Positions 1-64,000 of a stretch of 64,000 nucleotides of DNA are shown in pieces. The stretch spans positions 281,512 through 345,511 of the forward strand of contig OZ246414.1 of assembly GCA_965231125.1 (NCBI GenBank), in the 5' to 3' direction. Source of the stretch: an uncultured Gammaproteobacteria bacterium. GTDB taxonomy: Bacteria; Patescibacteriota; Microgenomatia; Woykebacterales; RBG-16-39-9b. Position 1 is the first letter of the stretch; the number at the start of each line of letters is the position of its first letter. The notes beneath the pieces are model-generated. The model worked only from the letters and a program-made list of their open reading frames with translations, did not search any database and was not told the DNA's origin. The translations under genes were made by a program, and so were the position numbers.

Positions 1-319
1 AACTCTCGCCGGTATTGCTGGGTTTATTCTTTCAATCGGAATGGCGGTGGATGCTAATATCCTAATTTTTGAGAGAATGAAGGAAGAACTGCGATCCGGC
101 AGGGAACGGGCGCAAGCAGTGGAAATTGGTTTTTCCCGAGCCTGGAATTCCATTCGGGATTCTAATGCCTCTTCATTAATAACCAGCGGGATTCTTTATT
201 GGTTTGGGACTGGAAGTGTGCGCGGGTTTGCTTTGGCCTTGGCCCTGGGAATTTTAGTGTCGATGTTTACGGCGATAACTGTAACTAGAACCTTCTTACG
301 GTTTGTTTATCGGACTTAA
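1..319 (+). CDS. secD: Protein translocase subunit SecD, C-terminal fragment (5' end lies outside the window)
   Basis: The ORF is open from the window edge. Its C-terminal membrane helices ([15 protein letters not shown]...[22 protein letters not shown]) are typical of the SecD/SecF family, and it sits upstream of secF. Confidence 0.7.
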
Positions 320-320
320 T

Positions 321-1226
321 ATGGATCTTTGGCCGTTTAAAAAAACTAAGCGCACTAAACATTTTGAGTCTCTCGCGGCTCGTTTAGATAAAAGAAGAGA
401 TGAACTTGCGGCCGAGTTTGAAGAAAAACACCAAGGGGTGACGAAGTGGGCAAAGGAAAGGGGAATCAAAACTGAGGATTTGGCGAGTAAAGGAGCAAGG
501 GGGCTCGCGGCTGCTGTTGCAGCGGGGGCTTTACTGCTAACACCAAGCCTGCCTAATACGACATCCTCAGCGAAAAAGGTGCCGCCGGCAACTAATATTG
601 AAGCTCTGGTAAAAACAAGGAAGGACCTTTCCGATAAAGTTAAGGCTTCATTGCTCGGCACTAATCTTTACGACGACAAGGTGATAACCAAAAGGTTGAG
701 CAAAGTGCTGAAAATTCCGGTTACAGGGGAACTTTCCGGGATTCGTCTCAACACTACTTACGGGATAATTGGATACGAGTCTCACCTTTCTCGTTATCCA
801 GAAGAGATTTTGGAAGATCATTTTGATTCTCGAGCAGATTTTGAACGTTACGCTCACGCATCTATGGCCGGCGGTCCTGGAGCGTGGGGTTATTTAGCAA
901 GCTCGCGGGAGACCCTTACTAAAAAAGATATTGAGAGGGAGAAGTATTATTTAGTTGCCCAGACTTTTTTGTCACCAAATTGGGGTTCGCCAGCCGTGAA
1001 GAGGTGGTTTCGGCACCGCAAGATGGTTGTGGTTAATCCCCAAAATGGGGCGGTTGTGGTCGGGGCTATTGAAGATTCCGGGCCTGATGAGGCAACCGGT
1101 AGGAGTTTCGGCGGTTCTCCCGAAGTTATGGCGGTTTTGGGATTTAGCGGTGGAGGAGATAGAGTTCTCGTTTATTTTGTTAATGATCCAAAGGATAAGA
1201 TACCTTTAGGAGCATATGGATTATGA
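321..1226 (+). CDS. Hypothetical protein inserted between secD and secF
   Basis: Long ORF with an ATG at 321 immediately after the secD stop. I recognise no domain. Confidence 0.45.
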   Translation: MDLWPFKKTKRTKHFESLAARLDKRRDELAAEFEEKHQGVTKWAKERGIKTEDLASKGARGLAAAVAAGALLLTPSLPNTTSSAKKVPPATNIEALVKTRKDLSDKVKASLLGTNLYDDKVITKRLSKVLKIPVTGELSGIRLNTTYGIIGYESHLSRYPEEILEDHFDSRADFERYAHASMAGGPGAWGYLASSRETLTKKDIEREKYYLVAQTFLSPNWGSPAVKRWFRHRKMVVVNPQNGAVVVGAIEDSGPDEATGRSFGGSPEVMAVLGFSGGGDRVLVYFVNDPKDKIPLGAYGL

Positions 1227-1549
1227 GTTTTCTAATTGAGACATTTTTTGACAAAAACAGAATTGCCTCGCACCTAGACACCTTGAAAGTTGAAAAGGGC
1301 GAGAAAGAGAAATTACTAGAAATGATAAATAACTTGATGGAACTTCGGTTCCTTCATACAATTTTAGAAAAATTGGAGGAAAAAGATAAAGAACTTTTTG
1401 TTATGGAGCTTCAATCCGGCAGCCAAGAGACGACAATTGAGTTTTTACGGCGAAAAATCGAGAATTTAGAAGATATTCTGCGTGAAGATGCGAAAGTTCT
1501 TGAGGAAGAAATCCTATCAGACGTCCGCGACCTTAAGGAGGAAAACTAA
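1223..1549 (+). CDS. Hypothetical protein, probably coiled-coil (rich in E/K/L)
   Basis: ORF whose ends overlap both neighbours by a few nucleotides (ATGA at each junction), in the same orientation as the surrounding operon. Confidence 0.4.
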   Translation: MSFLIETFFDKNRIASHLDTLKVEKGEKEKLLEMINNLMELRFLHTILEKLEEKDKELFVMELQSGSQETTIEFLRRKIENLEDILREDAKVLEEEILSDVRDLKEEN

Positions 1550-2448
1550 TGGTAGACATCGTCGGTAAAAAATTCTGGTATTTTCTTTTCTCGGCCTTAG
1601 TGATAATTCCGGGAATAATTTCTTTGGCCGTCTGGCGGTTGGACGTGGGTATTGATTTTACCGGTGGTACACTTTTGGAATATCAATTCAATCAGCCACT
1701 GGCTAAGGATCAAATCACCAACACATTAAAAGATAAAGGAATCGAGGTTGCGACTGTCGCTGACACCTCGACGAACTCTTACCTTATTCGCACCAAACCA
1801 TTAAACGACTCCCAGATAAAAAATGCGCGGGTCTCCCTTGAAGCAAAGTTTGGTCAGCTAAAGCAGCTTCGCGAAGAGACAATCGGCCCGACGATTGGCG
1901 CTGAACTTCTAAGAAAATCTATAGTTGCTTTAATTTTGGCTAGTGTTGCAATTGTAGTCTACATTGCCTGGGCTTTCCGAAAAGTTCCCTCGCCAGCATC
2001 CTCATGGCGGTTTGGTGTTTGCGCTGTCGCGGCTCTTCTGCACGATGTTTTGGTGGTTATTGGCGCCTTTTCGATCCTTGGACATTTCTTTGCAGCCGAG
2101 GTGGATTCACTTTTTGTGACAGCCCTACTTACAGTTATTGGTTTTTCAGTTCACGACACTATTGTTGTCTTCGATAGAATTCGCGAGAATTTAAACAAAC
2201 ATATATCTTCTTCTTTTGCCGAAACTGTAAACCACTCGATCATTCAAACTTTGTCCCGCTCGCTTAACACTTCGCTTACAGTTGTATTTGTACTGCTCGC
2301 GGTTCTTCTTTTTGGTGGGAGTTCTATCCACTGGTTTACGGTTGCACTTTTAATTGGAATTGTCTCCGGGACTTACTCGTCAATATTCAACGCCTCGCCG
2401 CTTTTGGTACTTTGGCAGGAGTGGACAGATAAAAGAAAGAAATCGTAA
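1549..2448 (+). CDS. secF: Protein translocase subunit SecF
   Basis: N-terminal transmembrane segment followed by the periplasmic domain motif GIDFTGGT and a six-helix SecF architecture. Length 299 aa. Confidence 0.85.
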   Translation: MVDIVGKKFWYFLFSALVIIPGIISLAVWRLDVGIDFTGGTLLEYQFNQPLAKDQITNTLKDKGIEVATVADTSTNSYLIRTKPLNDSQIKNARVSLEAKFGQLKQLREETIGPTIGAELLRKSIVALILASVAIVVYIAWAFRKVPSPASSWRFGVCAVAALLHDVLVVIGAFSILGHFFAAEVDSLFVTALLTVIGFSVHDTIVVFDRIRENLNKHISSSFAETVNHSIIQTLSRSLNTSLTVVFVLLAVLLFGGSSIHWFTVALLIGIVSGTYSSIFNASPLLVLWQEWTDKRKKS

Positions 2449-2450
2449 GT

Positions 2451-3221
2451 ATGGAAAATTCCAAAACTGTCATTGAAGTTGGCCACCTAGTTAAAAAATA
2501 TGATAGCGATGTTGTGGCGGTCGACGATATTTCTTTTAACGTTGCCCAAGGAGAGATTTTTGGTCTTCTAGGGCCAAACGGCGCCGGTAAAACAACTACC
2601 TTAGAAATTATCGAAACCTTGCGCCGCCCTACATCGGGAAAAGTTACCGTGGACGGTATCGATGTTCTAGAACATCCTTGGGAAGTAAAAAACCGCATCG
2701 GTGTGCAACTTCAGGCAGCCGGTTTTTATCCAGAACTTTCTTTGGTAGATTTGCTAAAAATGTTTGCTAGTCTTTACCAGATTAATATCGGGGACCCGGT
2801 AGAAATTTTAAAAAAATTCTCGCTTGAGGATAAGAAAAAAGCTTTTTGGAATCAACTCTCGGGCGGGCAGAAACAACGTTTTTCTCTAGCGACTACTTTA
2901 ATTCACAATCCAAAAATTATTTTTCTGGATGAACCAACCACTGGTTTGGATCCGCAGGCGAGAGCCAACCTTTGGGATGAGATAAAAAAGATTCATAAGG
3001 AGGGCCGCACTATTGTCCTTACTACCCACTACATGGAAGAGGCGGAGCAGCTTTGCGACGAAGTAGCCATAATGGATCAAGGGAAAATAATTAAGATTGG
3101 GCCACCAAGTGAGTTGGTTGATGAACTTCTGGAAGCTGGGTTTAAAAAGGACCAAGAAGTTAAGAGGGCCGATCTTGAGGACGTCTTTTTGGATTTGACG
3201 GGGAGGCATTTACGTGACTAA
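2451..3221 (+). CDS. ABC transporter ATP-binding protein (ABC-2 exporter type)
   Basis: Walker A GPNGAGKTTT, ABC signature LSGGQKQR, Walker B IIFLDEPT. Confidence 0.85.
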   Translation: MENSKTVIEVGHLVKKYDSDVVAVDDISFNVAQGEIFGLLGPNGAGKTTTLEIIETLRRPTSGKVTVDGIDVLEHPWEVKNRIGVQLQAAGFYPELSLVDLLKMFASLYQINIGDPVEILKKFSLEDKKKAFWNQLSGGQKQRFSLATTLIHNPKIIFLDEPTTGLDPQARANLWDEIKKIHKEGRTIVLTTHYMEEAEQLCDEVAIMDQGKIIKIGPPSELVDELLEAGFKKDQEVKRADLEDVFLDLTGRHLRD

Positions 3222-4302
3222 TGGACAGTTGAGTAAAAAGGCACCTTCTCAAGTAAGGCCACTTTTGGCAATTGCCTTTTATTCTTTTAAAGCTCTTATC
3301 CGCAACCGAGCAACAGTCTTTTTTGGAATTGCCTTTCCCCTTTTTTTTATCACGGCCTTTGGTTTGATCGGAAATAACGCTTTAAGTATTTCTATCGGAG
3401 TGCCGACTTCTGATCAAAAAGGGGCAGTTTATCAAGCGCTTTCCAGCATCCAAGTTGTAAGTATTAAATCCGGAACCAGACAAGACCTTTTGGAAAAGTT
3501 GTCCCAAGGAGGCATATCCGCTGTTTTGACTGCAGATAAAGGGCAAACGGAACTTTTTGTGTCGCAATCTAACCCGCAAAACGCAGCTGCCGCCGAGGGT
3601 TTGGTGAACGGTGTTGTCGATAAACTTAATTTGCAACTATCCGGCGTAAAAAAACCGCGAGTTGTAGTTAATTTGCGGGAGGTTTCAGGAAGAAGCTATA
3701 AATACATCGACTTTTTCTTACCTGGAATGATTGGTTTTGCGCTTTTAACTACTTCAGTTACCAGTATTGCCTTTGGCTTAATTTTTCTTAAAAAGGCCTT
3801 GGTGCTAAAGAGACTTTTTGCCACACCAATTCGTTCCTACACAATCCTGTTTGGACAAGGCCTCGCGCGGCTATTGTTCGTTCTAATCCAGACTTTAGTG
3901 ATTGTCTTTGTTGGCGTTGTCGCTTTTAAATTCACATTAATCCATGGTGCCCTCACCCTTTTCTACATACTAATTCTTAGTGTAATTGGGCTTGTCTCTT
4001 TCTTAGGTTTTGGTATTTTTGTTGCCGGAGTGGCAAACGATGAAAATACAGTGGCGCCGGTTGCGAACCTTATCGTCTTGCCGCAGTTTCTTGTTGCCGG
4101 AACATTTTTTCCGGTGGACGCGTTGCCGGCATGGTTGCAACCAGAGGTCAAAGTGCTGCCGCTAGCCTTTTTTAACACGGCGATTAGAAAAGTGACGGTC
4201 GAGGGGCTTGGGTTTGGCCATCTTTTGCCTCAACTGGCTGGTCTTGCAGTTTGGGCAATCCTGGCCTACTTTCTTGCTTCTCGCACCTTCCGTTGGGAGT
4301 GA
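3214..4302 (+). CDS. ABC-2 family transporter permease
   Basis: About six predicted transmembrane helices. Overlaps the ATPase gene by 8 nt, the usual ABC-2 operon arrangement. Confidence 0.7.
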   Translation: MTNGQLSKKAPSQVRPLLAIAFYSFKALIRNRATVFFGIAFPLFFITAFGLIGNNALSISIGVPTSDQKGAVYQALSSIQVVSIKSGTRQDLLEKLSQGGISAVLTADKGQTELFVSQSNPQNAAAAEGLVNGVVDKLNLQLSGVKKPRVVVNLREVSGRSYKYIDFFLPGMIGFALLTTSVTSIAFGLIFLKKALVLKRLFATPIRSYTILFGQGLARLLFVLIQTLVIVFVGVVAFKFTLIHGALTLFYILILSVIGLVSFLGFGIFVAGVANDENTVAPVANLIVLPQFLVAGTFFPVDALPAWLQPEVKVLPLAFFNTAIRKVTVEGLGFGHLLPQLAGLAVWAILAYFLASRTFRWE

Positions 4303-4327
4303 TCAACATCTAGAAAGAGAGGGAGGA

Positions 4328-4891
4328 TTGGAACTTCTTTACCTGATCGACAGGACGATTACGCGTCTTATCCAGTGGGTATCAAAATTCCTGGAGAGGA
4401 GACTGCACCTTACAAAAACCGTCCAATATTTTATTATGCTTGGTCTAGTTTTGGTGGTTTATACTTTAACTGGACCAATCATAGACGAAAACAAAAAGTC
4501 TTTGGCCCTCTTACCAATTTATATGAGCCTTTGGTTTGGAATACACGTTCTAGCTGCGCTCTCCGAGAGGGTATTACGACGTTTGCATCTTTTCTTTGAT
4601 GAAGACGGTTGCGTCGGAGAAAAGGAATACGGTGATGGTTATCGGGCTTGGTCTTGGATAATCATTAGCGCAGGGTACTTGTTTCTGGCCTTCAGTCGAG
4701 TTCTTGTCGGGGGTTCCTATTCAGCGCTGGGAATCGGCTATTACGGCATATTAACTCAGGCAACTGCAGAATTTGCGAGCCGTAAGGGAAGTTCCCGTCC
4801 GAAGGACAAAAGTAGGGTCACGGAGGCTCTTCGCAAACTGCTCGAAAGGTGTCGCAGTTGGCTGCCCAAACCAGTGCCGGTACCAAGTTGA
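4328..4891 (+). CDS. Hypothetical membrane protein (start uncertain)
   Basis: The ORF is open from 4208 but overlaps the permease. A TTG at 4328 follows a good ribosome-binding site (AGAGGGAGGA); the alternative start is ATG 4436. Hydrophobic helices. Confidence 0.35.
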   Translation: MELLYLIDRTITRLIQWVSKFLERRLHLTKTVQYFIMLGLVLVVYTLTGPIIDENKKSLALLPIYMSLWFGIHVLAALSERVLRRLHLFFDEDGCVGEKEYGDGYRAWSWIIISAGYLFLAFSRVLVGGSYSALGIGYYGILTQATAEFASRKGSSRPKDKSRVTEALRKLLERCRSWLPKPVPVPS

Positions 4892-4892
4892 A

Positions 4893-4928
4893 ACCAGAGT
4901 GTCTTCTTGATGCTCTGGTTCTTTTTTG
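4893..4928 (+). terminator. Rho-independent terminator
   Basis: Hairpin AACCAGAG..CTCTGGTT followed by TCTTTTTTG. Confidence 0.5.
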
Positions 4929-4964
4929 TTTGAAGCTTAAATCTTCAGGTGTTAATATAAATCT

Positions 4965-5246
4965 ATGAGTTATGAAGTTGGGAGTCGGTATCCAAAACCG
5001 GGCGATAAAGTAAAGGTTGCCCAGAAAAAGGACTATACTTCTGGGGAGTTGACAGAAGGAGTGGTTAAAGACGTTTTGACCAGTAAACGCTTTCACCCGC
5101 GCGGTCATAAAGTGCGCTTAACTAGCGGTATTATCGGCCGCGTCCAAGAATTTACAGACGGAGAGGTTGGCTCTGAACTCAACAATGCGACCGACCCTCC
5201 CGCAGTGCCAATTCCCTATAAACCAGATGAGGACGATCTAGCATAA
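4965..5246 (+). CDS. YwbE/DUF2196 family small protein
   Basis: Matches the family pattern GELTEGVVKDVLT...HPRGHKVRL..G.IGRVQ. Confidence 0.6.
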   Translation: MSYEVGSRYPKPGDKVKVAQKKDYTSGELTEGVVKDVLTSKRFHPRGHKVRLTSGIIGRVQEFTDGEVGSELNNATDPPAVPIPYKPDEDDLA

Positions 5247-5247
5247 T

Positions 5248-5649
5248 ATGCAGCAAGAAATTGAAAAGATCCGCAAAAAATTTTCGGGGAAGCTGGCTGG
5301 TAGCAAAAAAATGCAAAATATAGTTTGCGAAACTTTGCTTTCTTTTCCAAAAGAAATTGTCGATTATGTAACCGAAAACGTTTGGTTTGTCAGTTCTTTT
5401 GACGATTCCTGGGGATTTGTTTTGAAGGGTTCGGAAATTGGAAATAAATTCATCGTGTTTTTTGGCGATGAGCTGTTTGCTCAAGATAAATACGAGCAAA
5501 AGTATACAGTTGCTCACGAGATTGGACACGTTGTTCTGAAACATCGCAATGCAATTTTAGAACCGCAGACAAAAGCGCAGACCAACGTCCAAGAAGCCCA
5601 AGCGCACAAGTTTGCTTTAAAATATGTTGGCGAAGAAAGGGGAAAATAG
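5248..5649 (+). CDS. Hypothetical small protein with an HExxH motif (putative zincin-like metallopeptidase)
   Basis: Sequence VAHEIGHVVLKH. Weak assignment. Confidence 0.4.
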   Translation: MQQEIEKIRKKFSGKLAGSKKMQNIVCETLLSFPKEIVDYVTENVWFVSSFDDSWGFVLKGSEIGNKFIVFFGDELFAQDKYEQKYTVAHEIGHVVLKHRNAILEPQTKAQTNVQEAQAHKFALKYVGEERGK

Positions 5650-5655
5650 TAAAAT

Positions 5656-6291
5656 TTGGCTATGAAAATTTCAAAACACGCCCACTCCTGCCTACTAATT
5701 GAAGAGAGCGGTAAAAAAGTTCTTATTGACCCAGGAGTCTATTCTTACGAAGAAAAGGCTCTCAACCTCGGGTCCTTAGAAAGTCTTGACCTTCTTCTCA
5801 TCACTCACGAACACCCGGACCATTTTTATTTACCGGCGATTAAAGAAATTTTACAAAAATTTCCTGACATACGGATAGTTACAAACCCTTCGATTGTCGA
5901 GATTCTCAAAAAGGAAGGTATTGCTTCGACCAGCCAAGGGAACGATTTTGTACAAGTGGAAGAAGTTCCTCACGAGCATGTCTTTGGCATCCCCCAAATG
6001 CCGAAAAACGCGCTTTTCAAAGTTTTCGGTAAGCTTACCCATCCTGGCGATTCCCTTACTTTTAAACCTGAAACAGACGTTTTGGCGCTTCCAGTCCAAG
6101 CACCTTGGACAAGCCTCACTGAAGCAGCCGAGAAAGCGCTTTCTTGGAAACCCAAAGTAATAGTTCCAATTCACGATTGGCATTGGAGCGGCCCCGCCCG
6201 AGACTCATTCTACGAGCGGTTGGAAGGTTTCTTCAGTCAAAACGGAATTGAGTTTAAGGGCCTACAAACAGGCGAAGTAGTCGAAGTATAA
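5656..6291 (+). CDS. MBL-fold metallo-hydrolase
   Basis: HxHxDH motif (THEHPDHF) and downstream conserved H/D residues. Confidence 0.75.
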   Translation: MAMKISKHAHSCLLIEESGKKVLIDPGVYSYEEKALNLGSLESLDLLLITHEHPDHFYLPAIKEILQKFPDIRIVTNPSIVEILKKEGIASTSQGNDFVQVEEVPHEHVFGIPQMPKNALFKVFGKLTHPGDSLTFKPETDVLALPVQAPWTSLTEAAEKALSWKPKVIVPIHDWHWSGPARDSFYERLEGFFSQNGIEFKGLQTGEVVEV

Positions 6292-6356
6292 ATAGAGATT
6301 TTAAAATTGAAGGTTAGTTGTGCTGCCAGTTTACGGAAAAGCTTGTTCCAGTTGGG

Positions 6357-6539
6357 TCAAGATGGGAGGCCGGTGAGCCAGTTGAGGAAAGGTAAGCGGT
6401 GCTTTTCTATTGATAAATCTTCCAAGGCAATATTTTTCTTAGCCGTAAATTGAGAAATCATCTCAAAAGTGGCGGTTAGTTCCCTATTTAATACGTGGCC
6501 GTTATGAAAGTCAATAAAGTCAGCTACGTTTTCGATCAT
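6357..6539 (-). CDS. Small hypothetical protein, paralog of the gene at 8501-8692
   Basis: About 60 aa with a conserved C-terminus (AKKNIALEDLSIEKHRLPFLNWLTG). Differences from the paralog are mostly synonymous, which argues for real coding sequence. Confidence 0.5.
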   Translation of the reverse strand: MIENVADFIDFHNGHVLNRELTATFEMISQFTAKKNIALEDLSIEKHRLPFLNWLTGLPS

Positions 6540-6624
6540 TACCTTAAGTTTACTCCCATAATTCAAATAAGCAAGAGGCAGGAAAAATCTCAAGCGATAT
6601 TTTGTAACTTGCCAAGTGGTGGAT

Positions 6625-6653
6625 TGATTTTAGCCCTATAGTGTAGTATACTA
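6625..6653 (+). promoter_or_regulatory. Candidate sigma70 promoter for typA
   Basis: TTGATT, then a 17-nt spacer, then TATACT, about 55 nt upstream of the start. Confidence 0.3.
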
Positions 6654-6706
6654 TCTAAGTAGACTGGGTGTTTATCTTCCTTTATTAAAAAGAATAGAAA
6701 TTTAAT

Positions 6707-8491
6707 ATGAATAATATCAGAAACGTTGCTATCATTGCTCACGTCGATCACGGTAAGACCACTCTTGTCGATGCCTTGCTGCGACAAAGTAATACCAAGC
6801 TCCACAAAGATTTGGAGGGCACGAACCTAATAATGGATTCCAACGATCTTGAAAAAGAGCGCGGCATTACTATCTTTTCCAAAAACGCTTCGGTTGTTTG
6901 GAAGGGTACAAAGATAAATATCATTGATACCCCTGGGCATGCCGATTTTGGAGGAGAGGTCGAACGGGTCTTGAAAATGGCTGATGGGTGTCTACTGCTG
7001 GTTGACGCCAAGGAAGGCCCCATGCCGCAAACTCGTTTTGTCCTCAAAAGGGCTCTCGAACTCGGTCACAAAGTTGTGGTCGTTATAAACAAAGTGGACA
7101 AACCCGATGCTAGAGTCGAGTGGGTGGTGAATAAAACTTTTGATCTTTTCGTTGAACTTGGGGCCAGCGATGAGGCAGCTTTTTTCCCAATTGTTTACAC
7201 TTCAGCCAAAAAGGGATTGGCGGGAGTTGGGCCGGATTTAAATCAGATGAAAGATATCGCCCCAGTTTTTGAGGCAATCATCGAACACATCCCCGCCCCG
7301 ACCGGAGAAGCAAGTAAACCGTTGCAAATGTTGGTCACTACAATTCTCGGGGACAATTTTAAAGGACGGATCGCGACTTGTCGAATTTACAACGGTTCGA
7401 TAAAGTCCGGGCAGGAGGTTACTCATATAAACCGCGTCGGCGAAATGAAAAAAGTAAAGCTAACTGCCCTCATTGGCTTTTCCGGGTTGGATAAAATTGA
7501 TATTCTCGAGGCGGAAGCTGGAGACATTGTGGCGGTTGCCGGAATCGAAAATGTGAATATTGGTGAGACCATTGCTGATCCTAACGAAGCTGTCGCCTTA
7601 CCTCTTTTGGACATTGAAGAACCGACGATCAACATGACTTTTTCGGTAAACAGCTCTCCTTTTGCCGGAAAAGAAGGGCAGTTCAAGACTTCTCGGCAAA
7701 TTCGAGAGCGACTTTTCAAAGAACTCGAAACCGATATGGCTTTGAAGGTGGCAGATGGTGCAGACGGAGATTGGATTGTTTCTGGTCGAGGAGAACTACA
7801 TCTGGCTATTTTGATCGAAAGAATGCGTCGCGAAGGTTACGAATTTCAAGTGGCCCGGCCGCAAGTAATCACGAAAAAGATTAACGGCAGGACACTAGAG
7901 CCTTACGAAAAGGTTTTCATTGAGGCTCCGGAAGGCTATTCCGGGGTGATAATGCAAAAAATGGGAGAGCGCGGGGCTTTGTTGCAAGATATGAATACCG
8001 AAAATGGTGTTGTACAAGTAGAATTTATCATCCCAACCCGAAAACTATTTGGCTACCGTAGCGGGTTTCTTACCGACACCAAAGGGGAAGGTATTATCAA
8101 CACAGTGTTCCATGAATTTAGAGAAGATGCCGGTGGAATTTTTGAGAGAGGTCCTGGATCACTAGTTGCTTTTGAAGATGGTCCGACAACTTTGTATGGG
8201 TTAACCAATGCTCAAGAGCGTGGAACGCTCTTCCTAGGACCCGCTACCCCCGTCTACAAAGGCCAAGTTGTGGGACAGAATTCCCGGGGCGGAAATATTA
8301 AAGTGAATGTTTGCAAAGAAAAGCAACAGACCAACATGCGTTCTAGAGGCGAGGGAGTTGCAGAGCATTTCAATGCTCCCCAACCGATGGGTTTAGAGGA
8401 CGCCCTTGAATATATTGATGGTAGCGAGTTAGTAGAAATAACCCCGGAGAATATCCGAATCCGCAAAATCGATCTAAATTCTAAATATTAA
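6707..8491 (+). CDS. typA: Translational GTPase TypA/BipA
   Basis: Begins NIRNVAIIAHVDHGKTTLVDALL and carries the G1-G5 motifs, followed by EF-G-like domains. Length 594 aa. Confidence 0.95.
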   Translation: MNNIRNVAIIAHVDHGKTTLVDALLRQSNTKLHKDLEGTNLIMDSNDLEKERGITIFSKNASVVWKGTKINIIDTPGHADFGGEVERVLKMADGCLLLVDAKEGPMPQTRFVLKRALELGHKVVVVINKVDKPDARVEWVVNKTFDLFVELGASDEAAFFPIVYTSAKKGLAGVGPDLNQMKDIAPVFEAIIEHIPAPTGEASKPLQMLVTTILGDNFKGRIATCRIYNGSIKSGQEVTHINRVGEMKKVKLTALIGFSGLDKIDILEAEAGDIVAVAGIENVNIGETIADPNEAVALPLLDIEEPTINMTFSVNSSPFAGKEGQFKTSRQIRERLFKELETDMALKVADGADGDWIVSGRGELHLAILIERMRREGYEFQVARPQVITKKINGRTLEPYEKVFIEAPEGYSGVIMQKMGERGALLQDMNTENGVVQVEFIIPTRKLFGYRSGFLTDTKGEGIINTVFHEFREDAGGIFERGPGSLVAFEDGPTTLYGLTNAQERGTLFLGPATPVYKGQVVGQNSRGGNIKVNVCKEKQQTNMRSRGEGVAEHFNAPQPMGLEDALEYIDGSELVEITPENIRIRKIDLNSKY

Positions 8492-8500
8492 ACTAGCAGT

Positions 8501-8692
8501 TTAGATTTTTGAGCTGGAGAGTCCGGTGAGCCAGTTGATAAAAGGTAAGCGATGCTTCTCAATCGATAGATCTTCCAAAGCAATATTTTTCTTGGCTATA
8601 AAGCTAGAAATAGTTTCAAAACTTGCGTTTAATTCCGTATCTAATACGTGCTCGTTGTGGTAGGAGATAAATTCTTTTATATTTTGAGTCAC
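8501..8692 (-). CDS. Small hypothetical protein, paralog of the gene at 6357-6539
   Basis: 63 aa, ending in IEKHRLPFINWLTG, convergent with typA. About 75-80% nucleotide identity to the other copy. Confidence 0.5.
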   Translation of the reverse strand: MTQNIKEFISYHNEHVLDTELNASFETISSFIAKKNIALEDLSIEKHRLPFINWLTGLSSSKI

Positions 8693-8736
8693 GCCTTAAG
8701 TGTACTCCCCAAATCCAAATAAGCAATAGGCAGTTA

Positions 8737-8786
8737 AAACCCTCGCTTTTTGGATTCAAATCTGGTACAATCGTTTCCCTAAAATC
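8737..8786 (+). repeat. Conserved upstream module (AAACCnCGCTTTT..TCAA.T...CTAAAATC), copy 1
   Basis: Shares its core with elements at 10116-10193 and 10702-10782, and partly with 9596-9623. Lies about 40 nt upstream of the gene at 8827. Confidence 0.45.
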
Positions 8787-8826
8787 TAAAGTCCTTGCTT
8801 GTTCGTCATTCCTAAAGGAGGCAGAT

Positions 8827-9357
8827 GTGAAGGTTACTTTCATTTCGAGGGAGCCTGGGGTAAGGGCAAAGCTTCTCTATGGTGTTCGCCAAAGCGCCAT
8901 TTACACGGGTGTCGCTAACTTAACTGCCGGTAGGACTGCAGCCATTGTAATCTACTATCCGGATTCGGTTCTTCCAAAGATAGAGCAAATTCTTGGTTAC
9001 ATGGATGGGCAGAATCGTAATCCTGAAGTTCACATCGAGAAAATCGGGGAGAAAGCAAACGTCTATGTTATCTTCCGGGTGAACGTGGACCCAAACTTCA
9101 TCTTTGATCTTCTCGTCGATGAAGAAGTGGAGGGTATAGATTTTAAACAGGTAGGAAGGGAGAGTGTAATAGAGCTGCTTATGGTGGCGCAGGCTTCTAT
9201 CTCGAAAGGTAGCCTGGCGAATTTCTCGCAAGTGTTCGATCGAGACCAAAAGTTTGACGTTATCGTCGGCAGACCGATGGGGTATAGAAACGCCGAGCCT
9301 CGTTGGCAAAAGACGCTGGCTGTTTACGAACAGAAGGCGCCGAAACTTCCGGTTTGA
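8827..9357 (+). CDS. Hypothetical protein
   Basis: GTG start preceded by AAAGGAGG. 176 aa, no recognised domain. Confidence 0.5.
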   Translation: MKVTFISREPGVRAKLLYGVRQSAIYTGVANLTAGRTAAIVIYYPDSVLPKIEQILGYMDGQNRNPEVHIEKIGEKANVYVIFRVNVDPNFIFDLLVDEEVEGIDFKQVGRESVIELLMVAQASISKGSLANFSQVFDRDQKFDVIVGRPMGYRNAEPRWQKTLAVYEQKAPKLPV

Positions 9358-9363
9358 AGGATT

Positions 9364-9400
9364 GGAGAGGGCAAAAAACCAAACTTGCCCTCTCCTTTGC
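9364..9400 (+). terminator. Rho-independent terminator
   Basis: Hairpin GGAGAGGGCAA..TTGCCCTCTCC followed by TTTGC. Confidence 0.45.
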
Positions 9401-9655
9401 ATAAGGTGTATAATTAACTAATGAAACCATTTTGGCCGCAAGAGGTAAGGAGAAACTCTAATGCATTTAACATCCGAAATGCAGGTAAGAAGTTTTTCCA
9501 AAAAGGCCACCGCAAAGCAAATAAGAAAAAGTGATTTCTTGCATTTCTTCCCCGAAACTTCAGAAAAGTAAGAAAAAATAAATAGGAAACGCCACACCCC
9601 TCGCTTTTTGTTTTCAAATCCCAAGACTTTTGCTGAGTTTATTTATAATGAGAGA

Positions 9656-9700
9656 AAAGGAAAAAAGCGGTGGGGGTGCTTGAAGAACAGGCACCCCCTT
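9656..9700 (-). terminator. Rho-independent terminator for the minus-strand zinc-ribbon gene
   Basis: On the minus strand, a GGGGGTGCC..GCACCCCC hairpin is followed by a T-run (ACCGCTTTTTTCC). Confidence 0.5.
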
Positions 9701-10061
9701 TAGACAGGTGTAGGTGGTGGATGAGGATCGTCCTTTGGGTCGGCCTGCCAGATTCTTGCTAGGATAAAAGGCAGACCGCTTTCATAGTCTGGAGGGATCT
9801 GGCCACTGGTACGAAGTAGCGCTTCCTCAGCTATCGATCTATCCCCACAGACAGCCTCCTTTGCTCTCTTCGCGTCAGAGTGTTCAGCACTTACGTTTAG
9901 AGTGTAGCCTTGGCTGCACGTACTACATAGTGCTTGAACAGACCAGACCTTCTCACTTATCTGTTTTAGATCTATCCGGTCGTATCGGAACAGCGTCTTA
10001 CATGCTGGGCAAGCGAGAGGGATACCGACACAGATTTGCCTGATTATATCCTGCTCGTCCA
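9700..10061 (-). CDS. Cys-rich zinc-ribbon protein, hypothetical
   Basis: Start MDEQD after AAAGGAG. CPAC and CSTC motif pairs. Locally higher GC than the flanks. The 10206 start in the ORF track looks like an over-extension. Confidence 0.45.
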
Positions 10062-10115
10062 TTTGTCTCCTTTCTCTCTGACGCGGACGGATTATTTCTA
10101 TTATAGTATAGTCAA

Positions 10116-10193
10116 GCAAGATAAACCCGCTTTTAGACTCAATTTGTATAGTCCACGACTGTGGTTGCAGCATTCGTGAGAATGCTCTAAAAT
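10116..10193 (+). repeat. Conserved upstream module with hairpin AGCATTC-GTGA-GAATGCT, copy 2
   Basis: Paralog of 10702-10782. The stem covaries between copies (TC/GA versus CT/AG). Sits just upstream of the gene at 10213. Confidence 0.5.
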
Positions 10194-10212
10194 CAGCTAG
10201 AAACAAACCTCA

Positions 10213-10680
10213 ATGACAATTATCAAACCATTCCTAATTATTATTTCATTAATAATTGTTTTATTTATTCTCTTTGCGTTTTACCGAACTTGGAAGACGC
10301 AGCATGGAGAGAGTCAAAAACTATTTCTTTCCGGGAAACTCCCAAATCCAAAACTAGACGGATTTTATAAAGGCTCAATCACTGGCCAAACCAATCTTTC
10401 TTGGAACGGAAAAGTTTTTAATGCGCAAGCGAGTAGCGGGATTAACAAAATAAACGATTCTGAAAAGTACAAATTCAAAACTTTCACCGGAAAAGGTTTG
10501 CAGGACAAAAATCTCGAGGTTTTAAAATTAGAATACAATATTCCCGGAAACCCTTTCTGGCTCCGAACCGTGCTAGATGAAATAGTGGAGACCAAACCTG
10601 GAGTTTATTTAGGCAAAACCCACGTTCGCATTATTCCTGGTTTTCCTTTTACACTTGGTTATTTTAATTTGGAAAAATAG
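10213..10680 (+). CDS. Hypothetical membrane-anchored protein
   Basis: N-terminal transmembrane helix (PFLIIISLIIVLFILFAF). 155 aa. Confidence 0.5.
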   Translation: MTIIKPFLIIISLIIVLFILFAFYRTWKTQHGESQKLFLSGKLPNPKLDGFYKGSITGQTNLSWNGKVFNAQASSGINKINDSEKYKFKTFTGKGLQDKNLEVLKLEYNIPGNPFWLRTVLDEIVETKPGVYLGKTHVRIIPGFPFTLGYFNLEK

Positions 10681-10701
10681 TTGAGCAAGTTGATATAGGT
10701 A

Positions 10702-10782
10702 AGCAAGATAAACCTCGCTTTTCAGCCTCAATTTTTGTAATCCAGGTAAGTGGTTGCAGCATCTGCCAAGATGCTATAAAAT
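10702..10782 (+). repeat. Conserved upstream module with hairpin AGCATCT-GCCA-AGATGCT, copy 3
   Basis: Same arrangement as 10116-10193, in front of the MazG-like gene. Confidence 0.5.
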
Positions 10783-10805
10783 CCATCCAACCTAGTTTTT
10801 TAGTT

Positions 10806-11156
10806 ATGAATACCAAAGAGCTGCAGAAGAAAATAGTAAAATTTCGTGATGCTAGAGATTGGAAGCAATTCCACAACCCCAAAGATCTTTCTATTTCATT
10901 ACTTCTTGAAGCAGCAGAACTACTAGAACATTTTCAATGGAAAAGCCAACAAGAAATGGACGATCTACCAAAGACAAAAGAGTTTGGGGATGTAAAAGAA
11001 GAAGTCGCGGACATTTATTACTGGGTTTTGCTGGTTGCCAATGATTTAAATATCGATCTAGAAAAAGAGTTTTTGAAAAAAATGAAGCAAAATGAGAAGA
11101 AATACCCAATAGAGAAGGCCAGAGGAAGTCATAAAAAATATACAGAACTAACATGA
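10806..11156 (+). CDS. MazG-like nucleotide pyrophosphohydrolase
   Basis: Pattern FRDARDW.QFH.PKDL..SL..EAAELLE.FQW plus the EEVADIYYWVLLVAN helix pair. Confidence 0.7.
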   Translation: MNTKELQKKIVKFRDARDWKQFHNPKDLSISLLLEAAELLEHFQWKSQQEMDDLPKTKEFGDVKEEVADIYYWVLLVANDLNIDLEKEFLKKMKQNEKKYPIEKARGSHKKYTELT

Positions 11157-12271
11157 ACAAAACAAGAAAAATCTTCTTTGTTGTTGCAAGTGGTGGTCAG
11201 GAGACTGACAGACATTACTACGACACAATTGAGAAGAAACGAACTGTAGAAGAAGCAGAAAAATTTTTGGCTCCAGAAGAGATCAATATTCTGAAAAACA
11301 AATATCATAGTGGTCCGTTCGCAGTTTGGGGTGCAGTTCCAGGAACTGGAAATTCAAGAACTTGGGATTCTATGGAACCTGGGGATTATGTTCTTATCTA
11401 TAAGTCTGGGTCAATTATTTTTGCTGCCGAAGTAGCTCTCAAAACTAGAAACCCAAGAATGGCTGAGTATCTATGGAGCAAAGATAGTAATGGCCAAACT
11501 TGGGAATATATGTATTTTCTGGTTAATACTGAGAAGGTTAACGTTGGTATGGCAAAGTTGAATCCCCTGCTCGGTTACAGCGAGAATTTTTTCCCAAGGG
11601 GATTTTCTGCAATTGACCAAAATAAAGTTGATGACTTGTTAAATAAGTACGGAGATACCTTGTCTGTACTTAAAAAGATCGAACAAGGGAGAGAATTAGA
11701 AAAGATAGACGAACATAAGAAAGTAGAAGAGATAGTATTAGATGAAAAAGTAGAAAGAGCTCCAACAGAGCATGATGAGATGCAGTGGCGATTAATTAGA
11801 CTTGGTAAAAAGTCCCATGTTGATGTTTGGGTTCCACAAAACGATCAAGGTAAGGTATATGATAACCATGTTTTTAGAAACGAGGTTCTAGAGGACTTTC
11901 AAACTACTTTGGATGTACCGACATATATCAAAAACATTGACGTTGTTTGGAAATACGGGTTCTCAATAAAATCTGCTTTTGAGATCGAACATTCCACCTC
12001 AGTTTATTCAGGTATTTTAAGACTTTCTGATCTTCGAGCACTGACACCTAACTCCATTTATCCAATGTTTATCGTCGCTGATAGAGATAGAAAAAATAAA
12101 GTTTTTTCTGAGCTCCAAAGACCTACTTTTGACAACCCTTATCTAAACCTCAAAGAGGTTATCAGCTTTCTATCTTATGATAAAGTTCGAGAGCTTGACG
12201 AGGATTCTAAAGATCAGGATGCAAACGTTTCATTAGACTTCTTAGCGAGACAAGCTGAAAAGGTTAACTAA
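11153..12271 (+). CDS. Hypothetical two-domain protein (PUA/EVE-like N-terminus, possible PD-(D/E)xK-like C-terminus)
   Basis: Overlaps the MazG stop by 4 nt. The C-terminal segment IDVVWKYGF...EIEHS has a nuclease-like look. Weak assignment. Confidence 0.45.
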   Translation: MNKTRKIFFVVASGGQETDRHYYDTIEKKRTVEEAEKFLAPEEINILKNKYHSGPFAVWGAVPGTGNSRTWDSMEPGDYVLIYKSGSIIFAAEVALKTRNPRMAEYLWSKDSNGQTWEYMYFLVNTEKVNVGMAKLNPLLGYSENFFPRGFSAIDQNKVDDLLNKYGDTLSVLKKIEQGRELEKIDEHKKVEEIVLDEKVERAPTEHDEMQWRLIRLGKKSHVDVWVPQNDQGKVYDNHVFRNEVLEDFQTTLDVPTYIKNIDVVWKYGFSIKSAFEIEHSTSVYSGILRLSDLRALTPNSIYPMFIVADRDRKNKVFSELQRPTFDNPYLNLKEVISFLSYDKVRELDEDSKDQDANVSLDFLARQAEKVN

Positions 12272-12279
12272 ACCCTTGT

Positions 12280-12312
12280 TAGCAGACCACCTATCTTTCT
12301 GCTAGTTTTTCA
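12280..12312 (+). terminator. Rho-independent terminator
   Basis: Hairpin TAGCAGA..TCTGCTA followed by GTTTTTC. Confidence 0.5.
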
Positions 12313-12358
12313 GGTATAATTTTATTACTGCCCTGAACAAGGGCTTTTATTTTTAAAA

Positions 12359-12805
12359 ATGGCTAAGTACAGCAAATTAAAAGTAATTTGTGATGCAAGC
12401 TGCAAAATCCCGAATGCAAATGTAAAGGGGAGGCCAAATTTTGGAAAGGCAGCAGGTGCATACCTATTTTTAGATGAGGTAGATAACCGTATTGAGAGTG
12501 GAGGTTTCTACCTCGGAGAAATGAGCCCCTATGAGGCTGAGTATCAAACTCTTTTAAAAACTCTCGATTTAGTAAGTGGTATTTGTAGAGGCGTGGTTGA
12601 AGTTTTTATGGACGCCGAATTTGTTATACGGCATATGAACGGAACTTACGGATTAAAATCAGATGTTGTCAAACCCATTTTTGACAAAATAAAATCAATA
12701 GAAACAGCTAGATTTAAAAAAGTTGACTATTATCATCATTCTCGTGATACGGAGTACGGAAAAGTTGTAGATAATCTGGCCAAACAAGAAGTTAATAAAT
12801 ACTAG
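12359..12805 (+). CDS. RNase H-like domain protein
   Basis: Catalytic pattern D(ICDAS)..E(EAEYQ)..D(FMDAEF)..H/D(HHSRDTEYGKVVDNLAKQ) in the order expected for RNase HI. Confidence 0.5.
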   Translation: MAKYSKLKVICDASCKIPNANVKGRPNFGKAAGAYLFLDEVDNRIESGGFYLGEMSPYEAEYQTLLKTLDLVSGICRGVVEVFMDAEFVIRHMNGTYGLKSDVVKPIFDKIKSIETARFKKVDYYHHSRDTEYGKVVDNLAKQEVNKY

Positions 12806-12977
12806 ATATTTAATCGAGAAAGGCGGGTGAATAGGATGCTAAGCGATCATGGTCTACTTGAAAAAGCAATTGAAATAGCAAAAGAGTATGCAAGAAGTGG
12901 AAACAATACACCAAGTGTAGAAGCTGTTCTTGAAAGAGTTTACGAAACACTTAAAAAACTAAACAAGCAGGTATAAT

Positions 12978-13046
12978 TCTTGACACTTCAGGCAAATACT
13001 TCGATAGACTCAGTACAAGCAGGCATGAAGTTTGCTTTTCTTTTCC
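12978..13046 (+). repeat. Intergenic repeat family (TCTTGACAC...CAGGCATGAAGTTTGCTTTTCTTTTCC), copy A
   Basis: Related copies at 13365-13394, 14466-14605 and 15358-15427. Contains a TTGACA hexamer. Confidence 0.5.
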
Positions 13047-13196
13047 CGACCAATCATACTTAGACAACATGGCACACTCTCAAGGTAAACAAAGGCGCGA
13101 AACTAAAAAGCCTAAAAAGAATAAAAAGAAATAAAACCCTTGGTTTGCACCCAAGAATCTTCTTTTTGCTCGCTTATTAAGAAGCTCACAAAATAA

Positions 13197-13358
13197 ATGG
13201 CCGATCCTGTAAGATGTCCTTATTGCAATAGCAGAGATTTATCCACGGTACCTGCCCCTTTTGGAGAGAGTGTACAAACAAGCTCCATCACCTACAAATG
13301 CCAAATATGTCACCGCAGCTTTAGTAAATCCTCTTCAGAAAAAAGTAAAGACGAATAA
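13197..13358 (+). CDS. Stand-alone IS1595/IS1-like transposase zinc-ribbon mini-protein (53 aa), paralog 1
   Basis: RCPYCNS...YKCQICHRSFS fits the pattern CPxCxS..(n)..YxCxxCxxxFS. About 80% nucleotide identity to 14649-14810. Confidence 0.5.
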   Translation: MADPVRCPYCNSRDLSTVPAPFGESVQTSSITYKCQICHRSFSKSSSEKSKDE

Positions 13359-13364
13359 AAATTT

Positions 13365-13394
13365 CCTTGACACTCCAGGCAAACAAGCATAAAG
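13365..13394 (+). repeat. Intergenic repeat family, short copy B (CCTTGACACTCCAGGCAAACAAGCATAAAG)
   Basis: TTGACA, a 17-nt spacer, then TAAAGT. Promoter-like, just upstream of the REC gene. Confidence 0.4.
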
Positions 13395-13404
13395 TTTTCT
13401 CAAA

Positions 13405-13797
13405 ATGAAAACTACTAGAATATTGATCTTGGAAGATGATTTAGAAACTCTTTCAGTCTTGCTCAGAAAGCTACATGAACTTGAAGAAGAGACAGCGTCG
13501 GTTATTTCTGTTGTGACTCTTTCTGAATACACTCAAGTAGAAGAATTTATCAATAACAAGAAGGACTTGGGCTTTGATATTGTTCTCCTCGATCGGGATT
13601 GCAAAGCTGGAGGATCCTTCCACACTCTAGAAATTGAAAAGTATGGTCCAGAGAAAATCATTTCAATTTCCTCGATCCCAGACTACAACCGGCAGGCGCA
13701 AGGACGCGGTGTCAAAAGAATTGTTTGGAAGGACTATCAAAACCTTGAAGATTTCTCTCTTAAAGTAATCGAAAACATTAAACAAATACTTAGCTAG
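13405..13797 (+). CDS. Stand-alone receiver (REC/CheY-like) domain protein
   Basis: ILILEDD...DIVLLDRD layout. Confidence 0.5.
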   Translation: MKTTRILILEDDLETLSVLLRKLHELEEETASVISVVTLSEYTQVEEFINNKKDLGFDIVLLDRDCKAGGSFHTLEIEKYGPEKIISISSIPDYNRQAQGRGVKRIVWKDYQNLEDFSLKVIENIKQILS

Positions 13798-13819
13798 TTT
13801 TTCTTGCTATAATTAAAGC

Positions 13820-14149
13820 ATGATATTGATAATAAGTGAAAAAGCTAGTAAAGAACAACTTGAACAAATGGCTCAGGACTTTGATGGTTTTATAAAAGTC
13901 GTTGTCGATATTGAAAAAGGAATATTGGCTGGAGGTGGGGAAAGGCACGTAGATGCAGAACAACTAATGCTCCAGGAAGGTTCAAAGCAAAGCGATCTTT
14001 GGGGTGGTGGTTTAGATTTGGAAACGAAAGATAGAGACTACAATTCTGTAATTAACCTTCGACCCAATCAAGACAACTCAAGTCGTGATATACTATCAAA
14101 AGAAATTAGAAAGCAGTTTGACGAAATTGTGAAGAAGCTACTACTCTAA
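13820..14149 (+). CDS. Hypothetical protein
   Basis: ORF of 109 aa, no domain recognised. Confidence 0.4.
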   Translation: MILIISEKASKEQLEQMAQDFDGFIKVVVDIEKGILAGGGERHVDAEQLMLQEGSKQSDLWGGGLDLETKDRDYNSVINLRPNQDNSSRDILSKEIRKQFDEIVKKLLL

Positions 14150-14157
14150 GAAACTTT

Positions 14158-14463
14158 ATGAACAAAAAAGAAAAAATTTTGGATATAGCGATGAATTTAA
14201 ATAGAGTTGGAAACTGGTTGTATGACGACCCGCAATCTAAAGGAAAAAGAATCAATAGTTTTTTGAGTAATACCAATTTGATTTTGGGTTCCTTACCCTC
14301 AAGCTCCTTTTCAACACCTTTCCGTACTACCTACGAGAAGTTTTTGGGTGACTATGGTCAGCTGAACAAACAGATTGAATCAGCCGATATTGACAACCAG
14401 TACTGGGGAGAGAAAGCAATGACTTGGGGAACTGTACTTACTCACCGCTCAAAATTAATTTGA
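14158..14463 (+). CDS. Hypothetical protein
   Basis: ORF of 101 aa. Confidence 0.35.
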   Translation: MNKKEKILDIAMNLNRVGNWLYDDPQSKGKRINSFLSNTNLILGSLPSSSFSTPFRTTYEKFLGDYGQLNKQIESADIDNQYWGEKAMTWGTVLTHRSKLI

Positions 14464-14465
14464 TT

Positions 14466-14605
14466 TTCTTGACACAGGTTCTACAAGCCCACTGTTTTAA
14501 AACTTCCTTCCTACGTTTTTAGCTTTATGGTGGCAAGCAGGTAAACCCAACTCCGCTTCGTAAGCTACGATGGACCGGTAGGCATGAAGTTTGCTTTTCT
14601 TTTCC
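14466..14605 (+). repeat. Intergenic repeat family, copy C
   Basis: The 5' part (TTCTTGACACAGGTTCtACA) matches copy D; the 3' part (CAGGCATGAAGTTTGCTTTTCTTTTCC) is identical to copy A. Confidence 0.5.
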
Positions 14606-14648
14606 AAACAAGTTGCTATTATTGTTCCTTACGCTTAAACTTAAGCCT

Positions 14649-14810
14649 ATGCCAGACGAAATAAGATGCCCTTATTGCAATAGCAAAGATTTAGCCACTG
14701 TACCTACCCCTTTTGGAGAGAGCGTGCAAACAAACTCCACTACCTACAAATGCCAAATATGCCACCGCACTTTCAGCAAATCCTCCTCCGAAGAAAATAA
14801 GGAAGAATAG
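14649..14810 (+). CDS. Stand-alone IS1595/IS1-like transposase zinc-ribbon mini-protein (53 aa), paralog 2
   Basis: MPDEIRCPYCNSKDLATVPTPFGESVQTNSTTYKCQICHRTFS. The ORF-track start at 14613 is an upstream extension. Confidence 0.5.
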   Translation: MPDEIRCPYCNSKDLATVPTPFGESVQTNSTTYKCQICHRTFSKSSSEENKEE

Positions 14811-14852
14811 ATAATTGACATACGATAATACATATGTTAGTATGTACCTATT

Positions 14853-15089
14853 ATGTTTCCAAAAACCACTACCGCTAGAGAAATACAAAGAAACTACCGC
14901 AAGGTCTTTGATACTGTCAAAAAGACTAAGGAGCCTATCTTTGTCATGAAGAATAACAAGCCGGAGGTTGCAATCATCGATGCAGACCAGCTTGAAGAGA
15001 TGGAAGCAGTGCTTGCCGTACTTCAAAGCCGCGAAGAAATGAGAGCAGGAAAAGGAAAACTCTTGAAGTCACTAGCCGATCTACGCTGA
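14853..15089 (+). CDS. Type II antitoxin, Phd/YefM family
   Basis: 78 aa with an N-terminal AREIQRNYRKVFD..EPIFV motif, immediately upstream of a RelE-like toxin. Confidence 0.65.
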   Translation: MFPKTTTAREIQRNYRKVFDTVKKTKEPIFVMKNNKPEVAIIDADQLEEMEAVLAVLQSREEMRAGKGKLLKSLADLR

Positions 15090-15095
15090 AGGTAA

Positions 15096-15353
15096 ATGAA
15101 AATCTTCTACTCACGCAAGTTTTCCAACGAGTATAAGCGTTTACCATTCAAAGTTAAATTGCTTGCAGAGAAAAAAGAAGAAATCTTTCGCAGAAATCCG
15201 TTCGAACCTCAACTTAAAACCCATAAACTTAGTGGTAGATTGAAAGACTATTATTCATTTTCAATAGATTATCAGTATAGAATTGTTTTTGAATTTGAAA
15301 ACAACGATACTGTTTGGTTTCATTCGGTTGGCACACATGAAATCTATAAATAG
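15096..15353 (+). CDS. Type II toxin, RelE/ParE superfamily (YoeB/Txe-like)
   Basis: 85 aa with a conserved C-terminal YRIVFEF....V.FH.VGTHEIYK. Confidence 0.65.
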   Translation: MKIFYSRKFSNEYKRLPFKVKLLAEKKEEIFRRNPFEPQLKTHKLSGRLKDYYSFSIDYQYRIVFEFENNDTVWFHSVGTHEIYK

Positions 15354-15357
15354 TAAT

Positions 15358-15427
15358 TTCCCTGACACAGGTTCGACAGTTCAATGGACTCAGCACGACC
15401 AGGCATGGAATTTGCTTGTTTGATTCC
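15358..15427 (+). repeat. Intergenic repeat family, copy D
   Basis: Reads CCCTGACACAGGTTCGACAG...GACTCAGCACGACCAGGCATGGAATTTGCTTGTTTGATTCC, related to copies A and C. Confidence 0.45.
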
Positions 15428-15441
15428 TTTTATCTACAATT

Positions 15442-15540
15442 ATGCTGATTGATGAGACTGGAAAGATTGAGAAGATTTACGAAAAGGTAAAGCCGACCGT
15501 TCGTGCAAGTGAAGTTTTGATTGATCTGGAAAGAGGGTGA
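15442..15540 (+). pseudogene. Remnant of a Bcp-type peroxiredoxin (C-terminal ~32 codons only)
   Basis: MLIDETGKIEKIYEKVKPTVRASEVLIDLERG matches the conserved C-terminus of thiol peroxidase Bcp (FLID..G.I...Y.KV.P..HA.EVL..L). No N-terminal catalytic part is present. Confidence 0.35.
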
Positions 15541-15700
15541 TTGTCATTTCCCATCACGAAGGTAAGAAAAAAGCTGCTCCAAAAAAGAAGGCTAGCAAAA
15601 AAGGCAAGAAATGATTAATTTTATTTACTATAGCCCGCTCGTAGCTTATGCTTTCTGATCGTTGTCAGAAACCAGCTACTGCGCGTGCTGCGACCATTTC

Positions 15701-16528
15701 ATGGGCTTGGAATACAAGTATCTAACTGAAAACCAAAAAATCCCTTCACTGGGTTTGGGTACTTGGGGAATGGGTGGTTGGATGCGGCCGGACCGTTCCC
15801 AGGACGCAAAATATATTCGGGCGATTGAGTATGCTCTTGAGAAAGGTATTACCCACATCGATACTGCCGAGCTTTACGGGGCCGGCCACGCCGAAGAACT
15901 TATCGGTGAGGTAATAAAATCAGTCGATCGCAAAAGGCTTTTTATCACCAGCAAAGTTTTACCAATTCATTTAAGTTATGAATCAATTTTAAAAGCCGCC
16001 GAAAAATCCACCAAAAGGCTCGACACCGACTACCTGGATTTATATTTAATTCATTGGCCGAATCCCTTAGCTTCAACGAAGAACGCAATGGCTGGATTTG
16101 ACAAACTGGTCGACCAAGGTCTTGTTAAATTTATCGGAGTTTCCAATTTTTCTGTATCTCAATTTCAAAACGCCCAAAAATATGCAAGTCATAAACTAGT
16201 TTGCAATCAGGTCCGCTACAACTTGCTTGATCGAAGAGTTGAAGACGAGCTGCTCAAATTTTGCCAGGAAGAGCGTGTCATCTTAACTGCCTACAGTCCG
16301 CTTGCCGAAGGAGAGTTGACGAGACAAAAGTTTGAGCAATTGGAAGAGGTCGCCAAAAAATACGGCAAGACTCCTGTTCAGGTAGCCCTTCGCTGGTTGC
16401 TGGAAAAGCCGCAAGTAATTACGATTCCAAAGGCTAGTAGTCCAGATCATATTGATGAGATCTTGGGTACGCTCGGCTGGAAATTGGAGAAAGAAGACCG
16501 AGATTATTTAGATGGAGAGTTTGCTTAA
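15701..16528 (+). CDS. Aldo/keto reductase family oxidoreductase
   Basis: LGLGTWGMG, IDTAELYG, LYLIHWP and the TIPK region. The track start at 15662 is probably an extension; ATG 15701 is preferred. Confidence 0.75.
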   Translation: MGLEYKYLTENQKIPSLGLGTWGMGGWMRPDRSQDAKYIRAIEYALEKGITHIDTAELYGAGHAEELIGEVIKSVDRKRLFITSKVLPIHLSYESILKAAEKSTKRLDTDYLDLYLIHWPNPLASTKNAMAGFDKLVDQGLVKFIGVSNFSVSQFQNAQKYASHKLVCNQVRYNLLDRRVEDELLKFCQEERVILTAYSPLAEGELTRQKFEQLEEVAKKYGKTPVQVALRWLLEKPQVITIPKASSPDHIDEILGTLGWKLEKEDRDYLDGEFA

Positions 16529-16998
16529 TAAAGAAAGGGAATAAATTTTCGAGTGACTTTTTGGTACTCGCGGTAGGCCTCATCTTTTTTGGCTATTTGG
16601 GCTTCTTCAAAATCGGCGGTAACCTCTAGAATAATTAAGAATAAAACAAAGGCAACTTCAGCCCTAACCACAAAGTTCGATAAAGTTAGAAGGAGGGCGG
16701 CCAATGCGTAAACTGTATACATGGGGTGGCGGATGTAGCTGTAGGATCCTTTAGTAATGAGTTTGTGGTTTTTTACCGGCTCGGGAAAAGGCGAATACAG
16801 CTCCACCGAAAGCGATGTGTAAGAGATGGCGGCGGCGATAACAATTATTATCAAAAACACCAGAAAGTACGGGCTTGTTAAAATAACTGCGTAGTCGGCC
16901 AGGTACAAGAGCGTTATGAAGAAGACAAGTTGAAGGACGAAGAGTAACTTTGCCATGAGAATATAATACCACCACGGGCTTGATCTTTGAAGCCCCAA
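16525..16998 (-). CDS. Isoprenylcysteine carboxyl methyltransferase (ICMT/PEMT) family protein
   Basis: Multi-pass membrane protein with the IRHPMY...L signature. Confidence 0.6.
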   Translation of the reverse strand: MGLQRSSPWWYYILMAKLLFVLQLVFFITLLYLADYAVILTSPYFLVFLIIIVIAAAISYTSLSVELYSPFPEPVKNHKLITKGSYSYIRHPMYTVYALAALLLTLSNFVVRAEVAFVLFLIILEVTADFEEAQIAKKDEAYREYQKVTRKFIPFLY

Positions 16999-17014
16999 AG
17001 ATTAAAATTTCTCT

Positions 17015-17689
17015 ATGACTAAACTATCCCGATCCAAACTGGAACTTCTTTTGGAATGCCCAAGGTGCTTTTGGCTTTATGCCGGTAAAAATATCGCCCG
17101 GCCTTTTGGCGCTCCGTACACGATTAATAACGCCATCGATTTCCTCCTGAAGCGCGAATTTGACGAGCATCGAAAAGCCGGTACCGCCCACTATTTAATT
17201 GAACGTGAAGGAATTGATGCCGTTCCCTATTTGCACGACAACATTAATAAATGGCGGGACACTTTCACTGGTGTTCAATATGAAGATAAGGATAATGATT
17301 TTTTAGTTTTTGGGGCAGTGGATGATGTTTGGGCCGATTCGAAAGGAAACTTAATCGTCGTGGATTATAAAGCTTCCGGAGCAAAGGAAGGCGAGCTTTA
17401 TGATTCGTACAAACGCCAAATGGAGATTTATCAGTGGTTACTCCGACAAAACGGTTTTAAGGTTCTCGACCGCGGCTACTTTGTTTACTGCCGGGTCAAT
17501 AAAGATGGCGGCTTTGCTGGTGGTCAACTCTCCTTCGATATAAAAGTTCAACCTTATGATGGTGATGATAGTTGGATTTCGGGAAAAATCAGGCAGGCCC
17601 GCAAAACCCTCGACGGCCCAATTCCAAAACCGGGCGAAGAGTGCATTTATTGTAATTATCGAGCCGCAGTTGAAAAAAATTCTAACTAA
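17015..17689 (+). CDS. PD-(D/E)xK nuclease family protein (Cas4/RecB-like, four Cys)
   Basis: N-terminal CPRC plus C-terminal CIYC, and VDDVWAD...IVVDYK, consistent with a Cas4-like nuclease carrying an Fe-S cluster. Confidence 0.6.
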   Translation: MTKLSRSKLELLLECPRCFWLYAGKNIARPFGAPYTINNAIDFLLKREFDEHRKAGTAHYLIEREGIDAVPYLHDNINKWRDTFTGVQYEDKDNDFLVFGAVDDVWADSKGNLIVVDYKASGAKEGELYDSYKRQMEIYQWLLRQNGFKVLDRGYFVYCRVNKDGGFAGGQLSFDIKVQPYDGDDSWISGKIRQARKTLDGPIPKPGEECIYCNYRAAVEKNSN

Positions 17690-17729
17690 TATACCGCTGT
17701 TAAATAAAAACCTGTTATTATAGTAATAA

Positions 17730-18080
17730 ATGAAACTACTGATTGGTTGGATTGTAAACGCGATTGCTCTTTATGTTGCCGTCGCCCTTGTGCCGGGAAT
17801 TGCGGTTTCAAGTTGGCAGATACTAATTCTTGCTGCCGCTGTTATCGGTATAGTTAACACCTTTATAAAACCGATTGTCCAAATAGTTAGTCTTCCAATT
17901 ACAGTTCTTACCATTGGAATCTTCGCCTTGATTATTAATGCCGCCATGCTTGGTCTTTCTGCTTGGCTTGTACCAGGCTTTACGGTAGTTGGTTTTTGGT
18001 CTGCCTTTCTTGGAGCGATAATTCTCTCTCTGGTTAGCACGGTGCTGCACACCTTACTTGAGCCAAAACCAGTTTACTAA
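17730..18080 (+). CDS. Phage-holin family IV / DUF360 membrane protein
   Basis: 116 aa with four transmembrane helices, beginning LIGWIVNAIALYVAVALVPGI. Confidence 0.55.
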   Translation: MKLLIGWIVNAIALYVAVALVPGIAVSSWQILILAAAVIGIVNTFIKPIVQIVSLPITVLTIGIFALIINAAMLGLSAWLVPGFTVVGFWSAFLGAIILSLVSTVLHTLLEPKPVY

Positions 18081-18192
18081 TTTCCAAAAAATTAGAAAAT
18101 TTAAAATAACGTACTAAGAAATTGGAAAAAACGAAGATACGCCGAAAAAATTTGCATTAACTTTTTAGGTATGCTATAATTAATACATCTTC

Positions 18193-18228
18193 AGCGCCTG
18201 AGAGGGCGCTTTAGCTTTTTAAAGTTAT
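18193..18228 (+). terminator. Rho-independent terminator
   Basis: Hairpin AGCGCC-TGAGAG-GGCGCT followed by TTAGCTTTTT. Confidence 0.55.
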
Positions 18229-18245
18229 ATTTTAAAAACGCAGCG

Positions 18246-18290
18246 TTAGACCCGCCCACCGCTAAGGCTTTGGCAGGTGGGGAGTATACA
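18246..18290 (-). terminator. Rho-independent terminator for the VOC gene
   Basis: On the minus strand, a CCCACCTGCC..GGCGGTGGG hairpin followed by CGTTTTTAAAA. Confidence 0.45.
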
Positions 18291-18303
18291 AATCACTTGG
18301 ATT

Positions 18304-18684
18304 TTATCCTCTAACTTGGGCGAGTTGGAAGTAATTGCCGTCGGCATCTTCAAAAGTGGCGACGTAACCGTAACCCTCAATGTGGTAAGTATCCTGAATT
18401 TTTTTAACCTCAGCGTCGTCAAGCTGTTTTACTTCTTTTTCAATGTCGTCTACTTCCAAATTGAAAATAATTCTTGAAGGGTCTTGGCTTTTTCCTTTAA
18501 CGTCTTTGTGGTCCATGATGTAAATGTTTGGACCGTCCCCCAAACCAAGCTCGTAAACTTCTTCTTTGTTATCGCCCATCTCGGCTTCCATAGTGATCTT
18601 TAAGCCAACCTTTTCCTCGTAAAATTTTGCCAAGCTCTTTGCGTTTTCGCTAAAAATATTAAGGCTCTCTAGTCCGCGAATCAT
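18304..18684 (-). CDS. VOC (glyoxalase/bleomycin-resistance) family protein
   Basis: Begins MIRGLESLNIFSEN and ends in the VOC-typical YGYVATFEDADGNYFQL. The track start at 18741 is probably an extension. Confidence 0.6.
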   Translation of the reverse strand: MIRGLESLNIFSENAKSLAKFYEEKVGLKITMEAEMGDNKEEVYELGLGDGPNIYIMDHKDVKGKSQDPSRIIFNLEVDDIEKEVKQLDDAEVKKIQDTYHIEGYGYVATFEDADGNYFQLAQVRG

Positions 18685-18749
18685 AAAATTCACCTCCTTT
18701 AAAAGTGTTTTTAGTGTATCCAAAAGATTTCGAAAAAACAATAGGCCGT

Positions 18750-18968
18750 TTAAACTTTTGCCGCTTGACGATGCTTTATAAAAGCATTCACTGGGTTGCA
18801 GCTTAGAAGTCGGGCCGTTATTAATAGTAAAGCTTTGGGCAGAGGTTTTTGTTCCAAAGTCTCAACTGCGTATTGAGAACAGGTGGGAACATACAAACAT
18901 TGAGCACCCAATAAAGGCGAAATTGCTGCTTGATAGACTTTTATAAAATTTATAATAAATTTTTTCAC
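18750..18968 (-). CDS. yidD: Membrane protein insertion efficiency factor YidD
   Basis: Pattern ISPLLG.QC.Y.PTCSQYA.E. Confidence 0.75.
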   Translation of the reverse strand: MKKFIINFIKVYQAAISPLLGAQCLYVPTCSQYAVETLEQKPLPKALLLITARLLSCNPVNAFIKHRQAAKV

Positions 18969-19105
18969 GAGCCTATTTTACCATAAGAATCTTGCGTCGC
19001 TAGTTACTCTTCTTGCAATTTATTGTATAATTAAACTAATGCCCAAAACCACTGCTTCCAAATTCCCACTATCGATATATCGCATAATTTCATTCCCGAG
19101 AGGGG

Positions 19106-19801
19106 GTGGAAATTATGGGAGGTATTAACCAAAAACTTCTTACAGTCCTTGTAGCAGTTATTGTTATTGCCTTGTCTTTTGGTGTTGGCTACTACTTAAA
19201 CACCCAAAACGCCAGCCAAACAAGTACAACTACAAACTCAGCGACACCCACTACAGCAAAGGTCTTATCAGCATTTGATAACGACCATGATGGAATTCCA
19301 GATTCTGTCGATAAAGATGATGACAACGACGGTACCCCTGATGTAAGCGATGTAAAGTCGAAGGATCATGATAATGACGGAATAATCGATGCTCAAGATA
19401 ACGATGATGATGATGACGGAGACGAGGATAACCAAGATGAAGCTTTAGACGACCACGACAATGACGGGCTACCTGATAATGTTGATATAGACGACGACAA
19501 TGATGGGATTGTCGACACCGCCGACACTCACGAGGATGATCATGACAATGACGGGATAGATGATAAAGACGACCCGGATGATGACAACGACAAAATAATG
19601 GATAACGTCGACAAGCACCTAGACGACCACGATAACGATAGCATTGCAGACAACAAGGATACTGACGACGGTGAAGCCAAAGAAGCTCCAAAGTTTGAGG
19701 GCGATTCAGACCACGATGGGGTTTCAAACGAACAAGATCAAGACAGCGGTAACGATGGTGAGACCGAAACAGAAAATAATGTAGAAAGTGGTGGTAGGTG
19801 A
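19106..19801 (+). CDS. Membrane-anchored acidic protein with thrombospondin-type-3-like Ca-binding repeats
   Basis: N-terminal transmembrane helix, a Thr-rich linker, then at least nine DxDxDGxxDxxD repeats (DNDHDGIPDSVD, DDDNDGTPDVSD...). Confidence 0.6.
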   Translation: MEIMGGINQKLLTVLVAVIVIALSFGVGYYLNTQNASQTSTTTNSATPTTAKVLSAFDNDHDGIPDSVDKDDDNDGTPDVSDVKSKDHDNDGIIDAQDNDDDDDGDEDNQDEALDDHDNDGLPDNVDIDDDNDGIVDTADTHEDDHDNDGIDDKDDPDDDNDKIMDNVDKHLDDHDNDSIADNKDTDDGEAKEAPKFEGDSDHDGVSNEQDQDSGNDGETETENNVESGGR

Positions 19802-19883
19802 TAAAGAAAGCTCCGGTAGCAGCGATACTAGCTCCGGTGGTGAGAAAGATTCCGAAACCGATACCGGTCAGTGAGTTGTTGAT

Positions 19884-20219
19884 GTGAAAATATTTAATGT
19901 CACGAAAGACAAATTAATCGCGGGTGGTGCCGAGGAGGCTAATAATATTGTCCAGAAATCCATTGGATTAATCGGCGCCGCCAAGGCGAAACCGCTAATT
20001 CTGCAGGCTCAGTTTGGAATTCACACTTTCGGCATGAGGTTTCCGATTGATGTTTTGGTGATTGATAAGGAACACAAAGTGGCGGCTCTAAAGGAGAGTT
20101 TAGCTCCCTTTAGATTTTTTGTTTGGAACCCGAAGTACAGTCTGATAATCGAGCTTCCCGCCGGCACGATTGGCAAAACAAAAACTTCAATTGGTGATAC
20201 GATCTCCCTAAAAGATTAA
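19884..20219 (+). CDS. DUF192 domain protein
   Basis: Family pattern GM.F...IDVL.ID....V...............LELPAG. Confidence 0.55.
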   Translation: MKIFNVTKDKLIAGGAEEANNIVQKSIGLIGAAKAKPLILQAQFGIHTFGMRFPIDVLVIDKEHKVAALKESLAPFRFFVWNPKYSLIIELPAGTIGKTKTSIGDTISLKD

Positions 20220-20311
20220 CTACGAGGTTCGGATTATCCTTCCAAATACTTTTTGATTTCTCCCAAATAATAACGGTTCCAGATAATTGGACTGTGTTAG
20301 AATTTTAAGGT

Positions 20312-21964
20312 ATGGAAAAACGGTGGCAGCTTTATCCAAAGGTAGGTGCAGATTTAAAAACCCAGATTCTTGCAAATCGAGGAGTCACAAGTGCGTCTCA
20401 AACGCAAAAATTTCTTAACCCTTTTCTTAGTGAGCTTCCTGAAGTCGGCAAGGAATTCCCTCAAATAGGTAAAGCGGTTGAAAGGGTCCAAAAAGCGATC
20501 CGCGAAAAGGAATTAATTTACATTTATGGAGATTTTGATGTGGATGGGGTTACCGGTACGGCAATTGTCTGGGAAACTTTAGATTTTCTGGGGGCGAAAG
20601 TGCTGCCGTACATACCTCATCGCGAGCTTGAAGGTTACGGGCTTCACAGCAGGGCTTTAGAGAAGCTTGCTAAGGAAGGGGCGAAAGTTGTTATTAGCGT
20701 TGATTGTGGCATAACCGCCGTGGATCAAGCCAAGCAGGCGAAAAAGCTAGGAATAGACCTGATTATCACAGATCATCACGAGCCTTTAGAGACTCTTCCG
20801 GCTCCATTTGCTCTTTTGCACACGAAAGCACTCTCCGGAAGTGGCATTGCCTTTCGGTTTGCGCAGGCGCTTCTTGATTCGGCTAATAAAAGCGGGGACG
20901 AGCAGTTTTTTAAAAATTTGGAGCTTGCCACCGTCGGTACAGTAGCGGATATGGTTCCGTTAACTTCGGAAAATAGAATAATTGTTAAAAACGGCTTACC
21001 GCTTCTCGCAAAAACGGGCAGGCTAGGATTGCGATCTCTATACGAACAGGCTTCTTTAAATAGAAATATTGGCACTAGCGAGATCGGTTTTATCATTGCT
21101 CCAAGACTAAACGCCATGGGTCGAATGGAGCACGCCTTGGATTCGCTCCGACTTCTTTTGACAAGGAGGCGAGAGCGGGCTAGAAATCTAGCTATCAAGC
21201 TATCGAGCATAAATCAGGAAAGGCAAAAAGCAACTAGCGAGGCAGTCGCCCACGCCAAAGAGGCAGTCAAGAAAGAGTTTAACGGCGCAAAAATGTTAGT
21301 TGTGGGGGATGCGAGCTACCCTCAAGGGGTGGTTGGTTTAGTAGCCGGCAAGTTAGTCGAGGAGTTCTACCGGCCGGCCGCGGTTATCAGTATTAATGAC
21401 GATTTAAGCAGGGGAAGTGCTAGATCTATCTCCGGTTTTCATGTCACGAATGCGTTAAGCGGTGCAAAAGGGTTCTTAGAAAATTACGGCGGCCACCCCA
21501 TGGCGGCGGGTTTTTCAATCCAAAGACAAAATATCGATAAATTTAGGGAGCATATGGTGCGCCATGCCGAAGAATCCTTAACGGATAAGGATCTAAAACC
21601 GATTCTTAAGATCGACCTTCAGATTGACGCTGGCCAAATTAACCACGAGACTTTATCAGTAGTAAAAGACTTTGAGCCTTTTGGAATTGGTAACCCGGAG
21701 CCGGCGTTTGTTACCAAAGATATGAGAGTTTTGGAATCTCGCGCGGTTGGCGCAGGCGGAAAACACTTAAAAATGATTTTGGCCGGGCCCGACCAACAAA
21801 CGTACGACGCGATTTGTTTTTCTTTTCAAAGAGAAATTCCAGGCAAAGGTGACTCCATCGACGTAGTCTACAATCTTTCCGAAGACACTTGGCAAGGGAG
21901 AAAAAGGGTTCAATTGAAAGTGAAAGATTTTAAAAAAAGTGATGATAAAAAAGTAGAAGGCTGA
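20312..21964 (+). CDS. recJ: Single-stranded-DNA-specific exonuclease RecJ
   Basis: DHH motifs (YGDFDVDGVTG; DHHEP), the DHHA1 region GGHPMAAGF, and a C-terminal OB-fold region. Confidence 0.85.
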   Translation: MEKRWQLYPKVGADLKTQILANRGVTSASQTQKFLNPFLSELPEVGKEFPQIGKAVERVQKAIREKELIYIYGDFDVDGVTGTAIVWETLDFLGAKVLPYIPHRELEGYGLHSRALEKLAKEGAKVVISVDCGITAVDQAKQAKKLGIDLIITDHHEPLETLPAPFALLHTKALSGSGIAFRFAQALLDSANKSGDEQFFKNLELATVGTVADMVPLTSENRIIVKNGLPLLAKTGRLGLRSLYEQASLNRNIGTSEIGFIIAPRLNAMGRMEHALDSLRLLLTRRRERARNLAIKLSSINQERQKATSEAVAHAKEAVKKEFNGAKMLVVGDASYPQGVVGLVAGKLVEEFYRPAAVISINDDLSRGSARSISGFHVTNALSGAKGFLENYGGHPMAAGFSIQRQNIDKFREHMVRHAEESLTDKDLKPILKIDLQIDAGQINHETLSVVKDFEPFGIGNPEPAFVTKDMRVLESRAVGAGGKHLKMILAGPDQQTYDAICFSFQREIPGKGDSIDVVYNLSEDTWQGRKRVQLKVKDFKKSDDKKVEG

Positions 21965-21970
21965 GCAAGT

Positions 21971-22315
21971 TTACCCAGCCTTCCGAACGACACGATAGAC
22001 AGCTTCAAAAAGTGGCCAATTCTGCCAAATCACGAACGTTCCAATGAGGCAGATTAAAGCAAGTTCAACCAGTTGGTTAACATCAGCAAGGTTGACGGCA
22101 CCAACAAGGCTTATCAAACTAAGACAAACGATGCCAATTAGCGTTAGTAGATTTTCAGAAGCATAGTCTCTCAGCGCAGTTGGGATCCGTTCTTCCCTAT
22201 CGCAAAAAGTTGCTACCACTACCAAAGCCACATCGATTACTAGTACCAGCACGATAAACGATGCAAGGGCCGCGTTTAATGGACTTAGTGGGCTCAATTT
22301 TATCGCTCCTTCCAT
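21971..22315 (-). CDS. Hypothetical membrane protein
   Basis: Hydrophobic ORF of 114 aa. Confidence 0.35.
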   Translation of the reverse strand: MEGAIKLSPLSPLNAALASFIVLVLVIDVALVVVATFCDREERIPTALRDYASENLLTLIGIVCLSLISLVGAVNLADVNQLVELALICLIGTFVIWQNWPLFEAVYRVVRKAG

Positions 22316-22384
22316 CTGATTGGTTGGCTCCTCTTCCTAGTTTGCATTATAGCACTCAGGGATAGGTAGACAAGAGAGTGGGTT

Positions 22385-23782
22385 TTGTATAGAATAACTC
22401 GCATGAAAAGAAATTTGGTTGCCGAAGTTTCAGATAAAATCGGGTCCGAAGTCGATCTTTATGGTTTTGTTGATACGCGGCGAGATCACGGCAAGATAAT
22501 CTTTCTGGATCTGCGCGACGCCTCTGGACTGGTTCAAGTGGTGGCCACGCCGAAAAACGAAGAAGCTTACAAAGTCGCCAATAACTTGTCCTCGGAAGAT
22601 GTTATCCATGTGACTGGAAAGGTCAATGAACGACCAAAAGAAAACGTCAACCCGGATCTTGAAACTGGAAAAGTAGAAGTTCTCGCAGAAAAAATTGAAA
22701 TCGTATCAAAAGCAAAAGAACTACCAATACCGATTGATGGTGAGGGTTACGATATCGATGAGCCAGTCCGTTTCAAGTACCGCTATTTGGATCTGCGTCG
22801 ACCCCGCCTGCAAGAAAATCTTAAACTGCGCCATAAAATAACAAAACTTGTCCGTGAATTTTTAGATAAAGAAAGTTTTGTCGAAATCGAAACCCCGTAT
22901 CTTTCAAAAACCACTCCAGAAGGAGCCCGCGATTTTCTGGTACCATCCCGGCTGCAAAAAGGAAAATTTTACGCTCTCGCACAATCCCCCCAGCAGTATA
23001 AACAACTTCTTATGATATCCGGATTCGAGCGTTACTACCAAATTGCCCGGGCCTTTCGCGATGAGGATTTGCGAGCCGACCGGCAATTTGAACACACCCA
23101 AATTGATATTGAGCAGGCATTCGTTGAACGTGAAGACATTATGGGTTTGGTTGAAGAAATGATAGTTCAGGTTTTCGAAAAAATTGGTAAAAAAATTGTC
23201 AAAAAACCTTTCCCAGTCTTGTCCTTTAAAGAAGCCCAAGAAAAGCACAGTTCCGATCGTCCGAATCTTTCCAAAGGAAAAGACGAACTTCATTTTCTCT
23301 GGGTAGTGGATTTCCCACTTTTTGAAAAAAGAGATGATGGTGGCTATACTTTTGCTCACAACCCTTTCGCCTCGCCAAAGCCAGAAGACAGGGAAAATTT
23401 AATGCAGAAAAAGAATTTAGAGGCTCTTACATCTTTGCAATACGATCTTGTTTGTAACGGTGAAGAAATTGGTGGTGGGAGTATTCGTATTTCCGATCCA
23501 GAAATCCAAAGGCAAGTATTCCGCGTGATGGGGTACACGGATACGCAGATTGAGGCGCAGTTTGGCCATTTACTTGCCGCCTATGAATATGGTGCCCCAA
23601 CTCACGGTGGAATTGCTCTTGGCTTAGATAGAGTAGTGGCTATAGCCGCTGGCGAAGAAAATATCCGCGAAGTAATTGCTTTTCCGGTTACTTCGGGCGG
23701 ACAGACATCAGTTATGGAGGCGCCAAGCCCGGCCGACGACAAAGACCTAAGGCAGGTTGGGATAAAGTTGGTTAAAGACTAA
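22385..23782 (+). CDS. aspS: Aspartyl-tRNA synthetase (short form, no GAD insertion)
   Basis: N-terminal OB fold, class II motif 2 FRDEDLRADRQFEHTQIDIE, and motif 3 GGIALGLDRVVAI. Only 465 aa. Confidence 0.85.
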   Translation: MYRITRMKRNLVAEVSDKIGSEVDLYGFVDTRRDHGKIIFLDLRDASGLVQVVATPKNEEAYKVANNLSSEDVIHVTGKVNERPKENVNPDLETGKVEVLAEKIEIVSKAKELPIPIDGEGYDIDEPVRFKYRYLDLRRPRLQENLKLRHKITKLVREFLDKESFVEIETPYLSKTTPEGARDFLVPSRLQKGKFYALAQSPQQYKQLLMISGFERYYQIARAFRDEDLRADRQFEHTQIDIEQAFVEREDIMGLVEEMIVQVFEKIGKKIVKKPFPVLSFKEAQEKHSSDRPNLSKGKDELHFLWVVDFPLFEKRDDGGYTFAHNPFASPKPEDRENLMQKKNLEALTSLQYDLVCNGEEIGGGSIRISDPEIQRQVFRVMGYTDTQIEAQFGHLLAAYEYGAPTHGGIALGLDRVVAIAAGEENIREVIAFPVTSGGQTSVMEAPSPADDKDLRQVGIKLVKD

Positions 23783-23792
23783 CCTCGAGAGT

Positions 23793-24878
23793 CTATCTCG
23801 AATAATCACTCGAAACTGCCGGCAAATAGGCAATGAATGGGTAAAGATTGTTTTTATATTTTCCTGAGCCGGTGAAAACATAAACCGGCTGTAAGAATGC
23901 CTGGTAATTTCTTGTTTCGTAGTAACCCAAATACATATCTCCCAAAAATATTTGACTGTAGGATTTTCGGGCCCCTTTTACAAATGAGGCTTTTCCTTGT
24001 TGAAAATCTTGCCAGGCGCTCGCCCCGTCTTTTATTGGGTACGGGGAAGATTCATTGTAATTGATCGGCCAGTAATTAAATTCTGCCTCAACGACCCCGT
24101 CTTCGATACCAAGATTTGTTCCTAGAACAACTCGAATTAATGAGGAACTCGGGTTTACCTGGACAAATGGGTATTTATTGCTGATGCTTTGTCGATAAAA
24201 AAGTATTTCGACTAAGCTCGCTTCAGAAAAGCTAGTTACGCGAGAACGCTTTTTGGTTTTTAAGCTCAGCTTGTAGAAGTTCAAGCTAGTTGGCCCGGAT
24301 TGCAAATCATCTAGATACGAGCCGGATTTTTTCAAAAACCGGATCCCTTCTTGGACGGCGTCGCCGGAAGTGTCGAATTGAAAGATACCCTTAAGAATTC
24401 TATGATCTTTGAGAGGATCAAATTTATAAAGGAAGCTTCCGGTTACAATATTCATTTGAAAAGATTTCGCTTTAAAGTTCGAATCTTTCCAAGAGTAACT
24501 TATGTCAGAAATTCTTTTGGGTACAGAATCAAATCCAAGGCTGTGCGCTTTTTTGTTTGCTTCATCCAGTGAGGATAAGGTTCCAGTTGGGATTGGTACG
24601 GGGTACACGGGCATAGTTTTTGGAGTGGCGGGGAATGTTCCTTCCGGAAGCGCGAAATTAAATGAAGTGTTAGTCAGGCCAGCCTTAGCAAGTGGCAAGG
24701 GTGGAGCGGAAAGTTTTCCGTAGTAGGCTACGGGATGGGCATTTTTGGATTCAAAGACAAGCCGGTAGAGACCCTTAAGACCAATCCAGGCAACCCAAAG
24801 AGCCGCGAGAAAAAGAACAAAAACGGTGGCGGCAGTAAGTATCTTACGAATTTGGGCAGACAGATCGTAAAGACCCAT
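23793..24878 (-). CDS. Hypothetical membrane-anchored protein
   Basis: N-terminal transmembrane helix. 361 aa. Confidence 0.45.
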   Translation of the reverse strand: MGLYDLSAQIRKILTAATVFVLFLAALWVAWIGLKGLYRLVFESKNAHPVAYYGKLSAPPLPLAKAGLTNTSFNFALPEGTFPATPKTMPVYPVPIPTGTLSSLDEANKKAHSLGFDSVPKRISDISYSWKDSNFKAKSFQMNIVTGSFLYKFDPLKDHRILKGIFQFDTSGDAVQEGIRFLKKSGSYLDDLQSGPTSLNFYKLSLKTKKRSRVTSFSEASLVEILFYRQSISNKYPFVQVNPSSSLIRVVLGTNLGIEDGVVEAEFNYWPINYNESSPYPIKDGASAWQDFQQGKASFVKGARKSYSQIFLGDMYLGYYETRNYQAFLQPVYVFTGSGKYKNNLYPFIAYLPAVSSDYSR

Positions 24879-24934
24879 TAATGTGAGTATATCCTTCTCT
24901 TATGGTATAATTCAAGGCTTAGGAGGACAAAAAG

Positions 24935-26347
24935 TTGAGCATTAGAGTGCGCATTGCACCCTCACCTACCGGTGAGCCACATATCGGAACAGCTTACACA
25001 GCTTTATTTAATTTCGCTTTTACCCATTCCCAAAAAGGAAAATTTATTCTTCGAATTGAAGATACCGATCGCAGTCGCTTCGTCGAGGAGGCAGAAAAAA
25101 ACATTACTGACTCTTTAAAATGGCTTGGTCTCCCTTGGGATGAAGGTCCTGATGTTGGCGGGCCCTTTGGCCCATACCATCAGTCCGAGAGACTGTCAAT
25201 TTATAAAAAGTATGCGGGAGAGTTGGTGGAAAAAAGAAAAGCCTACTACTGCGATTGTAGTTCAGAAAGGTTAAGGCAGCTTCGTGAGACGCAGCAAAGG
25301 GAGGGTAAAGTACCCTCATATGACAGAAAATGTCGTGATAGAAATCTTTCGGAAAGCGCAGACACCGTCATTCGTCTGTCCGTTCCTTTAGAGGGAGAAA
25401 CAGCTGTCTCCGATCTTGTTCGGGGCGAAATTATATTTCAAAACAAAGACATTGAAGACCCAATAATTTTTAAATCGGATGGCTACCCTACCTACCACCT
25501 AGCGTCCGTTGTCGACGATCATCTGATGGAAATTAGTCATGTCATTAGGGCGGAAGAATGGCTTTCGAGTACGCCTAAACACGTTATTTTGTATGATGCC
25601 TTTGATTGGACGCCGCCAAAGTTTGTCCATTTACCACTGCTGCGTAACCCAGACAGGAGCAAAATTAGCAAAAGGAAAAACCCAGTTTCTTTAGTTTGGT
25701 ACAGGGAGGAAGGTTACTTACCGGCCGCTTTACTAAATTATCTGGCAACAATGGGTTGGTCTATGCCGGGCGATAAAGAGATTTTTGGCCTGGAGGATTT
25801 TATCAAAAACTTTAGTTTTGATAGGATCGATCCAGCCGGTCCTATCTTTGACATTCAAAAGCTTTCTTGGCTAAACGGAGAATATATCAGAAAGACCGAA
25901 AGTAGCAGTCTTGTTGAATTGCTTAAGGACTATACGAGCCGGTCAGAGGAAGAAATAAAGAAAGTCCTACCGCTTGTTAAAGAAAGAATGCGAAAACTTT
26001 CAGAGTTTGACGCTCTCATTGGATTTATATTTGCCAGTGAGGTAAAGGCTGACTTCTCCACCGTTGTGGAAAAATATGAAGATAGTCTTAAAGCAGAGGC
26101 TTTACGAAAAGCACTGCCCCACCTTGAGGACTTAAGTGAGTGGAGAGCTGTCGAGATTGAAAAAATGATTGAGGCAGCTCGGGCCGAACTGCCTTGGAGT
26201 AAAGGAGATTTCTATATGCTGGTTAGAGTGGCTGTTTGTGGATCGAGCGCGACCCCACCACTTTTCGAAACAATGCAGGCAGTTGGAAAAGAGAAAACCG
26301 TCGGTAGGCTCAATCAAGCTTACAAGAACCTTTCCAAGAGTAGCTAG
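24935..26347 (+). CDS. gltX: Glutamyl-tRNA synthetase
   Basis: HIGH-type motif (SPTGEPHIGTA), KISKRK (the KMSKS motif), and an anticodon-binding C-terminal domain. Confidence 0.9.
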   Translation: MSIRVRIAPSPTGEPHIGTAYTALFNFAFTHSQKGKFILRIEDTDRSRFVEEAEKNITDSLKWLGLPWDEGPDVGGPFGPYHQSERLSIYKKYAGELVEKRKAYYCDCSSERLRQLRETQQREGKVPSYDRKCRDRNLSESADTVIRLSVPLEGETAVSDLVRGEIIFQNKDIEDPIIFKSDGYPTYHLASVVDDHLMEISHVIRAEEWLSSTPKHVILYDAFDWTPPKFVHLPLLRNPDRSKISKRKNPVSLVWYREEGYLPAALLNYLATMGWSMPGDKEIFGLEDFIKNFSFDRIDPAGPIFDIQKLSWLNGEYIRKTESSSLVELLKDYTSRSEEEIKKVLPLVKERMRKLSEFDALIGFIFASEVKADFSTVVEKYEDSLKAEALRKALPHLEDLSEWRAVEIEKMIEAARAELPWSKGDFYMLVRVAVCGSSATPPLFETMQAVGKEKTVGRLNQAYKNLSKSS

Positions 26348-26365
26348 TTTTGCTACCATTAGATT

Positions 26366-27661
26366 ATGATCTCGCCTGCCGAAACTATTCGTGGTAGTTT
26401 AGAGCACGAAGCTCTTTCCGAAAAATCCAGATTTACTCGCTTTGAACATCTTTCCGAACTCTTTACCTACATTCTTGCAGCTACCGCTGTGTTTCTCTCA
26501 CTTTTGCCGACTCAAACCCCCTACCACCGGTTGTTAACCTACGTTTTCGCGGGGCTTGTCGCCGCCTTCTCGCTAGCTTGGTTTAGGGTTTTGCCAAAAA
26601 AATACTCCGGAAAAACTAAGAACGTTGTTTATTATTTCCTAAATACACTTTTTGTTGGGGTTTTAGTTTACCTAAACCAGGGGGTTCAAAGCCCAGCCAC
26701 ATTTCTTTTTTATTTAATTTGTATAGCCGCTGCCTCTAGTCTAAGTGTAAAAGAGGCAGGTCTTTTAACGGGATTTTCGGATCTGATTATATTAACCGAG
26801 GCGATGTTTATCAGAGCCGGTATTCCACTCGAGAAAAGTTTGGGGTTGGGGTTTCTCCATATCTGGGCGCTTACCGCGACAGCGATATATGCTTGGTTTG
26901 TGTTTAAGGAAGAAAAAAAATCTAGAGAGGCTCACAAGGTAGATCACTTAGGAAGAATAAAAGAATTTGAAAAAATTAAAGATGAGTTTGTGTTTATTAT
27001 TTCCACAAAACTTGCCGCACCGGTAATAACTCTTAAAGATTACATAGGTTTGGCCCTATCTAAAAAGCTTGGACCTGTGTCTGAGGATCAGAAAGATATT
27101 TTAACCAAAACAGAAGAGAATATCAGTCGGCTACATCTTCTTGTTGAAGATCTTTTGGATCTCTCCAAAATTGAAACTGGAAAGTTAAGTCTTAATCTGT
27201 CTGAAGTAGATGTTGGGCAGGTGGTTGGTGCCACCCTTTCCGATTTCACTGTTCAGGCAACCGACAAAAAAATATCGCTATCGTTTGACGGTCCGGAGGA
27301 AAAAGTGTTGGTTAAAGGCGATACTTCAAGAATCCACGAAGTCGTCGCCAATCTTGTGGATAATTCTATTAAATATTCACCACCAGGTTCTAAAGTTGAG
27401 GTAAGGTTTTCAAGACAAGACGGTTTCGTTCAAGTTGACGTTTCGAATAATGGTCCTAGCATACCGGAAGTGGATAAAAAATACATTTTTCAAAAATTTT
27501 ATCGGGGCGCTGCTGTAAAAAAGGGCATAAAAGGCTCGGGTCTGGGTCTTTTTATCTGCAAGGAATTGATAGAAAGGCAAGGGGGCACTATGTGGTTTGA
27601 TTCCAGAGCTGGTGTAGGAACAACTTTTAGCTTCAAACTTCCCGAGGTGGTAAATGAATAA
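26366..27661 (+). CDS. Membrane sensor histidine kinase
   Basis: Multiple N-terminal transmembrane helices, a HisKA region, and HATPase motifs (NLVDNSIKYS; GSGLGL). Confidence 0.75.
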   Translation: MISPAETIRGSLEHEALSEKSRFTRFEHLSELFTYILAATAVFLSLLPTQTPYHRLLTYVFAGLVAAFSLAWFRVLPKKYSGKTKNVVYYFLNTLFVGVLVYLNQGVQSPATFLFYLICIAAASSLSVKEAGLLTGFSDLIILTEAMFIRAGIPLEKSLGLGFLHIWALTATAIYAWFVFKEEKKSREAHKVDHLGRIKEFEKIKDEFVFIISTKLAAPVITLKDYIGLALSKKLGPVSEDQKDILTKTEENISRLHLLVEDLLDLSKIETGKLSLNLSEVDVGQVVGATLSDFTVQATDKKISLSFDGPEEKVLVKGDTSRIHEVVANLVDNSIKYSPPGSKVEVRFSRQDGFVQVDVSNNGPSIPEVDKKYIFQKFYRGAAVKKGIKGSGLGLFICKELIERQGGTMWFDSRAGVGTTFSFKLPEVVNE

Positions 27662-28910
27662 TACTTATACAGCTGCCGAAAAATACGCCCGCCTGGAAAA
27701 AATAAATGAAATTTTTACTTATTTTATAATCGCCAGTGGCTTAATAATAATTCAGCTGCCGTTGCCGTTTGCGATAGACAAGAAGGTCATCTATTTTCTA
27801 TCAGTATCCGTTATCATTTTTAGTTTGGTTTGGCATAGAGTCCTGCCGAAAAAATATTCTGGCCTAAGGAAAAATTTTATCGAATCGATCGTTGATATTT
27901 CAGGAGTATTTTTGGTGACGCATTTCACTGGTGGGGTACACAGTTATTTTAACTTTCTCTATTTTCTTCCAATTCTATCCACCACGATTTACATGCCGCT
28001 TTCGCAGGTAATTACCGTCACATCGCTTTCCAGTGTTTTGATTTTAACTCAAGCTGCCTTTTCTTTCGGGCAAGAGGCGTTTGTGACCAATATTATTATC
28101 GCTACTACGCAGATATGGACGCTCTGGATAATATACGGGTACGGGAAATTCTTAACAGGAGAGATAACCGCCGCGAAAAGTCTGGAGGAAGATATAAAGC
28201 TGGAGGAAATCCGTCAGGTTGACAGATTAAAGGACGAATTTATTTTCATCGTTTCTCATGAGCTACGTAATCCAATAACGGCTATCCGGGGGTACTTAGA
28301 GATTTTGATCACCGGCGGCGCAGGTAAAATAGAAGCCAGATTAAAAGCTCTTTTAGAAAAAGCCTTTGTTGCTAGTAACAAGTTAGCAATATTGGTTAGC
28401 TTGCTTCTTGAGGTGGGCCGACTTGACACTGGTAAAATCCACTTTTTTATTCAGAAAGTTTCGGTTAAAGAAATTCTAGATAGAGTTTTATTTAACGAAA
28501 CTATTGAAGTTAGAAACAAAAATTTAGAAATTAAGATTAGCCTGGAAAAGGATTTGTCAGTGCGCTTTGATGCTGAAAGACTGGAGGAGATTTTAAGTAT
28601 TTTGGTGGGAAATGCTATTGCCTTCACTCCTGAGTTTGGAACAGTTGAGATAAAGGGCAAAAAGCTTGGTGAAAAGGTTGAAATAGCCGTTGTCGATAGT
28701 GGGGCTGGAATGTCGGAGGAAAAGAGAAAGAGGCTTTTTGAAGAGTTTTACACTGAAGATGCGGCTAGTGAAAAATCTATAAAAGGGACTAATGTTAGAA
28801 TGTACGTGATTAGAGAGATTTTAAAACGTATGCATGGAGATGTAAAAGCCGAAAGTAAGGTAGGCAAAGGCACAACTCTAACTATTACACTCCCCTCAGA
28901 TCAAACCTAA
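27654..28910 (+). CDS. Membrane sensor histidine kinase (tandem paralog)
   Basis: H-box SHELRNP and an HATPase region. Same architecture as the upstream kinase. Confidence 0.7.
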   Translation: MNNTYTAAEKYARLEKINEIFTYFIIASGLIIIQLPLPFAIDKKVIYFLSVSVIIFSLVWHRVLPKKYSGLRKNFIESIVDISGVFLVTHFTGGVHSYFNFLYFLPILSTTIYMPLSQVITVTSLSSVLILTQAAFSFGQEAFVTNIIIATTQIWTLWIIYGYGKFLTGEITAAKSLEEDIKLEEIRQVDRLKDEFIFIVSHELRNPITAIRGYLEILITGGAGKIEARLKALLEKAFVASNKLAILVSLLLEVGRLDTGKIHFFIQKVSVKEILDRVLFNETIEVRNKNLEIKISLEKDLSVRFDAERLEEILSILVGNAIAFTPEFGTVEIKGKKLGEKVEIAVVDSGAGMSEEKRKRLFEEFYTEDAASEKSIKGTNVRMYVIREILKRMHGDVKAESKVGKGTTLTITLPSDQT

Positions 28911-28912
28911 TT

Positions 28913-29851
28913 CTACTTTAGATTTTCTTTTAAGAAAGAAAATACCTCGTTTCTCCAAAGGTCTGGATCTGTTCTGTAGGTTGCTATGTGAGGAGCATTT
29001 TTAAAAACCACAAATTTACTTGGCGGGTGGGCGGCCGCGACTTTTGCTCCGTCGGGTGCAAAAAAGGTTTCATCTTTTTCACCGTGGAAAAAAAGCATGG
29101 GTATATCCGGAATTTCGGCGACTTTGTCTATCGGGTTTATCACGCTTAAGTCCAGACCATAAAGTCTTTTGGCAATAAATAAAGCAAAAGGTGTAACGAA
29201 AGTAGGCACATGTTTTTCAATCCAAAGTCGCCGCACAAAGACAGGCTCAAAACGAGTCGGCACTGAATCTATCACCAAAGCGCCAACTTTACCGGTAAGG
29301 TTTCTCCCTGCCATTAAAGTTGAAATTGCCCCGGCGGAATTAGCGACAATCGCCACCCTCTCACTTTTGTAATCTTTAGATTTTACAAAATCTACTGCTG
29401 CCATTACGTCATTACTCTCATTTTGGCCATAAGTCGTTGCTTTACCATCCGAAGCGCCATGGCCTCGCAAATCGAACGTTAACACCGAGTAACCCTCGGC
29501 AAGCAAATCCCGAGCCAGTGGAACAAAATAGTAGTTACGATCATGGCGGTTTTGAGTAAGCCCGTGGACTAGAATAACAACTCTCCCTCCTTTAGGAAAA
29601 AACCACCCTCGTAGGGTTAGTTGATCTGCGGTTTTGAAAGAAACATCTTGGTAGTCTTTGGATATAAGACTGGGGCTTACTTCTATTCCGGGAAATCTTT
29701 GGTGGGAAACTGCGTAAGCAACGTAAAAACCAGCTCCCAAATAAATTACCAAAAGAATAAGAAATACAAAAAATACTAATTTCAAAAGACCCATTAATAA
29801 AAGTTTAACAGATTTTAAACCAGGCTGAAACCAGAAGCCAGTTGGAAACAT
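28913..29851 (-). CDS. Alpha/beta hydrolase with N-terminal membrane anchor
   Basis: Nucleophile-elbow variant VANSAGA, an HGL oxyanion region, and a C-terminal His. Confidence 0.65.
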   Translation of the reverse strand: MFPTGFWFQPGLKSVKLLLMGLLKLVFFVFLILLVIYLGAGFYVAYAVSHQRFPGIEVSPSLISKDYQDVSFKTADQLTLRGWFFPKGGRVVILVHGLTQNRHDRNYYFVPLARDLLAEGYSVLTFDLRGHGASDGKATTYGQNESNDVMAAVDFVKSKDYKSERVAIVANSAGAISTLMAGRNLTGKVGALVIDSVPTRFEPVFVRRLWIEKHVPTFVTPFALFIAKRLYGLDLSVINPIDKVAEIPDIPMLFFHGEKDETFFAPDGAKVAAAHPPSKFVVFKNAPHIATYRTDPDLWRNEVFSFLKENLK

Positions 29852-29998
29852 CTCTGAGCTAGGTAAAAAGCCGCTTAGCGCAGATTGATAACGTCATGTC
29901 CTTAGTTCAAGATAATAGCCGTTAGGCTATTCTTGAACGCAAGACACGCAGTAGCCAATTTCTGGTAGGAAATATCAGCTACGAGTGTCTTATAGTTC

Positions 29999-30027
29999 TT
30001 GACAATTAGCTTTGTTTGTGCTATAAT
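29999..30027 (+). promoter_or_regulatory. Strong sigma70-type promoter for the DGR target gene
   Basis: TTGACA (29999-30004), a 17-nt spacer, then extended -10 TGcTATAAT (30019-30027). Start codon about 70 nt downstream, preceded by AAGGAGAGGAGGG. Confidence 0.5.
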
Positions 30028-30095
30028 CTCGAGTATCGGCAAGCGCAACTTTCCGTAAGGAAAGGAGCTTTCAAGAAAGGAGAGGAGGGACACCC

Positions 30096-30941
30096 GTGGT
30101 TATACGGACACCCCAAACTCTAATAGATCTGAGAGTCTTGGACCTGGTAGGCCCACCAATGGCAGGGCTTCCTGAAGAGGTGCTTAAGCATCATCTCAGG
30201 AATCTCGAGCCGATTCATTGGGCGATCGGAGAAGTCGCCAGAAGTATGAGACTGGGTGAAGTCGATCGCCAGCAACTCAGAATGGTCCTCCAAGGGATCA
30301 GACTGCCGGCTCCGACGATAGTTATCCCCGAAGCACAGCTTCCCGCAAACGACCCGCTCCGGCAAGTGTTCCCGACCGGCGGTTGGTACATGAAGTGCCC
30401 GCCCGGAATCGATCTGGTTCTGCTCCACCAGAGCGTCGGCCAGTTCGGGGCAGATGTGCGTTTCTACCGGCAGAACGATTCGGATCCGTGGTTTCTTAAG
30501 AGCTACGGAGAATGGTCGCCAGAGGGTAAGGGAAGTGAAGTGCAGCGGCTCACCACCCACTCGTGCCACCTCTTCATCCCAGACCCTTCGCAGTGGCTGT
30601 TCCCAGACAGCAAGGGCCTGCGTCGTGACGATTGCCTGCAGATGCAGCGCGAGTTCGAGAAGAAGTTGCCAGACGGTCGGACTTGTCCGGAACCGTCACT
30701 GGAGACTTTGGCTCTCGCGGCTTTCGAGTACCATCGGCAGCATCCGAGCCAGTGGCCACTTCGTGGCCCTAACTACGCCCGTTGCGCCAATCGCTTCGGC
30801 CGGGGTGGCTGGCTCGACGGTGGTGGCTTCGATCCGCGCGGTTTCGGCGTCAGCGGCTGGGGCGGGCTCGGCGGTGGCAATCTCGGTGCCTTGCGCTGGG
30901 TAGTGTGGTACGACGAAGAGGAGGCAGAGCAGGCCGCCTAG
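30096..30941 (+). CDS. DGR target (variable) protein; the C-terminal region carries the VR
   Basis: GTG start. Markedly GC-rich compared with the flanks. Its last ~40 codons (…GWLDGGGFDPRGFGVSGWGGLGGGNLGALRWVVW…) align to the TR with adenine-specific differences. Confidence 0.7.
   Translation: MVIRTPQTLIDLRVLDLVGPPMAGLPEEVLKHHLRNLEPIHWAIGEVARSMRLGEVDRQQLRMVLQGIRLPAPTIVIPEAQLPANDPLRQVFPTGGWYMKCPPGIDLVLLHQSVGQFGADVRFYRQNDSDPWFLKSYGEWSPEGKGSEVQRLTTHSCHLFIPDPSQWLFPDSKGLRRDDCLQMQREFEKKLPDGRTCPEPSLETLALAAFEYHRQHPSQWPLRGPNYARCANRFGRGGWLDGGGFDPRGFGVSGWGGLGGGNLGALRWVVWYDEEEAEQAA
30791..30906 (+). repeat. DGR variable region (VR)
   Basis: 116 bp, gapless alignment to the TR at 31759-31874 with 22 mismatches, all at TR adenines. 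The 3' 29 bp (CAATCTCGGTGCCTTGCGCTGGGTAGTGT) is identical and GC-rich, resembling an initiation-of-mutagenic-homing (IMH) element. Confidence 0.85.
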
Positions 30942-31016
30942 CTCTCGGACCTGGAAAACTTGGACCTTCTGGAATCTTGGTCCTTGGTTCCTTCGCCCGC
31001 AGAAAAAGATTCCAAC

Positions 31017-31066
31017 CCGACCCCGTTTCTCAAACACGTTGCGAGAAACGGGGTCTTTCTTTTCTC
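31017..31066 (+). terminator. Strong bidirectional hairpin terminator
   Basis: 13-bp perfect stem GACCCCGTTTCTC / GAGAAACGGGGTC followed by TTTCTTTTCTCTC. It lies between the convergent target and GIY-YIG genes. Confidence 0.55.
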
Positions 31067-31069
31067 TCG

Positions 31070-31366
31070 TTATTCTGGCTTGTCCAGAATCTGTCCGTAC
31101 AAATCTTTGAAATTAGGATTAAACTTCTTTATCATCTTAATCTTATCTATTCGGTTCATGTCCTTAATTTGTTTCTCTCTGATGATTGCTTGGTTAATAT
31201 TGGTAAGAATTTCAAAGTAAACTAGTTTGTACAGGTTGTATTTTGCAGTGAAACCTTTTGCAACATGGTTTTTGTGTTGCCAAACACGTTTTACTAAATT
31301 ACTAGTTACACCTGTATAAAGTGTTGGTCTATCATTGGCCATTATGTAAATATAACCAGGGTTCAT
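31070..31366 (-). CDS. GIY-YIG nuclease family protein
   Basis: Begins GYIYIM...LYTGVTSNLVKRVWQHK. A short free-standing URI domain sitting inside the DGR cassette. Confidence 0.75.
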   Translation of the reverse strand: MNPGYIYIMANDRPTLYTGVTSNLVKRVWQHKNHVAKGFTAKYNLYKLVYFEILTNINQAIIREKQIKDMNRIDKIKMIKKFNPNFKDLYGQILDKPE

Positions 31367-31512
31367 CCGGCTAATTATAAAAGATTCTGGATGCGTTCTG
31401 TGAGACAGAACTTACCAGAATGACTTGCGATGAAAAAACGTCACTCTGGCTTGACCAGAGTCTTTTTGAGAAAGATTCTCCGAGTCAGTAACACTTTTCC
31501 ATAATGACAAAG

Positions 31513-31521
31513 TGGTATAAT
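31513..31521 (+). promoter_or_regulatory. Candidate extended -10 promoter (TGgTATAAT) that could drive the TR transcript
   Basis: About 240 nt upstream of the TR on the TR strand, with no clear -35. Confidence 0.25.
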
Positions 31522-31758
31522 TCTCGTGGAGACAAGTTTAAGTATCAGCGGTCAAGGCTTCTGGTCGCTTTTCTCTCTACAATCTCCTTTAGTCCGGAAC
31601 TCTAAACGACTAAGGTCATTAGAGGTGTGATAAAGATTGCTAGACACTCCTTGCCTTTTCCTAGATCCCCCTACGCTAAAAGCTGCGGTGGGACGATAAA
31701 ATTCAATCCCTAGAAGTTTTCAAAGGATGGTGGGTGCTAGAAGGGAAAGGGCAACATT

Positions 31759-31874
31759 TCGCTACGGCCAGAGTAACTGGCTCAACGGTGGTAACTTCGA
31801 TCCGAACGGTTTCAACGTCAACAACTGGGACGAGAACGGCAATGACAATCTCGGTGCCTTGCGCTGGGTAGTGT
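31759..31874 (+). repeat. DGR template region (TR)
   Basis: Adenine-rich (28 A in 116 bp, many as AAC codons). 22 of those A positions are substituted in the VR. The ORF-track entry at 31727-31927 is an artefact of the TR. Confidence 0.85.
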
Positions 31875-31891
31875 CTAGAGGAAAAAGACGT

Positions 31892-32275
31892 CTAGGTGGT
31901 TTTGGCTTGTTTGATCCAGCCACCTAGCATCTTACCGATCTCTATTAAGAGATTCTCAAAAGAGAGATATTTTTGTTGATTGATTGCTCTAGTCTCAAAG
32001 GAGAGGCGCAATAGTATTTTTAAAACGTCCAGTTTGGCTGAGGCTCTTTCCAGGTAAACAAGTTTTTCGTTTTTACTCTTATAGCCTGCAAGTAGAACCA
32101 ATTCGAGAATTTCTAGGTTTAGGTCTGCACATTTTTGACCTACAGTGTAGCGATCTTGCCGAGGAAAATGTTTGAGAGCTTCGTGAAGGTTTTTATAAAA
32201 ATCGTAGGTCTTCTGAAATATGGGAATATCTAAATTACTTGAGTGGGGGGGGTCGAGTTGAAAACCTTTACTCAT
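31892..32275 (-). CDS. avd: DGR accessory variability determinant (Avd-like four-helix-bundle protein)
   Basis: 127 aa with the helix-pair pattern typical of four-helix-bundle proteins. Lies between the TR and the RT, on the opposite strand. Confidence 0.7.
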   Translation of the reverse strand: MSKGFQLDPPHSSNLDIPIFQKTYDFYKNLHEALKHFPRQDRYTVGQKCADLNLEILELVLLAGYKSKNEKLVYLERASAKLDVLKILLRLSFETRAINQQKYLSFENLLIEIGKMLGGWIKQAKTT

Positions 32276-33382
32276 CTTAGCTTTCTTAAGCGCCGAGCGC
32301 GTAGCGATCTATACAAGAAGGTTATCTCACTTCCCAATCTTTTTCAAGCTTGGGATGAGTTTAAGAAGGGGAAAAGAAAAAAGATTGATGTTGGAGAATT
32401 TGAGAGACATCTGGAAGACAATATTTTTGAACTGCGTCGGGAGTTGTTGACTAAAACCTACCGACACTCCTCTTACACCGGTTTTTACATTACCGATCCC
32501 AAAGTCCGCCATATCCACAAAGCGATTGTTCGCGACCGAATTGTTCACCACGCCCTATTCAAAGTTCTCAATCCCATCTTTGAACCTACTTTCATTTCTG
32601 ATTCTTTCTCTTGCCGAAAGGGATATGGAACTCATAAAGGATTTAAGAAGTTGGTTGTCTATGCCCGAAAAGTTAGCAAGAATTACACCCAAGATGGTTG
32701 GGCTTTAAAATGCGATGTAAAAAAGTTTTTTGACAGTGTTAATCATAAAGTTTTGCTAGAAATAATTAAAAGAAAGATTAAAGAAAAAGATCTGCTCTGG
32801 TTACTGGAAGAAATAGTTGGAAGTTTCTGCACTTGTCATTCTGAGGTAAAACCGAAGAATCTGAGATCCTTCGCTAATGCTCAGGATGACGATTATTGTA
32901 AAGGTATTCCCATTGGGAATCTGACTAGCCAACTCTTCGCCAACGTTTATCTTAATGAGCTAGACCAGTTTGTCAAAAACGAATTAAAGGCTAGATACTA
33001 TATCCGCTACGCTGATGATCTCCTTATCTTAATCGAAAACACAAAGGGTTTAGTCCAATATACTGGTATATTGGACAAGTTTCTTGAGGACAGGTTAAAA
33101 TTGGAACTGCATCCAAACAAAATTTCCTTGAGGAAACTGCCTTGGGGAGTCGATTTTGTTGGTTATATCGCTTTACCACATTATCAAGTTTTGAGAACCA
33201 AGACTAAAAGAAGAATTTATCGAAAGATTCGAGAAAGGATTTTTAGTTACAATGCAAAAAACATTAACTACGAATCCTTAAACCAATCCATCCAGTCTTA
33301 CTTGGGGATTTTGAAGCACGCTAATACACATAAGTTAGAACAGAATTTAAGAAATCAAATATATTTTTGGTTAACGGCTTAA
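32243..33382 (+). CDS. DGR reverse transcriptase
   Basis: RT motifs including the DGR-specific IGNLTSQLFANVYL (SQ in place of QG) and the YADD box (YIRYADDLLIL). About 375 aa with no maturase or endonuclease domain. The start is GTG 32243 or TTG 32258. Confidence 0.85.
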   Translation: MGGVELKTFTHLSFLKRRARSDLYKKVISLPNLFQAWDEFKKGKRKKIDVGEFERHLEDNIFELRRELLTKTYRHSSYTGFYITDPKVRHIHKAIVRDRIVHHALFKVLNPIFEPTFISDSFSCRKGYGTHKGFKKLVVYARKVSKNYTQDGWALKCDVKKFFDSVNHKVLLEIIKRKIKEKDLLWLLEEIVGSFCTCHSEVKPKNLRSFANAQDDDYCKGIPIGNLTSQLFANVYLNELDQFVKNELKARYYIRYADDLLILIENTKGLVQYTGILDKFLEDRLKLELHPNKISLRKLPWGVDFVGYIALPHYQVLRTKTKRRIYRKIRERIFSYNAKNINYESLNQSIQSYLGILKHANTHKLEQNLRNQIYFWLTA

Positions 33383-33428
33383 AAATATTAATTCAACCAA
33401 AGGTTAATTTTGTTATATAATAGATCAA

Positions 33429-34037
33429 GTGATAAAAGCCCTTATTTTCGATGCCGGTGGAGTTCTTTTTAATAGTGGTGAGGCCCTTTTTAAGGGCCCC
33501 GTCGAATATATTAGCCAGGTTACCAGCCAGGATTTTGTAAAAGTGGACAAGGCGTACCGGGAAACGATTGTGGAATGCGAGAGTCGGCCGATAGATAAAG
33601 AGGGGTTGTGGGATTTGTTAATGAGTAAATTGGGAAAGGATATTCCTTTTTCAGGACAAGATCCGATAGCCGATGGGTTTAAAAGATTTAGACGTTTTAA
33701 TGAAGTATTTACTCTTATTGAAAAGCTCAAACTGAATTACAAAGTTGCCGTTGTCTCGAATGCCAATGCCGTCGAGGCCTCCACACGGGAGGCGCAAGGT
33801 ATGTATAAATACTTTGATGTTGTAGTTCTGTCGTTTCAGGTAGGGGTAAGGAAACCACACCCAAAAATTTATGAGACAGCATTTGAAAAACTTGAAGCAC
33901 GTCCGGAAGAAACTGTTTTTATCGATAACGCCCCCGTAAATGTTGAAGAGGCAAAAAAGCTTGGGATGATTGGGGTTTTGTTTGTCGATGCAAGCGAGCT
34001 GGCTAAAGATTTAAATCAGGTTGGTATTAGGTTTTAA
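33429..34037 (+). CDS. HAD-superfamily hydrolase (subfamily IA-like)
   Basis: Motif I IFDAGGVL, motif II VSNA, motif III/IV K...IDN. Confidence 0.7.
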   Translation: MIKALIFDAGGVLFNSGEALFKGPVEYISQVTSQDFVKVDKAYRETIVECESRPIDKEGLWDLLMSKLGKDIPFSGQDPIADGFKRFRRFNEVFTLIEKLKLNYKVAVVSNANAVEASTREAQGMYKYFDVVVLSFQVGVRKPHPKIYETAFEKLEARPEETVFIDNAPVNVEEAKKLGMIGVLFVDASELAKDLNQVGIRF

Positions 34038-34072
34038 TTTTGATATTATGTAGTTAGTTGTTTAGTTAAACT

Positions 34073-35032
34073 ATGGAAAAAGTTTACGTAACTCGTCCCA
34101 TTCCAGAAATTGGGTTAGATCTTTTGAAAGATAGGTTTAATGTTGAAGTGAACCTAGAAGATAAAGTCCTTTCCAAAGAGGAGTTGAAGAAGGCTGTTGC
34201 TGGCGCGGATGCCATCCTTTGTCTTTTGACAGACAAAATTGATGGGGAGGTTTTAGATGCAGCCGGGCCCTCGCTTAAAATAGTCGCAAATTACGCAGTT
34301 GGCTTTGACAACATTGATTTGGGGGCCGCTAAAAGTCGAAATGTATTAGTTACAAATACCCCAGGAGTTTTAACCGAAGCAGTTGCTGAACACGCTATCA
34401 CCCTCATCCTTTCTTGTGCAAAAAGTATAGCTGCCGCCGATAGATTTGTCCGAGACGGAAAGTATACGCAGTGGGAACCCAAGGGGTTTCTCGGTCCTCA
34501 GGTTTCCGGTAAAACACTTGGCATTGTCGGTTTGGGCAGAATTGGTTCAATGGTAGCATCAATTGCCCACGCCGGTTTGAAAATGAATATTCTTTATCAC
34601 GATCTCAAAAGGAACGAAGAATTCGAAAAGGAAGTTTCTGCAAAATACGGGGAGTTAACTGAAGTTCTTAGGTCTTCCGATTTTGTTTCTATCCACGTGC
34701 CTCTCTCGCCGACAACGCACCATTTGATAAATGCAGACAACCTGTCTTTGATGAAGAAGGGAGCCGTTTTGGTTAACACTTCGCGCGGGGCGGTTATCGA
34801 TGAAAAAGCTTTGGTTGATCATCTAAAGAATAAACAGATTTGGGCTGCGGGTCTTGATGTTTTTGAAAATGAACCGGCTCTTACCCCAGGACTTACCGAG
34901 CTACCAAATGTTATTCTCACACCTCATACTGCGAGCGCCACTTTTGAAGCTCGAGACGCGATGAGCAAGGTGGCCGCAGAAAATATTATCGCCGCTCTTT
35001 CCGGGAAAACTCCAGCAAATTTAGCCGAATGA
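34073..35032 (+). CDS. D-isomer-specific 2-hydroxyacid dehydrogenase (glyoxylate/hydroxypyruvate reductase-like)
   Basis: NAD-binding GIVGLGRIGSMVA, and catalytic R/E/H (NTSRG...TPH). Confidence 0.85.
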   Translation: MEKVYVTRPIPEIGLDLLKDRFNVEVNLEDKVLSKEELKKAVAGADAILCLLTDKIDGEVLDAAGPSLKIVANYAVGFDNIDLGAAKSRNVLVTNTPGVLTEAVAEHAITLILSCAKSIAAADRFVRDGKYTQWEPKGFLGPQVSGKTLGIVGLGRIGSMVASIAHAGLKMNILYHDLKRNEEFEKEVSAKYGELTEVLRSSDFVSIHVPLSPTTHHLINADNLSLMKKGAVLVNTSRGAVIDEKALVDHLKNKQIWAAGLDVFENEPALTPGLTELPNVILTPHTASATFEARDAMSKVAAENIIAALSGKTPANLAE

Positions 35033-35042
35033 TCTAAAGTTT

Positions 35043-35435
35043 CTAAAAGATTAATTTGAGAAGATGAGGGATAAATAAAAGCATACCTAAGACGAGCGAA
35101 AAAATTGATATCAATAACACAAAAGCAGCCGAAACGTCTTTAGTAAGTTTGGCTTTTGGTAAAAATTTCTCTTCTGTAACTAAATCTACAAGTAGTTCAA
35201 TAACGGTGTTTAAAAGCTCAGCGGTTAATACAAGACAAATAGTTAGCAGAAGCACCAACCACTCGGTCCTTGAAAAATTAAGTAGCAAAGCCAGTATAAT
35301 TACGAACAGCCCAAAAACCAGTTGCCGGCGAAAATTTTTTTCCCGGCGAAGAGCGTGAAGAAGGCCACTGCCGGCGTATTTAAAACTACTTACTTTCAAT
35401 AGTGTTTGTCTATCTTTGTAACTTCCTTCGTTCAC
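35043..35435 (-). CDS. dgkA: Diacylglycerol kinase family protein
   Basis: Prokaryotic DAGK pattern E.LNT.IE...D.......AK..KD..AA.V with three transmembrane helices. Confidence 0.65.
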   Translation of the reverse strand: MNEGSYKDRQTLLKVSSFKYAGSGLLHALRREKNFRRQLVFGLFVIILALLLNFSRTEWLVLLLTICLVLTAELLNTVIELLVDLVTEEKFLPKAKLTKDVSAAFVLLISIFSLVLGMLLFIPHLLKLIF

Positions 35436-35489
35436 AATTTAAGGATATTATCAATAAGTAATTAAATGCAAATTATAGTTGGGTGAGAA

Positions 35490-35990
35490 TTAGCGACTTA
35501 CACTAATCGTTGGAGGGCTGCCTTGGCCGTTTGGATCTTCAGCATTTGGTGCAGACACTGTCACTCTGTTCGCCGAGTTTTTCTTAACTGAGTAACCAGT
35601 ATCGTAAGGACTACTGCAGGTAGTGTAAGTGAAACCGCCACTTGGTAGTGGATCTGTTGGCAGCGCTGATAGGTAGGTTGGTACTAGATCAGAACAAATA
35701 TCTGCTCCGGTGTTGCTGACTACTGCGGAGGTTGTGGCGATGCCAGTCGGCAGTCGACCGTTTTCAGAATAAAATTGGCCAACTGCATTTAATAAGGCTA
35801 AAGCATCAGATCTTCGTTGGGTATTTCGCGCTAAAATAAATTGTCTTGGTGGGTTAACGGCGATTAAAACAATTGCGAGCAAAATAGCCAAAATTCCGAT
35901 TACAACTAAAAGTTCTATCAGGGTGAAACCTACCTGAGATTTTTTGTGAGAGGATTTTTTACTTGGGTTTGTTAAGGGCAGAAACATCAC
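35490..35990 (-). CDS. Type IV pilin (prepilin-type N-terminal cleavage/methylation domain)
   Basis: Class III signal: G, then FTLIELLVVIGILAIL. Confidence 0.75.
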   Translation of the reverse strand: MMFLPLTNPSKKSSHKKSQVGFTLIELLVVIGILAILLAIVLIAVNPPRQFILARNTQRRSDALALLNAVGQFYSENGRLPTGIATTSAVVSNTGADICSDLVPTYLSALPTDPLPSGGFTYTTCSSPYDTGYSVKKNSANRVTVSAPNAEDPNGQGSPPTISVSR

Positions 35991-37423
35991 TTTTTACCTA
36001 TAATTACCTGCGCATCTACCGCGGAAGAGTTTCCGATGGACCCCCCGTTAACTACAGTATATCTACTTGATAAATCCTTTGTCAAGAGAGATAGGTACTC
36101 TGTTTTGGATTTTTTAAGTCTAATTTCTGTTTTTATAAAGTTATAATTTGCTGCGTTGCCAGTGGAAACAACTCTGTAACCTTTTGCTTCAAGAAAATCT
36201 TTAGCTTCAGAAGCTGCTCCGGGTACGCCGTTGCCGTTTAGGACCTCAATTTTAAAGTCAGATCTTTTTAAGGCTACCTTAACAGCCGGTTTTTTTGCCG
36301 CCGCCGGTGTAGATTGTTTTGGTTTTTCCACTTTTGCGGAGGTACTGGCTGAGACACTTGCAGAAGTAGTAGACTGCCTAGCAGTGGAAACAGTCGACGG
36401 AACTTTTGTCGATTCATTTTTTGCCGCCGAGTTATTCAATACCTTGGATCCAAACCAAACCAGGAGTATAAGAATTAAAACCGTTGCGATAGCACCAAAA
36501 ATCATTTTCAAGTTGAGCTTTGGGAGTTCCACCGACTCAGCTGCTTTAACTAAGGTGTCTTTGATATGAAAAGCGGGTATTTGTTTTGGTAGACCGGCGG
36601 CAGCGGCTAGTTTCTTAAATCTAACTAAATCTTGGCTTGCAATAGCCACTTTACCTAGTGATATACCAAAAGGTTTAGCGGCAATACTGCCTTCTGTTAA
36701 AATATTAACAATTTCGTCTTCGTTTTCTCCAACTACCCAAGTCTCAAAATCGAGTTTTTCAGAAAGATTTTTAATCTCACTTGTGACGATTTCTTTAACC
36801 CAGCTGGTTAGCTTAGCTTTTTCGACAGCCGCCTCCTTAAACTTTTTGGTGGTGGTGAAGTAAATTCCACCTTCAAAGATTACAACAAGAAGAAGGGTTT
36901 CCCCCTCCATAGATAAAATCAAGGTTGGTTTAATAGCTTTTTCAAGAAACGGAAGGAAGATGGTGGGTTCCAAAACAATGGAGTGAATCTCTAAACCTAC
37001 TTCTTTAAAAAGTTTTTGATAGGCTGAGATTAAATCTCGTGGAGTTGCGGCAAGCTGAATGTTTTTATTCGGTAGTAGCCTCAAACTAGTAAAGCTTCCC
37101 GCAAGTGGGTAGGGAACTTCCTCTTGCAACTCGCGGTTTTTGAGAAGCTGCTCCTGGTCAGTGGCAATTTTCAGTACTTTTAGAAAACCAGCTTCTTCAC
37201 TGAGCAAAACTGTTATGGGATGCGATTTTAAAGAAGGATTTTGCTTAATAATGTCGGAAAGTTTTGATTTTACTTGCTCAAAGTTGACAATTGCGCCCTC
37301 TTCTATCAGCCCAGCCGGCAGTTCTTCATAGAAACCTTCCAAAATATCAAAACTAGAACCCTCTTTTTCAACTAAAGCAGCTTTTATAAATTTTTCCCTG
37401 AAACTGAAAATAATCTCTTTCAT
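35987..37423 (-). CDS. PilM-like type IV pilus assembly protein fused to a transmembrane segment and a LytR_C-like C-terminal domain
   Basis: Actin-like N-terminal ~330 aa, one transmembrane helix, a Ser/Thr-rich linker, then the LytR C-terminal pattern KIEVLNGNGVPGAA..A..L...GY.V. Confidence 0.5.
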   Translation of the reverse strand: MKEIIFSFREKFIKAALVEKEGSSFDILEGFYEELPAGLIEEGAIVNFEQVKSKLSDIIKQNPSLKSHPITVLLSEEAGFLKVLKIATDQEQLLKNRELQEEVPYPLAGSFTSLRLLPNKNIQLAATPRDLISAYQKLFKEVGLEIHSIVLEPTIFLPFLEKAIKPTLILSMEGETLLLVVIFEGGIYFTTTKKFKEAAVEKAKLTSWVKEIVTSEIKNLSEKLDFETWVVGENEDEIVNILTEGSIAAKPFGISLGKVAIASQDLVRFKKLAAAAGLPKQIPAFHIKDTLVKAAESVELPKLNLKMIFGAIATVLILILLVWFGSKVLNNSAAKNESTKVPSTVSTARQSTTSASVSASTSAKVEKPKQSTPAAAKKPAVKVALKRSDFKIEVLNGNGVPGAASEAKDFLEAKGYRVVSTGNAANYNFIKTEIRLKKSKTEYLSLLTKDLSSRYTVVNGGSIGNSSAVDAQVIIGKK

Positions 37424-37448
37424 AAGGAATAGTCTTCGCGTACTATTT

Positions 37449-37820
37449 TTAAGGCTTTTCTTTCCAGGATAGCACTTTAACTTGGCTCCCAGCTGTGTCG
37501 GCTGTTACTTCAAGTGTTCTGGTCTCATTGCTAGTTGAGGCCTCAGAATCGATAGTGTTTATTGTACCATTTTTGGCAATTGTAATATCAACGTTTACAC
37601 CATTTATAGACAGCGTGTCGTGTGAGTAATCTGGGTTCCTCAGCAGCCCTAACAAAGCTTCTTCCGCTCCGGATTCCGCCGCAAAGTAAACATTGTTTGA
37701 AACACCCGACCTGCCGGCCGTTTGCGAAAGGCTTGTTGCCACCAAGGAGGCGGCGAAAGCCAAACTGGCCACAGCCATAATTAACAAAATTGAAACTAAA
37801 GCTTGACCTTTTTGATTCAT
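37449..37820 (-). CDS. PilX-like minor pilin (hypothetical)
   Basis: Begins MNQKGQALVSILLIMAV, a PilX-style N-terminus. Confidence 0.4.
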   Translation of the reverse strand: MNQKGQALVSILLIMAVASLAFAASLVATSLSQTAGRSGVSNNVYFAAESGAEEALLGLLRNPDYSHDTLSINGVNVDITIAKNGTINTIDSEASTSNETRTLEVTADTAGSQVKVLSWKEKP

Positions 37821-38329
37821 CTTATACCTACCACTGTGTTAAAGTTTTGGGTTTTAGGACCCTCGGTTGAGCTTCCTGATAAGGTAAAATCAATCAACAC
37901 TGTGGGTTTTCCTTCGGCGCTACCAATACTCGTGAATTTTAAATTTGAAGCAGTAACTAGACTTCCGGTTATGGGTACTGCCGAGCTTGCAGGTGCTTGT
38001 AAATTTATTTCTGGTCCGGAAAGCGAGTAGATGTAATTATCCGCCCCGATTTTTAAGTTTAAGATTGAGCCGGAATCTCCGGGACTGCCCGGGCTGACGA
38101 TCTTATCCGCCCGTCGTATATCGTAAGCTAGCCTTTCTAGAACGAAATTTCCTTCAATCACAACACTACTTTTTGATTTAGATTCTAAAAAGCTTTCCGA
38201 AATTGACAAAAAGAGGTTAGTAATTATCAAAAGAATCACGGACAGAAGTCCAAAGTAGACTATTATTTCTATAAGAGTAAACCCGTCTAAATTTTTTCTA
38301 CTAAGTTTTGTTTGAGACTTAATTTTCAT
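37817..38329 (-). CDS. Prepilin-type minor pilin/pseudopilin
   Basis: G, then FTLIEIIVYFGLLSVIL. Confidence 0.6.
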   Translation of the reverse strand: MKIKSQTKLSRKNLDGFTLIEIIVYFGLLSVILLIITNLFLSISESFLESKSKSSVVIEGNFVLERLAYDIRRADKIVSPGSPGDSGSILNLKIGADNYIYSLSGPEINLQAPASSAVPITGSLVTASNLKFTSIGSAEGKPTVLIDFTLSGSSTEGPKTQNFNTVVGIR

Positions 38330-38331
38330 AA

Positions 38332-40206
38332 TTACGGAGAATAATTAACGCTCGTGTTTTGTAAAATTGGTGTAGCGTTTCCACCGCTAGTAAAGGTTAC
38401 TTTGTATCTGAAGTATTGGCCACTCACATAACTGAGTGGTATGGAGGCCGGATTTTGGTAGGATGTGCTATTTGTTCCATCAGGTCCAACCCAGTTCCAC
38501 GTTGCGTTGTTATTATTCGTGGCTATTTGGAAGGCTAGGCTTGTACCAGCCGGCACTTGGGCTGTCCAATTTAAGTAATTAAATCCAGCGTTTGCTCCCG
38601 CGTCAAAAGTTGGGGATTCATATGTTCCGAAGTTTTGGAAGCCAACTGAACTACTACCCGAAACAATTTGAAGCTCAGCTGAATTTGCTGAAGAGGCTAA
38701 GTACGCATAGCCATTAAATATTGCGACAGCTAAGGCGTCAGCTCCAAGGTTAATAGAGCTATAAATGAAAGAGCTGCCTGGCACATTAAGATCAATAATC
38801 TTCAACTGCGAGCCAGTTTGTCCGTTAGCTACAAAAGCAAGACTGCCAGAAACATACACGCTATAAGCGGTTCCACCGACCCCGTAGGTCCGCACAAGAT
38901 TTATGTTTGGAAGGTTACTAACATTTAAAACATAGACATTAGAACCAGCTGCAAGGTATGCTGTACCGTCTACAACATAGACACTTAGGGCGGCAAAAGG
39001 TCCGGAGGTGTTGTAATAGCCCACCACCGATGGCTGGGCAGGGTTGGAGATATTGAGAACTTTGAGTTCAGCTGTATTACTGGTTGAGGCAACGTAAGCG
39101 AAATTACCCGAGATGAACGCATCTCTTGTGGTAGACCCCAAGTCCGTACCACCTATCAGATTAGGTGCCACTGGGTTAGAGACATCAATAGTGTAAAACT
39201 CATAACCTGGTGCAGCAGTATTATTATTTGTAACCAAATAGACCGTGCTACCCGACGAAGCAACGCTGCGAGCATCACTATTTGAGGACGGGGTATCAAA
39301 GTGATTTCCGTAGAGTTTTGGATTTGTCGGGTCAGATACGTCTACAACTGTAAGTTCCCGGTGATCGTCAGAGGTAGCGATGTAGGCGTAATTTTCGGAA
39401 ACAACCACAGAATGACCTGTGGATCCAAGGTCCAGAGACCCCAAAAGGGTTGGGCTTGTGCCGGTGGTCGTGTCATAAATAAAGAAGTCGGCTCCAGACC
39501 TAGACTCTGTTACTAAGTAGGCTTTTCCACAGCTAACAAATACATCAAGAGCGTCCTGCGGTCCGGGAAAGTCCCTACTCGCTATTATAGTAAGCGATTT
39601 CCAATTGGTAACGGGAGCTGAAAGCAGCTGAATTTCCCCACCACTGGTATTGGTCACTTTGGTGCAGACAGTTGACCCCTTTAAGAAGTCAGTGTCACTA
39701 GTCTGCTGCCAAGTGGTGTTACCTAAGTACCGGGTTAAATAAAAAGTTTGGCCTACACTTCCGCCAAAAAAGGAAGCCCATGAGGTAGTTACGGTTACCT
39801 TTTTGGTGGAAGGATCCACGCGCCCCGTAGGGCATTCAACTAGGGCGTTGGAGTTGTCACGACAAGCAGAGGCTAAATTGATTTGTCTGGTAAGGCCAGA
39901 TACCGTCTCTGGTCCTAAAACTAAACTCCACCTTGTACCCGTATTAACCACATGGTAAGTACCATTTTTTAAATTTCCCCAACCCCCTTCCCTTACGGAT
40001 CGTACGGCTTCCGCCTGCATAAGAGCCGAAGTTTGCGCTGTTAGAATATTCGCCGCTTGATCGCGATTTTCCCTCACGCCTATCAGTAGTAGGCCGACGC
40101 TACCTAAAACAATAATTAATATTCCAAAACCAACAACGAGTTCCACCAAAGCCTGACCTTTGTTTTCGTTAAAAGACTCTAGTCCAGCTAGCCTGCTAAT
40201 TAACAT
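38332..40206 (-). CDS. Large minor pilin / pilus-tip protein with an LVIVD-repeat beta-propeller
   Basis: Prepilin-like N-terminus (KGQALVELVVGFGILII) and at least five repeats of the form ELTVVDVSDPTNP / ELKVLNISNPAQP / EFYTIDVSNPVAP (LVIVD repeats). Confidence 0.55.
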   Translation of the reverse strand: MLISRLAGLESFNENKGQALVELVVGFGILIIVLGSVGLLLIGVRENRDQAANILTAQTSALMQAEAVRSVREGGWGNLKNGTYHVVNTGTRWSLVLGPETVSGLTRQINLASACRDNSNALVECPTGRVDPSTKKVTVTTSWASFFGGSVGQTFYLTRYLGNTTWQQTSDTDFLKGSTVCTKVTNTSGGEIQLLSAPVTNWKSLTIIASRDFPGPQDALDVFVSCGKAYLVTESRSGADFFIYDTTTGTSPTLLGSLDLGSTGHSVVVSENYAYIATSDDHRELTVVDVSDPTNPKLYGNHFDTPSSNSDARSVASSGSTVYLVTNNNTAAPGYEFYTIDVSNPVAPNLIGGTDLGSTTRDAFISGNFAYVASTSNTAELKVLNISNPAQPSVVGYYNTSGPFAALSVYVVDGTAYLAAGSNVYVLNVSNLPNINLVRTYGVGGTAYSVYVSGSLAFVANGQTGSQLKIIDLNVPGSSFIYSSINLGADALAVAIFNGYAYLASSANSAELQIVSGSSSVGFQNFGTYESPTFDAGANAGFNYLNWTAQVPAGTSLAFQIATNNNNATWNWVGPDGTNSTSYQNPASIPLSYVSGQYFRYKVTFTSGGNATPILQNTSVNYSP

Positions 40207-40642
40207 TTACAGCTCCAAATCTGTTTATTGTAAAAGTTTTGGTTTCGCCAGAGGCGCTTTTTAAAATAAAACTTCCGCCGGAAGTTTCTCCAGATAACCT
40301 TGAAAAGAGCACGTTACCTCCCGGTGCGTTAATCGATTCAATTGATAGGCTAGGATCCAGTGTGGTAACCAAGTTAGTACTGCTACTTGGGTTGTAAGAA
40401 CTACCGTCGAAAAGAACAAATTTACCCCTGTCAAAATGGACGCCGGAAGTTTCTTGTCCTGAGGCCGCCAAATTCTGGGCTTCTTTCAAAGTGACGTAGA
40501 TCAGATTTTCGCTGGAACTTATATCAGCAAAAGCTTTTGGTCTGCTAAGATTTACTAAAAGCAACGTGCTAATAATTGAAAACAGAGCGACAGCAACCAT
40601 TAGCTCCACTAAAGTAAACCCTTTTGAGGCACCAGACTTCAT
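40196..40642 (-). CDS. Prepilin-type pseudopilin
   Basis: KGFTLVELMVAVALFSII. Confidence 0.6.
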   Translation of the reverse strand: MKSGASKGFTLVELMVAVALFSIISTLLLVNLSRPKAFADISSSENLIYVTLKEAQNLAASGQETSGVHFDRGKFVLFDGSSYNPSSSTNLVTTLDPSLSIESINAPGGNVLFSRLSGETSGGSFILKSASGETKTFTINRFGAVNVN

Positions 40643-41727
40643 GTTGGGTTTATTTGAGAAATAAGTTGATAAATTGGTGCTATGATTGATAGTATTACGG
40701 CGGCAACAATAACACCAACAATAATAATCAGGGCAGGTTCTAAAACTACAGAAAATGATTTAATTTCTCTTTCAAGTTTATCTTGGTAGTAAACCGAAAC
40801 TTCGGACAAAACTTTATCTAGATTACCAGTTTTTTCTCCGGTCCCGATTATCCGGCTCATAAGCGCGGGAAAAGTTTTATATTCTCTTAAAGAGCCGGCT
40901 AGAGATTTACCCCCCGTTAGTTTGTGGGCTACTTCTCCCAACTCTTCTTTGGTAGTCTTGTTAACTACAACTGTCGTTGCCCTTTCGACACCCTCTATAA
41001 TTGGTACACCAGCTGATAGAAGAAGAGCTAAGGTGGAGGAGAATCTTGATAGGTCGACATATCTTAAAATGCCACTAAAAAAAGGTAGGCGGAAGCCTAA
41101 AGTTATGATCCTTTCTCTAAAAGATTTGTTTGAGAATAGAAATAATGTTAGGGCAGCTAAGATAGCGATTCCTAGACCAAAGATTAGATAGTATCTATGA
41201 ATCGATAAAGCGACTGCCAAAAATATTCTTGTCGGAAGAGGTTTGGGAACATTTAAGCGCGTAAATATTACAGCGACTCTTGGGACAACAAAACCAAAAA
41301 GTACCACTAAGACAACTGCTAGAACTCCCAAGACTATTGCTGGGTAAAGCATAGCTGCCTTTACGTCACTCTTCAGCTTATCAATATCTCTAAGGTTTTT
41401 GACTAGTTGCAAAAGTACTTTGTCTAAATTTCCACTTTCCTCACCGGCTTTTACCGTATTTATAAAAATTGGGTCGAATATAGCGGGAAACTGGGAAAAA
41501 CTTTCCGCAAGGCTCTGCCCCGATTGGACGGAATCTATAACAGCGCCAATTACAGATTTTGAGTTTTTCGAGAGAGAATCGTCTTTAACTGCTTCAAGAG
41601 CTTCTAGTATAGGGATACCGGAAGAAAGCATAATTGACAAACTCTCGATGAACGTAAGCTTTTCGATAAAGGGAAGCCGAAGCTTTTGAGGAATTATTTT
41701 TGGTTTTTTATCTTCGTTATTTGGCAT
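40639..41727 (-). CDS. pilC: Type IV pilus platform protein PilC (GspF family)
   Basis: Two T2SSF-type repeats and three transmembrane helices. 362 aa. Confidence 0.85.
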   Translation of the reverse strand: MPNNEDKKPKIIPQKLRLPFIEKLTFIESLSIMLSSGIPILEALEAVKDDSLSKNSKSVIGAVIDSVQSGQSLAESFSQFPAIFDPIFINTVKAGEESGNLDKVLLQLVKNLRDIDKLKSDVKAAMLYPAIVLGVLAVVLVVLFGFVVPRVAVIFTRLNVPKPLPTRIFLAVALSIHRYYLIFGLGIAILAALTLFLFSNKSFRERIITLGFRLPFFSGILRYVDLSRFSSTLALLLSAGVPIIEGVERATTVVVNKTTKEELGEVAHKLTGGKSLAGSLREYKTFPALMSRIIGTGEKTGNLDKVLSEVSVYYQDKLEREIKSFSVVLEPALIIIVGVIVAAVILSIIAPIYQLISQINPT

Positions 41728-41741
41728 TTGGGCAAGTCCTA

Positions 41742-43427
41742 CTACTCTCTAACCGCCTGAATCACTTCTTCGATTGTGGTCAGTCCGGACGCAACTTTTG
41801 CAAGGCCATCCTCAACCATCAGTTTAAAACCTTCAGCGTGAGCTACTTCCAGAATTTTTTGAATAGAAGCTTTTTCAAAAATTAATTTTTTAATATTTTC
41901 GCTTACCTCTAAAACCTCAAAAATACCGATCCGCCCTCTAAAACCCGTCCCGGAACACTCTTGACAACCCTTGCCTCGCCTGGCCTCAACTGTTCCACCC
42001 AAAAATGGGGCAACCACTTCTTTACCAAATTCTGTGGCCAGGCCCTGGAGAACCTCCTCTTTAATAACATCTTTTACCAAACAAGACGAGCAGTTTCGAG
42101 CAACCAGCCGTTGGGATATAACCAAATTTAAAGTAGAACCAATTAGATATGGTTGGGCTCCCAGATCGTAAAGCCGGGGAATTGTGCTGATAGCATCGTT
42201 AGTGTGAAGTGAAGAGAGCACAAGGTGTCCAGTCAAGGCGGAATGAATAGCAATTTCTGCCGTCTCCTCGTCTCTTATCTCACCAACTAATATGACGTTG
42301 GGGTCGTGACGAAGTATTGATCGTAGTCCTGAAGCGAAAGTTAGGCCGGCTTTTGGATTTATCTGCATTTGGTTTACCCTAGTCAATCCGTATTCTATCG
42401 GGTCTTCAATTGTACAGATATTAACTCCGGCGGTATTTATTAAAGTTAGTATGTTATATAAAGTTGTGGTCTTTCCGCTTCCCGTCGGGCCGGTGGAAAG
42501 AACCATACCGTGAGATTTTTGAATACCTTCTTTTACTAATTGTAAATTGGCTCCGGTTAAACCCAAGTCTTCTAGAGTTTTAGGGCGGGCGGCTGCCGAG
42601 AGAAGGCGTAAAACAGCATCTTCTCCATGAAAAGTTGGCAGCACCGAAACCCTAACCGATATTTCATCGGTTCTGTGTTTAAAACGAAATCTTCCGTCTT
42701 GAGGAGTTCGATGTTCGTCGGTTCTTAGATTAGACAATATTTTTATGCGGGTTATCAATCCGGCTTGAATACTCTCTGGCAGATCTAAAACATCGCGGAG
42801 TTTCCCATCTACTCTGAAGCGGATAATTATTTTTTCGCCGATGTTTTCAATATGGATGTCGCTCGCTCTTTCCGAGGCACCAAACTCCAAAATCGTGTCT
42901 AAAATTTTCACGACCGGAAGATCTTCACCACCCAAAGAAGAGTCCTTAGCGCCAGTAAGGTTTTCCTCGACTGTCTTTTGGAAATCTTTCTTTATATCCG
43001 CGTTGTATTGATCCAAAAGCTCATTAATTATCGATGGTAGGGTAAAATAGACTTCGACTGGCCCTCTCAATTTTTTCTTAACAAAGTCGACTGTTTCAGG
43101 ATCCTGCGGATTTTCGAAGGCCACTTTGAGTTTTGAGCCTTCTTTATCAAAAACCGCAGCCCTCTTCTTAGTGGCTACTTCCTCTGGTAAAAGATCACGG
43201 ATTTCTTTTTTGATAACGCGGTCACGAAGGTCTGCGTATGGGTATCCGGCTGCCTCCGCCAAAATTTGGCCGAGAAATTTTTCTAAAATCACACCCCGCT
43301 CAATTAGTTCGTCACTTAGAGGTTTCCCAAGGTCAGTTGCAGCTTTTTCAGCCTCGGCTAGTTCTGCCGGATCTACCAATCCGGATTTGAGAATAAGTTT
43401 CTTAAGTTCATCATTTTCAAGTATCAT
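41742..43427 (-). CDS. pilB: Type IV pilus assembly ATPase PilB (GspE family)
   Basis: Walker A GPTGSGKTTT, Asp and His boxes, and a tetracysteine motif CSSC...CQEC. Confidence 0.9.
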   Translation of the reverse strand: MILENDELKKLILKSGLVDPAELAEAEKAATDLGKPLSDELIERGVILEKFLGQILAEAAGYPYADLRDRVIKKEIRDLLPEEVATKKRAAVFDKEGSKLKVAFENPQDPETVDFVKKKLRGPVEVYFTLPSIINELLDQYNADIKKDFQKTVEENLTGAKDSSLGGEDLPVVKILDTILEFGASERASDIHIENIGEKIIIRFRVDGKLRDVLDLPESIQAGLITRIKILSNLRTDEHRTPQDGRFRFKHRTDEISVRVSVLPTFHGEDAVLRLLSAAARPKTLEDLGLTGANLQLVKEGIQKSHGMVLSTGPTGSGKTTTLYNILTLINTAGVNICTIEDPIEYGLTRVNQMQINPKAGLTFASGLRSILRHDPNVILVGEIRDEETAEIAIHSALTGHLVLSSLHTNDAISTIPRLYDLGAQPYLIGSTLNLVISQRLVARNCSSCLVKDVIKEEVLQGLATEFGKEVVAPFLGGTVEARRGKGCQECSGTGFRGRIGIFEVLEVSENIKKLIFEKASIQKILEVAHAEGFKLMVEDGLAKVASGLTTIEEVIQAVRE

Positions 43428-43792
43428 TTGGAGTACTCTTTAATTTTATCAACAACATCTTGCGGAGTAATTTCTGTTTTCATCAGCACTTCTTTTGCCC
43501 CTAGCTCTCGGCACTTAGTTACCTCCTCCTCGGTTATACTCAGATTAGTCAGAACAATCACCGGGATGTCTTTTGTTTTTGGATCCTCTTTTAATTTTTC
43601 CAGTACTTGAGCCCCGCTTATCTTGGGTAGCATAATGTCTAAAATAATGGTGTCTGGGTTAGTAGTCTTTGCCTTTTCCACACCTTCTTCGCCATCCAAG
43701 GCCGTTTCCACATCGAAGCCGTCGTGGGTGAACTTCATGTCGTACATTTTTACCATTAAAGAATCGTCTTCAATAAGAAGGACTTTAGCCAT
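43424..43792 (-). CDS. Single-domain response regulator (CheY-like receiver)
   Basis: KVLLIEDD...DIMLP. Confidence 0.8.
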   Translation of the reverse strand: MAKVLLIEDDSLMVKMYDMKFTHDGFDVETALDGEEGVEKAKTTNPDTIILDIMLPKISGAQVLEKLKEDPKTKDIPVIVLTNLSITEEEVTKCRELGAKEVLMKTEITPQDVVDKIKEYSK

Positions 43793-44582
43793 TTTCCTCC
43801 TGCTTTAGCCTTGCGGCAACTTCCGCCGCTTTTGAACTACCTGCGATTGGCAACGAAAAACAAAACCGGGTACCTTTACCTGGGTAAGACTGCGCAAGCC
43901 AAATTTTGCCACCAAGTTTTTCAATAAATTTTTTGGAAACATAAAGACCCAAGCCACTACCTCCAGAAATTCTGTTTTCCTTTGGGGATGCTTGCGAAAA
44001 TTTTTCAAAGAGTTCTTTTTGCTTATCGACAGCTATTCCTGGGCCGGTATCAGCCACACTAGTGATTACAAATCCGCCTTCTTGAGCAAAACTTACCTTA
44101 ATCTCTCCATCCCGAGTAAATTTCATTGCGTTACCCACTAAATTTATTAGTACTTGTATTAGCTTATCGGAATCCGCTTGAACTTTTGATAACGGAGAAA
44201 CCGGTTCTTCAAGAACCAAAGTAAGATGCTTTTCTTGGGCTGCTATTTTCAGCGAATGGAGAAGTAATTTGGATTGCTCCACCACGTCGACATTCTGCCG
44301 AAGGGTGAAAGGCATTCGCCCGCTTTCCAGACGCCCTATTTCAAGCATACCGTTTACCAAGCGAATTTCTCGTTCGATTGCTAAGAGCATTTCGGTGAGC
44401 ACATCTTTAACTTCTTTGGATATTGGTCCTGCGTCCCCGGCAATAAGCATGGTCAAGTAACCTTTTATCGTGGACATCGGAGTGCGCAGCTCATGGGAAA
44501 CAATTGAAATGAATTCGTCTTTTACTGTGTCAACACTATCTTTTTGCGAAGGGTTGGTGGAAGGTAGATCTTGATTTTCCAT
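43785..44582 (-). CDS. Cytoplasmic histidine kinase
   Basis: H-box SHELRTP plus N, G1 and G2 boxes (NLVGNAMKF; GTGPGIA; GGSGLGL). No transmembrane segment. Confidence 0.8.
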   Translation of the reverse strand: MENQDLPSTNPSQKDSVDTVKDEFISIVSHELRTPMSTIKGYLTMLIAGDAGPISKEVKDVLTEMLLAIEREIRLVNGMLEIGRLESGRMPFTLRQNVDVVEQSKLLLHSLKIAAQEKHLTLVLEEPVSPLSKVQADSDKLIQVLINLVGNAMKFTRDGEIKVSFAQEGGFVITSVADTGPGIAVDKQKELFEKFSQASPKENRISGGSGLGLYVSKKFIEKLGGKIWLAQSYPGKGTRFCFSLPIAGSSKAAEVAARLKQEENG

Positions 44583-44736
44583 ACTTTATAAGTAGATTCT
44601 CCACTTTAGTTTACTCTACGTTCGAGTTTGCAGTCAACCCAATCGATCCATCTTGGGCAACCCTTTAAAGGCACTTTCCACTCTTGATTAAAACCAGCTA
44701 AACTTCTAATATTAACGTAACTTTCTCACTACTATT

Positions 44737-45033
44737 ATGGTAAAAACTTTAATTATCGAATATTTTTTATTTACTTCAATTTGTAGTTTTGCCACTCTGC
44801 AAATAGTAGCTTCTTTGAAGAAAAGGGGAGAGTGGAGAATTTTAAAAAATGAAGCCTTAACTATTGTTTTGTCCTTGGTTTTGGTTATTGCTAGCTTTTG
44901 GTGGTTTTTTACTATTAGAAATCGCAACGTTCACACGGCTCTGGAAGGAGCCCAACTTTCAACTGTTTTTGGCTGGGGAGCGTTTTTCAGCTTAGTTGTC
45001 ACAAAACTTATTAAAAAATTATGGACCTTTTAG
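44737..45033 (+). CDS. Hypothetical membrane protein
   Basis: Hydrophobic ORF of 98 aa. Confidence 0.3.
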   Translation: MVKTLIIEYFLFTSICSFATLQIVASLKKRGEWRILKNEALTIVLSLVLVIASFWWFFTIRNRNVHTALEGAQLSTVFGWGAFFSLVVTKLIKKLWTF

Positions 45034-45617
45034 AGGTTGATCATAATCTATTTTTGTCAATAAACGGTCTAGTTGGTAAGAACCAGATTTTTGACAACAT
45101 AGCAAAACTTATGGTTAATGAATACTTTATTCCAACTCTTTTGTCAGCTTTCTTATTTGCGCTCTGGTTTTACTGGGAGAAGGAAGATAAAGATACAAAA
45201 CAAAAGGGGGTTGTAGCTGGTGTTTTGGGCGTTGGTTTAGGGAGCTTGGCAGTTGTTTCGGCTATAAACTTTCTTGTTCAAAGGGCGAGACCCTTTGACA
45301 TTCTTCACGTTAATTTACTGTATTATCGACCGACAGACCCTTCCTTTCCTGCCAATTCCGCAGTAGTAGCGTTTGCAATTGCGACGGCTATATACTTAGC
45401 CGAAAAAAAGTTGGGTATTGCCGCATTGTTAATCGCTGCCTTTTACGGTTTCTTAAGAGTTTTTGTTGGAGTGCATTTTCCTTCAGATGTCTTGGCGGGA
45501 GCAACTGTCGGCATAGCCTCAACTTTGTTTGTGAGTTTGTTTGATCCAATACTTGCGCAAATTGTAGGTTTACTCAGAAAATTGTTAAAGGTGCTTTATT
45601 TAGAGGAGTTTTCGTGA
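45021..45617 (+). CDS. PAP2 family phosphatase
   Basis: Motifs KxxxxxxRP (QRARPF), PS..S, and a variant of SR.....H...D (GVHFPSDVLAG). Confidence 0.65.
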   Translation: MDLLEVDHNLFLSINGLVGKNQIFDNIAKLMVNEYFIPTLLSAFLFALWFYWEKEDKDTKQKGVVAGVLGVGLGSLAVVSAINFLVQRARPFDILHVNLLYYRPTDPSFPANSAVVAFAIATAIYLAEKKLGIAALLIAAFYGFLRVFVGVHFPSDVLAGATVGIASTLFVSLFDPILAQIVGLLRKLLKVLYLEEFS

Positions 45618-45618
45618 G

Positions 45619-46761
45619 ATGGGAAAGTTAAGGCAAAAGGAAAAAGGCAAAAGGAAAAAACTGAATCTAAAAGTTCTTGTATTATTTATCGGCGCATTTT
45701 TTATTGTCGTTATATTACTCACCGCTTTAATAAGTTACTCAGGGACCAATATAGCACCAAAGAGTTTGGTTCGCGCTAGCGATGTAATTATCACCGAAAT
45801 CCCGTTTTTGCCCAAACCCCCAAGGCAAGTGTTAAGCCGAGCTTTCTTTGAAATGGCAAGAATAAAATCGGGAGAACACGATTTTAGCTTACAAGTAGTT
45901 GGTGATCCGGATACTTCGAACGAGAAAAAAATCTTCTCGGTCCAAATCGCCGGCCCGTTTGCGGAAAGTGCTGGGGAGCTTAATCTATCAGGTAAGAGCA
46001 GTCTAGATTTAGTAGGTACTAAGTCAACAACTCATTCCCAAATAAATTTTACGGATATTTCTGGAGCTTTATACTTTCAAGTTAAAAACCTGCCCGACTA
46101 CGGCAATTTGCGGTTCAATAGACTTGGGCAGGGTTGGTATAGAATCGACGTCGGAAAAATTAAAAATGATGCAAAGGCGAACGTTCTGTCCGACAAAGAT
46201 ATTGCGGCCTCCATAAAACAAAAGGCTGAGCTTTTGCTTGGCAAGTTAAGCGCAAAAAGTATTAGCCAAAAGATTTCAGTTTTGCCCTCTGAGGAGGTAG
46301 GCGGCAGAAAAAGCCGGCACTACAAAATCGTTTTGGGTGGCGGAGATACGAAGGGCATAACAGACGTTTTTAACTCTGGGCTTGCTGATAGCATAAAAAA
46401 TTTGAGTTTGGATTTTTGGGTAGACAAGTCGAAATATTATTTTAATAAGGTACAAATTGAGGGTCTCGTTTCTTTGCAAAGAAGCCCAGTAGCAAACGTA
46501 ATTATTACCTCACCACCAGTCGGTTTTAAATTTGGGTACAGTTATAACAACTCGCCAGCTGCCGAAATAGCGCCTCCAAAAAGTGCCGAAGATGTCTCTT
46601 CGTTAACCAATCTTTATTTGCTTCTTACTAGCCAACCCAAAAACAAGAATCCCTTGAGCAGTATTTTGGATTTGAGTCAAAATTTGGGCGATTTTGGCGC
46701 CAACCTTCTTACAGTCGAACGCCTCTTGCATGTTCTTTATTTGACTCCGATATCTTTGTGA
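45619..46761 (+). CDS. Hypothetical secreted/membrane-anchored protein
   Basis: N-terminal transmembrane helix. 380 aa. Confidence 0.45.
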   Translation: MGKLRQKEKGKRKKLNLKVLVLFIGAFFIVVILLTALISYSGTNIAPKSLVRASDVIITEIPFLPKPPRQVLSRAFFEMARIKSGEHDFSLQVVGDPDTSNEKKIFSVQIAGPFAESAGELNLSGKSSLDLVGTKSTTHSQINFTDISGALYFQVKNLPDYGNLRFNRLGQGWYRIDVGKIKNDAKANVLSDKDIAASIKQKAELLLGKLSAKSISQKISVLPSEEVGGRKSRHYKIVLGGGDTKGITDVFNSGLADSIKNLSLDFWVDKSKYYFNKVQIEGLVSLQRSPVANVIITSPPVGFKFGYSYNNSPAAEIAPPKSAEDVSSLTNLYLLLTSQPKNKNPLSSILDLSQNLGDFGANLLTVERLLHVLYLTPISL

Positions 46762-46783
46762 TAAAATTTAGTGAGGTAGATTT

Positions 46784-46978
46784 ATGGCAATTGAGACAAG
46801 GTATTTTTGTAACGGCACGTGCGGTGCAGTTATAACCGAAGAACAATACGCCTCTGGCCTAACAAAATGTGGGACCAAAAGTTGTACTCTTTACCAGCAT
46901 CCTTTTGAAAAGGGTTTGTATTGCACAGTTGAAGGAAAAAGGATTACGGAGGGGGAACGTAGTCAGCACCAACATTAA
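46784..46978 (+). CDS. Hypothetical small Cys-rich protein
   Basis: 64 aa with five Cys. Confidence 0.3.
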   Translation: MAIETRYFCNGTCGAVITEEQYASGLTKCGTKSCTLYQHPFEKGLYCTVEGKRITEGERSQHQH

Positions 46979-47028
46979 TTAGGTTGGTAAAGAGTTACTC
47001 TGCGCTTTGCTCTTTCTTGTCAAAAAGA

Positions 47029-47748
47029 TTAGATTTTTCGGAGATACTTTTGTCTTTTTTCTTCGGAGAAGCGTTCGATGGCGTAGCGCAGAGTGGTACG
47101 GGGCACCGCCCGCGCATGTTTATCGAGAAAATCGGTTAAATCTTTTTCGCTGCAGCGTTTGCCGACTTCGCGCAGCATCCAGCCAACTGCTTTTTGAATA
47201 AGGTCATGCTTGTCAGTAAGTAACAACTGGGCAATTTTCAAAGCGTCGCTTGAATCCCCGTTTTTAATAAATTCGAAAGTCGCGACCATGGCGATCCGCC
47301 TTTCCCACAAATTTTCTGACTTTGCCAGTTTGTAGAGAATCTCTCGGGGTTTATCAAGCAAATAAGCACCAACGATGTATTCAGCGGAGGCATCAACTAA
47401 GTCCCAATTATTAATACGATCTGTATTGGCCAAGTAAAAATCGTAAATCTCTTTTTGGGCCAGCCTGCCGGCAGGCAGGTTTTCGTCTGCTTTCTGGAAT
47501 TGATCAACAAGGATTATTATAGCAACTAAGCGTTCCTCATGGATTGGGGACTTTAAAAGTTGCTCGACGTCGGTGAGAGGTAAATCTTTAAACTTTTTAG
47601 CAACTTGTCGCTGCTCTGGAACAGTAACGCCAATGAACTGATCACCTTCACCGTACTGCCCCGGACCAGTTTTAAAAAACCACGCTGATGCCTTCGCTTT
47701 TTCCGGGCTAGCCAATTTTCGTAGCCCTTCCTTCAAGTCCCTAAGCAT
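47029..47748 (-). CDS. DNA alkylation repair protein (AlkD/AlkC-like HEAT-repeat glycosylase)
   Basis: Family-typical N-terminus (LASPEKAKASAWFFKTG.GQYG.GD.FIGV.VP) and helical repeats. Confidence 0.65.
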   Translation of the reverse strand: MLRDLKEGLRKLASPEKAKASAWFFKTGPGQYGEGDQFIGVTVPEQRQVAKKFKDLPLTDVEQLLKSPIHEERLVAIIILVDQFQKADENLPAGRLAQKEIYDFYLANTDRINNWDLVDASAEYIVGAYLLDKPREILYKLAKSENLWERRIAMVATFEFIKNGDSSDALKIAQLLLTDKHDLIQKAVGWMLREVGKRCSEKDLTDFLDKHARAVPRTTLRYAIERFSEEKRQKYLRKI

Positions 47749-47754
47749 TATTGA

Positions 47755-48000
47755 TTAAATTGTTTTTACTTCGACTACATCCTCCAAAGGGATAGCCGCA
47801 TTTTCATGGGCTTTTCTGACCTCCTCGGCAGAAGGCGCTTCTGTCAGGCAATAAGCAAACCCTTTCTCCATACTGATATGGGCATGCAAAGGTTTCAATC
47901 CCATCTTCTCAGCTGACTCTTTGTAATTATTGAACCCACCGTTCACATCAGCCTCAGTCATACCAGTCTCTAACTTATGGACTCCAAGAAACTCCGCCAT
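47755..48000 (-). CDS. DUF4242 family protein
   Basis: VHKLETGMTEADV...FAYCLTEAPSAEEV..AH fits the DUF4242 pattern. Confidence 0.55.
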   Translation of the reverse strand: MAEFLGVHKLETGMTEADVNGGFNNYKESAEKMGLKPLHAHISMEKGFAYCLTEAPSAEEVRKAHENAAIPLEDVVEVKTI

Positions 48001-48089
48001 TAAAAATCACCTCCTTGTTATGAAGGCAAATTGTAGCATTTATCTATACTTCTGCCAAGAGATTGTAGAAAAATTAATGGGGCTAGAAG

Positions 48090-48431
48090 TCATTTCTTTT
48101 TAGATTTTTTAGAAGCCTGGAGGGATTTTTCGACCCAAGTTGCCAACTCATCTGGTTGCTCCATAACTTCCGCTGGAAGTTCCCAGTACGACATTGTCAT
48201 TTTCTTGCCGTCCTTGCCTTTATAAACAAAGGGCTCGCTACCAGCTTGCTCATAATCAGCTTGGTTGGTTTCATCAGCCTTAAAATACAACCGTCCGCCC
48301 GCAATAATAGCAAAGAAGATTCCGTCTCGGTAAACTCCCCAGTCACCAAACATCGGCCGCGAAGTTACCCCAGGAATTTCCCGGAAAACTTCGCCTATTA
48401 CATAATCATGAAAACTACTGTCCTTGGCCAT
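48090..48431 (-). CDS. TfoX N-terminal domain protein
   Basis: MFGDWGVYRDGIFFAIIAGGRLYFKAD. Confidence 0.55.
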   Translation of the reverse strand: MAKDSSFHDYVIGEVFREIPGVTSRPMFGDWGVYRDGIFFAIIAGGRLYFKADETNQADYEQAGSEPFVYKGKDGKKMTMSYWELPAEVMEQPDELATWVEKSLQASKKSKKK

Positions 48432-48475
48432 AATTTACCCTTTTATTATAACTTATTGGAGTATATAATCTTTGT

Positions 48476-48886
48476 ATGGAAAAGACAGAAATGGACATGG
48501 AAAAATTGAAAGCAGGTTCTCCTGATCTTTATCACGTTGCTTTTGAAAAAGGAACGGAGGCACCTTTTTCCGGAAAATACGTTTTTAGCAAGGAAGATGG
48601 TATATATAAATGTGCGGTTTGTGGGAGTCCCCTTTTCTCCTCAGACACAAAATTTGATTCCAACACTGGCTGGCCTAGTTTTACCGAGCCTGTATCCAAA
48701 GATGCCGTTAAATATCACGAAGATACAGGTTTTGGAATGTCTCGTACGGAGATTATCTGCGGAAAATGTGGCGCCCATTTGGGTCATGTTTTTGACGACG
48801 GCCCCAAGACTCTGCACGATAAACCATCCACTGGCAAACGCTACTGCATCAACTGCGTTTCCCTGGATATGGAAAAGAAAAAATGA
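48476..48886 (+). CDS. msrB: Peptide-methionine (R)-S-oxide reductase MsrB
   Basis: Two CxxC pairs (CAVCGSPLF; CGKCGAHLGHVFDDGP) and GWPSF. Confidence 0.9.
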   Translation: MEKTEMDMEKLKAGSPDLYHVAFEKGTEAPFSGKYVFSKEDGIYKCAVCGSPLFSSDTKFDSNTGWPSFTEPVSKDAVKYHEDTGFGMSRTEIICGKCGAHLGHVFDDGPKTLHDKPSTGKRYCINCVSLDMEKKK

Positions 48887-49039
48887 CGCCCTCCCCGATT
48901 TCGCATCGGGGCGGCCGACGTTTTACGTCCACTAAAAGTGGGCATAAAATCGGGCCTCGAAAACGAACCCCCATCCCAGTTATTGACAAATCCCAGCGAA
49001 AAGCATATAAATTTAGTACCTCGAAAGGTGGTGATTTTT

Positions 49040-49234
49040 GTGAAATATACGTTCACTTGTCAGATGGGTCACGAACCAATGACCTTTACCGCAGAAGCAG
49101 ACAACGACGAGGAAGCTTTGCAAAAAATTATGGAACAAGCTAGTCCTCACATTGCCGAAGTACACCCTGAAATGGCTAGTAAATCTCCAGAAGAAATGAA
49201 GGAAATGATTACTAACAGTTGGATGAAAGAGTAG
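49040..49234 (+). CDS. DUF1059 family small protein
   Basis: GTG start after AAAGGTGGTGA. K.F.C...G.....F.A....EEAL.KI..QA..H pattern. Confidence 0.45.
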   Translation: MKYTFTCQMGHEPMTFTAEADNDEEALQKIMEQASPHIAEVHPEMASKSPEEMKEMITNSWMKE

Positions 49235-49261
49235 AGCCCCCTTCTTAAGGACCTTAAGAAA

Positions 49262-49299
49262 GACGACCCTGAGTTTGTCGGACGGGTCGTTTTTCTTTT
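49262..49299 (+). terminator. Rho-independent terminator
   Basis: Hairpin ACGACCC..GGGTCGT followed by TTTTCTTTT. Confidence 0.55.
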
Positions 49300-49378
49300 G
49301 CCTGGTAAACTACAACTGTAAAGTTTATCGGTTGCGTTTCTGGAGCATCTTGTCTATATTAAACTTAAGGAGGAAATT

Positions 49379-50401
49379 ATGATTAAGGTTGCAATCAATG
49401 GTTTTGGTAGGATTGGTAGAAGCGCTTTCAAAGTTGCTCTGGACGCTCACAAAGATGAGGTAGAAATTGTTGGGATAAATGATCTGACTGATGCTAAAAC
49501 CCTGGCCCATCTTTTGAAGTACGATACCGCTTACGGGATTTATCATCGCAACATTTCTCATGATGAAAATGATATTGTCGTCGACGGTGCGAAATATCGG
49601 GTTTATGCCGAAAAAGATCCAAGTGCTCTTCCTTGGAAAGATTTGGATGTAGATGTTGTTGTCGAATCCACTGGATTTTTTACAGATAAAGAGGGAAGTA
49701 TGGGGCATATAAAAGCCGGCGCAAAAAGAGTAGTGATATCTGCTCCGGCAAAAGGCGCGGGGGTGGGTACGTATTTAATTGGAGTAAATGCCGATAAAGA
49801 TACTGGCCAGGAACAAATTATAAATAACGCTTCCTGTACGACCAATTGTATCGCGCCAGTGGCAGCGGTAATGCACGCGCAATTTGGCATAATTAAGGCG
49901 ATGATGACAACAGTCCACAGCTATACTGCCGATCAAAATTTGCAAGACGGTCCTCATAAAGATTTACGCCGCGCTCGAGCCGCCGCCGAAAATATTGTTC
50001 CCACCACCACAGGAGCAGCTATCGCCACAACTGAGGCGATCCCAGAGCTTAAAGGCCTTTTTGATGGTATGGCTATTCGTGTGCCAACACCAGTCGGTTC
50101 TATTTCCGACTTTACGTCTTTGCTTAAGAAAAAAGTTACTGTAGACGAAATCAATAAAGCATTCAAGGAAGCGGTTGGTAACCCAATATATAAAGGAATA
50201 CTAGCCGTAACTGAGGAGCCTGTGGTTTCCTCCGATATTGTCGGCCGAACTGAAAGCTCGATAGTTGATCTATCCTTGACGCAGGTGGTAGATGGTGATT
50301 TGGTAAAAGTGTTTGCTTGGTACGATAACGAGATGGGTTACTCACACCGACTGGTTGAACAGACTATTCGAGCCGGCAAGCAGGTAAAAGACACTGACTA
50401 A
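49379..50401 (+). CDS. gap: Glyceraldehyde-3-phosphate dehydrogenase (type I)
   Basis: NGFGRIGR and the active-site sequence ASCTTNC. Confidence 0.9.
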   Translation: MIKVAINGFGRIGRSAFKVALDAHKDEVEIVGINDLTDAKTLAHLLKYDTAYGIYHRNISHDENDIVVDGAKYRVYAEKDPSALPWKDLDVDVVVESTGFFTDKEGSMGHIKAGAKRVVISAPAKGAGVGTYLIGVNADKDTGQEQIINNASCTTNCIAPVAAVMHAQFGIIKAMMTTVHSYTADQNLQDGPHKDLRRARAAAENIVPTTTGAAIATTEAIPELKGLFDGMAIRVPTPVGSISDFTSLLKKKVTVDEINKAFKEAVGNPIYKGILAVTEEPVVSSDIVGRTESSIVDLSLTQVVDGDLVKVFAWYDNEMGYSHRLVEQTIRAGKQVKDTD

Positions 50402-50402
50402 G

Positions 50403-50714
50403 ATGAAAATACCATTCGTGATTTTGAAAGAGCTGATGTTATTGATCGCTGCAATGGTTATCGCGTTTGCTACTTTTTCTCTCTTCCGACACGCCTGTGG
50501 TGATCCAAATGGCGGAGCTTGTCCTATTGTTGGAGAGATGGGCTTTCCCGTAAGAGTGCCTAGTGGGTATACGCCGGGCGTGGTTGAACCTTCTATCGAT
50601 AATCAGTTGAATAGTTTATTTTTCGCGTTTATCATAAACTCAGGGTTTTACTTTCTAGTATTAAATCTTGGCGCCGTTTTGTACAAGAAACTAATCAGTG
50701 CAAAGGAAAAATGA
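50403..50714 (+). CDS. Hypothetical membrane protein
   Basis: Two hydrophobic helices. 103 aa. Confidence 0.35.
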   Translation: MKIPFVILKELMLLIAAMVIAFATFSLFRHACGDPNGGACPIVGEMGFPVRVPSGYTPGVVEPSIDNQLNSLFFAFIINSGFYFLVLNLGAVLYKKLISAKEK

Positions 50715-51214
50715 TTTATCTTGCATCCGATCACGCGGGTTTTGAATTAAAAGAAAAAGTAAAAGGGTATCTGCAAGATGCAGGCTACAAGATAGAAGAT
50801 TGTGGTGCCTACAAATTTGACCCCGACGATGATTATCCAGATTTTATCAGTAAGGCAGCTGAAAAAGTTTCCCGAGATCCAAAAAATTCAAAAGCAGTAA
50901 TATTTGGCGGGTCTGGTCAAGCTGAGGCAATGGTGGCGAATAAATTTCCTGGTGTTCGGTGCGCTCTTTTCTACGCTGTCGTGGCGCCTGTTCAGGCAGC
51001 GGATATTACCGGCAGAAAAAGCGAAGATCCTTTTGAAATGATTAGACTGACAAGGGAGCATAATGACGCTAATATAGTATCAATTGGTGCCAGGTTTGTG
51101 AGCGAAGAAGATGCTAAAAAAGCGATAGATATGTGGCTAAAAGCCCCTTTTACTAACGAAGAAAGACACGCTCGAAGAATCGAGAAGATTGAAAAATTAG
51201 AAAATAGCCACTAG
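50711..51214 (+). CDS. rpiB: Ribose-5-phosphate isomerase B
   Basis: RpiB/LacAB family N-terminus (IYLASDHAGFELKE) and a conserved C-terminal H. Confidence 0.8.
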   Translation: MIYLASDHAGFELKEKVKGYLQDAGYKIEDCGAYKFDPDDDYPDFISKAAEKVSRDPKNSKAVIFGGSGQAEAMVANKFPGVRCALFYAVVAPVQAADITGRKSEDPFEMIRLTREHNDANIVSIGARFVSEEDAKKAIDMWLKAPFTNEERHARRIEKIEKLENSH

Positions 51215-51261
51215 AAACTAATTTACTAGTGGCTAGTGGTTGATTTACTGGTAGCTAGCAT

Positions 51262-51927
51262 ATGGTTGAAATAATTCCAGCAATTCTTAGCACAACAGTT
51301 GGCGATTACCACCACAGATTTAAGGCAGTCGAGCCGTTTACCGATTGGATTCAAGTGGATATCGTCGACGGAAAATTTGCCCCGAATAAAACGATTGGCC
51401 CAAAAGAAGTCACTCGCTTTCTCACTTCAAAAAAATTGGAGATACAACTTATGGTTGAGTCTCCTAAAGATTGGGTTGAACCTTTTGTAAAAATGAAAGT
51501 GGCGAGAATAATTGTACCAGTGGAAACTACGGTGGAGCCGATTCCCTTCATCGATCACCTGCGGAGAAGCAATATTCAGGTGGGTTTTTCCTTAAATCCA
51601 AGAACCGAAGTTAGTAAAGTCGAGCATTTAATCCATAAACTGGATACAGTTTTGCTTCTTTCCGTTAACCCTGGTTTTCAAGGGCAGCATTTTGTTCACA
51701 CTACAATCCAAAAAATTAAAGATCTGAAAGCTTTACGAGGCGATATTTATGTAGAGATAGATGGTGGTGTGCAGCCAGGGATTGCTAGAAAATGCGCCGA
51801 GGCCGGGGCAAACGCTCTCATATCCGGTGCCTTTGTTTTAAAAAACGATAATGTGCAAGGAGATACGTATCAAGAAAAAATTAAGAATGCAATTTCCTTG
51901 TTAAAAGAAGATGTTAAAGACTATTAA
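51262..51927 (+). CDS. rpe: Ribulose-phosphate 3-epimerase
   Basis: IIPAILS...VDIVDGKFAPN.T.G. and DGGV. Confidence 0.75.
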   Translation: MVEIIPAILSTTVGDYHHRFKAVEPFTDWIQVDIVDGKFAPNKTIGPKEVTRFLTSKKLEIQLMVESPKDWVEPFVKMKVARIIVPVETTVEPIPFIDHLRRSNIQVGFSLNPRTEVSKVEHLIHKLDTVLLLSVNPGFQGQHFVHTTIQKIKDLKALRGDIYVEIDGGVQPGIARKCAEAGANALISGAFVLKNDNVQGDTYQEKIKNAISLLKEDVKDY

Positions 51928-52079
51928 AGTCTAATTTATGAGGCTGCAATGAAAGTTTTGGCGTTGGCAATTATTTTAATAATCATTCTTGGAGCTTTGG
52001 CTTACTTTTTCTACGTGAGCAAAGCGTATAAACCCGCCCAACCGGCGGCAACCACACAGGTGGTAAAATAATAGTAAGG

Positions 52080-52973
52080 GTGACTGCCATTATGAAAATT
52101 GGTCAACCAGACGAGCATGCTGCTCATACAAACCACATAGAAATTTTGGAAAAGACGGCCGATGATATCCGCCAAGATATAATTAAGATGCTTGTTACGG
52201 CGGGAAGTGGGCATTCGGCTGGCCCTTTAGGAATGGCAGATGTCTTTACGGCTCTTTACTTTGCTGTCTTAAACCACAATCCGAAAAACCCCCGTTGGGA
52301 AGGTCGAGACCGAGTGTTTCTTTCCAACGGCCATATTTGCCCAGTCTGGTACGCCACTTTGGCCCGCGCCGGCTATTTTCCCCGCGAAGAACTTTTGACA
52401 CTGCGAAAAATTAATTCTCGGCTGCAAGGCCACCCTCATTTTGGTAGTGCTCCTGGAGTGGAAAATACCGGTGGGCCTTTGGGGCAAGGGCTTTCGCAAG
52501 CAATCGGTGCCGCCTTGGCGGCAGCCATGGACGGGAAAAAACACCGCGTCTACGCTCTGCTCAGTGATGGGGAACATGACGAAGGGCAGATTTGGGAGGC
52601 CGTACTTTTCGCTGGGAAAAATAAACTTCATAACCTCACCTCTATAGTCGACCGCAACAACATTCAAATTGACGGTATGACGGAAGATATTATGCCGCTT
52701 GAGCCATTGAAACAAAAATATGAGGCTTTTAATTGGCATGTTCTGGAGATAGATGGGCACAATATGCAAGAGATTATTAATGCTTGTGAAGAAGCAAAAG
52801 CAATTTACGAAAAACCGGTAGTTATCATCGCCCACACTATTCCTGGGAAAGGGGTGGATTTTATGGAGCATGGTTATCTTTGGCACGGTAAACCACCAAA
52901 CCAAGAAGAGGCAAAAAAAGCCCTCGCAGAATTGCGAACCTTGAAAGGAAAGATTATTAGTGAGCATGAGTAA
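52080..52973 (+). CDS. Transketolase, N-terminal (thiamine-diphosphate-binding) subunit
   Basis: SGHSAGPLG, the GDGE region (SDGEHDEG), and GHP. The gene is split. Confidence 0.85.
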   Translation: MTAIMKIGQPDEHAAHTNHIEILEKTADDIRQDIIKMLVTAGSGHSAGPLGMADVFTALYFAVLNHNPKNPRWEGRDRVFLSNGHICPVWYATLARAGYFPREELLTLRKINSRLQGHPHFGSAPGVENTGGPLGQGLSQAIGAALAAAMDGKKHRVYALLSDGEHDEGQIWEAVLFAGKNKLHNLTSIVDRNNIQIDGMTEDIMPLEPLKQKYEAFNWHVLEIDGHNMQEIINACEEAKAIYEKPVVIIAHTIPGKGVDFMEHGYLWHGKPPNQEEAKKALAELRTLKGKIISEHE

Positions 52974-53943
52974 CTTAAACCCAAAACTTTTTGATGAAGA
53001 TGTCGAACAAGTGCCGACTCGCAATGGTTACGGTGAAGGGTTGGTGGAGCTGGGAGAAAAAAATCCCTCTGTTGTAGTTCTTACCGGGGATTTGGCAGAA
53101 TCTACTCGGGCGGAGGAGTTTGGTAAAAAATACCCAGATCGTTTCATTGAGTGCGGTGTCGCGGAACAAAACATGATGGGAATTGCGGCGGGCTTGGCCC
53201 TTTCGGGCAAAATTCCTTTCGTTTCTTCCTACGCTGTTTTTGTTCCTGGACGTTCCTGGGATCAGCTGCGCGTCAGCGTTTGCTACACGAAAGCAAATGT
53301 AAAAGTGGCCGGGGCCCACGCGGGAATATCTGTTGGTCCGGACGGCGCAACTCACCAAGCTTTGGAAGATATTGCCTCAGTGCGGGTTTTGCCCAATATC
53401 GTCGTCGTTGTACCTTGTGACTTTCTCGAGACCAAAAAAGTCACGCTTGCCGCCTCGGAACATAAAGGGCCTTTTTACTTTCGTTTCGCCCGGGAAAAAA
53501 CGCCAGTGATAACCACGCAGGACTCTCCCTTTAAAATTGGCCGAGCAGAAATTTTTCGGGAAGGGAAAGACGTGGCAATAGTCGCCTGTGGACCGTTAGT
53601 GTACCAATCTTTAGTGGCCGCCCGCGAACTTGAAAAAGAGGGAGTAAGTGCTAAAGTTATTAATAGCCACACTATTAAACCGCTGGACAAATTGACGATT
53701 TGTTCGGCGGCAAAAGAAACTGGCGCCGTGGTTACAGTTGAAGAAGCGCAGATTAATGGCGGTCTCGGCGGAGCCGTCGCGGAAGCGCTGGGCGAAAACT
53801 ATCCAGTTCCAATGGAGCGGGTAGGAATGCCAGATACTTTTGGAGAAAGCGGAAAACCCGAAGAACTACTTGAAAAATACGGAATGAGCGTTAAAAAAAT
53901 CAAAGAGTCGGTTAGAGGTGTTTTAAAAAGAAAGAAAAAATGA
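52960..53943 (+). CDS. Transketolase, C-terminal (pyrimidine-binding) subunit
   Basis: FIECGVAEQNMMGIAAGLA and GPDGATHQ. Confidence 0.85.
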   Translation: MSMSNLNPKLFDEDVEQVPTRNGYGEGLVELGEKNPSVVVLTGDLAESTRAEEFGKKYPDRFIECGVAEQNMMGIAAGLALSGKIPFVSSYAVFVPGRSWDQLRVSVCYTKANVKVAGAHAGISVGPDGATHQALEDIASVRVLPNIVVVVPCDFLETKKVTLAASEHKGPFYFRFAREKTPVITTQDSPFKIGRAEIFREGKDVAIVACGPLVYQSLVAARELEKEGVSAKVINSHTIKPLDKLTICSAAKETGAVVTVEEAQINGGLGGAVAEALGENYPVPMERVGMPDTFGESGKPEELLEKYGMSVKKIKESVRGVLKRKKK

Positions 53944-54812
53944 ACGCGAGAGACTGGTTAGAAAAAGCGAAAAAAGAAGGCTTTGCGATTCCGGCTCTCA
54001 ATGTTGGAACTTTTGAGACTTTTAAAGGGATTGTTGAGGCTGCCGTCGAAGCGCGCTCGCCGGTTATTATCGAGTCCTCGACTGGCGAAACAAAGTGGAT
54101 GGAGGCGGAAAATGTTGCGTCTATTTCGCGAAATTTTGCCGGCAAATACAATGTCCCGATAATTGTTAACCTCGACCACGCTTATACCTACGAAGATACT
54201 CGTCCCGGTTTTGAAGCCAAATACGATCTAATCCATTTTGACGGTTCCAAACTTCCGTATGAAGAAAATGTTGAAGTTTGTAAAAAAATTGTTCCCGAGT
54301 CCCATAACATAGGCGCTCTTGTGGAAGGTGAGATCGACCGAATCCAAGGTGAAGGGTCCGAAGTTCACGAGGGCCAAACTGTTGATCAAGCGGCGATTGA
54401 TGAAGGAAAAAGCCATCCGGAACGTTCTGCAAAATTTGTAGCCGAAACAGGGGTCGATATTTACGCATCGTTTTTTGGAAATGTTCACGGCATTTTTCCC
54501 GGTTACACCCCAAACTTAGATTTGGATTTGTTGAAGAGAATCCAGAAAGCAATACCCAATACCTTTCTTTCCATGCACGGATCTTCCGGAACACCAGTTG
54601 ATCAAGTAAAAGCGGCCGTTGCCGCCGAGATAGTTAAAGTAAATGTTAATACGGAGATTCGGCTAGCGTACCGAAAATCTCTTGAAACCGCGTTAACGGA
54701 ACACAAAGAAATTGCCATGTATAAAGTTTTCCCACCAGTTGTGGCGGCAGTAAAAAAAGAAGCCTTGAAGTGGATGGATTGGTGCGGATCGAAAGGAAAG
54801 GCCGAAGGCTAA
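53940..54812 (+). CDS. fba: Class II fructose-bisphosphate aldolase
   Basis: PALNV...ES, LDHA, HGSSG. Confidence 0.8.
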   Translation: MNARDWLEKAKKEGFAIPALNVGTFETFKGIVEAAVEARSPVIIESSTGETKWMEAENVASISRNFAGKYNVPIIVNLDHAYTYEDTRPGFEAKYDLIHFDGSKLPYEENVEVCKKIVPESHNIGALVEGEIDRIQGEGSEVHEGQTVDQAAIDEGKSHPERSAKFVAETGVDIYASFFGNVHGIFPGYTPNLDLDLLKRIQKAIPNTFLSMHGSSGTPVDQVKAAVAAEIVKVNVNTEIRLAYRKSLETALTEHKEIAMYKVFPPVVAAVKKEALKWMDWCGSKGKAEG

Positions 54813-54816
54813 AATT

Positions 54817-55803
54817 ATGCACGACAATATTACCGTTGGCGATGCCACTATTGACACATTCATAAAAATTCACGACGCGCATGTTCAGTGCCGTATAAAT
54901 AAACAAGATTGTCAACTCTGTGTAAATTACGCGGATAAAATAGCCGTGGATGACATGAAGCATTTGGTGGCGGGAAACGCTGCTAACAACGCCGTTGGCA
55001 GTGCGCGGCTTGGTTTAAATGCCGCAATTTATGTAAATGTGGGTGATGATGAGCCCGGACAGCGAGTAAAAAAGAAACTTGAAGACGAAGGAGTAGACTG
55101 TTCGTACGTGACGGTTAACAAAGGTATGGATTCCAATTACTCTGCTGTTCTCAATTTTCAAGGCGAGCGGACCATTTTTGTTTACCACCAACCTTGGAAA
55201 TATCGTCTTCCGGCTCTGCAGAGGACAAAGTGGGTTTACTACACATCAGTTTCCGAGAGTTTTGTTCACAGTACCTTGAGTAGAGATTTAGCAGATTATG
55301 TTAAAGGTTGTGGAGCCAAGCTGCTTTACAACCCTGGTACGTATCAGATGAGGGCTGGGATTAAAAAGTACCCAGAAATTTTGGAGGCCTGCACTGTGTT
55401 TAATGTAAACATTGAGGAGGCGAAAAGAGTTTTGGACATTCCCGCTGGCGAAAAAGTCGAAATTAAAAAACTCCTGAAAAAAACTAAAGACGATCTGGGC
55501 GTCGAAAACGTTGTTATCACCGACGGTCGGCAAGGCTCTTACTCTTACGACGGGAAAGACTACTTGCGACTGCCAGAATTTCCCGGTGAGCGAGTTGAGG
55601 CAACTGGTGCCGGCGATGCTTACTCTACAGCGCTACTGGCCGCGCTCTTCCATGGACAATCTCTAGCCGAGGGCATGGCTTGGGGGTCTATCAACGGGGC
55701 TTACGTTGTAAAAAAGATTGGGCCGCAAGAAGGCTTGCTCCACAAACATGAGATGGAAAAAATTCGAGCCGAAAACCCCGAGTTTAAAGCGGAAAGTTTC
55801 TAA
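54817..55803 (+). CDS. PfkB-family carbohydrate kinase
   Basis: GG motif (AGNAANNA) and DT.GAGD (ATGAGDAYS). Confidence 0.7.
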   Translation: MHDNITVGDATIDTFIKIHDAHVQCRINKQDCQLCVNYADKIAVDDMKHLVAGNAANNAVGSARLGLNAAIYVNVGDDEPGQRVKKKLEDEGVDCSYVTVNKGMDSNYSAVLNFQGERTIFVYHQPWKYRLPALQRTKWVYYTSVSESFVHSTLSRDLADYVKGCGAKLLYNPGTYQMRAGIKKYPEILEACTVFNVNIEEAKRVLDIPAGEKVEIKKLLKKTKDDLGVENVVITDGRQGSYSYDGKDYLRLPEFPGERVEATGAGDAYSTALLAALFHGQSLAEGMAWGSINGAYVVKKIGPQEGLLHKHEMEKIRAENPEFKAESF

Positions 55804-55876
55804 ATTTTTACAGCCCACACCACTGTAATCTTGCGGCTACCAAAACCTTTCCAAATCTCCTATAATAAGGCAAAGC

Positions 55877-56131
55877 GTGAAAACTACCATTTATTCTACA
55901 ACTACTTGCCCATACTGTAGGATGGAAAAGGATTACTTTGATTCTAAAGGTGTGAAATACGAAAATTTCTTTGTGGATGCAGACAGCGCGAAAGCCGAAG
56001 AAATGATGAGGGTTTCTGGCCAGATTGGTGTGCCATTTACAGTAATTGAAAAAGACGATGGCTCTGAGGTAAAAATTCTGGGTTTTGATAAGGAAAGGTT
56101 AAATCAATCTTTGGGAATCACCCATGAGTAA
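55877..56131 (+). CDS. Glutaredoxin-like protein (NrdH/YruB-like)
   Basis: TTCPYC CxxC motif. 84 aa. Confidence 0.65.
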   Translation: MKTTIYSTTTCPYCRMEKDYFDSKGVKYENFFVDADSAKAEEMMRVSGQIGVPFTVIEKDDGSEVKILGFDKERLNQSLGITHE

Positions 56132-56729
56132 GCCGAACGTTTCCGAACTTTCTAAAAAAGAAAAGAAAGAATTTTTAAAAAAATATCGGTTGTCGGCAGA
56201 AAAAAAATCTAGACTGCAGGGAAATCTAGTAAAAGTGGCTGTCGGTTTGGTATTGTTATTGGTAGTTGGTGCTTTGGGTTATCTTTTATTCGGGCCAAAG
56301 CCGCCCCAAAAAGAAGTTGGTCAGGTAATCCCCCAACTTAGTCAGCAGCATATTGCCCAGGGTACCAAAAGTCCAATTCGTTATAATTCTAATCCCCCAA
56401 CTTCTGGTCCGCACTGGCCTACCCCGGCCCCCTGCCAAATTTACACCCAGGAGATACCGGACGAATCAGCACTCCACAGTATGGAACATGGGGCCATTTG
56501 GATTAGTTATAAGAACAAAAACAATAAAGATCTTATTAACAACTTAACGAACTTAGCAAATAAAGATCCAATCAAAATACTACTCTCACCTAGAAGCAAA
56601 GATGATTCAAACATTGCGATTGCTGCTTGGGGACACCTTTTAAAACTTTCAAATTTTGATGGAAACTTAATTCAAGAATTTATAAAGCTTTATCGAAGCA
56701 GATCACCAGAACCCTTTGGAAGTTGCTAA
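56124..56729 (+). CDS. DUF3105 domain protein
   Basis: N-terminal transmembrane helix, and PPTSGPHW...HSMEHGAIWISY. Confidence 0.5.
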   Translation: MSKPNVSELSKKEKKEFLKKYRLSAEKKSRLQGNLVKVAVGLVLLLVVGALGYLLFGPKPPQKEVGQVIPQLSQQHIAQGTKSPIRYNSNPPTSGPHWPTPAPCQIYTQEIPDESALHSMEHGAIWISYKNKNNKDLINNLTNLANKDPIKILLSPRSKDDSNIAIAAWGHLLKLSNFDGNLIQEFIKLYRSRSPEPFGSC

Positions 56730-56732
56730 CTT

Positions 56733-57803
56733 ATGCTAAATTTAGACGACGCGGGTGAAATTACTGACCTTGACAAAAAGCAAGTCGCTACTTCCATTGA
56801 AAAACTTCCTGATCAAGTGGAACAAGCGTGGACCGAAAGCAGTGCAATTTCCTTTCCGGAAAACTACACTGGTGTTAAGAATATAATAATAGCCGGTATG
56901 GGCGGATCTGCTTTGGGTCCAGAGCTTGCCCGAAGTATTTTGACGGATAAGATTACATTACCTTTGGTGATAGTGAGAGACTACAAATTGCCGGCATTCG
57001 CAGACGAAAACACACTAGTGATTCTATCAAGTTATTCTGGTACTACTGAAGAGGTGCTTTCTTGTGCACAAGGGGCAGTTTCCAGAAACTGTAAAATTGC
57101 CGGTATTACTGAAGGGAGCGACCTTGGACATTGGTTAAAAAAAGGTGGTTACCCCACTTATATTTTTGAAGCCAAAAATAATCCTTCGGAGCAACCTCGA
57201 GCCGGTTTAGGATATATGGCGGTGGGGATAGTAGGGATTCTACATTCTTTAGGCTTTGTAAAAATTAGCAGTCGGGATATTGAAGACGCAACTGGCTCAA
57301 TTAGAGGTTTAGGGGAAGATTTTCACCCTGATTCTAAAATTTCCAATAATTTTGCAAAAGAAATTGCATCAAAATTGCAAGGTTTTGAGGTTTCTATTCT
57401 AGCAGCTGAATTTCTTTCAGCGAACGCTCATATTTTTGCAAACCAGATAAACGAAACAGCAAAAACTTTTTCGTCTTATCATTTGCTTTCTGAACTTAAC
57501 CACCATCTTTTAGAAGGTCTTGGCCGTCCGGAGAACTTAAGTCAAAATCTCAAGTTTGTAATTTTAGAATCTGACTTATACTCCGACAAGATAAAAAAAA
57601 GAATTGAGATTACAAAAGATATACTGGATAAACATAAGTTCGATGTAATTTCCGTTAAATTTGAGGAAGAGACTCCTATTGTTCAAGCACTCGATACTTT
57701 ATTAGTGAGCTCTTGGACCAGCTTTTATCTAGGACTTCTCAATGGAGTTGATCTATCCGAAATCCCTTGGGTGGATTATTTTAAAAAAAGATTAGCCGAA
57801 TAG
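56733..57803 (+). CDS. Bifunctional phosphoglucose/phosphomannose isomerase (SIS domain)
   Basis: GMGGSALG and the SYSGTTEE pattern of the archaeal-type PGI/PMI family. Confidence 0.65.
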   Translation: MLNLDDAGEITDLDKKQVATSIEKLPDQVEQAWTESSAISFPENYTGVKNIIIAGMGGSALGPELARSILTDKITLPLVIVRDYKLPAFADENTLVILSSYSGTTEEVLSCAQGAVSRNCKIAGITEGSDLGHWLKKGGYPTYIFEAKNNPSEQPRAGLGYMAVGIVGILHSLGFVKISSRDIEDATGSIRGLGEDFHPDSKISNNFAKEIASKLQGFEVSILAAEFLSANAHIFANQINETAKTFSSYHLLSELNHHLLEGLGRPENLSQNLKFVILESDLYSDKIKKRIEITKDILDKHKFDVISVKFEEETPIVQALDTLLVSSWTSFYLGLLNGVDLSEIPWVDYFKKRLAE

Positions 57804-57831
57804 CCGTTGACCGGTAAGCTACAATCAGAAT

Positions 57832-58839
57832 ATGGAACAAACCTACGACACAATTATAATTGGTTCTGGGCCGGCGGGTTTGACGGCCGCCATTTACGCG
57901 TCTCGCGGAAAACTCTCCACGCTTGTTTTAGCCGGGGTCGAGGCCGGTGGTCAGCTTATGCTCACCACTGATGTTGAAGATTTCCCTGGTTTCCCCGAAC
58001 CTATTCAAGGGCCAGAGTTGATGACGCAAATGCGGCAGCAAGCCGGGCGTCTTGGAGCCAAAATAATTAATGAAAATGTTGCGAAGACAGATTTCTCCAG
58101 CCGCCCTTTTAAAGTCTGGGCCGCAAGTAAAGAGTATCAAGCGAGAACTTTAATAGTTGCCACGGGAGCCAGTGCCAAATGGTTGGGTCTGCCATCCGAA
58201 CAAAGGCTGATTGGAAAAGGAGTCTCCTCTTGCGCGGTTTGCGACGGGCCTTTTTTCCGTGACAAGAAAATTGCCGTGGTTGGTGGCGGGGATTCAGCTC
58301 TTCGCGAGGCGCTATTCCTTTCAAAATTCGGCGAAACCGTAACTATTATTCATCGCCGCGACACCCTGCGTGCTTTCCCGGCTCTGCAAGACAGAATTTT
58401 TAACACCCCGAACATAAAATTTATTTGGGATAGCGTGGTGGAAGAAGTTCTCGGCGAAAATAAAGTTGAGGCAGTTAGAATCAAAAATGTCAAAACTGAA
58501 AAGTATTCCGAACTTCCCACTTCCGGTTTATTCATAGCAGTCGGTCATAAACCAAGTACCGATTTTCTTAAAGGTCAATTGGAGCTAGACGATAAAGGGT
58601 ACATAAAGATAATTCAAAATTCAAAATTCAAAATTCAAAATGAAAAAGGCAAAGCAGATAGGGAATTTTCAACGGCAACATCAGTTGAGGGAGTTTTTGC
58701 AGCTGGGGACGTGCACGATTGGCATTATCAACAAGCGGTAACGGCGGCCGGTGCCGGCTGTATGGCCGCGATGGATGCGGAAGAATTTTTGGAAGAAGAA
58801 AAGTCTAGGACTAAAATTGCCTCCAAGGTGTCGAAGTAA
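57832..58839 (+). CDS. trxB: Thioredoxin-disulfide reductase
   Basis: GSGPAG FAD-binding site, redox-active CAVCDG, and GGGDSA NADPH-binding site. Confidence 0.9.
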   Translation: MEQTYDTIIIGSGPAGLTAAIYASRGKLSTLVLAGVEAGGQLMLTTDVEDFPGFPEPIQGPELMTQMRQQAGRLGAKIINENVAKTDFSSRPFKVWAASKEYQARTLIVATGASAKWLGLPSEQRLIGKGVSSCAVCDGPFFRDKKIAVVGGGDSALREALFLSKFGETVTIIHRRDTLRAFPALQDRIFNTPNIKFIWDSVVEEVLGENKVEAVRIKNVKTEKYSELPTSGLFIAVGHKPSTDFLKGQLELDDKGYIKIIQNSKFKIQNEKGKADREFSTATSVEGVFAAGDVHDWHYQQAVTAAGAGCMAAMDAEEFLEEEKSRTKIASKVSK

Positions 58840-58897
58840 TTTCCCACGCCACAAACTTAAAAAGTAGGGGGTTGACAAACCCTAGATATTGGGACTA

Positions 58898-58926
58898 ACA
58901 TTAATATTGTACTCAATATCTTGTGC
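58898..58926 (+). promoter_or_regulatory. Candidate NrdR-box pair
   Basis: ACTCAATATCTTGTGC (13 of 16 matches to acaCwAtATaTwGtgt) adjacent to ACATTAATATTGT. About 270 nt upstream of nrdR. Confidence 0.25.
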
Positions 58927-59197
58927 TTGTTAGGTTCCACCCGTGGAAAGCCCCTGGGCTTCCAAGATTCAGGCCAAAGTCTAACTTGACAGGCAACACC
59001 TTTTTTACACCACTGCAAGCGCAAGAAAAGAGACTTTTGGATCTTTAATCAACTCAGCGAGGACAGCGTCTTAGTGTTCTTGTGCCTTGAAAATTAGTTT
59101 TTAAGTCTACCGTGAGTAAAACTGTAAGAAGTGGTTACCTCAGGTTTAGTCCGAGCGCGGCTTGCAGAGCGATTTACTCGCCAGGATTGCAAAATAT

Positions 59198-59672
59198 AAT
59201 GAAGTGTCCGTATTGTTCAAATTTTGATACAGCCGTGATGGATTCGCGAGATAGCGAAGATCTTTCCTCTATTCGCCGGCGTCGAGAGTGTCTTAAGTGC
59301 GGCAAGCGTTTTACTACTTACGAGAGAATAGAAATGATCGATCTGGCTATTTTGAAAAAAGATGGCCGTCGGGAAAATTTCGATCGAGTGAAACTTATTA
59401 ACGGGTTAAAAAAGGCAACTGAAAAGCGTCCGGTTAGTGTGGAACAAGTCGAAGATACAGCGGATGCTATTGAGCGGGAGTTGCGAAGGAGAGATACGAT
59501 TGAGATTCCCAGCACCGTAGTTGGTGAGATTGTTATGCGAAAGCTAAAAGCTTTGGATAAAGTAGCGTACATCCGCTTTGCAAGCGTCTACCGAAGTTTC
59601 GAAGATGTCGAGTCTTTTGAGAAAGAAATTAAAAATCTTTTAAATAAAAAAGGAGGACCTGCTCATGCCTAA
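59198..59672 (+). CDS. nrdR: Transcriptional repressor NrdR
   Basis: Zinc ribbon at the start (MKCPYCS...CLKCGKRF) followed by an ATP-cone. The track start at 59112 is an extension. Confidence 0.85.
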
Positions 59673-62268
59673 GGTAAAACAAGGAATCCGCCCGCCGGCC
59701 GGTCGGGCAGGGACAGCGGCGTCTATAGAGAAGTTTCATTTTAACCCTAAGCTCCAAACCGATCTTGAAGGTTTGGTCGACGACCCAAACCAAACTCAAT
59801 TGGAAGGGGTAAGAGAAACAGTTTTCCGCGACCGCTACTCCTTGAAGGATGCCGACGGCAACCCAGTCGAGGAACATCCTGAACAGATGTGGAGAAGGGT
59901 TGCTGCCGGCATTGCGCAAGTCGAAAAAAGTTCCGCCAATCAGAAAGAGTGGGCCGGAAAATTTTACGAAGCCTTAGACGACTTTAAGTTTGTTCCCGGG
60001 GGCCGGATTCTTTCTGGGGCCGGCACTCCCTACGAAGTAACTTTCTATAATTGTTTTGTTATCCCTTCTCCACACGACTCACGAGACGGAATTATCGACA
60101 ATCTAAAAATTATGGTAGATATTATGAGCCGCTCCGGTGGAGTGGGCATTAACCTTTCTTCACTTCGTCCTAGGGGGGCCCGAGTCCGCAAGGTAAACGG
60201 GACAAGCTCTGGACCAGTGAATTGGGCCGAGCTTTACTCCACCGCCACTCACGATGTTATCCAGCAAGGAGGCACTCGCCGCGGCGCTTTAATGCTGATG
60301 CTTAATGATTGGCACCCCGACATCGAGGAATTTATTGACGTGAAGAAAGACCTTTCCCGCATTAACGGTGCCAACCTATCCGTCTGCGTTTCCGACTCTT
60401 TCATGGAGGCAGTTAAAAACGATAAGGATTGGAACTTGGTTTTCCCTGATATTTCTGATCCGGATTACGACAAAGCCTGGGATGGGGATTTGGAAAAATG
60501 GGAAAGTTTAGGTAAGAAACCGGCTCTTTACAAAACAGTCAAGGCCGCCCAAATTTGGGAGAAAATTTGTCAAGCAGCTTGGGCATCCGCGGAACCAGGG
60601 CTTCACTTTATTGAGAGAAGTAATAAAAGAAGCAACACTTGGTATTTTGAAAAATTAATTTCCACTAACCCTTGTGGTGAGCAGCCGTTAGGGGCCTGGG
60701 CAGTATGTAATCTTGGTTCGGTAAGTCTACCCGCTTTTATCAAACCCTCGGCAAGCTCGGGTCAGAATGAGATGGATTATGAAAAACTTTACGAGACGGT
60801 AAAGACTGCAATCCGCTTTATGGATAACGTTATCAGTGCGACTGGTTACTACTACGATGAGAATCGAAAACAGCAGGCAGGGATTCGCCGCGTTGGGCTT
60901 TCCGGGATGGGGCTGGGGGACGCTTTAATTATGCTAAAGCAAAAGTATGGATCCAAAGAGGCCGAGCCGACAGTGGAAAAGATTTATAAAACAATCAGAG
61001 ACGCTTCTTACGAGGCAAGTGTCGAACTTGCTGCCGAAAAAGGAGCTTTCCCAAACTTTGATAAGGAAAAATACCTGCAAGGTTGGTTCATCAAGAAACT
61101 TCCCGAGAGCATCCGAACGAAGATCAAAAAATACGGTATCCGCAACGCCGTGCTTCTTACCCAAGCTCCGACCGGAACCACATCCTTGCTTGCGGGCGTT
61201 TCTTCGGGGATCGAACCAGTTTATGATTTCGCCATGATTCGTCGCGACCGTACCGGCGAACACGTGATTTACCACCCTGCCTATAAAGAGTGGCTGGATT
61301 CTCACCCGGACGAAGACCCACCAGACTATTTTGTGGCGGCAAACGATCTAACTCCGGAAGATCACGTAAACATCCAAGCAATTGTTCAAGAATATACGGA
61401 CTCCTCAATTTCTAAGACAGTCAATGCCCCTAATGCCCACACCGTGGAAGAAGTCCGAAAGCTTTACATGTGGGCTTACGATCTGGGTTGCAAGGGTGTC
61501 ACTTACATGAGGGATGGTTCTCGTGAAGGAGTTCTTTCCCACGGTGATAAGAGGGAAGATGCTAACGCCGAGAATGGTCACGTCAAAGAGCAAGTGCCGG
61601 TTCACCTGCGAAAGCGGCCGCATTACCTAACAGGAGTAACCCGCCGAATTCCGACCCCAGTTGGGCACGCCTTTGTCACTATTAATGAAGATGAAGGCGG
61701 GGACCCGTTTGAAGTTTTTGTCAATGTCGGCAAAGCCGGGAGCGACATTACGGCCGACGCCGAAGCAATCGGTCGGTTAATATCCCTCGCACTTCGCATT
61801 CCGACTGGCTACGCTCCTAAAGAAGTTGCCCAACAAGTGGTGAATCAGCTTTCTGGAATCGGCGGTAGCCGGCAACAAGGGTTTGGTGCCAACAGGGTCC
61901 ACTCGTTGGCCGATGCGCTTTCTAAGGTTCTGTCAGAATATTTGGGCTCGGAAAGCACTTATCCGGAAGTTGCCGAAAATGGAAACGGTAACGGTCACGC
62001 GAAACCAAACGGTAATGGCAAGACGGTGCATGTTGAGAACCCAACACCCGCGGACGTGCCGGAGTTAACCGATCCACCTGCCTCGCCAGATGCGAGTCAG
62101 GGAGATCCTTCTCCTAGTGTCGGTGAAGTGGCCGCTCTGGCGGCAAGTGAAACTGGCGCGCATCTTAGTGAGGTGAGACGGGATATTTGTCCATCCTGTG
62201 GAGTAGCGAGTTTTGTTTACGAAGAAGGCTGTAAAAAGTGCTACTCTTGTGGACACTCGGAATGTTGA
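59665..62268 (+). CDS. nrdJ: Class II (adenosylcobalamin-dependent) ribonucleotide reductase
   Basis: Active-site region NPCGEQPL and a C-terminal zinc finger (CPSCG...CKKCYSCG). 867 aa. Confidence 0.8.
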   Translation: MPKVKQGIRPPAGRAGTAASIEKFHFNPKLQTDLEGLVDDPNQTQLEGVRETVFRDRYSLKDADGNPVEEHPEQMWRRVAAGIAQVEKSSANQKEWAGKFYEALDDFKFVPGGRILSGAGTPYEVTFYNCFVIPSPHDSRDGIIDNLKIMVDIMSRSGGVGINLSSLRPRGARVRKVNGTSSGPVNWAELYSTATHDVIQQGGTRRGALMLMLNDWHPDIEEFIDVKKDLSRINGANLSVCVSDSFMEAVKNDKDWNLVFPDISDPDYDKAWDGDLEKWESLGKKPALYKTVKAAQIWEKICQAAWASAEPGLHFIERSNKRSNTWYFEKLISTNPCGEQPLGAWAVCNLGSVSLPAFIKPSASSGQNEMDYEKLYETVKTAIRFMDNVISATGYYYDENRKQQAGIRRVGLSGMGLGDALIMLKQKYGSKEAEPTVEKIYKTIRDASYEASVELAAEKGAFPNFDKEKYLQGWFIKKLPESIRTKIKKYGIRNAVLLTQAPTGTTSLLAGVSSGIEPVYDFAMIRRDRTGEHVIYHPAYKEWLDSHPDEDPPDYFVAANDLTPEDHVNIQAIVQEYTDSSISKTVNAPNAHTVEEVRKLYMWAYDLGCKGVTYMRDGSREGVLSHGDKREDANAENGHVKEQVPVHLRKRPHYLTGVTRRIPTPVGHAFVTINEDEGGDPFEVFVNVGKAGSDITADAEAIGRLISLALRIPTGYAPKEVAQQVVNQLSGIGGSRQQGFGANRVHSLADALSKVLSEYLGSESTYPEVAENGNGNGHAKPNGNGKTVHVENPTPADVPELTDPPASPDASQGDPSPSVGEVAALAASETGAHLSEVRRDICPSCGVASFVYEEGCKKCYSCGHSEC

Positions 62269-62279
62269 GGTGATTTGAA

Positions 62280-62573
62280 TTGGATTGGTATCAGTGGCAA
62301 ATAAAGACTAAGGGTAGTTGTGAATATTGCGAAAGACCTTTTACCTCTTCGAATCGTAAAACTATAGACCACATAATCCCAAAAGGAAAAGGTGGGTCCT
62401 ATAAAAAAGAGACTTGGAATTTAATTGCCGCTTGTATCGAATGCAACTCAAGAAAAGGCAACTATATAAGCTATTCAATTGGGTGGGTAATAGGGAACAG
62501 AGAATTACTAATTGAGGATATTAAATCAAACAAGTTAAAAATAAGAATTGACAGAGCGATAGTAAGCAAGTAA
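62280..62573 (+). CDS. HNH endonuclease
   Basis: CEYC...DHIIPK..GG...WNL.AAC..CN..K. 97 aa. Confidence 0.65.
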   Translation: MDWYQWQIKTKGSCEYCERPFTSSNRKTIDHIIPKGKGGSYKKETWNLIAACIECNSRKGNYISYSIGWVIGNRELLIEDIKSNKLKIRIDRAIVSK

Positions 62574-62595
62574 TGTATTGTTACATTAACAAGTA

Positions 62596-62742
62596 AGGTC
62601 AAAGGAATACGGGTGAAGCACGGTGTAAATCCGTGGGAGTGCCGCTACTGTAAACCCAGAACCCCGCCTTTGAATCCCTTCGAGCAAAGGAGGTGAAAAA
62701 TCACTTAGGATTTAAACCAGCCAACTTTGCGGCTGGTTTTTT
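62596..62742 (+). ncRNA. Cobalamin riboswitch-like leader (assigned from memory, not verified) with a terminator expression platform
   Basis: GGTGAAGCACGGTGTAAATCCGTG...GCCGCTACTGTAAACC resembles the cobalamin-riboswitch core as I recall it. It is followed by the hairpin CCAGCC..GGCTGG plus T6 (62717-62742), directly upstream of the DUF4430 gene. Confidence 0.5.
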
Positions 62743-62753
62743 GGTGGTAAAAT

Positions 62754-63206
62754 ATGAAAAATCAACAAAGAAATTGGATAATTGCGGCAGTTATAGTTAT
62801 TTTGGCCCTAGTTGGTGGTTATTTTGTATTAACCAATTTAGGGAACAATAAGACACCTTCAACCCCAACTTCTCAAGAGCAAGTAAAGGGAGTTCAAGTT
62901 GAAGTAACCATCGACTATTCTGGCGAACAAGGTAAATCCCTAGAAACAAGGACGGTGAATGTTACCGAAGGCAAGACTGCTTGGGATGCACTGGTTGTGG
63001 ATGTAGGCAAGGAAAATATTGACTATAAAGATTATGGTAGCCTTGGTGTACTTGTGTTGGGGATTAATGGTGTAAAACCAACTGGTAACAACTCTTGGGA
63101 ATTCCAGGTAAACGGGAAGGCTGCCCCAGTGGGAGTTAGCAGTTACAAAGTGAAATCTAGTGACAAAATTGGATTTGTGATTACGCAAGCCAGTAAAGGT
63201 CAGTAA
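62754..63206 (+). CDS. DUF4430 domain protein (putative cobalamin-binding, lipid/membrane-anchored)
   Basis: N-terminal transmembrane or signal segment. TAWDAL...SWEFQVNGK pattern. Confidence 0.55.
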   Translation: MKNQQRNWIIAAVIVILALVGGYFVLTNLGNNKTPSTPTSQEQVKGVQVEVTIDYSGEQGKSLETRTVNVTEGKTAWDALVVDVGKENIDYKDYGSLGVLVLGINGVKPTGNNSWEFQVNGKAAPVGVSSYKVKSSDKIGFVITQASKGQ

Positions 63207-63267
63207 GACCTTACCCGCGGCGCCGCGGGAATCCCGCGGCGCCGGCTATATAATTACTAGTAATACT

Positions 63268-63864
63268 ATGAAAAACTTGGAAAAATTAGTCAGTCCCTTG
63301 TTAATTATAACTGCCGCTGTCGGGCTTCGGCTTATTTCTCATATGCCGAATTTTGCGCCAATTAGCGCGATGGCCCTTTTTGGTGGGGCGTATTTGGGCA
63401 AGCGTTGGGCACTGATTGTGCCGATTGTTGCAATGCTAATTTCTGATTATCTCGTTCTCTATATAAACCCCTTTAGAGTTCCAATGTTGGGTTTTAGCCA
63501 CATTTACGCGCCATTGGACTTAATACACGGTACTACATATGCGGTTTACGGAAGTTTTTTAATTTCAGGGCTAGTCGGTTTGTGGTTGCGCAGTCACAAA
63601 AACCCGACCAGCATAGCTGCCGCCGCCCTTTTTTCTTCACTACAGTTTTTCTTAATAACTAACGCTGCGGTTTGGCTTGGAGGAGGTTACAACGGGGGTC
63701 TTTTGGGCCTTTGGGAAAGCTATGTTGCTGGGTTACCATTTTTTAGAGGGACTTTGTTTGGAGATTTCTTTTACACAGGACTATTTTTCGGCGGGTTTGA
63801 AGCTTTAAAATGGTTTGTGTTTGATAGGAAAAAAGCTATAATAAACGCGGAGGTGAAAGTTTAA
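63268..63864 (+). CDS. Integral membrane protein, possible vitamin-uptake substrate-capture component
   Basis: Five to six transmembrane helices. Co-transcribed with the DUF4430 gene behind the riboswitch. Functional assignment is weak. Confidence 0.45.
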   Translation: MKNLEKLVSPLLIITAAVGLRLISHMPNFAPISAMALFGGAYLGKRWALIVPIVAMLISDYLVLYINPFRVPMLGFSHIYAPLDLIHGTTYAVYGSFLISGLVGLWLRSHKNPTSIAAAALFSSLQFFLITNAAVWLGGGYNGGLLGLWESYVAGLPFFRGTLFGDFFYTGLFFGGFEALKWFVFDRKKAIINAEVKV

Positions 63865-64000
63865 TGACTGAAAAGACAGAAGATTTTAAAGTTCGTGGTG
63901 AAGAAGTTGTTAAAAAAGTTAAAGAATTGATTAAGGAAGGCAACGTCCGCCGGGTTACAATTAAAGATAAAGAAGGAAAGGTAATTGCGGAGTTTCCTTT
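63864..64000 (+). CDS. DUF4342-like protein, N-terminal fragment (continues beyond the window)
   Basis: MTEKTEDFKVRGEEVVKKVKELIKEGNVRRVTIKDKEGKVIAEFP. Confidence 0.35.
   Translation, partial: MTEKTEDFKVRGEEVVKKVKELIKEGNVRRVTIKDKEGKVIAEFP

Follow-up and report, generated by a model that had tools for sequence, protein, structure and literature searches.

The two similar segments that bracket typA in the 64-kb stretch of DNA analysed here (the window) are, judged from their sequences, two functional paralogues, i.e. intact small protein-coding genes under purifying selection, hereafter copies A and B. It is very probable that both are real genes, each with its own leaderless-type promoter, and that the bracketing of typA by the pair is peculiar to this genome.

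Copy A encodes a small protein of 60 aa and occupies positions 6357 to 6539 on the minus strand (ATG at 6539–6537, TGA stop at 6359–6357; ORF and translation), while the ORF of copy B, encoding 63 aa, lies at positions 8501 to 8692 on the same strand (GTG at 8692–8690, TAA stop at 8503–8501). Between them, outside the repeat, is the plus-strand ORF of typA/bipA (6707 to 8491), encoding a translational GTPase of 594 aa; the Pfam domains GTP_EFTU, EFG_C and BipA_C are recorded for an identical gene, and its stop codon is 9 nt from that of copy B. This typA is 81–85 % identical to those of L009, L016, L020, L027, L052 and L059. Its putative promoter, TTGATT-17-TATACT (plus strand, 6624 to 6652), is a consensus match only, found by a consensus scan; it is divergent from the promoter of copy A, whose −35 hexamer is 50 nt away, and its −10 region, ATAGTGTnnTATAnT, is common to the aligned typA upstream regions of the relatives.

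The original prediction put the regions 6357–6600 and 8501–8740 at about 75–80 % nucleotide identity and read minus-strand small proteins with NWLTG endings in both. The repeat was confirmed, i.e.: blastn against the whole window aligned 6366–6587 with 8519–8739 at 77.0 % identity (222 nt, one gap, E=1e-43), a repeat search gave a gap-free match of 6366–6532 with 8519–8685 at 77 %, and the global identity over exactly the coordinates first proposed is 73 %. The encoded proteins end in NWLTGLPS (copy A) and NWLTGLSSSKI (copy B). No third copy was found in the window by blastn or tblastn. The repeated unit is exactly promoter plus coding sequence, since the similarity reaches around 13 nt past the −35 hexamer at its upstream end and about codon 58 at the other, and the flanks have nothing in common beyond it. 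A 78-aa reading of copy A from a TTG codon (6357–6593) was rejected as an artefact of reading through the promoter, because the spacing between promoter and start varies among the homologues (6, 7 or 9 nt) and the reading frame of copy B is closed by a TAA two codons ahead of its start.

Purifying selection, as opposed to the decay of repeats, had been proposed at the outset, with dN/dS on the pair as a check. NG86 gives a dN/dS for A versus B of 0.18 overall, with 0.04 for the C-terminal block taken alone, at a dS of around 1.1. Among 13 family members, which comprise the two copies and 11 further loci, the pairwise identity at the first, second and third codon positions is 0.785, 0.854 and 0.524, respectively, and in the invariant block 0.89, 0.96 and 0.57, so that third-position variation dominates, and both ORFs are intact. 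Likewise, the homologues elsewhere are not the pseudogene-like fragments that would have spoken against real genes; an intact orthologue is present in 38 other lineages. A protein identical to that of copy A, P0001, has been called in public assemblies, and those of copy B are P0007 and P0021.

It is highly improbable that the two segments are in decay, as non-functional duplicates or fragments of genes whose ORFs are incidental. Copy A could be drifting, since it is three codons shorter, with a TGA where B has TCA (Ser61), and carries five residues unique to it within the family, one of them I52L, a change at a site that is otherwise invariant; moreover, the family is annotated only as hypothetical. 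Against decay, both ORFs have stayed intact at this level of synonymous divergence, with the low dN/dS and the clear codon-position periodicity described above, the ORF and its promoter are retained in the 38 other lineages, and A and B are each unchanged across three independent samples. The same periodicity of substitutions, together with the conserved amino-acid sequence, makes it extremely improbable that the conserved unit is instead a structured non-coding RNA or a cis-regulatory element, e.g. a leader or small RNA flanking typA. While conservation does extend to the upstream non-coding block and to some of the third positions, no Rfam match was obtained at E≤1, and RNAalifold gave for 14 members a consensus with next to no structure (−2.8 kcal/mol, 10 pairs, two of them with a compensatory change).

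As far as the sequences searched can tell, copies A and B belong to a very narrow orphan family confined to Candidatus Woykebacteria of the candidate phyla radiation. The 38 further lineages (defined at 95 % nucleotide identity) derive from 9 genome loci and 46 metagenome loci, all of them on Woykebacteria or Patescibacteria-type contigs, and at 90 % identity the proteins form 17 clusters, the only names among which are Woykebacteria hypothetical proteins. A profile search of 1.84 billion cluster representatives recovered the family itself (3 clusters) and a single other entry, a eukaryotic KLPFINW repeat protein, which we rejected as a relative and regard as a chance match. A viral origin was likewise rejected, as no relatives were found in IMG/VR. 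The hypothetical proteins A2Z24_01625 (from Ca. Woykebacteria bacterium RBG_16_44_10), A2172_03470 and A2Z11_01050 are 62–78 % identical in amino-acid sequence to the copies of the window, and share their length, the invariant KNIALEDLSIEKHRLPFINW block and the promoter block; in contrast to the two copies of the window genome, the DNA around these matches contains one copy each. Family members are around 60–63 aa long, with invariant N4, F8, I9, H12, N13, K35–R48 (KNIALEDLSIEKHR), F51 and W54; A and B both carry all of these hallmarks, and position 52, I in all other members, is L in A. The C-terminal nine residues vary among members and contain many Ser, Thr and Cys, and this tail is absent in A and in several other members. 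Our search of the literature on Woykebacteria and on leaderless genes of the candidate phyla radiation found nothing on this 63-aa family.

The promoter-proximal conservation between A and B noted in the original prediction is real and extends family-wide. It corresponds to a sigma-70-type promoter, TTGCTT-N16-TAnAnT, kept in 38 of the 39 lineages examined. By pattern search, the block of copy A, TTGCTTATTTGAATTATGGGAGTAAACT, lies at 6547–6574 on the minus strand (−35 TTGCTT at 6574–6569, a 16-nt spacer and −10 TAAACT at 6552–6547), and that of copy B, TTGCTTATTTGGATTTGGGGAGTACACT, at 8699–8726, also on the minus strand (−35 at 8726–8721 and −10 TACACT at 8704–8699). Written as TTGCTTAT-N14-TAnAnT, the block is found for both copies and ends 6–9 nt before the start codon. 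TTGCTT itself is present in 35 of 38 lineages, with TAnAnT as the −10 element. Family-wide, the information content is 1.91 bits per nt in the −35 element, 1.21 in the spacer and 1.48 in the −10 element, falling to 0.19 further upstream. The block is specific to the family (61 of its 62 occurrences in the 0.45 Mb examined precede a family member), and is kept even where the gene follows a helicase gene by only around 53–71 nt.

The distance from the −10 element to the start codon is 6–7 nt in 32 of the 38 lineages, 7 nt in A (ATG) and 6 nt in B (GTG), which in both copies would imply a leaderless mRNA. Each copy would thus form its own transcription unit, with transcription probably starting at, or 1 nt before, the start codon; for copy A, the 7 nt between −10 and ATG imply a leaderless mRNA or one with a 1-nt leader. 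No Shine-Dalgarno site is found 5–10 nt before the start in A, B or the family consensus. The conserved spacer carries GGAG-like bases, around 13 nt before the start in the family consensus and around 16–17 nt in A and B, and an AAGG precedes the start codon of A and B by 1–2 nt and that of other members by up to around 4 nt; because of these bases, a short-leader or alternative transcript is possible. In a crude scan, few ORFs of the window genome had a Shine-Dalgarno site (23 of 75), and promoter-like hexamers stood at leaderless spacing before others, in keeping with a leaderless reading.

Leaderless genes in which the start codon directly follows the −10 element have been described in Actinobacteria and Deinococcus-Thermus. 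The present family resembles them in its −10 spacing, in having no usable Shine-Dalgarno sequence and in a conservation that begins just upstream of the −35 element. It differs from them in that more than half of its members start with GTG (23 of 38), a poor leaderless start in Escherichia coli that is accepted in mycobacteria, in that the transcription start is here deduced from spacing, and in a promoter spacer conserved far beyond the needs of a plain promoter.

While typA is bracketed by two copies in the window genome, it is so in no other lineage examined, as each of these has a single copy within ±4–6 kb around the match. The question raised at the outset, whether homologues always flank typA, is thereby answered in the negative: the family gene is convergent with the typA 3′ end in 4 of the 38 lineages and adjoins a DEAD-box helicase gene in 13. 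The convergent position of copy B is common to L009, L016, L020 and L052, and in a tree of 40 taxa copy B groups with L018 (78 % bootstrap), within a clade (65 %) of the typA-convergent genes of L009, L016 and L020. Going by tree and synteny, copy B corresponds to the typA-convergent members of the family as their syntenic orthologue, probably still in the position ancestral for its clade. Copy A, located between a gene for an MBL-fold hydrolase and the typA promoter, falls outside this clade in the same tree; its weakly supported nearest relative, L035, also abuts an orthologue of the MBL-fold gene. Copy A would therefore be an old, diverged second copy and, with B in the ancestral position, the bracketing probably reflects a lineage-specific juxtaposition rather than a typA-linked module. 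A recent tandem duplication of typA plus the small gene is not supported, as A and B are sisters in only 30 % of bootstraps, the clade of B excludes A and their flanks are not shared. We also considered the deletion of a helicase gene beside copy A; the helicase of this genome (P0095, L064) sits elsewhere, with neither a family member nor a remnant of one adjoining it.

Direct repeats bracketing a single gene also bring to mind the ends of a mobile or recombination-prone cassette carrying typA, or a small gene that is itself mobile or part of a defence, toxin–antitoxin or RiPP-precursor system. The contexts of the family are variable, often near VapBC-, DUF4258/DUF2283- and Doc-type modules, and the Ser/Thr/Cys-rich tail would suit a RiPP precursor or mobile gene, yet we give these readings very little probability. 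The repeat coincides with promoter plus coding sequence, and neither a transposase or integrase gene nor terminal inverted repeats accompany it; an identity of 77 % makes it a poor substrate for recombination; and other genomes carry a single copy at one or other of these two positions. IMG/VR, PADLOC and PHROGs gave no match indicating a mobile or defence gene, and no neighbourhood examined contains a conserved partner gene or maturation enzyme, as toxin–antitoxin or RiPP systems would have. The tail itself is missing in A and several other members. A Nif11-type match is absent, since there is no Pfam or NCBIfam match of any kind, and hhalign against a Nif11-type leader, a weak test, gave a probability of only 0.2 %.

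That no function was recognizable in the initial reading holds after the sensitive profile searches it had called for, which matched no known family: several members gave no match in Pfam or NCBIfam at E≤10 and no significant match in PHROGs or PADLOC (insignificant ones only in PHROGs), the family profile found nothing among PDB sequences at E≤10, and Rfam was likewise negative. The protein of around 63 aa, which is acidic (median pI of the family 5.7), is predicted to be cytoplasmic and to fold into a small helical bundle. AlphaFold2 with the family alignment gave such a bundle at pLDDT 89.5 and pTM 0.76, with main helices at residues 3–14, 25–34 and 44–62 and the invariant stretch LSIEKHRLPFINW at the start of the third main helix; the single-sequence model of A (pLDDT 73.8) is all-helical with a different topology and is uninformative. 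Foldseek returned no fold match at E≤0.001, only weak ones mixed with many unrelated helical bundles.

A small HTH-like DNA-binding regulator that represses its own promoter through the conserved spacer, and that in this genome could in addition act on the divergent typA promoter at a distance of 50 nt, is a further reading, which we consider unlikely. The weak fold matches fall among many unrelated bundles, no HTH profile was matched in the Pfam, NCBIfam and PDB searches above, the spacer has no clear palindrome by eye, and the 9-residue link between helices 2 and 3 of the model is longer than the classic HTH turn. Unlike the tri-helical HTH domains, such as the N-terminal domain of the Stl repressor (8p8o) or those of the MerR/TnrA/GlnR type, the family is acidic, has a long linker before the last helix and shows no sequence-profile similarity to them, and the structural scores against these domains are in the range of any small helical bundle.

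What functional guess can be made comes from the neighbourhoods. There is no conserved partner gene, the neighbours varying among loci. The helicase gene is the direct neighbour in the 13 lineages mentioned, where two gene orders occur, in 6 of 38 lineages typA is no more than 2.3 kb from the family gene, and in L027 the small gene, helicase and typA are all together. The family gene always has its own promoter and forms no operon with either. From this recurrent adjacency, a role in RNA- or ribosome-related processes, as a small adaptor or regulator that binds protein or RNA, is a tentative suggestion, possible and on balance improbable. The more specific version, a Woykebacteria-specific accessory factor of cold-adaptive ribosome assembly or RNA remodelling, is quite unlikely; here an acidic adaptor would bind the helicase, TypA/BipA or the pre-50S particle, its mRNA would be leaderless, the conserved spacer would be a regulatory site and A and B would be sub-functionalized. 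The translation machinery of E. coli favours leaderless mRNAs in the cold. A functional link between BipA and DeaD exists in the assembly of the E. coli 50S subunit at low temperature (PMC8313970), and the likeness of our family to such BipA/TypA- and DeaD-type cold-adaptive factors is one of neighbourhood in one narrow clade. Since synteny is partly conserved within this clade, the helicase and typA neighbourhoods may reflect inheritance, with no functional coupling. That the helicase gene of the window genome itself has no family member beside it also speaks against such a coupling.

The result is solid but modest, and the pair reveals no new type of genetic system. Its value lies mainly in annotation, as two short ORFs easily dropped by gene callers are, on this sequence evidence, genuine genes under selection; it also defines a lineage-restricted small-protein family with a recognizable promoter signature. 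From sequence alone, the family further makes a clean case for leaderless expression in a bacterium of the candidate phyla radiation, a group whose signals for promoters and translation initiation are poorly known. Should the helicase/TypA neighbourhood prove to be functional, the family would give access to ribosome biogenesis in organisms whose ribosomes are reduced.

Besides typA, which encodes a translational GTPase (6707–8491, plus strand), the window carries two small minus-strand ORFs, i.e. A (6357–6539, ATG start, 60 aa) and B (8501–8692, GTG start, 63 aa). A and typA are divergent, with 167 nt between their start codons, and B and typA are convergent, with 9 nt between their stop codons. 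The nucleotide similarity originally predicted for the two regions was recovered both as an ungapped match in a repeat search of the window (6366–6532 vs 8519–8685, 77 % identity) and by blastn against the whole window (6366–6587 vs 8519–8739, 77.0 % over 222 nt, one gap, E=1e-43); a sequence search of the 64 kb revealed only these two copies. The shared unit comprises only promoter and CDS, beginning around 13 nt before the –35 hexamer and ending at about codon 58. Two longer readings, one of A (78 aa) and one in the database entry P0018 (84 aa), were rejected as promoter read-through (LAYLN corresponding to CTTGCTTATTTGAAT), since promoter-to-start spacing varies by 1–3 nt among homologues and the stretch upstream of the start is thus non-coding.

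Comparison of A and B by the Nei–Gojobori method gave a dN of 0.20, a dS of 1.11 and a dN/dS of 0.18, falling to 0.04 in the C-terminal block. Pairwise comparison of 13 family members, i.e. A, B and 11 further loci, gave mean identities at the three codon positions of 0.785/0.854/0.524, and of 0.89/0.96/0.57 in the invariant block, a pattern characteristic of selection acting at the amino-acid level. Judged by these ratios and the codon-position pattern, A and B are protein-coding genes under purifying selection, i.e. real genes and not decaying repeats, as had been proposed. An RNAalifold consensus of 14 sequences was essentially unstructured.

A word-indexed search retrieved 17 clusters at 90 % identity, all of 58–63 aa, the only names among them being hypothetical proteins of Woykebacteria, with A and B as the sole entries from this genome's 915-kb contig. 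Only three clusters, all belonging to the family, came out of an exhaustive profile search covering 1.84 billion representatives, which makes this a narrow orphan family. Its loci in GTDB species representatives (9) and JGI metagenomes (46) were grouped at 95 % nucleotide identity into 38 lineages, not counting the window; no relatives were found in IMG/VR. The absence of a recognisable function, also part of the original prediction, held against the Pfam, NCBIfam, PHROG, PADLOC and PDB-sequence libraries, none of which matched the family, and against Rfam, none of whose families matched the A/B region. AlphaFold2 with the family alignment predicted with confidence a small helical bundle (pLDDT 89.5, pTM 0.76) with main helices at residues 3–14, 25–34 and 44–62, the third starting at the nearly invariant LSIEKHRLPFINW. 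The proteins are acidic (median pI 5.7; A 5.4, B 5.8).

The conserved promoter-proximal sequence noticed in A and B extends to the whole family. When the 38 lineages were anchored on the 28-nt upstream motif, information content per nt was 1.91 bits in the –35 hexamer (TTGCTT in 35/38), 1.21 bits in the 16-nt spacer and 1.48 bits in the –10 hexamer (TAnAnT), vs 0.19 bits 10–25 nt further upstream. Of 62 occurrences of the block in 0.45 Mb of sequence, 61 precede a family member, and within the window it is present only before A and B (0.2 expected by chance). The –10 element ends 6–7 nt before the start codon in 32 of the lineages (A 7 nt, B 6 nt), a spacing which in sigma-70 promoters places the transcription start at the start codon or one base before it. 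With the transcription start taken from this spacing, the block reads as a gene-specific promoter positioned for a leaderless mRNA. It is retained even where the small gene lies just ~53–71 nt downstream of a helicase gene, and the small gene therefore always forms its own transcription unit. Spacer conservation exceeds promoter needs (ATTT after –35, GGnG before –10) and could represent an operator or, for another transcript, an SD-like element. GTG is the start codon in 23 of 38 family members. In crude scans of the window, a Shine–Dalgarno core preceded just 23 of 75 long ORFs, and five other ORFs had TTGNNN-N16–18-TANNNT ending 5–9 nt before the start codon, making leaderless initiation plausible in this organism, where leaderless genes may be common. 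Examples of ORFs with such hexamers are 5656–6291, 13405–13797 and 17015–17689, all on the plus strand.

Homologues do not always flank typA. Four lineages (L009, L016, L020 and L052) have the small gene where B lies, convergent with the 3′ end of typA; the inserts of 21–755 nt between the two genes include a VapBC-like pair in L009 and, in L016, a gene of 183 aa. No other lineage had two copies within ±4–6 kb around each locus; the bracketing of typA is a feature of this genome only, in which B is the copy in the syntenic position. The direct neighbour in 13 of 38 lineages is one orthologous DEAD-box helicase gene, the small gene lying upstream on the same strand in seven and ~53–71 nt downstream in six; in L027 the order is typA, helicase, small gene. 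This neighbourhood is suggestive because BipA and DeaD of E. coli have a functional link in 50S assembly in the cold (PMC8313970). Considering that the genomes sharing it are fairly close relatives (typA 81–85 % identical), that a larger block of synteny, including DUF5674 and MazG-like genes, is likewise recurrent, and that the window genome's own helicase, P0095, is sited elsewhere, next to neither a family member nor a remnant of one, the functional link is only a hint.

Several features of these loci were seen in passing. In the putative typA promoter, the –10 region (ATAGTGTnnTATAnT, 6636–6652) is conserved upstream of typA in L009, L016, L027 and L059; the typA leader in relatives is ~90 nt with an AAGAATA-tttt-TATTCTT hairpin, and that of the window is shorter and different. 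Upstream of the helicase gene lie a promoter-like sequence that is conserved (CGATAGTATTTGCTTTT...TGTGTTAWACT) and a 200–350-nt conserved spacer, possibly a long 5′ UTR with a regulatory role (L004 6200–6550, L007, L017, and the window genome's own locus L064 2300–2510). Toxin–antitoxin-like pairs, recognized by eye from translations, are repeatedly inserted beside the small gene and typA in relatives, i.e. VapBC-like (L009 5258–5900, L016 8036–8670), Doc/Phd-like (L011 1822–2474) and DUF4258/DUF2283-like (L014 4431–4911), pointing to a rearrangement-prone region. L010, L011, L013 and L014 combine the family with bacterial genes of Woykebacteria type, EF-Tu, EF-G, DEAD-box helicase and MazG-like genes among them, in bins labelled Gammaproteobacteria, WWE3 and Nanoarchaeia, probably through mis-binning or mislabelling.

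As to where the second copy came from, A and B have diverged almost to saturation at synonymous sites (pS 0.59, dS ~1.15); between species, pS is mostly 0.70–1.0 for the small gene, with three A comparisons at 0.56–0.63, and 0.73–0.79 for typA. Neighbour-joining of 13 taxa did not resolve A and B as sisters (30 % bootstrap). In a 40-taxon tree, B paired with L018 (78 %) inside a clade holding the typA-convergent genes of L009, L016 and L020 and excluding A (65 %), with that of L052 outside it, and A grouped loosely with L035 (42 %), whose small gene abuts an orthologue of A's neighbour, an MBL-fold gene. Single copies in L021, L037 and L040 lie beside other genes of the block left of A. Since other genomes have single copies at both sites, both positions are normal for the family, and this genome has both filled. 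The second copy would be due either to an old duplication followed by losses in other genomes or to lateral acquisition from another Woykebacterium, two origins that 180 nt of signal cannot separate. In A, a TGA stands in place of the TCA (Ser61) of B and shortens the tail by three non-conserved residues, and five residues of A, including I52L, are seen nowhere else in the family; therefore, the evolution of A has been relaxed or altered, with the gene intact. A was identical in three independent samples.

Other repeats in the window include 116-nt copies at 30791–30906 and 31759–31874, whose 22 mismatches are all A in the second vs G/T/C in the first, the signature of a template repeat and a variable repeat. 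Together with nearby ORFs these look like a diversity-generating retroelement, i.e. a 281-aa ORF with the variable repeat at its 3′ end (30096–30941, plus) and, adjoining the template repeat, a 127-aa ORF (31892–32275, minus; Avd-type helical protein by eye) and a 379-aa ORF (32243–33382, plus; reverse transcriptase by eye). A diverged direct-repeat pair (13210–13364 and 14662–14816, 85 % identical) encodes the C-termini of small zinc-ribbon-looking proteins (CPYCNS...YKCQICHR) and flanks a three-gene block (13405–14463) including a DUF5674 homologue; L018 has a homologue of this protein convergent to its family member (4263–4541). The repeat search also gave a 64-nt direct repeat, family D4 (10131–10194 and 10720–10783, 75 % identical).

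Overall, the original prediction was right in both observation and interpretation. The best functional guess, itself doubtful, is that of an acidic small protein serving as a protein- or RNA-binding adaptor in RNA/ribosome-related processes; its main rival, an autoregulating HTH-like DNA binder, seems improbable. New here are the taxonomic restriction and predicted fold of the family, the reading of its upstream block as a promoter that is gene-specific and of the leaderless type, the typA bracketing specific to this genome, and the recurrent helicase/typA neighbourhood, which hints at a possible functional link. The finding is sound but modest: A and B represent a duplicated gene from an uncharacterised family of small, lineage-specific proteins, and no new kind of system.

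What the first reader, a model, noticed from the sequence alone, without database searches (positions are those of the whole stretch)
8737..10782. Shared upstream module with a compensatory-mutation hairpin in front of three different genes
Upstream of the genes starting at 8827, 10213 and 10806 lies a common element: AAACCnCGCTTTT..G..TCAA.T.TGTA.A.TC … CTAAAATC, about 25 nt before the start. In the two best-conserved copies the central stem differs by paired changes that keep base-pairing (AGCATTC-GTGA-GAATGCT versus AGCATCT-GCCA-AGATGCT). That points to a selected RNA structure or a palindromic protein-binding site, in effect a small regulon. A truncated copy of the 5' half occurs at 9596-9623.
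Basis: seen in the sequence. Interest (0 to 1): 0.55.

Follow-up and report, generated by a model that had tools for sequence, protein, structure and literature searches.

The report
Reused promoter modules in a CPR gene island
The shared upstream sequence is real, but it looks like a small family of copied promoter pieces sitting at the joints of a shuffled accessory-gene island in an uncultured Woykebacteria-like (CPR) bacterium, not a genome-wide regulon or a known RNA element.

Summary
A 25-nt core, here called M (AACCCTCGCTTTTTAGCTTCAAATT), occurs four times in 64 kb, all between 8.7 and 10.8 kb and all on the + strand. Two copies (10107-10195, 10694-10783) share about 90 nt, including a 7-bp/4-nt-loop palindrome. 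The element splits into two modules. (1) M lies exactly 17 nt upstream of an extended -10 (TGnTAnnnT) in four of 13 copies found across three related genomes. It marks the 5' edge of gene modules that are shuffled between those genomes. It is 21/22 identical to the 3' coding end of a distant homologue of the 155-aa gene, so it looks like a gene-end relic carrying the upstream half of a promoter. (2) The palindrome fills the spacer of a second promoter-like site (TTGCAG-17-TAAAAT). A fifth copy sits before recJ in another relative, ending at an extended -10 placed 9 nt from the ATG. Base pairing is kept in 34 of 35 cells, with two compensatory pairs and two wobbles. This is suggestive but thin, and the position argues against an mRNA hairpin. 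Nothing matches Rfam, phages, plasmids, or more distant relatives. Best reading: propagated promoter modules, with a possible operator. Whether it acts as RNA or DNA, and whether M is a recombination site, remain open.

The parts
8738..8764 (+). M core, copy c1 (AACCCTCGCTTTTTGGATTCAAATCTG), the basic form
   Evidence: PWM 37.3 bits. nhmmer E 3e-6. 28/28 identical to the orthologous site L003 11777-11804, while the downstream CDS block is 64% identical.
8763..8771 (+). Extended -10, TGGTACAAT. The hexamer starts exactly 17 nt after TCGCTT of M.
   Evidence: The same spacing is seen in L003-11778 (TGTTAATAT), L004-10474 (TGATAAGAT) and L008 (TGCTAAAAT). Binomial P about 3e-7, counting 3 of 9 independent sites.
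8779..8786 (+). In c1 it falls in the predicted leader; it may instead be a second -10.
   Evidence: The L003 orthologue has CCCAAAATCT.
8827..9357 (+). Gene D, 176 aa. An ORFan with a strong Shine-Dalgarno site.
9596..9621 (+). M core, copy c4. It has no -10 at the canonical distance and no downstream + strand gene.
   Evidence: PWM 31.6 bits. Its 5' part is complementary to 9662-9678 (inverted repeat I12).
9676..9702 (-). Intrinsic terminator of gene C (GGGGGTGC...GCACCCCC followed by ACCGCTTTTTT on the - strand)
9700..10062 (-). Gene C, a 120-aa zinc-ribbon protein. It is transcribed divergently from an M-bearing promoter here and in L003. It is a candidate regulator, but this is speculative.
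   Evidence: Only 8 homologues in 1.8e9 representative proteins. The ribbon resembles the zinc ribbon of NrdR only weakly (Foldseek E 0.1).
10107..10195 (+). Long-form element c2: M core (10121-10146, with a 1-nt deletion), TAGTCC at the old -10 position, then the second promoter-like module
10165..10193 (+). TTGCAG (10165-10170), a 17-nt spacer, then TAAAAT (10188-10193). The palindrome AGCATTC-GTGA-GAATGCT (10169-10186) fills the spacer.
10213..10680 (+). Gene A, 155 aa, with an N-terminal transmembrane helix and no Shine-Dalgarno site. It is flanked by c2 and c3.
10694..10783 (+). Long-form element c3: M core (10710-10736), TAATCC at the old -10 position, then the second module
10754..10782 (+). 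TTGCAG (10754-10759), a 17-nt spacer, then TAAAAT (10777-10782). The palindrome AGCATCT-GCCA-AGATGCT (10758-10775) fills the spacer.
   Evidence: 33/36 identical to the orthologous L003 12481-12516.
10806..11156 (+). Gene E, MazG-like, 116 aa. It is the first gene of an operon with an NmeDI-like restriction endonuclease (11153-12271).
12270..12286 (+). Possible decayed M (AAACCCTTGTTAGCAGA) directly after the stop codon of the endonuclease gene. Weak; seen by eye only.
   Evidence: Not detected by the PWM or nhmmer.

Best explanation
The module is a composite of two small promoter pieces that have been copied in front of unrelated genes. This has happened inside a variable accessory-gene island of a Woykebacteria-like (CPR) genome.

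Piece 1 (M, about 25 nt) is the upstream half (-38 to -14) of an extended -10 promoter. It appears to descend from the last ~30 nt of a gene of the 155-aa family. In that ancestor, the promoter of the next gene overlapped the stop codon. When gene modules were reshuffled, each module kept this stretch, so M now marks the 5' edge of every module. In the basic form (c1) it is still the working promoter, and it is under strong sequence constraint, presumably because some factor reads it.

Piece 2 (GTGGTYGCAGCAT..ATGCT..AAAATC) is a second core promoter whose spacer is a 7-bp/3-4-nt palindrome. In c2 and c3 it sits downstream of a decayed M promoter and probably drives the Shine-Dalgarno-less genes at 10213 and 10806 from short leaders. 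The palindrome is most likely a regulatory DNA site (an operator) in the spacer.

Shown: the repeats, their spacing, their distribution, the synteny breakpoints and the pairing statistics. Inferred: promoter activity, transcription start sites (TSSs), the gene-end origin of M, and the existence of any binding factor.
For: - M is far above chance and clustered. Thirteen copies in three related genomes plus L008 are all co-oriented with the genes and lie within 2-3.5 kb hot spots.
- TGnTAnnnT starts exactly 17 nt after TCGCTT in c1, L003-11778, L004-10474 and L008, with P about 3e-7.
- Extended -10 boxes lying 9-40 nt before start codons are the usual promoter type in this genome.
- c1 and its L003 orthologue are 28/28 identical across M, although the CDS block is 64% identical and the upstream flank cannot be aligned.
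- Modules A-E occur in different orders in the window, L003 and L004. Homology blocks begin at the 5' edge of M. The 229-nt repeat that flanks typA ends at that same edge.
- M matches the 3' CDS of the A homologue in L060 at 21 of 22 positions with one 3-nt gap. The pseudo-stop TAA coincides with the -10 in L008 and L004.
- The second module is found without M, directly before recJ in L062. There it ends in TGCTAAAAT 9 nt from the ATG, the same place where the window's recJ has TGTTAGAAT.
- In the long forms the hairpin module is better conserved between orthologues (33/36) than M is (about 24/30, by eye). This fits an active downstream promoter and a decaying upstream one.
- c2 and c3 meet the published criterion for putative mobile promoters: at least 40 of 50 nt identical upstream of non-homologous genes (PMC3488235).
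Against: - There is no transcript data, so every TSS is inferred.
- TCGCTT is a poor -35, so what reads M is unknown.
- Several M copies lack a usable -10: c4, L003-13344, and the long forms with TAATCC or TAGTCC.
- The palindrome shows changes typical of RNA helices: C-G to U-A twice, and G.U and U.G wobbles that pair only on the + strand. Its loop also varies between 3 and 4 nt. A dimeric DNA-binding protein would tolerate that poorly.
- The link to the gene 3' end rests on one borderline nhmmer hit (E 0.36) that was interpreted after the fact.
- Only 64 kb of the genome, plus 20-kb loci from relatives, could be examined.
Confidence: 0.5

Rival explanations
1. The stem-loop acts as RNA. Transcription would start upstream of it, from the M-associated hexamer (TATAGT, TAGTCT or TAATCC) or further upstream. 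The hairpin would then be a 5'-proximal leader structure that stabilises the mRNA or controls translation of the Shine-Dalgarno-less genes, and CUAAAAUC would be a shared leader motif.
For: - 34 of 35 cells pair across five copies. Two pairs change on both sides through C-G to U-A.
- Both wobbles (G.U in L004, U.G in L062) pair only on the sense strand.
- The loop varies in sequence and length (GTGA, GCCA, GCA, TTTA).
- A TA-hexamer lies 10-16 nt upstream of the stem in all five copies.
- CTAAAATC also occurs in the predicted leader of c1.
- RNAalifold adds a second, weakly covarying helix just upstream.
Against: - In L062 the 3' arm overlaps TGCTAAAAT, which lies 9 nt from the recJ ATG. The gene upstream of it is divergent, so no transcript is expected to cover the stem.
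- The upstream hexamers TAATCC and TAGTCC lack the essential -7 T.
- Folding energies of the whole leaders are unremarkable (z -0.8 and -1.9).
- There is no Rfam match.
- The covariation reduces to about two events in five related sequences.
Confidence: 0.2
2. M is the core of a site-specific recombination site (att-like or integron-like). It would derive from the 3' end of an A-family gene, and small gene modules would be inserted, excised and shuffled at it by a recombinase encoded elsewhere. The promoter features would be secondary.
For: - All 13 copies are direct repeats at module boundaries.
- Synteny breakpoints fall at the 5' edge of M.
- M directly follows the stop codon of gene A in L003 and L004, and gene A is flanked by copies in the window and in L004.
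- There are tandem copies 90 nt apart in L003 (13344 and 13434), and copies without a -10.
- M resembles a gene 3' end, as attB sites often do.
- Compared with L003, the window looks as if gene A plus one copy of the element had been inserted into the resident element.
Against: - No integrase or other recombinase lies within 10 kb in any locus.
- M has no dyad symmetry and no attC R''/R' boxes.
- The exact 17-nt spacing to an extended -10, and the 28/28 conservation in the D promoter, are not expected of an att core.
- Homologous recombination between any 25-nt repeat could give the same breakpoints.
- The near-identical contigs L001, L002 and the window show no presence/absence polymorphism.
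Confidence: 0.15
3. There is no present function. The copies would be decaying leftovers of segmental duplications and allele replacements in a fast-rearranging island. The palindrome would be kept perfect by template-switch (quasi-palindrome) correction rather than by selection.
For: - The island holds other gene-flanking direct repeats of 77-85% identity: 6360-6587 with 8512-8739, and 13210-13363 with 14662-14816.
- Several M copies look decayed.
- The family is tiny and confined to a narrow clade.
Against: - 28/28 identity of M, and 33/36 identity of the hairpin module, between orthologues whose coding sequences are 64-81% identical.
- The non-random spacing to TGnTAnnnT.
- The hairpin module is retained before a housekeeping gene (recJ) in another species.
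Confidence: 0.15

Closest known systems
Putative mobile promoters / promoter propagation (Matus-Garcia et al. 2012, PMC3488235)
   Same: Homologous intergenic stretches of 50-100 nt, at least 80% identical, lie upstream of non-homologous genes whose upstream neighbours are also non-homologous. Families are small, mostly pairs. No transposase is involved.
   Different: This family is older and more diverged (78% identity overall). It is shared by orthologous sites in sister species. It is concentrated at the joints of one shuffled island. Its core appears to derive from the coding end of a gene.
Extended -10 (TGn) sigma-70 promoters, including promoters of leaderless or short-leader mRNAs
   Same: TGnTAnnnT lies 9-40 nt before start codons. 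The -35 element is dispensable. This is the general promoter pattern in this genome.
   Different: A 25-nt sequence-specific block occupies -38 to -14 and is more conserved than the -10 itself. Ordinary extended -10 promoters have no such requirement.
Palindromic operators in promoter spacers (for example LexA, NrdR or toxin-antitoxin autoregulation sites)
   Same: An 18-bp dyad lies between the -35 and -10 positions, where a bound dimer would block RNA polymerase.
   Different: The inner stem positions covary, the half-site spacing changes (loop of 4 versus 3 nt), and no cognate regulator has been identified.
Integron attC sites and chromosomal cassette arrays
   Same: Co-oriented repeats separate small, mostly promoter-poor accessory genes (toxin-antitoxin, restriction-modification, MazG-like), and the order of these genes differs between relatives.
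   Different: M is 25 nt and not palindromic. It lacks RYYYAAC/GTTRRRY. It travels with the downstream gene, not the upstream one. No intI gene is nearby.
5'-terminal stabilising stem-loops of bacterial mRNAs
   Same: A short, stable hairpin lies upstream of the coding region and shows pairing-preserving substitutions.
   Different: By promoter prediction the hairpin lies upstream of the TSS. No transcript evidence is available.

Membership tests
Putative mobile promoter (PMP, PMC3488235) | Alignment of more than 50 nt with at least 80% identity between regions upstream of two CDSs | tested here: met
   42/50 in the best 50-column stretch of c2 against c3. Overall 71/91, or 78%. Criterion taken.
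Putative mobile promoter (PMP, PMC3488235) | The downstream CDSs and the upstream CDSs are non-homologous | tested here: met
   Downstream genes: a 155-aa membrane protein versus a MazG-like protein. Upstream genes: zinc-ribbon gene C versus gene A. The self-blast shows no CDS similarity.
Sigma-70 extended -10 promoter | TGnTAnnnT at a plausible distance from the start codon | tested here: met
   c1 has TGGTACAAT at 8763-8771, 64 nt from the GTG. Relatives carry the same feature at the same offset from M. c2 and c3 instead have TTGCAG-17-TAAAAT.
Sigma-70 extended -10 promoter | A transcription start about 7 nt downstream of the -10 | not testable with these tools
   No transcriptome data are available.
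Integron attC / gene cassette | R'' (RYYYAAC) and R' (GTTRRRY) boxes flanking an imperfect palindrome of 55-141 nt | tested here: not met
   By inspection of the 13 aligned copies, these boxes are absent. M is 25 nt with only a GCT/AGC dyad.
Integron attC / gene cassette | An adjacent intI tyrosine recombinase and attI site | tested here: not met
   No recombinase domain appears among the genes called within 10 kb on either side in L002, L003 or L004. The rest of the genome was not visible.
Known RNA family (Rfam 15) | A covariance-model match at or near the gathering score | tested here: not met
   Nothing in 8400-11000 better than E 0.013, and that hit (mir-320) is spurious.
Structured cis-regulatory RNA (generic) | A helix supported by covariation beyond what phylogeny alone would give | tested here: inconclusive
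   Seven pairs: two with changes on both sides, two wobbles, 97% of cells paired, and 6 of 500 shuffles as good. Only five related sequences, amounting to about two events.
Intrinsic terminator | A GC-rich hairpin followed by a U-tract | tested here: not met
   The stem is followed by CTAAAATC or ATAAAATCC on the + strand and by GCAACCAC on the - strand. The terminator scan reports no site there.
MITE or IS-derived repeat | Terminal inverted repeats, target-site duplication and multiple dispersed copies | tested here: not met
   No terminal inverted repeats. No dispersed copies in the window. No match in the phage or plasmid collections.
att site at a tRNA or tmRNA gene | Identity with the 3' end of a nearby tRNA or tmRNA gene | tested here: not met
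   No tRNA or tmRNA gene in the window, L003, L004 or L008.

The most novel reading that the evidence does not exclude
M would be the crossover core of an undescribed, integrase-in-trans cassette-shuffling system in CPR bacteria. Its recombination site would derive from a protein-gene 3' end and would also supply each incoming cassette with the upstream half of a promoter. The adjoining stem-loop would be a structured nucleic-acid signal (RNA or single-stranded DNA) rather than an operator.
Probability: 0.12. Interest if true: 0.75.

Novelty: new member of a known kind. Interest (0 to 1): 0.33.

Why it matters
Almost nothing is known experimentally about promoters and gene regulation in CPR/Patescibacteria. 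This locus offers three things:

- A compact, testable example of promoter reuse in a defence and accessory-gene island.
- A sequence block at -38 to -14 that is conserved more strictly than the -10. This implies an unknown reader, such as a transcription factor or a sigma variant.
- A case where a promoter seems to have been carried along as a relic of the preceding gene's coding end.

If M proved to be a recombination site, it would point to a new way in which streamlined genomes exchange small gene modules. As it stands, it is a lineage-restricted, low-copy element of modest general interest.

Tried and rejected
Searches that found nothing relevant:
- Rfam found nothing, at gathering threshold on the whole window and at E-value threshold on 8400-11000.
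- The core 18-mer scanned against 185,579 species genomes gave 36 hits, of which 34 were single matches in unrelated taxa and 2 were in Woykebacteria. A viral scan gave 3 apparently unrelated matches.
- The hairpin pattern scanned against metagenome contigs gave 13 hits, all unrelated by inspection. The source contig is not in that collection.
- The phage and plasmid collections gave no match.

Searches for more copies among relatives:
- Orthologues of the MazG-like gene at 78-88% identity (L061, L062/63, L064) lack both M and the palindrome upstream.
- A-gene homologues at 53-65% identity (L057, L058, L060, L065, L066) lack M in their flanks.
- Gene D has no detectable homologues beyond its own strain, so no extra promoter copies could be obtained.
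- tblastn for pseudogene remains of gene A upstream of M copies gave only noise.

Ideas rejected after inspection:
- tRNA-derived att site: there are no tRNA genes.
- attC: the boxes are absent.
- Intrinsic terminator: there is no U-tract.
- Sigma-54, IHF, C-box and Bacteroidetes-type promoter motifs: the spacing or the consensus is wrong.
- A promoter on the minus strand reading M: the -10 positions are inconsistent.
- A minus-strand RNA hairpin formed by AAGCAAG with CTCGCTT: AAGCAA is instead the TTGCTT -35 of divergent minus-strand promoters.

Candidate regulator:
- Gene C was modelled with pLDDT 82. Only its zinc ribbon resembles NrdR or the RNA polymerase I subunit, at E about 0.1, so it remains a guess.
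- NCBIfam and PADLOC gave nothing useful for genes A, C and D.
Full report
**Context.** The window comes from an uncultured Patescibacteria (CPR) genome close to Candidatus Woykebacteria.
- The protein encoded at 10213-10680 has its nearest named relative in a Woykebacteria MAG.
- Near-identical contigs exist in a JGI metagenome and a Logan assembly.
- The finding lies just downstream of typA (6707-8491). This is the start of a run of small accessory genes: an ORFan of 176 aa (D), a conserved small-ORF block (B), a zinc-ribbon gene on the minus strand (C), a 155-aa membrane protein (A), a MazG-like gene (E) fused in an operon to an NmeDI-like endonuclease, an RNase H-like gene, toxin-antitoxin pairs and others.
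- GC content falls from 0.44 to 0.37 across this stretch.

- c2 (10107-10195) and c3 (10694-10783) are 78% identical over 91 columns, and 42/50 in the best stretch. They are found by nhmmer at E 1e-31 or better.
- The 3' pattern TTGCAGCAT-N8-ATGCTNTAAAAT occurs exactly twice in 64 kb, against 0.01 expected.
- A weight matrix for the 25-nt core scores the window copies c1, c3 and c4 at 31-37 bits. Shuffled windows reach at most 14 bits, and no other site in the window reaches 12 bits.
- c1 shares only the core plus the 8-mer CTAAAATC. c2 carries a 1-nt deletion in the core.

**Two separable modules.** Aligning all copies from the window and from relatives shows that the element is a composite.

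*Module 1* is the core M, with consensus AACCCTCGCTTTTTAGCTTCAAATT.
- In c1, in its L003 orthologue, in L004-10474 and in L008, the hexamer of an extended -10 (TGGTACAAT, TGTTAATAT, TGATAAGAT, TGCTAAAAT) begins exactly 17 nt after TCGCTT.
- The chance of TGnTAnnnT at a fixed offset is 0.0014. Three independent cases out of nine give P about 3e-7.
- Extended -10 boxes 9-40 nt upstream of start codons are the ordinary promoter type in this genome. Many genes look leaderless or nearly so.
- M therefore occupies -38 to -14 of such a promoter.
- Between the window and L003, the D promoter is 28/28 identical across M. The D coding block is 64% identical and the sequence upstream of M cannot be aligned.

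*Module 2*, present in c2 and c3, is GTGGTTGCAGCAT..ATGCT.TAAAATC.
- It reads as TTGCAG, a 17-nt spacer and TAAAAT, with the 7-bp/4-nt-loop palindrome filling the spacer.
- In these long forms the old -10 position after M holds TAATCC or TAGTCC, which lack the critical -7 T.
- The hairpin module is better conserved between orthologues (33/36) than M is (about 24/30, by eye).
- I read the long form as a decayed M promoter followed by an active second promoter. That second promoter would give the Shine-Dalgarno-less genes A and E short leaders.

**Distribution.**
- M was found 13 times: four in the window, five in L003, three in L004 (the same species as L019) and one in L008. All copies are co-oriented with the genes, and all lie within hot spots of 2-3.5 kb.
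- The commonest 18-mer form of the core, scanned against one genome for each of 185,579 species, hit only two Woykebacteria. The other 34 hits were single matches in unrelated taxa.
- MazG-like orthologues at 78-88% identity, and A homologues at 53-65% identity, lack the element.
- The hairpin pattern gave only unrelated matches in the metagenome collection, which does not hold the source contig.
- The phage and plasmid collections gave nothing.
- This is a low-copy family confined to a narrow clade, not a genome-wide regulon.

**Shuffling.** Blastn of the window against L003 and L004 shows that modules A-E are present but in different orders.
- Window: M-D-B-M-C-M-A-M-E.
- L003: A-M-(uncalled 65-aa ORF)-B-C-M-D-M-E.
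- L004: M-A-M-x-M-TA, where x is a 105-aa gene.
- The homology blocks start at the 5' edge of M, and M travels with the downstream gene.
- Inside the window, the 229-nt direct repeat that brackets typA (6360-6587 and 8512-8739) ends exactly where M of c1 begins.
- Relative to L003, the window looks as if gene A plus one copy of the long element had been inserted into the resident element upstream of E.

**Origin of M.** The only weak nhmmer hit outside the family (E 0.36) falls on the last 30 nt of the A homologue in L060.
- That sequence is TTTACTCTCGCTTTTTTCGAGCTTCAAAAATAA, encoding FTLAFFELQK and a stop codon.
- It matches M at 21 of 22 positions with one 3-nt gap.
- In L003 and L004, M begins directly after the stop codon of gene A.
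- In L008 and L004, the pseudo-stop TAA of M coincides with the -10 hexamer.
- This suggests that M is a relic of an A-family gene end which contained the promoter of the next gene, and that it was carried along when modules moved.
- The argument is post hoc and rests on one locus. No longer pseudogene remains were found.

**The stem.** The original four-sequence alignment (c2, c3, L003, L004) splits in two.
- A-type copies have U-A and C-G at pairs 6 and 7.
- E-type copies have C-G and U-A at those pairs.

A covariance model built from three copies found a fifth copy (27.8 bits, E 3e-4) in L062, directly upstream of recJ: GTGGTCGCAGCATCC-GCA-GGGTGCTAAAATC.

With five sequences:
- 34 of 35 cells pair.
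- Two pairs change on both sides.
- There are two wobbles, G.U in L004 and U.G in L062. Both are acceptable only on the sense strand.
- 6 of 500 column shuffles do as well.
- Sliding the partner columns drops pairing to 34-50%.

The changes are all transitions of the C-G to U-A type, and the loop varies in sequence and length. This is what an RNA helix looks like, but it amounts to about two independent events. As single strands the 36-nt segments fold at -6 kcal/mol (z -2.2 to -3.6). The L062 copy is not distinguishable from shuffles, and the full leaders are unremarkable.

The position argues against an mRNA hairpin.
- In L062 the 3' arm overlaps TGCTAAAAT, which lies 9 nt from the recJ ATG.
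- The window's recJ has TGTTAGAAT 8 nt from its ATG, without any stem.
- The L062 upstream gene is divergent.
- The stem is therefore upstream of the most probable TSS.

**Mechanism and rivals.**
- My best reading (confidence about 0.5) is propagated promoter modules. M would be a sequence-specific upstream promoter block read by an unidentified factor. The palindrome would be a regulatory DNA site in the spacer of a second promoter.
- An RNA leader hairpin (0.2) is kept alive by the substitution pattern and by TA-hexamers 10-16 nt upstream of every stem.
- A recombination (att-like) role for M (0.15) is suggested by the following: co-orientation, breakpoints at M, copies without a -10, tandem copies, and the resemblance to a gene end. 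However, there is no recombinase within 10 kb, no dyad, and no attC boxes. Homologous exchange between any 25-nt repeat would give the same picture.
- Pure relic status (0.15) is hard to square with 28/28 and 33/36 conservation between orthologues.
- Gene C is divergently transcribed from an M-bearing promoter in both the window and L003, and it is a rare zinc-ribbon protein. Its resemblance to the NrdR ribbon is not significant.

**Comparison with known systems.**
- The closest described phenomenon is promoter propagation, or putative mobile promoters (PMC3488235). c2 and c3 meet its operational criteria.
- It works like an ordinary extended -10 promoter with an added upstream block, and possibly like an operator-controlled promoter.
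- It is not an attC site, a terminator, a MITE, or any Rfam family, by the tests listed in the membership table.

**Limits.**
- Only 64 kb of this genome and loci of 20 kb or less from relatives were visible.
- All transcription starts are predicted.
- The covariation sample is five related sequences.

Noticed in passing
window 30096-33382: A diversity-generating retroelement. The variable repeat is at 30791-30906, at the 3' end of ORF 30096-30941. The template repeat is at 31759-31874 (81% identical). Every mismatch inside the repeat has A in the template copy and G, C or T in the variable copy. A bAvd-like ORF lies at 31892-32275 on the minus strand (Pfam E 6e-20), and a reverse transcriptase at 32243-33382.
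   Followed up: partly
window 62599-62673: An AdoCbl-II (cobalamin) riboswitch on the + strand: 39.3 bits against a gathering score of 36.5. It lies upstream of ORF 62754-63206.
   Followed up: no
window 6360-6587 and 8512-8739: typA is bracketed by 229-nt direct repeats (77% identical). Each holds a paralogous 60/63-aa minus-strand ORF with its own promoter (TTGCTT-16-TAAACT or TACACT). The second repeat ends exactly at the 5' edge of M copy c1.
   Followed up: partly
window 9388-9581 (= L003 10939-11132): Block B is 88% identical between the two species, more than any neighbouring protein gene. It carries a TATAAT promoter, a very basic 37-aa ORF (MKPFWPQEVRRNSNAFN...KKK, 35/37 identical) and long hairpins, including a 23-bp inverted repeat at 9476-9547. 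It is either a small protein gene or a small RNA.
   Followed up: partly
window 13197-13358 and about 14650-14816: Two paralogous 53-aa zinc-ribbon ORFs (85% nucleotide identity) flank the block of three genes at 13405-14463. The best family hint is an ECs_2282-type CxxC protein.
   Followed up: no
window 12270-12358: A degenerate M-like sequence (AAACCCTTGTTAGC) lies right after the endonuclease stop codon. It is followed by AGGTATAAT and then a terminator-like hairpin (GCCCTgaacaAGGGC + TTTTATTTTT) immediately before the ATG of the RNase H-like gene at 12359. This may be an attenuator.
   Followed up: no
L003 10467-10822: Downstream of an M copy there is an unrelated 6-bp palindrome with the same GCCA loop (TCTTGA-GCCA-TCAAGA), 1 nt before TAGAAT. 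It is followed by an uncalled 65-aa ORF with two transmembrane helices (10625-10822). The layout of a palindrome abutting a -10 therefore recurs with a different stem sequence.
   Followed up: partly
window 11153-12271 vs L002 10941-12059: The NmeDI-like endonuclease gene is one 372-aa ORF in the window. In the near-identical JGI contig it is called as two genes (267 + 68 aa). This is either a strain-level frameshift or an assembly difference.
   Followed up: no
window 9700-10062 (-): Gene C belongs to a very rare family: 8 homologues among 1.8 billion representative proteins. All share four invariant cysteines. The AlphaFold model (pLDDT 82) shows a zinc ribbon plus a helical C-terminal half.
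   Followed up: partly

Follow-up and report, generated by a model that had tools for sequence, protein, structure and literature searches.

The promoter-early stem-loop (PeSL) elements of T4-type phages are regulatory cassettes (Arbiol et al., 2010, PMC2839356; Comeau et al., 2014, PMC4122927), and they are the closest analogue of an intergenic repeat in the 64,000-nucleotide stretch of DNA analyzed here, hereafter the window. Both are short conserved intergenic modules with a strong sigma70-like promoter, predicted in the case of the window, and a T- or AT-rich stretch 5′ of the −35 box. In both a G-T-containing stem-loop is able to overlap the −10 box. Both are found in hypervariable regions, ahead of small genes whose functions are mostly unknown, and relatives differ from each other at these modules.

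Between about 10.8 and 15.6 kb, the window holds a variable accessory region of an ordinary kind, part of a Patescibacteria (CPR) chromosome. In relatives whose BipA is 82–93% identical, BipA, MazG and aldo/keto reductase (AKR) are retained as anchors, and the genes between them differ. The GC content is 0.36–0.39 over 10–15 kb compared to about 0.43 in the flanks. A first-pass annotation was right in describing an accessory region with reused promoter-like sequence, a toxin-antitoxin (TA) pair and a Bcp remnant; its IS1595 relics and miniature mobile element did not withstand further analysis. The best explanation, which we hold with moderate confidence, is an array of small accessory gene blocks, shuffled by recombination, that has built up around a two-gene unit, the Lys1-ZnR micro-operon. 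The features, all on the forward (+) strand, are:

10806–11156 (+), MazG-like pyrophosphatase, left anchor (PF12643, 1.5e-16)
11153–12271 (+), orphan type II restriction-endonuclease-like protein (NmeDI_C), variable cargo (precomputed PF27126; PADLOC REase_II, 3.4e-9)
12359–12805 (+), RNase H-like protein, variable cargo (PF13456 RVT_3, 2.2e-6; NCBIfam RNase HI models, ~1e-7)
12836–12976 (+), 46-aa ORF, called in public assemblies
12976–13068 (+), c1, stack of three promoter-like units: TTGACA 12980–12985; degenerate unit TAGACT 13005–13010 with TGAAGT 13026–13031; candidate working unit TTGCTT 13032–13037, 17 nt, CATACT 13055–13060, 8 nt, ATG
13069–13134 (+), Lys1, unannotated lysine-rich micro-ORF of 21 aa, MAHSQGKQRRETKKPKKNKKK, conserved directly 5′ of the zinc-ribbon gene
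13197–13358 (+), ZnR1, free-standing four-Cys zinc ribbon, 53 aa, of a family of 47–59-aa stand-alone proteins
13363–13404 (+), c2, predicted promoter, compact and intact: TTGACA 13367–13372, 17 nt, TAAAGT 13390–13395, 9 nt, ATG 13405
13405–13797 (+), 130-aa protein with a 55% identical homologue in related locus L106, adjoining the Lys1-ZnR unit there
13820–14149 (+), DUF5674 protein (PF18924, 1.4e-31)
14158–14463 (+), 101-aa protein, DUF5674 partner, with a 48% identical homologue right after DUF5674 in L117
14465–14648 (+), c3, putative promoter-fragment mosaic: TTGACA 14469–14474; ~85 nt including a further promoter-type fragment; 3′ module with TTGCTT 14591–14596; extended −10 TGCTATTAT at 14614–14622
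14649–14810 (+), ZnR2, second zinc-ribbon gene, without Lys1; nearest DNA match is the L090 cassette
14815–14843 (+), predicted TA promoter: TTGACA, 17 nt, TAGTAT, with TG; 10/12 in a consensus scan
14853–15089 (+), Phd/YefM antitoxin (PF02604, 2.1e-10, above cut-off)
15096–15353 (+), RelE/ParE-superfamily toxin, HigB/YafQ-like (PF05015, 27.6 bits, cut-off 27; PHROG RelE-like, 9.5e-8)
15358–15441 (+), c4, predicted promoter stack: CTGACA 15362–15367; TGGACT 15385–15390; TTGCTT 15412–15417, 17 nt, TACAAT 15435–15440
15442–15540 (+), bcp remnant, last 32 codons; homology to intact bcp from 15445
15537–15614 (+), Lys2, second conserved lysine-rich micro-ORF, VIVISHHEGKKKAAPKKKASKKGKK, with a GTG that overlaps the stop codon of bcp (GTGA)
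15631–15707 (+), conserved structured-RNA-like leader at the island border, overlapping the AKR start (ATG 15701); homologues in L106 and L126
15701–16528 (+), AKR, right anchor (PF00248, 3.7e-71)

The MazG-like anchor shares 84% amino acid identity with its homologue in L091 and 61–65% with those in L086 and L126; AKR is 70% identical in L091, at the equivalent relative position. Two unrelated genes occupy the site of the restriction-endonuclease-like gene in L091. The DUF5674 protein has a 73% identical homologue in L117, and the 101-aa gene is directly 3′ there too; the 101-aa protein matched neither a family profile nor a PDB entry. Family profile searches with the 46-aa ORF gave no matches. 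The 130-aa protein, which had no match in a Pfam profile search and weak matches to response-regulator profiles (E 0.15–0.5), is possibly a divergent receiver (CheY-like) domain. In the leader, three pairs are changed on both sides and the fold z-score is −2.2; comparison with Rfam gave no match. Apart from the RVT_3-type gene listed above, the sole reverse-transcriptase-type gene is part of an unrelated diversity-generating retroelement (DGR).

Lys1, a polybasic peptide, and ZnR form a lineage-conserved, never-annotated two-gene unit. The 21-codon ORF (MAHSQGKQKREVKKPKKNKKK) is highly conserved directly 5′ of the zinc-ribbon gene at about 20 distinct loci, with 23 distinct upstream contexts. 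Protein-level selection acts on Lys1. Pairwise codon differences among 20 distinct 66-nt Lys1 genes were 1392 synonymous vs. 494 non-synonymous, and the serine codons alternate between AGT and TCY. The two similar 53-codon zinc-ribbon ORFs reported earlier were confirmed (77% amino acid, 85% DNA identity), and their similarity ends at the ORF boundaries. Of the codon differences between them, 11 are synonymous and 12 non-synonymous, the latter mostly conservative, and four of four cysteines are retained. An AlphaFold2 model of ZnR1 is a three-stranded ribbon (pLDDT 72). The segment 14580–14816, which includes the c3 3′ module and ZnR2, is 87% identical to L090 1148–1383, which carries the compact form in front of the orthologous ZnR. 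Pairwise alignment gave a result consistent with the Lys1 ORF having been lost. Our guess is that Lys1 and ZnR are both small nucleic-acid-binding proteins.

All four copies of the repeat described in the first-pass annotation are present. The 26-nt 3′ module, AGGCATGAAGTTTGCTTTTCTTTTCC, is identical at 13021–13046 and 14580–14605 and 73% identical at 15401–15426, with 0 chance matches expected. The 5′ module (TTYCYTGACAC...) is found at 12976, 13363, 14465 and 15358, with 5 matches per 64 kb compared to 0.47 expected. The copies are unequal: c1 and c4 each span about 75 nt, c3 has some 85 additional nt, and c2 is without a separate 3′ module, its own −10 stretch resembling that module weakly (3 mismatches in 16 nt).

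The repeat is probably the stacked sigma70-like promoter region of the Lys1-ZnR micro-operon, pieces of which would have been reused before other small genes. Promoters were called by consensus matching. The stack is formed of a T tract with TTGACA, a second −35 (TTGCTT), and a −10 box 8 nt 5′ of ATG. Copies c1 and c4 align over their full length with the conserved Lys1 upstream region of relatives (alignment and 23 distinct upstream regions), which reads TTTCTTGACAC...CAAACAAGC-TAATTC/ATGAAA, then CCTTGTC, 17 nt, TATAAT, 8 nt and ATG. The earlier suggestion of reused promoter-like sequence is supported. TATAAT or TATACT lies 7–8 nt 5′ of ATG in 19 of the 23 contexts; in the window it is CATACT, at exactly 8 nt. 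Since the last −10 box is 8 nt from ATG, the mRNA is probably leaderless, and Lys1 would then be translated from a leaderless message. The other copies may likewise be active promoters. In c2 the TTGACA-17-TAAAGT arrangement is a 10/12 consensus match in the scan, with the architecture of the TTTCTTGACAC-N-CAAAC-N-TAAAAT elements 5′ of small genes (L085, L086, L105–L107, L112). The 271 kb of related loci contain 41 copies of the motif TTGAC-N-CAAAC, compared to 11 in shuffles, and most of the copies lie immediately 5′ of small genes. The T-tract form of the motif 5′ of a gene is confined, in the 64-kb window, to c2 and c3; a looser pattern has 7 further scattered sites outside the island. Compared to the conserved region of relatives, c1 and c4 each have one additional unit of about 22 nt. 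Their middle units have poor −10 boxes (TGAAGT, TGGAAT) and 15-nt spacers, and the c3 stack has a 20-nt spacer, dependent on the extended −10. The three-unit long form was seen in the window and L090 only, so its origin is poorly sampled.

Comparison of synteny revealed that gene order is not constant: the same blocks are reordered between the BipA, MazG and AKR anchors. The closest relatives are metagenome fragments of other species. The shared homology blocks are 13056/13069–13364, 13853–14450, 14580–14816, 14815–15359 and 15445–15614, with ends at repeat or promoter elements, which is in part a trivial result, since it is genes that are conserved. They occur in other orders in L091, L092, L106, L107, L110, L117 and L126. 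In L106 the stack after Phd-RelE precedes Lys1, whereas in the window c4 leads to the bcp remnant; the order in L110 is RelE...stack-Lys1-ZnR...bcp-Lys2. From these two arrangements, one deletion would yield the c4/bcp junction of the window. The public contigs carrying the island are all 100% identical, and insertion or deletion events are therefore not seen directly.

Both members of the Phd/RelE pair were confirmed. The antitoxin scored 40.7 bits on PF02604 (cut-off 29.8), and the toxin, of RelE/HigB/YafQ type, scored 28.9 bits on PF15738 (cut-off 30). The homology block shared with L107, L110 and L106 begins exactly at the TA promoter, 14815. The antitoxin is 81–90% identical in amino acid sequence in L106 and L107, and the DNA of the pair is 77–79% identical in L107 and L110.

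The Bcp C-terminal remnant also proved real, with 58–71% identity over 31–37 residues to the Bcp C-termini of relatives. Its profile match is weak (NF006960, E=0.12); against L110, tblastn gave 70% over 37 aa (E=5e-13), and blastn of 15445–15614 gave 84% identity. Intact 153-aa Bcp is found in L110, L092, L105 and L126, that of L110 matching AhpC-TSA at 4.5e-41. Lys2 overlaps the end of intact bcp likewise in L110 and L092, and the remnant holds the Lys2 ribosome-binding site and GTG start. One c1 frame reads LDTSGKYF..., like a peroxiredoxin N-terminus, which raised the idea that the missing 5′ part of bcp survives as coding debris in the repeat copies. This was rejected as having almost no probability. 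The LxDxxGK pattern is superficial, and although c4 directly abuts the remnant, translations of the repeats had no AhpC-TSA/Redoxin match even at E=10, reading frames vary among copies, and in DNA comparison with intact bcp no repeat gave a match, the homology beginning only at 15445.

The original proposal, a decayed mobile-element landing pad, would make the ZnR ORFs what remains of the N-termini of IS1595/IS1 transposases, and the repeat a miniature, MITE-like element bearing a promoter. The region does have low GC and accessory genes, the CPxC...YxCxxCxxxFS spacing resembles transposase zinc-binding domains, and NF050000 and NF048018 gave sub-threshold scores of 17–21 bits. However, every transposase profile fell below its cut-off, NF050000 (17–20 bits, cut-off 28) covering the second Cys knuckle alone, and Pfam PF12760 gave no match to the ZnR ORFs. 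Exhaustive HMMER comparison with 1.84 billion representatives and an indexed search found free-standing relatives of 47–59 aa and no transposases, as did PDB sequence and fold searches in the latter respect. True relatives are all in related Patescibacteria; other matches were to eukaryotic C2H2 fingers, at the motif level only. The ORFs thus belong to a non-transposase family, and their conservative differences, retained cysteines and conservation across many genomes indicate that the genes are live rather than relics. The repeat lacks terminal inverted repeats and target duplications, recurs nowhere else in the 64 kb, and lies at a constant distance from start codons. With no sign of a decayed transposon found, we regard this origin as very improbable. 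Scarcely more probable is an integron-like or other site-specific cassette system with its recombinase encoded elsewhere, for which the repeats would be recombination sites. A co-oriented array of short ORFs including a TA pair, separated by related elements of variable length, and the reordering of the same blocks in relatives would fit such a system. Nevertheless, neither transposase nor integrase domains, nor a tyrosine or serine recombinase, appear among called genes with precomputed domain data (~1.2–24 kb, 28–58 kb). The elements have no attC-type paired imperfect inverted repeats or RYYYAAC/GTTRRRY cores and fold no better than shuffled sequence (z-scores 0.1–0.6), and what is conserved is −35/−10 hexamers, promoter spacing and ATG distance.

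A less remote, but still unlikely, alternative is that the 3′ module, with its hairpin AAGCAGGC-ATGAA-GTTTGCTT and T run, is chiefly an intrinsic terminator of the upstream operon, so that the repeat is a terminator rather than a promoter. The consensus scan marks 13017–13037 and 15400–15418 as terminator-like and a hairpin with a T run at 13017–13046 in c1; c1, c3 and c4 are each located after the final gene of a block; a clearer hairpin and T tract lie just 5′ of the stacks in L105, L106 and L109; and PeSL cassettes unite promoter and terminator functions (PMC2839356). Against this, the stems are short, G-T-rich and no more stable than shuffles, the pairing appears lost in the orthologous L090 copy and in c3, and the same bases align with the −10/−35 overlap of the compact promoter of relatives.

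In the promoter-stack reading that we prefer, overlapping sigma70-like units, each a T tract and −35, would lie about 23–27 nt apart, the −10 of one overlapping the −35 of the next. Stack copies or pieces would head transcription units: c1 for Lys1-ZnR1, c2 for the 130-aa gene, DUF5674 and the 101-aa gene, c3 for ZnR2, and c4 for the bcp remnant and Lys2, the TA pair using its own promoter. Recombination is the presumed generating process. The extra unit of c1 and c4 and the pile-up of fragments in c3 may be scars of unequal or short-homology recombination between stacks, and the remnant may be the product of a deletion that brought a stack directly up to codon ~121 of bcp.

PeSL cassettes are phage elements, whereas the repeat lies in a Patescibacteria chromosome. 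Promoter and terminator activity and recombination (mini-circles) are putative in the window, its units are stacked in tandem before apparently leaderless mRNAs, and the stem-loop is weak and not conserved. ZnR shares Cys spacing and a YxCxxCxxxFS-like second knuckle with the IS1/IS1595 zinc-binding domain (NF050000; PF12760), but is below cut-off and without a DDE domain, inverted repeats or transposase homologues. With the N-terminal ribbon of NrdR and those of TFIIS and Rpb9, it shares a four-Cys three-stranded ribbon whose first knuckle reads CPxCxSxD and whose second is a basic or aromatic CxxCxRxF. NrdR and Rpb9-type ribbons were the top fold matches (TM-score 0.5–0.64 on the query), none significant (E above 0.1), and NrdR genes were the weak out-group matches of the metagenome scan (L123, L125, L128–L130). 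ZnR differs in being only about 50 aa long, in lacking an ATP-cone or any other domain, and in its pairing with Lys1. The TA pair resembles other type II Phd/YefM-RelE modules in its antitoxin-first order, 6-nt gap, matches to both profiles and own predicted promoter; it has no unusual feature and is in the window merely one shuffled block.

A useful by-product of the island is that it exposes two conserved micro-ORFs and a family of zinc-ribbon proteins of about 50 aa, all missed by the public gene calls on the contigs that match it. It lies in a gene-dense chromosome segment of a Patescibacteria (CPR) bacterium, with a GC content of ~43% that drops to 0.36-0.39 between ~10 and 15 kb of the window. 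The chromosomal context is given by BipA, SecF, RecJ, AspRS and glycolysis genes. As an island the region is ordinary: its conserved anchors enclose small genes of unknown function, toxin-antitoxin genes and an orphan restriction enzyme; PADLOC and PHROGs yielded only a REase-like call and confirmation of the toxin-antitoxin genes. BipA is 64-72% identical to those of the nearest GTDB species representatives, all of which are Patescibacteria. A GTDB scan with BipA found no synteny with the window in these representatives, and the synteny comparison rests on metagenome fragments of species-level relatives (loci with L-numbers). The window is matched at 100% identity by public Logan contigs of SRR6155503, SRR6155504 and SRR6155509; among public contigs there are no strain variants of the island, every contig that carries it being identical.

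On the identical contigs (L001-L004, L134) the Logan gene calls omit the two zinc-ribbon ORFs (ZnR1, 13197-13358, and ZnR2, 14649-14810), the RelE toxin and the two micro-ORFs (Lys1 and Lys2), and Phd is truncated to 47 aa. Because of these omissions and truncations, the small-gene content of 13069-15353 is invisible in protein databases. Exact look-ups of ZnR1 and of the aldo/keto reductase that forms the right anchor (AKR, TTG start) gave no match, nor did an indexed homology search with ZnR2 alone as query; the empty ZnR look-ups are explained by such small ORFs being uncalled in public data.

Five homology blocks are shared with relatives, and each is bounded by a repeat or a promoter:

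13056/13069-13364, Lys1 and ZnR1
13853-14450, DUF5674 gene and a 101-aa gene
14580-14816, 3′ module of the repeat and ZnR2
14815-15359, Phd-RelE
15445-15614, bcp 3′ end and Lys2

The order of the blocks differs among genomes:

L091: BipA, MazG, two other genes, Lys1-ZnR, membrane protein, AKR
L110/L107: Phd-RelE, second toxin-antitoxin pair, promoter stack, Lys1-ZnR, reverse multi-ribbon gene, GIY-YIG, bcp-Lys2, BipA
L106: 130-aa gene ... Lys1-ZnR ... Phd-RelE, promoter stack, Lys1
L117: Lys1-ZnR, DUF5674, 101-aa gene

The synteny comparison suggested in the first-pass annotation thus supports an accessory region, shuffled between conserved anchors. Relative to the variable block, BipA (6707-8491 in the window) is on the left in the window and L091 and on the right (bcp-Lys2-BipA) in L092, L110 and L087; either BipA or the whole block appears to have changed sides within the lineage.

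The mosaic repeat occurs, as had been noted, in four copies (c1-c4), though these are unequal in build. The 5′ module TTYCYTGACAC is found at 12976, 13363, 14465 and 15358 and essentially nowhere else in the 64 kb. Of the 26-nt 3′ module, two copies (13021 and 14580) agree in every base and a third, at 15401, is 73% identical; chance would be expected to give none. Copies c1 and c4 span ~75 nt, the short c2 lacks a 3′ module of its own, and c3 carries ~85 extra nt. Across genomes, the strongly conserved region upstream of Lys1 consists of TTTCTTGACAC, a spacer with CAAACAAG, and then TAATTC/ATGAAA, which overlaps CCTTGTC and is followed in relatives by 17 nt, TATAAT, 8 nt and the ATG. This region is predicted to comprise two overlapping sigma70-like units, the last -10 being positioned for a leaderless mRNA. 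Alignment A8 shows c1 and c4 to be the region upstream of Lys1 plus one extra unit of ~22 nt. By consensus, the candidate promoters are:

c1: TTGCTT 13032-13037, 17 nt, CATACT 13055-13060, 8 nt, ATG
c2: compact single unit, TTGACA-17-TAAAGT, 9 nt before ATG 13405, consensus match 10/12
c3: -35 module joined to a piece of a different promoter type (present twice in L090) and to the 3′ module, then an extended -10, TGCTATTAT, 14614-14622
c4: TTGCTT 15412-15417, 17 nt, TACAAT 15435-15440

At the level of consensus, the geometry of the Lys1 promoter is kept in 19 of 23 relatives, and, likewise by consensus, a sigma70-like promoter with a T/AT-rich upstream stretch lies directly upstream of small ORFs in the variable region. 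Promoters of the type TTTCTTGACAC-N-CAAAC-N-TAAAAT precede many small genes in related loci, with at least five in a row in L086; 41 distinct copies were counted in 271 kb of related loci vs 11 in shuffles. Within the window, the T-tract form upstream of a gene is confined to the island, and a looser pattern is found also at seven scattered sites elsewhere. In the 3′ module a consensus scan flagged a hairpin and T run; the hairpin is weak, shuffled sequences are just as stable, and the pairing is conserved neither in L090 nor in c3. Terminator activity may be added by this element, which we treat as secondary. A clearer hairpin and T tract, CCAGAAGT-TGAACAGG-ACTTTTGC-TTTT, is found in relatives immediately upstream of the promoter stacks (L106 1008-1045 and 535-570, L105 ~4840, L109 ~700-810), in a layout of terminator then promoter. 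The hairpin loop in L109 has a 46-nt insertion carrying a TTCGATAAACTCAG box common to c1, c4 and L090.

The suggestion that the repeat is a reused, promoter-bearing sequence is borne out, at consensus level, by the promoter-like units in the copies and their alignment with the region upstream of Lys1. Its further interpretation as a miniature mobile element is rejected, as it has no terminal inverted repeats and, within the 64 kb, no copies outside the island. A GGTTCGA-like stretch in c3, c4 and L085 raised the possibility of a tRNA fragment or att site, which was rejected: no tRNAs are present and no T-arm pairing is visible. Comparison with the intact bcp of relatives led to rejection of the repeats as debris of the bcp N-terminal coding region. 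No Rfam family matched the repeats at gathering threshold or at E<=1. An integron-type array of attC cassettes was also considered and found no support: shuffled sequences fold as well as the elements do, RYYYAAC/GTTRRRY cores cannot be seen in them, and no transposase, integrase or recombinase domain is recorded in the parts of the window with domain data (~1.2-24 kb and 28-58 kb).

The zinc-ribbon ORFs had been described as IS1595-like, and a relic of an IS1595 or IS1 transposase is a tempting annotation for such short Cys4 proteins. NF050000 (IS1_IS1595_Zn) does score on them (17.4 and 20.2 bits, cut-off 28), through the second knuckle only; NF033558 (IS1) reaches 13-15 bits against a cut-off of 100, and PF12760 gave no match at E<=0.1. 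All Pfam/NCBIfam matches are below cut-off and scattered across many zinc-ribbon families, the best being ECs_2282_CxxC at 22-26 bits. In a profile search of 1.84 billion representative proteins, five small stand-alone relatives were found, the remaining matches being only eukaryotic C2H2 multi-finger proteins that share the YKCxxCxxxFS motif. An indexed search for the family returned 16 proteins of 47-59 aa, and a metagenome scan added ~30 loci; all true homologues are stand-alone proteins of 47-59 aa, with no transposase among them. PDB sequence and fold searches gave no transposase and nothing significant, returning generic ribbons (NrdR N-terminus, Rpb9, RpoP). No DDE family is recorded among the called genes in ~1.2-24 kb and 28-58 kb, and neither the ORFs nor the repeat copies have inverted repeats at their flanks. 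The relic interpretation is rejected on these grounds: a short Cys4 ORF is not automatically what remains of a transposase. The ZnR1 and ZnR2 proteins share 77% identity and their genes 85%, with similarity confined to the ORF; their codons differ by 11 synonymous changes and 12 conservative replacements, with the Cys residues unchanged. Both are live genes.

Lys1 is an ORF of 21 codons, MAHSQGKQKREVKKPKKNKKK, at 13069-13134, too short for standard gene callers. In the window, as in 22 further distinct upstream contexts, it precedes ZnR by 0-63 nt. Compared in pairs, the 20 distinct 66-nt versions show 1392 synonymous and 494 non-synonymous codon differences, and Ser codons alternate between AGT and TCY. 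The synonymous excess and the Ser codon switches show that Lys1 is selected as a peptide, and protein-level selection is clear across about 20 genomes. In a PDB profile search with Lys1 the sole match, a designed repeat protein, was due to chance, and the Lys1-ZnR unit is absent from IMG/VR, where the search gave one unrelated weak match to ZnR and none to Lys1. The neighbourhood is roughly conserved (near BipA, bcp, an ABC transporter or the S12 operon), and Lys1-ZnR looks like a resident gene pair rather than cargo. Neither ZnR2 nor its closest DNA relative, in L090, is preceded by Lys1, and the alignment is consistent with deletion of Lys1 upstream of ZnR2. In L106, two copies of promoter stack and Lys1 occur on one contig (at 1113 and 3417), the second directly after Phd-RelE, paralleling c4. 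A 168-aa Cys-rich, multi-zinc-ribbon-like protein is encoded at 9700-10206 (minus strand); it has homologues of 56-64% identity close to the Lys1-ZnR units of L087, L089, L098 and L119.

The proposed Phd/RelE pair holds up. Phd (14853-15089) matches PF02604 at 40.7 bits (cut-off 29.8) and the toxin (15096-15353) matches PF05015 at 27.6 bits (cut-off 27), the genes being adjacent with the antitoxin first. This confirms the prediction of a type II toxin-antitoxin pair, Phd/YefM-RelE/ParE, with a toxin of putative RelE/HigB/YafQ type. The peroxiredoxin remnant was likewise correctly recognized. Its profile match is only weak; with the C-terminal end of Bcp ORFs from related metagenome loci it shares 58-71% identity across 31-37 residues. 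L110 and L092 carry intact Bcp genes of 153 aa, the L110 protein being a clear AhpC-TSA member; the window keeps only the last ~32 codons, and the Cys-bearing N-terminal ~120 codons are absent, as is the peroxidatic-Cys thioredoxin fold (FYPxDxTxGCT) of Bcp/AhpC-TSA. Homology to the intact L110 gene starts at 15445, directly after the c4 -10 box.

Lys2, a conserved, lysine-rich 25-aa peptide (VI[VN]ISHHEGKKKxxPKKKxSKKxKK), is encoded at 15537-15614 in the window, 2491-2568 in L110 and 6049-6126 in L092, and resembles Lys1 in its S-H-x-x-G-K start. In L110 and L092 it directly follows intact bcp, with an AGAGGG ribosome-binding site inside the bcp end and, as in the window, a GTG start that overlaps the bcp stop codon (GTGA), an overlap that suggests translational coupling to bcp. 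For the junction in the window we infer a deletion origin: in an ancestor resembling L110/L106, one deletion running from the start of Lys1 to codon ~121 of bcp would leave RelE, promoter stack, bcp remnant and Lys2 in that order, and would retain the signals needed for expression of Lys2.

Several elements of other kinds were seen in the window. A conserved ~75-nt structured-RNA-like element at 15631-15707 overlaps the AKR start codon, with homologues at L106 2662-2764 (minus) and at L126 5838-5932 (plus), the latter before an ABC ATPase. It has an invariant GTAGCT/AGCTAC stem, a variable hairpin with compensatory changes and a fold z-score of -2.2; Rfam gave no match, and it may be an undescribed cis-regulatory leader. 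An AdoCbl-II (cobalamin) riboswitch lies at 62599-62673 (39.3 bits vs a gathering score of 36.5). At 29998-33382 lies a complete diversity-generating retroelement (DGR), whose 22 template/variable mismatches are all at template adenines:

29998, predicted near-perfect TTGACA-17-TATAAT promoter
30791-30906, variable repeat, at the 3′ end of a GC-rich ORF (30096-30941)
31070-31366, minus strand, GIY-YIG gene, between variable and template repeats
31759-31874, template repeat
32243-33382, reverse transcriptase (RVT_1, 1e-20)

To our knowledge, the small proteins of CPR bacteria that have not been cultured have hardly been explored. What is new here is modest: an unannotated Lys1-ZnR micro-operon, which is a defined and testable small-protein pair, the Lys2 micro-ORF, and a lineage-specific stacked promoter whose picture, drawn from sequence, comprises a T tract, TTGACA, a CAAAC spacer motif, TAAAAT and leaderless geometry. 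The view of the region as a decayed mobile-element landing pad survives as an accessory island with reused promoter-bearing sequence, but was wrong as to IS1595 and the decay of a mobile element. A broader proposal, which we consider possible but rather unlikely, is that the micro-operon formed by Lys1 and ZnR is lineage-wide in Patescibacteria and serves a core role in the cell, and that the stacked leaderless promoter region is a portable regulatory and recombination module driving cassette-like shuffling. The products would then be, for example, ribosome- or polymerase-associated or nucleoid-binding small proteins, and the module, as the driver by which these reduced genomes shuffle their small accessory genes, would be a chromosomal counterpart of the promoter-early stem-loop (PeSL) cassettes of T4-type phages.

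As to mechanism, the most economical reading we can infer is that shuffling would occur by recombination at the short, similar promoter modules, whether unequal, by short homology or after DNA uptake; type IV pilus genes and TfoX_N are encoded in the window. Such recombination has been proposed for PeSL cassettes in the hyperplastic regions of T4-type phages (Arbiol et al., PMC2839356; Comeau et al., PMC4122927). Unlike PeSLs, the units described here have a chromosomal context rather than a T4-type phage genome, and are predicted to be stacked and leaderless. The likeness, seen at the level of sequence, is one of function and architecture and not of membership. There are hints that shuffled genes are joined at the reused promoter modules; if this is true, such modules would carry the PeSL idea over from phages to bacterial chromosomes.
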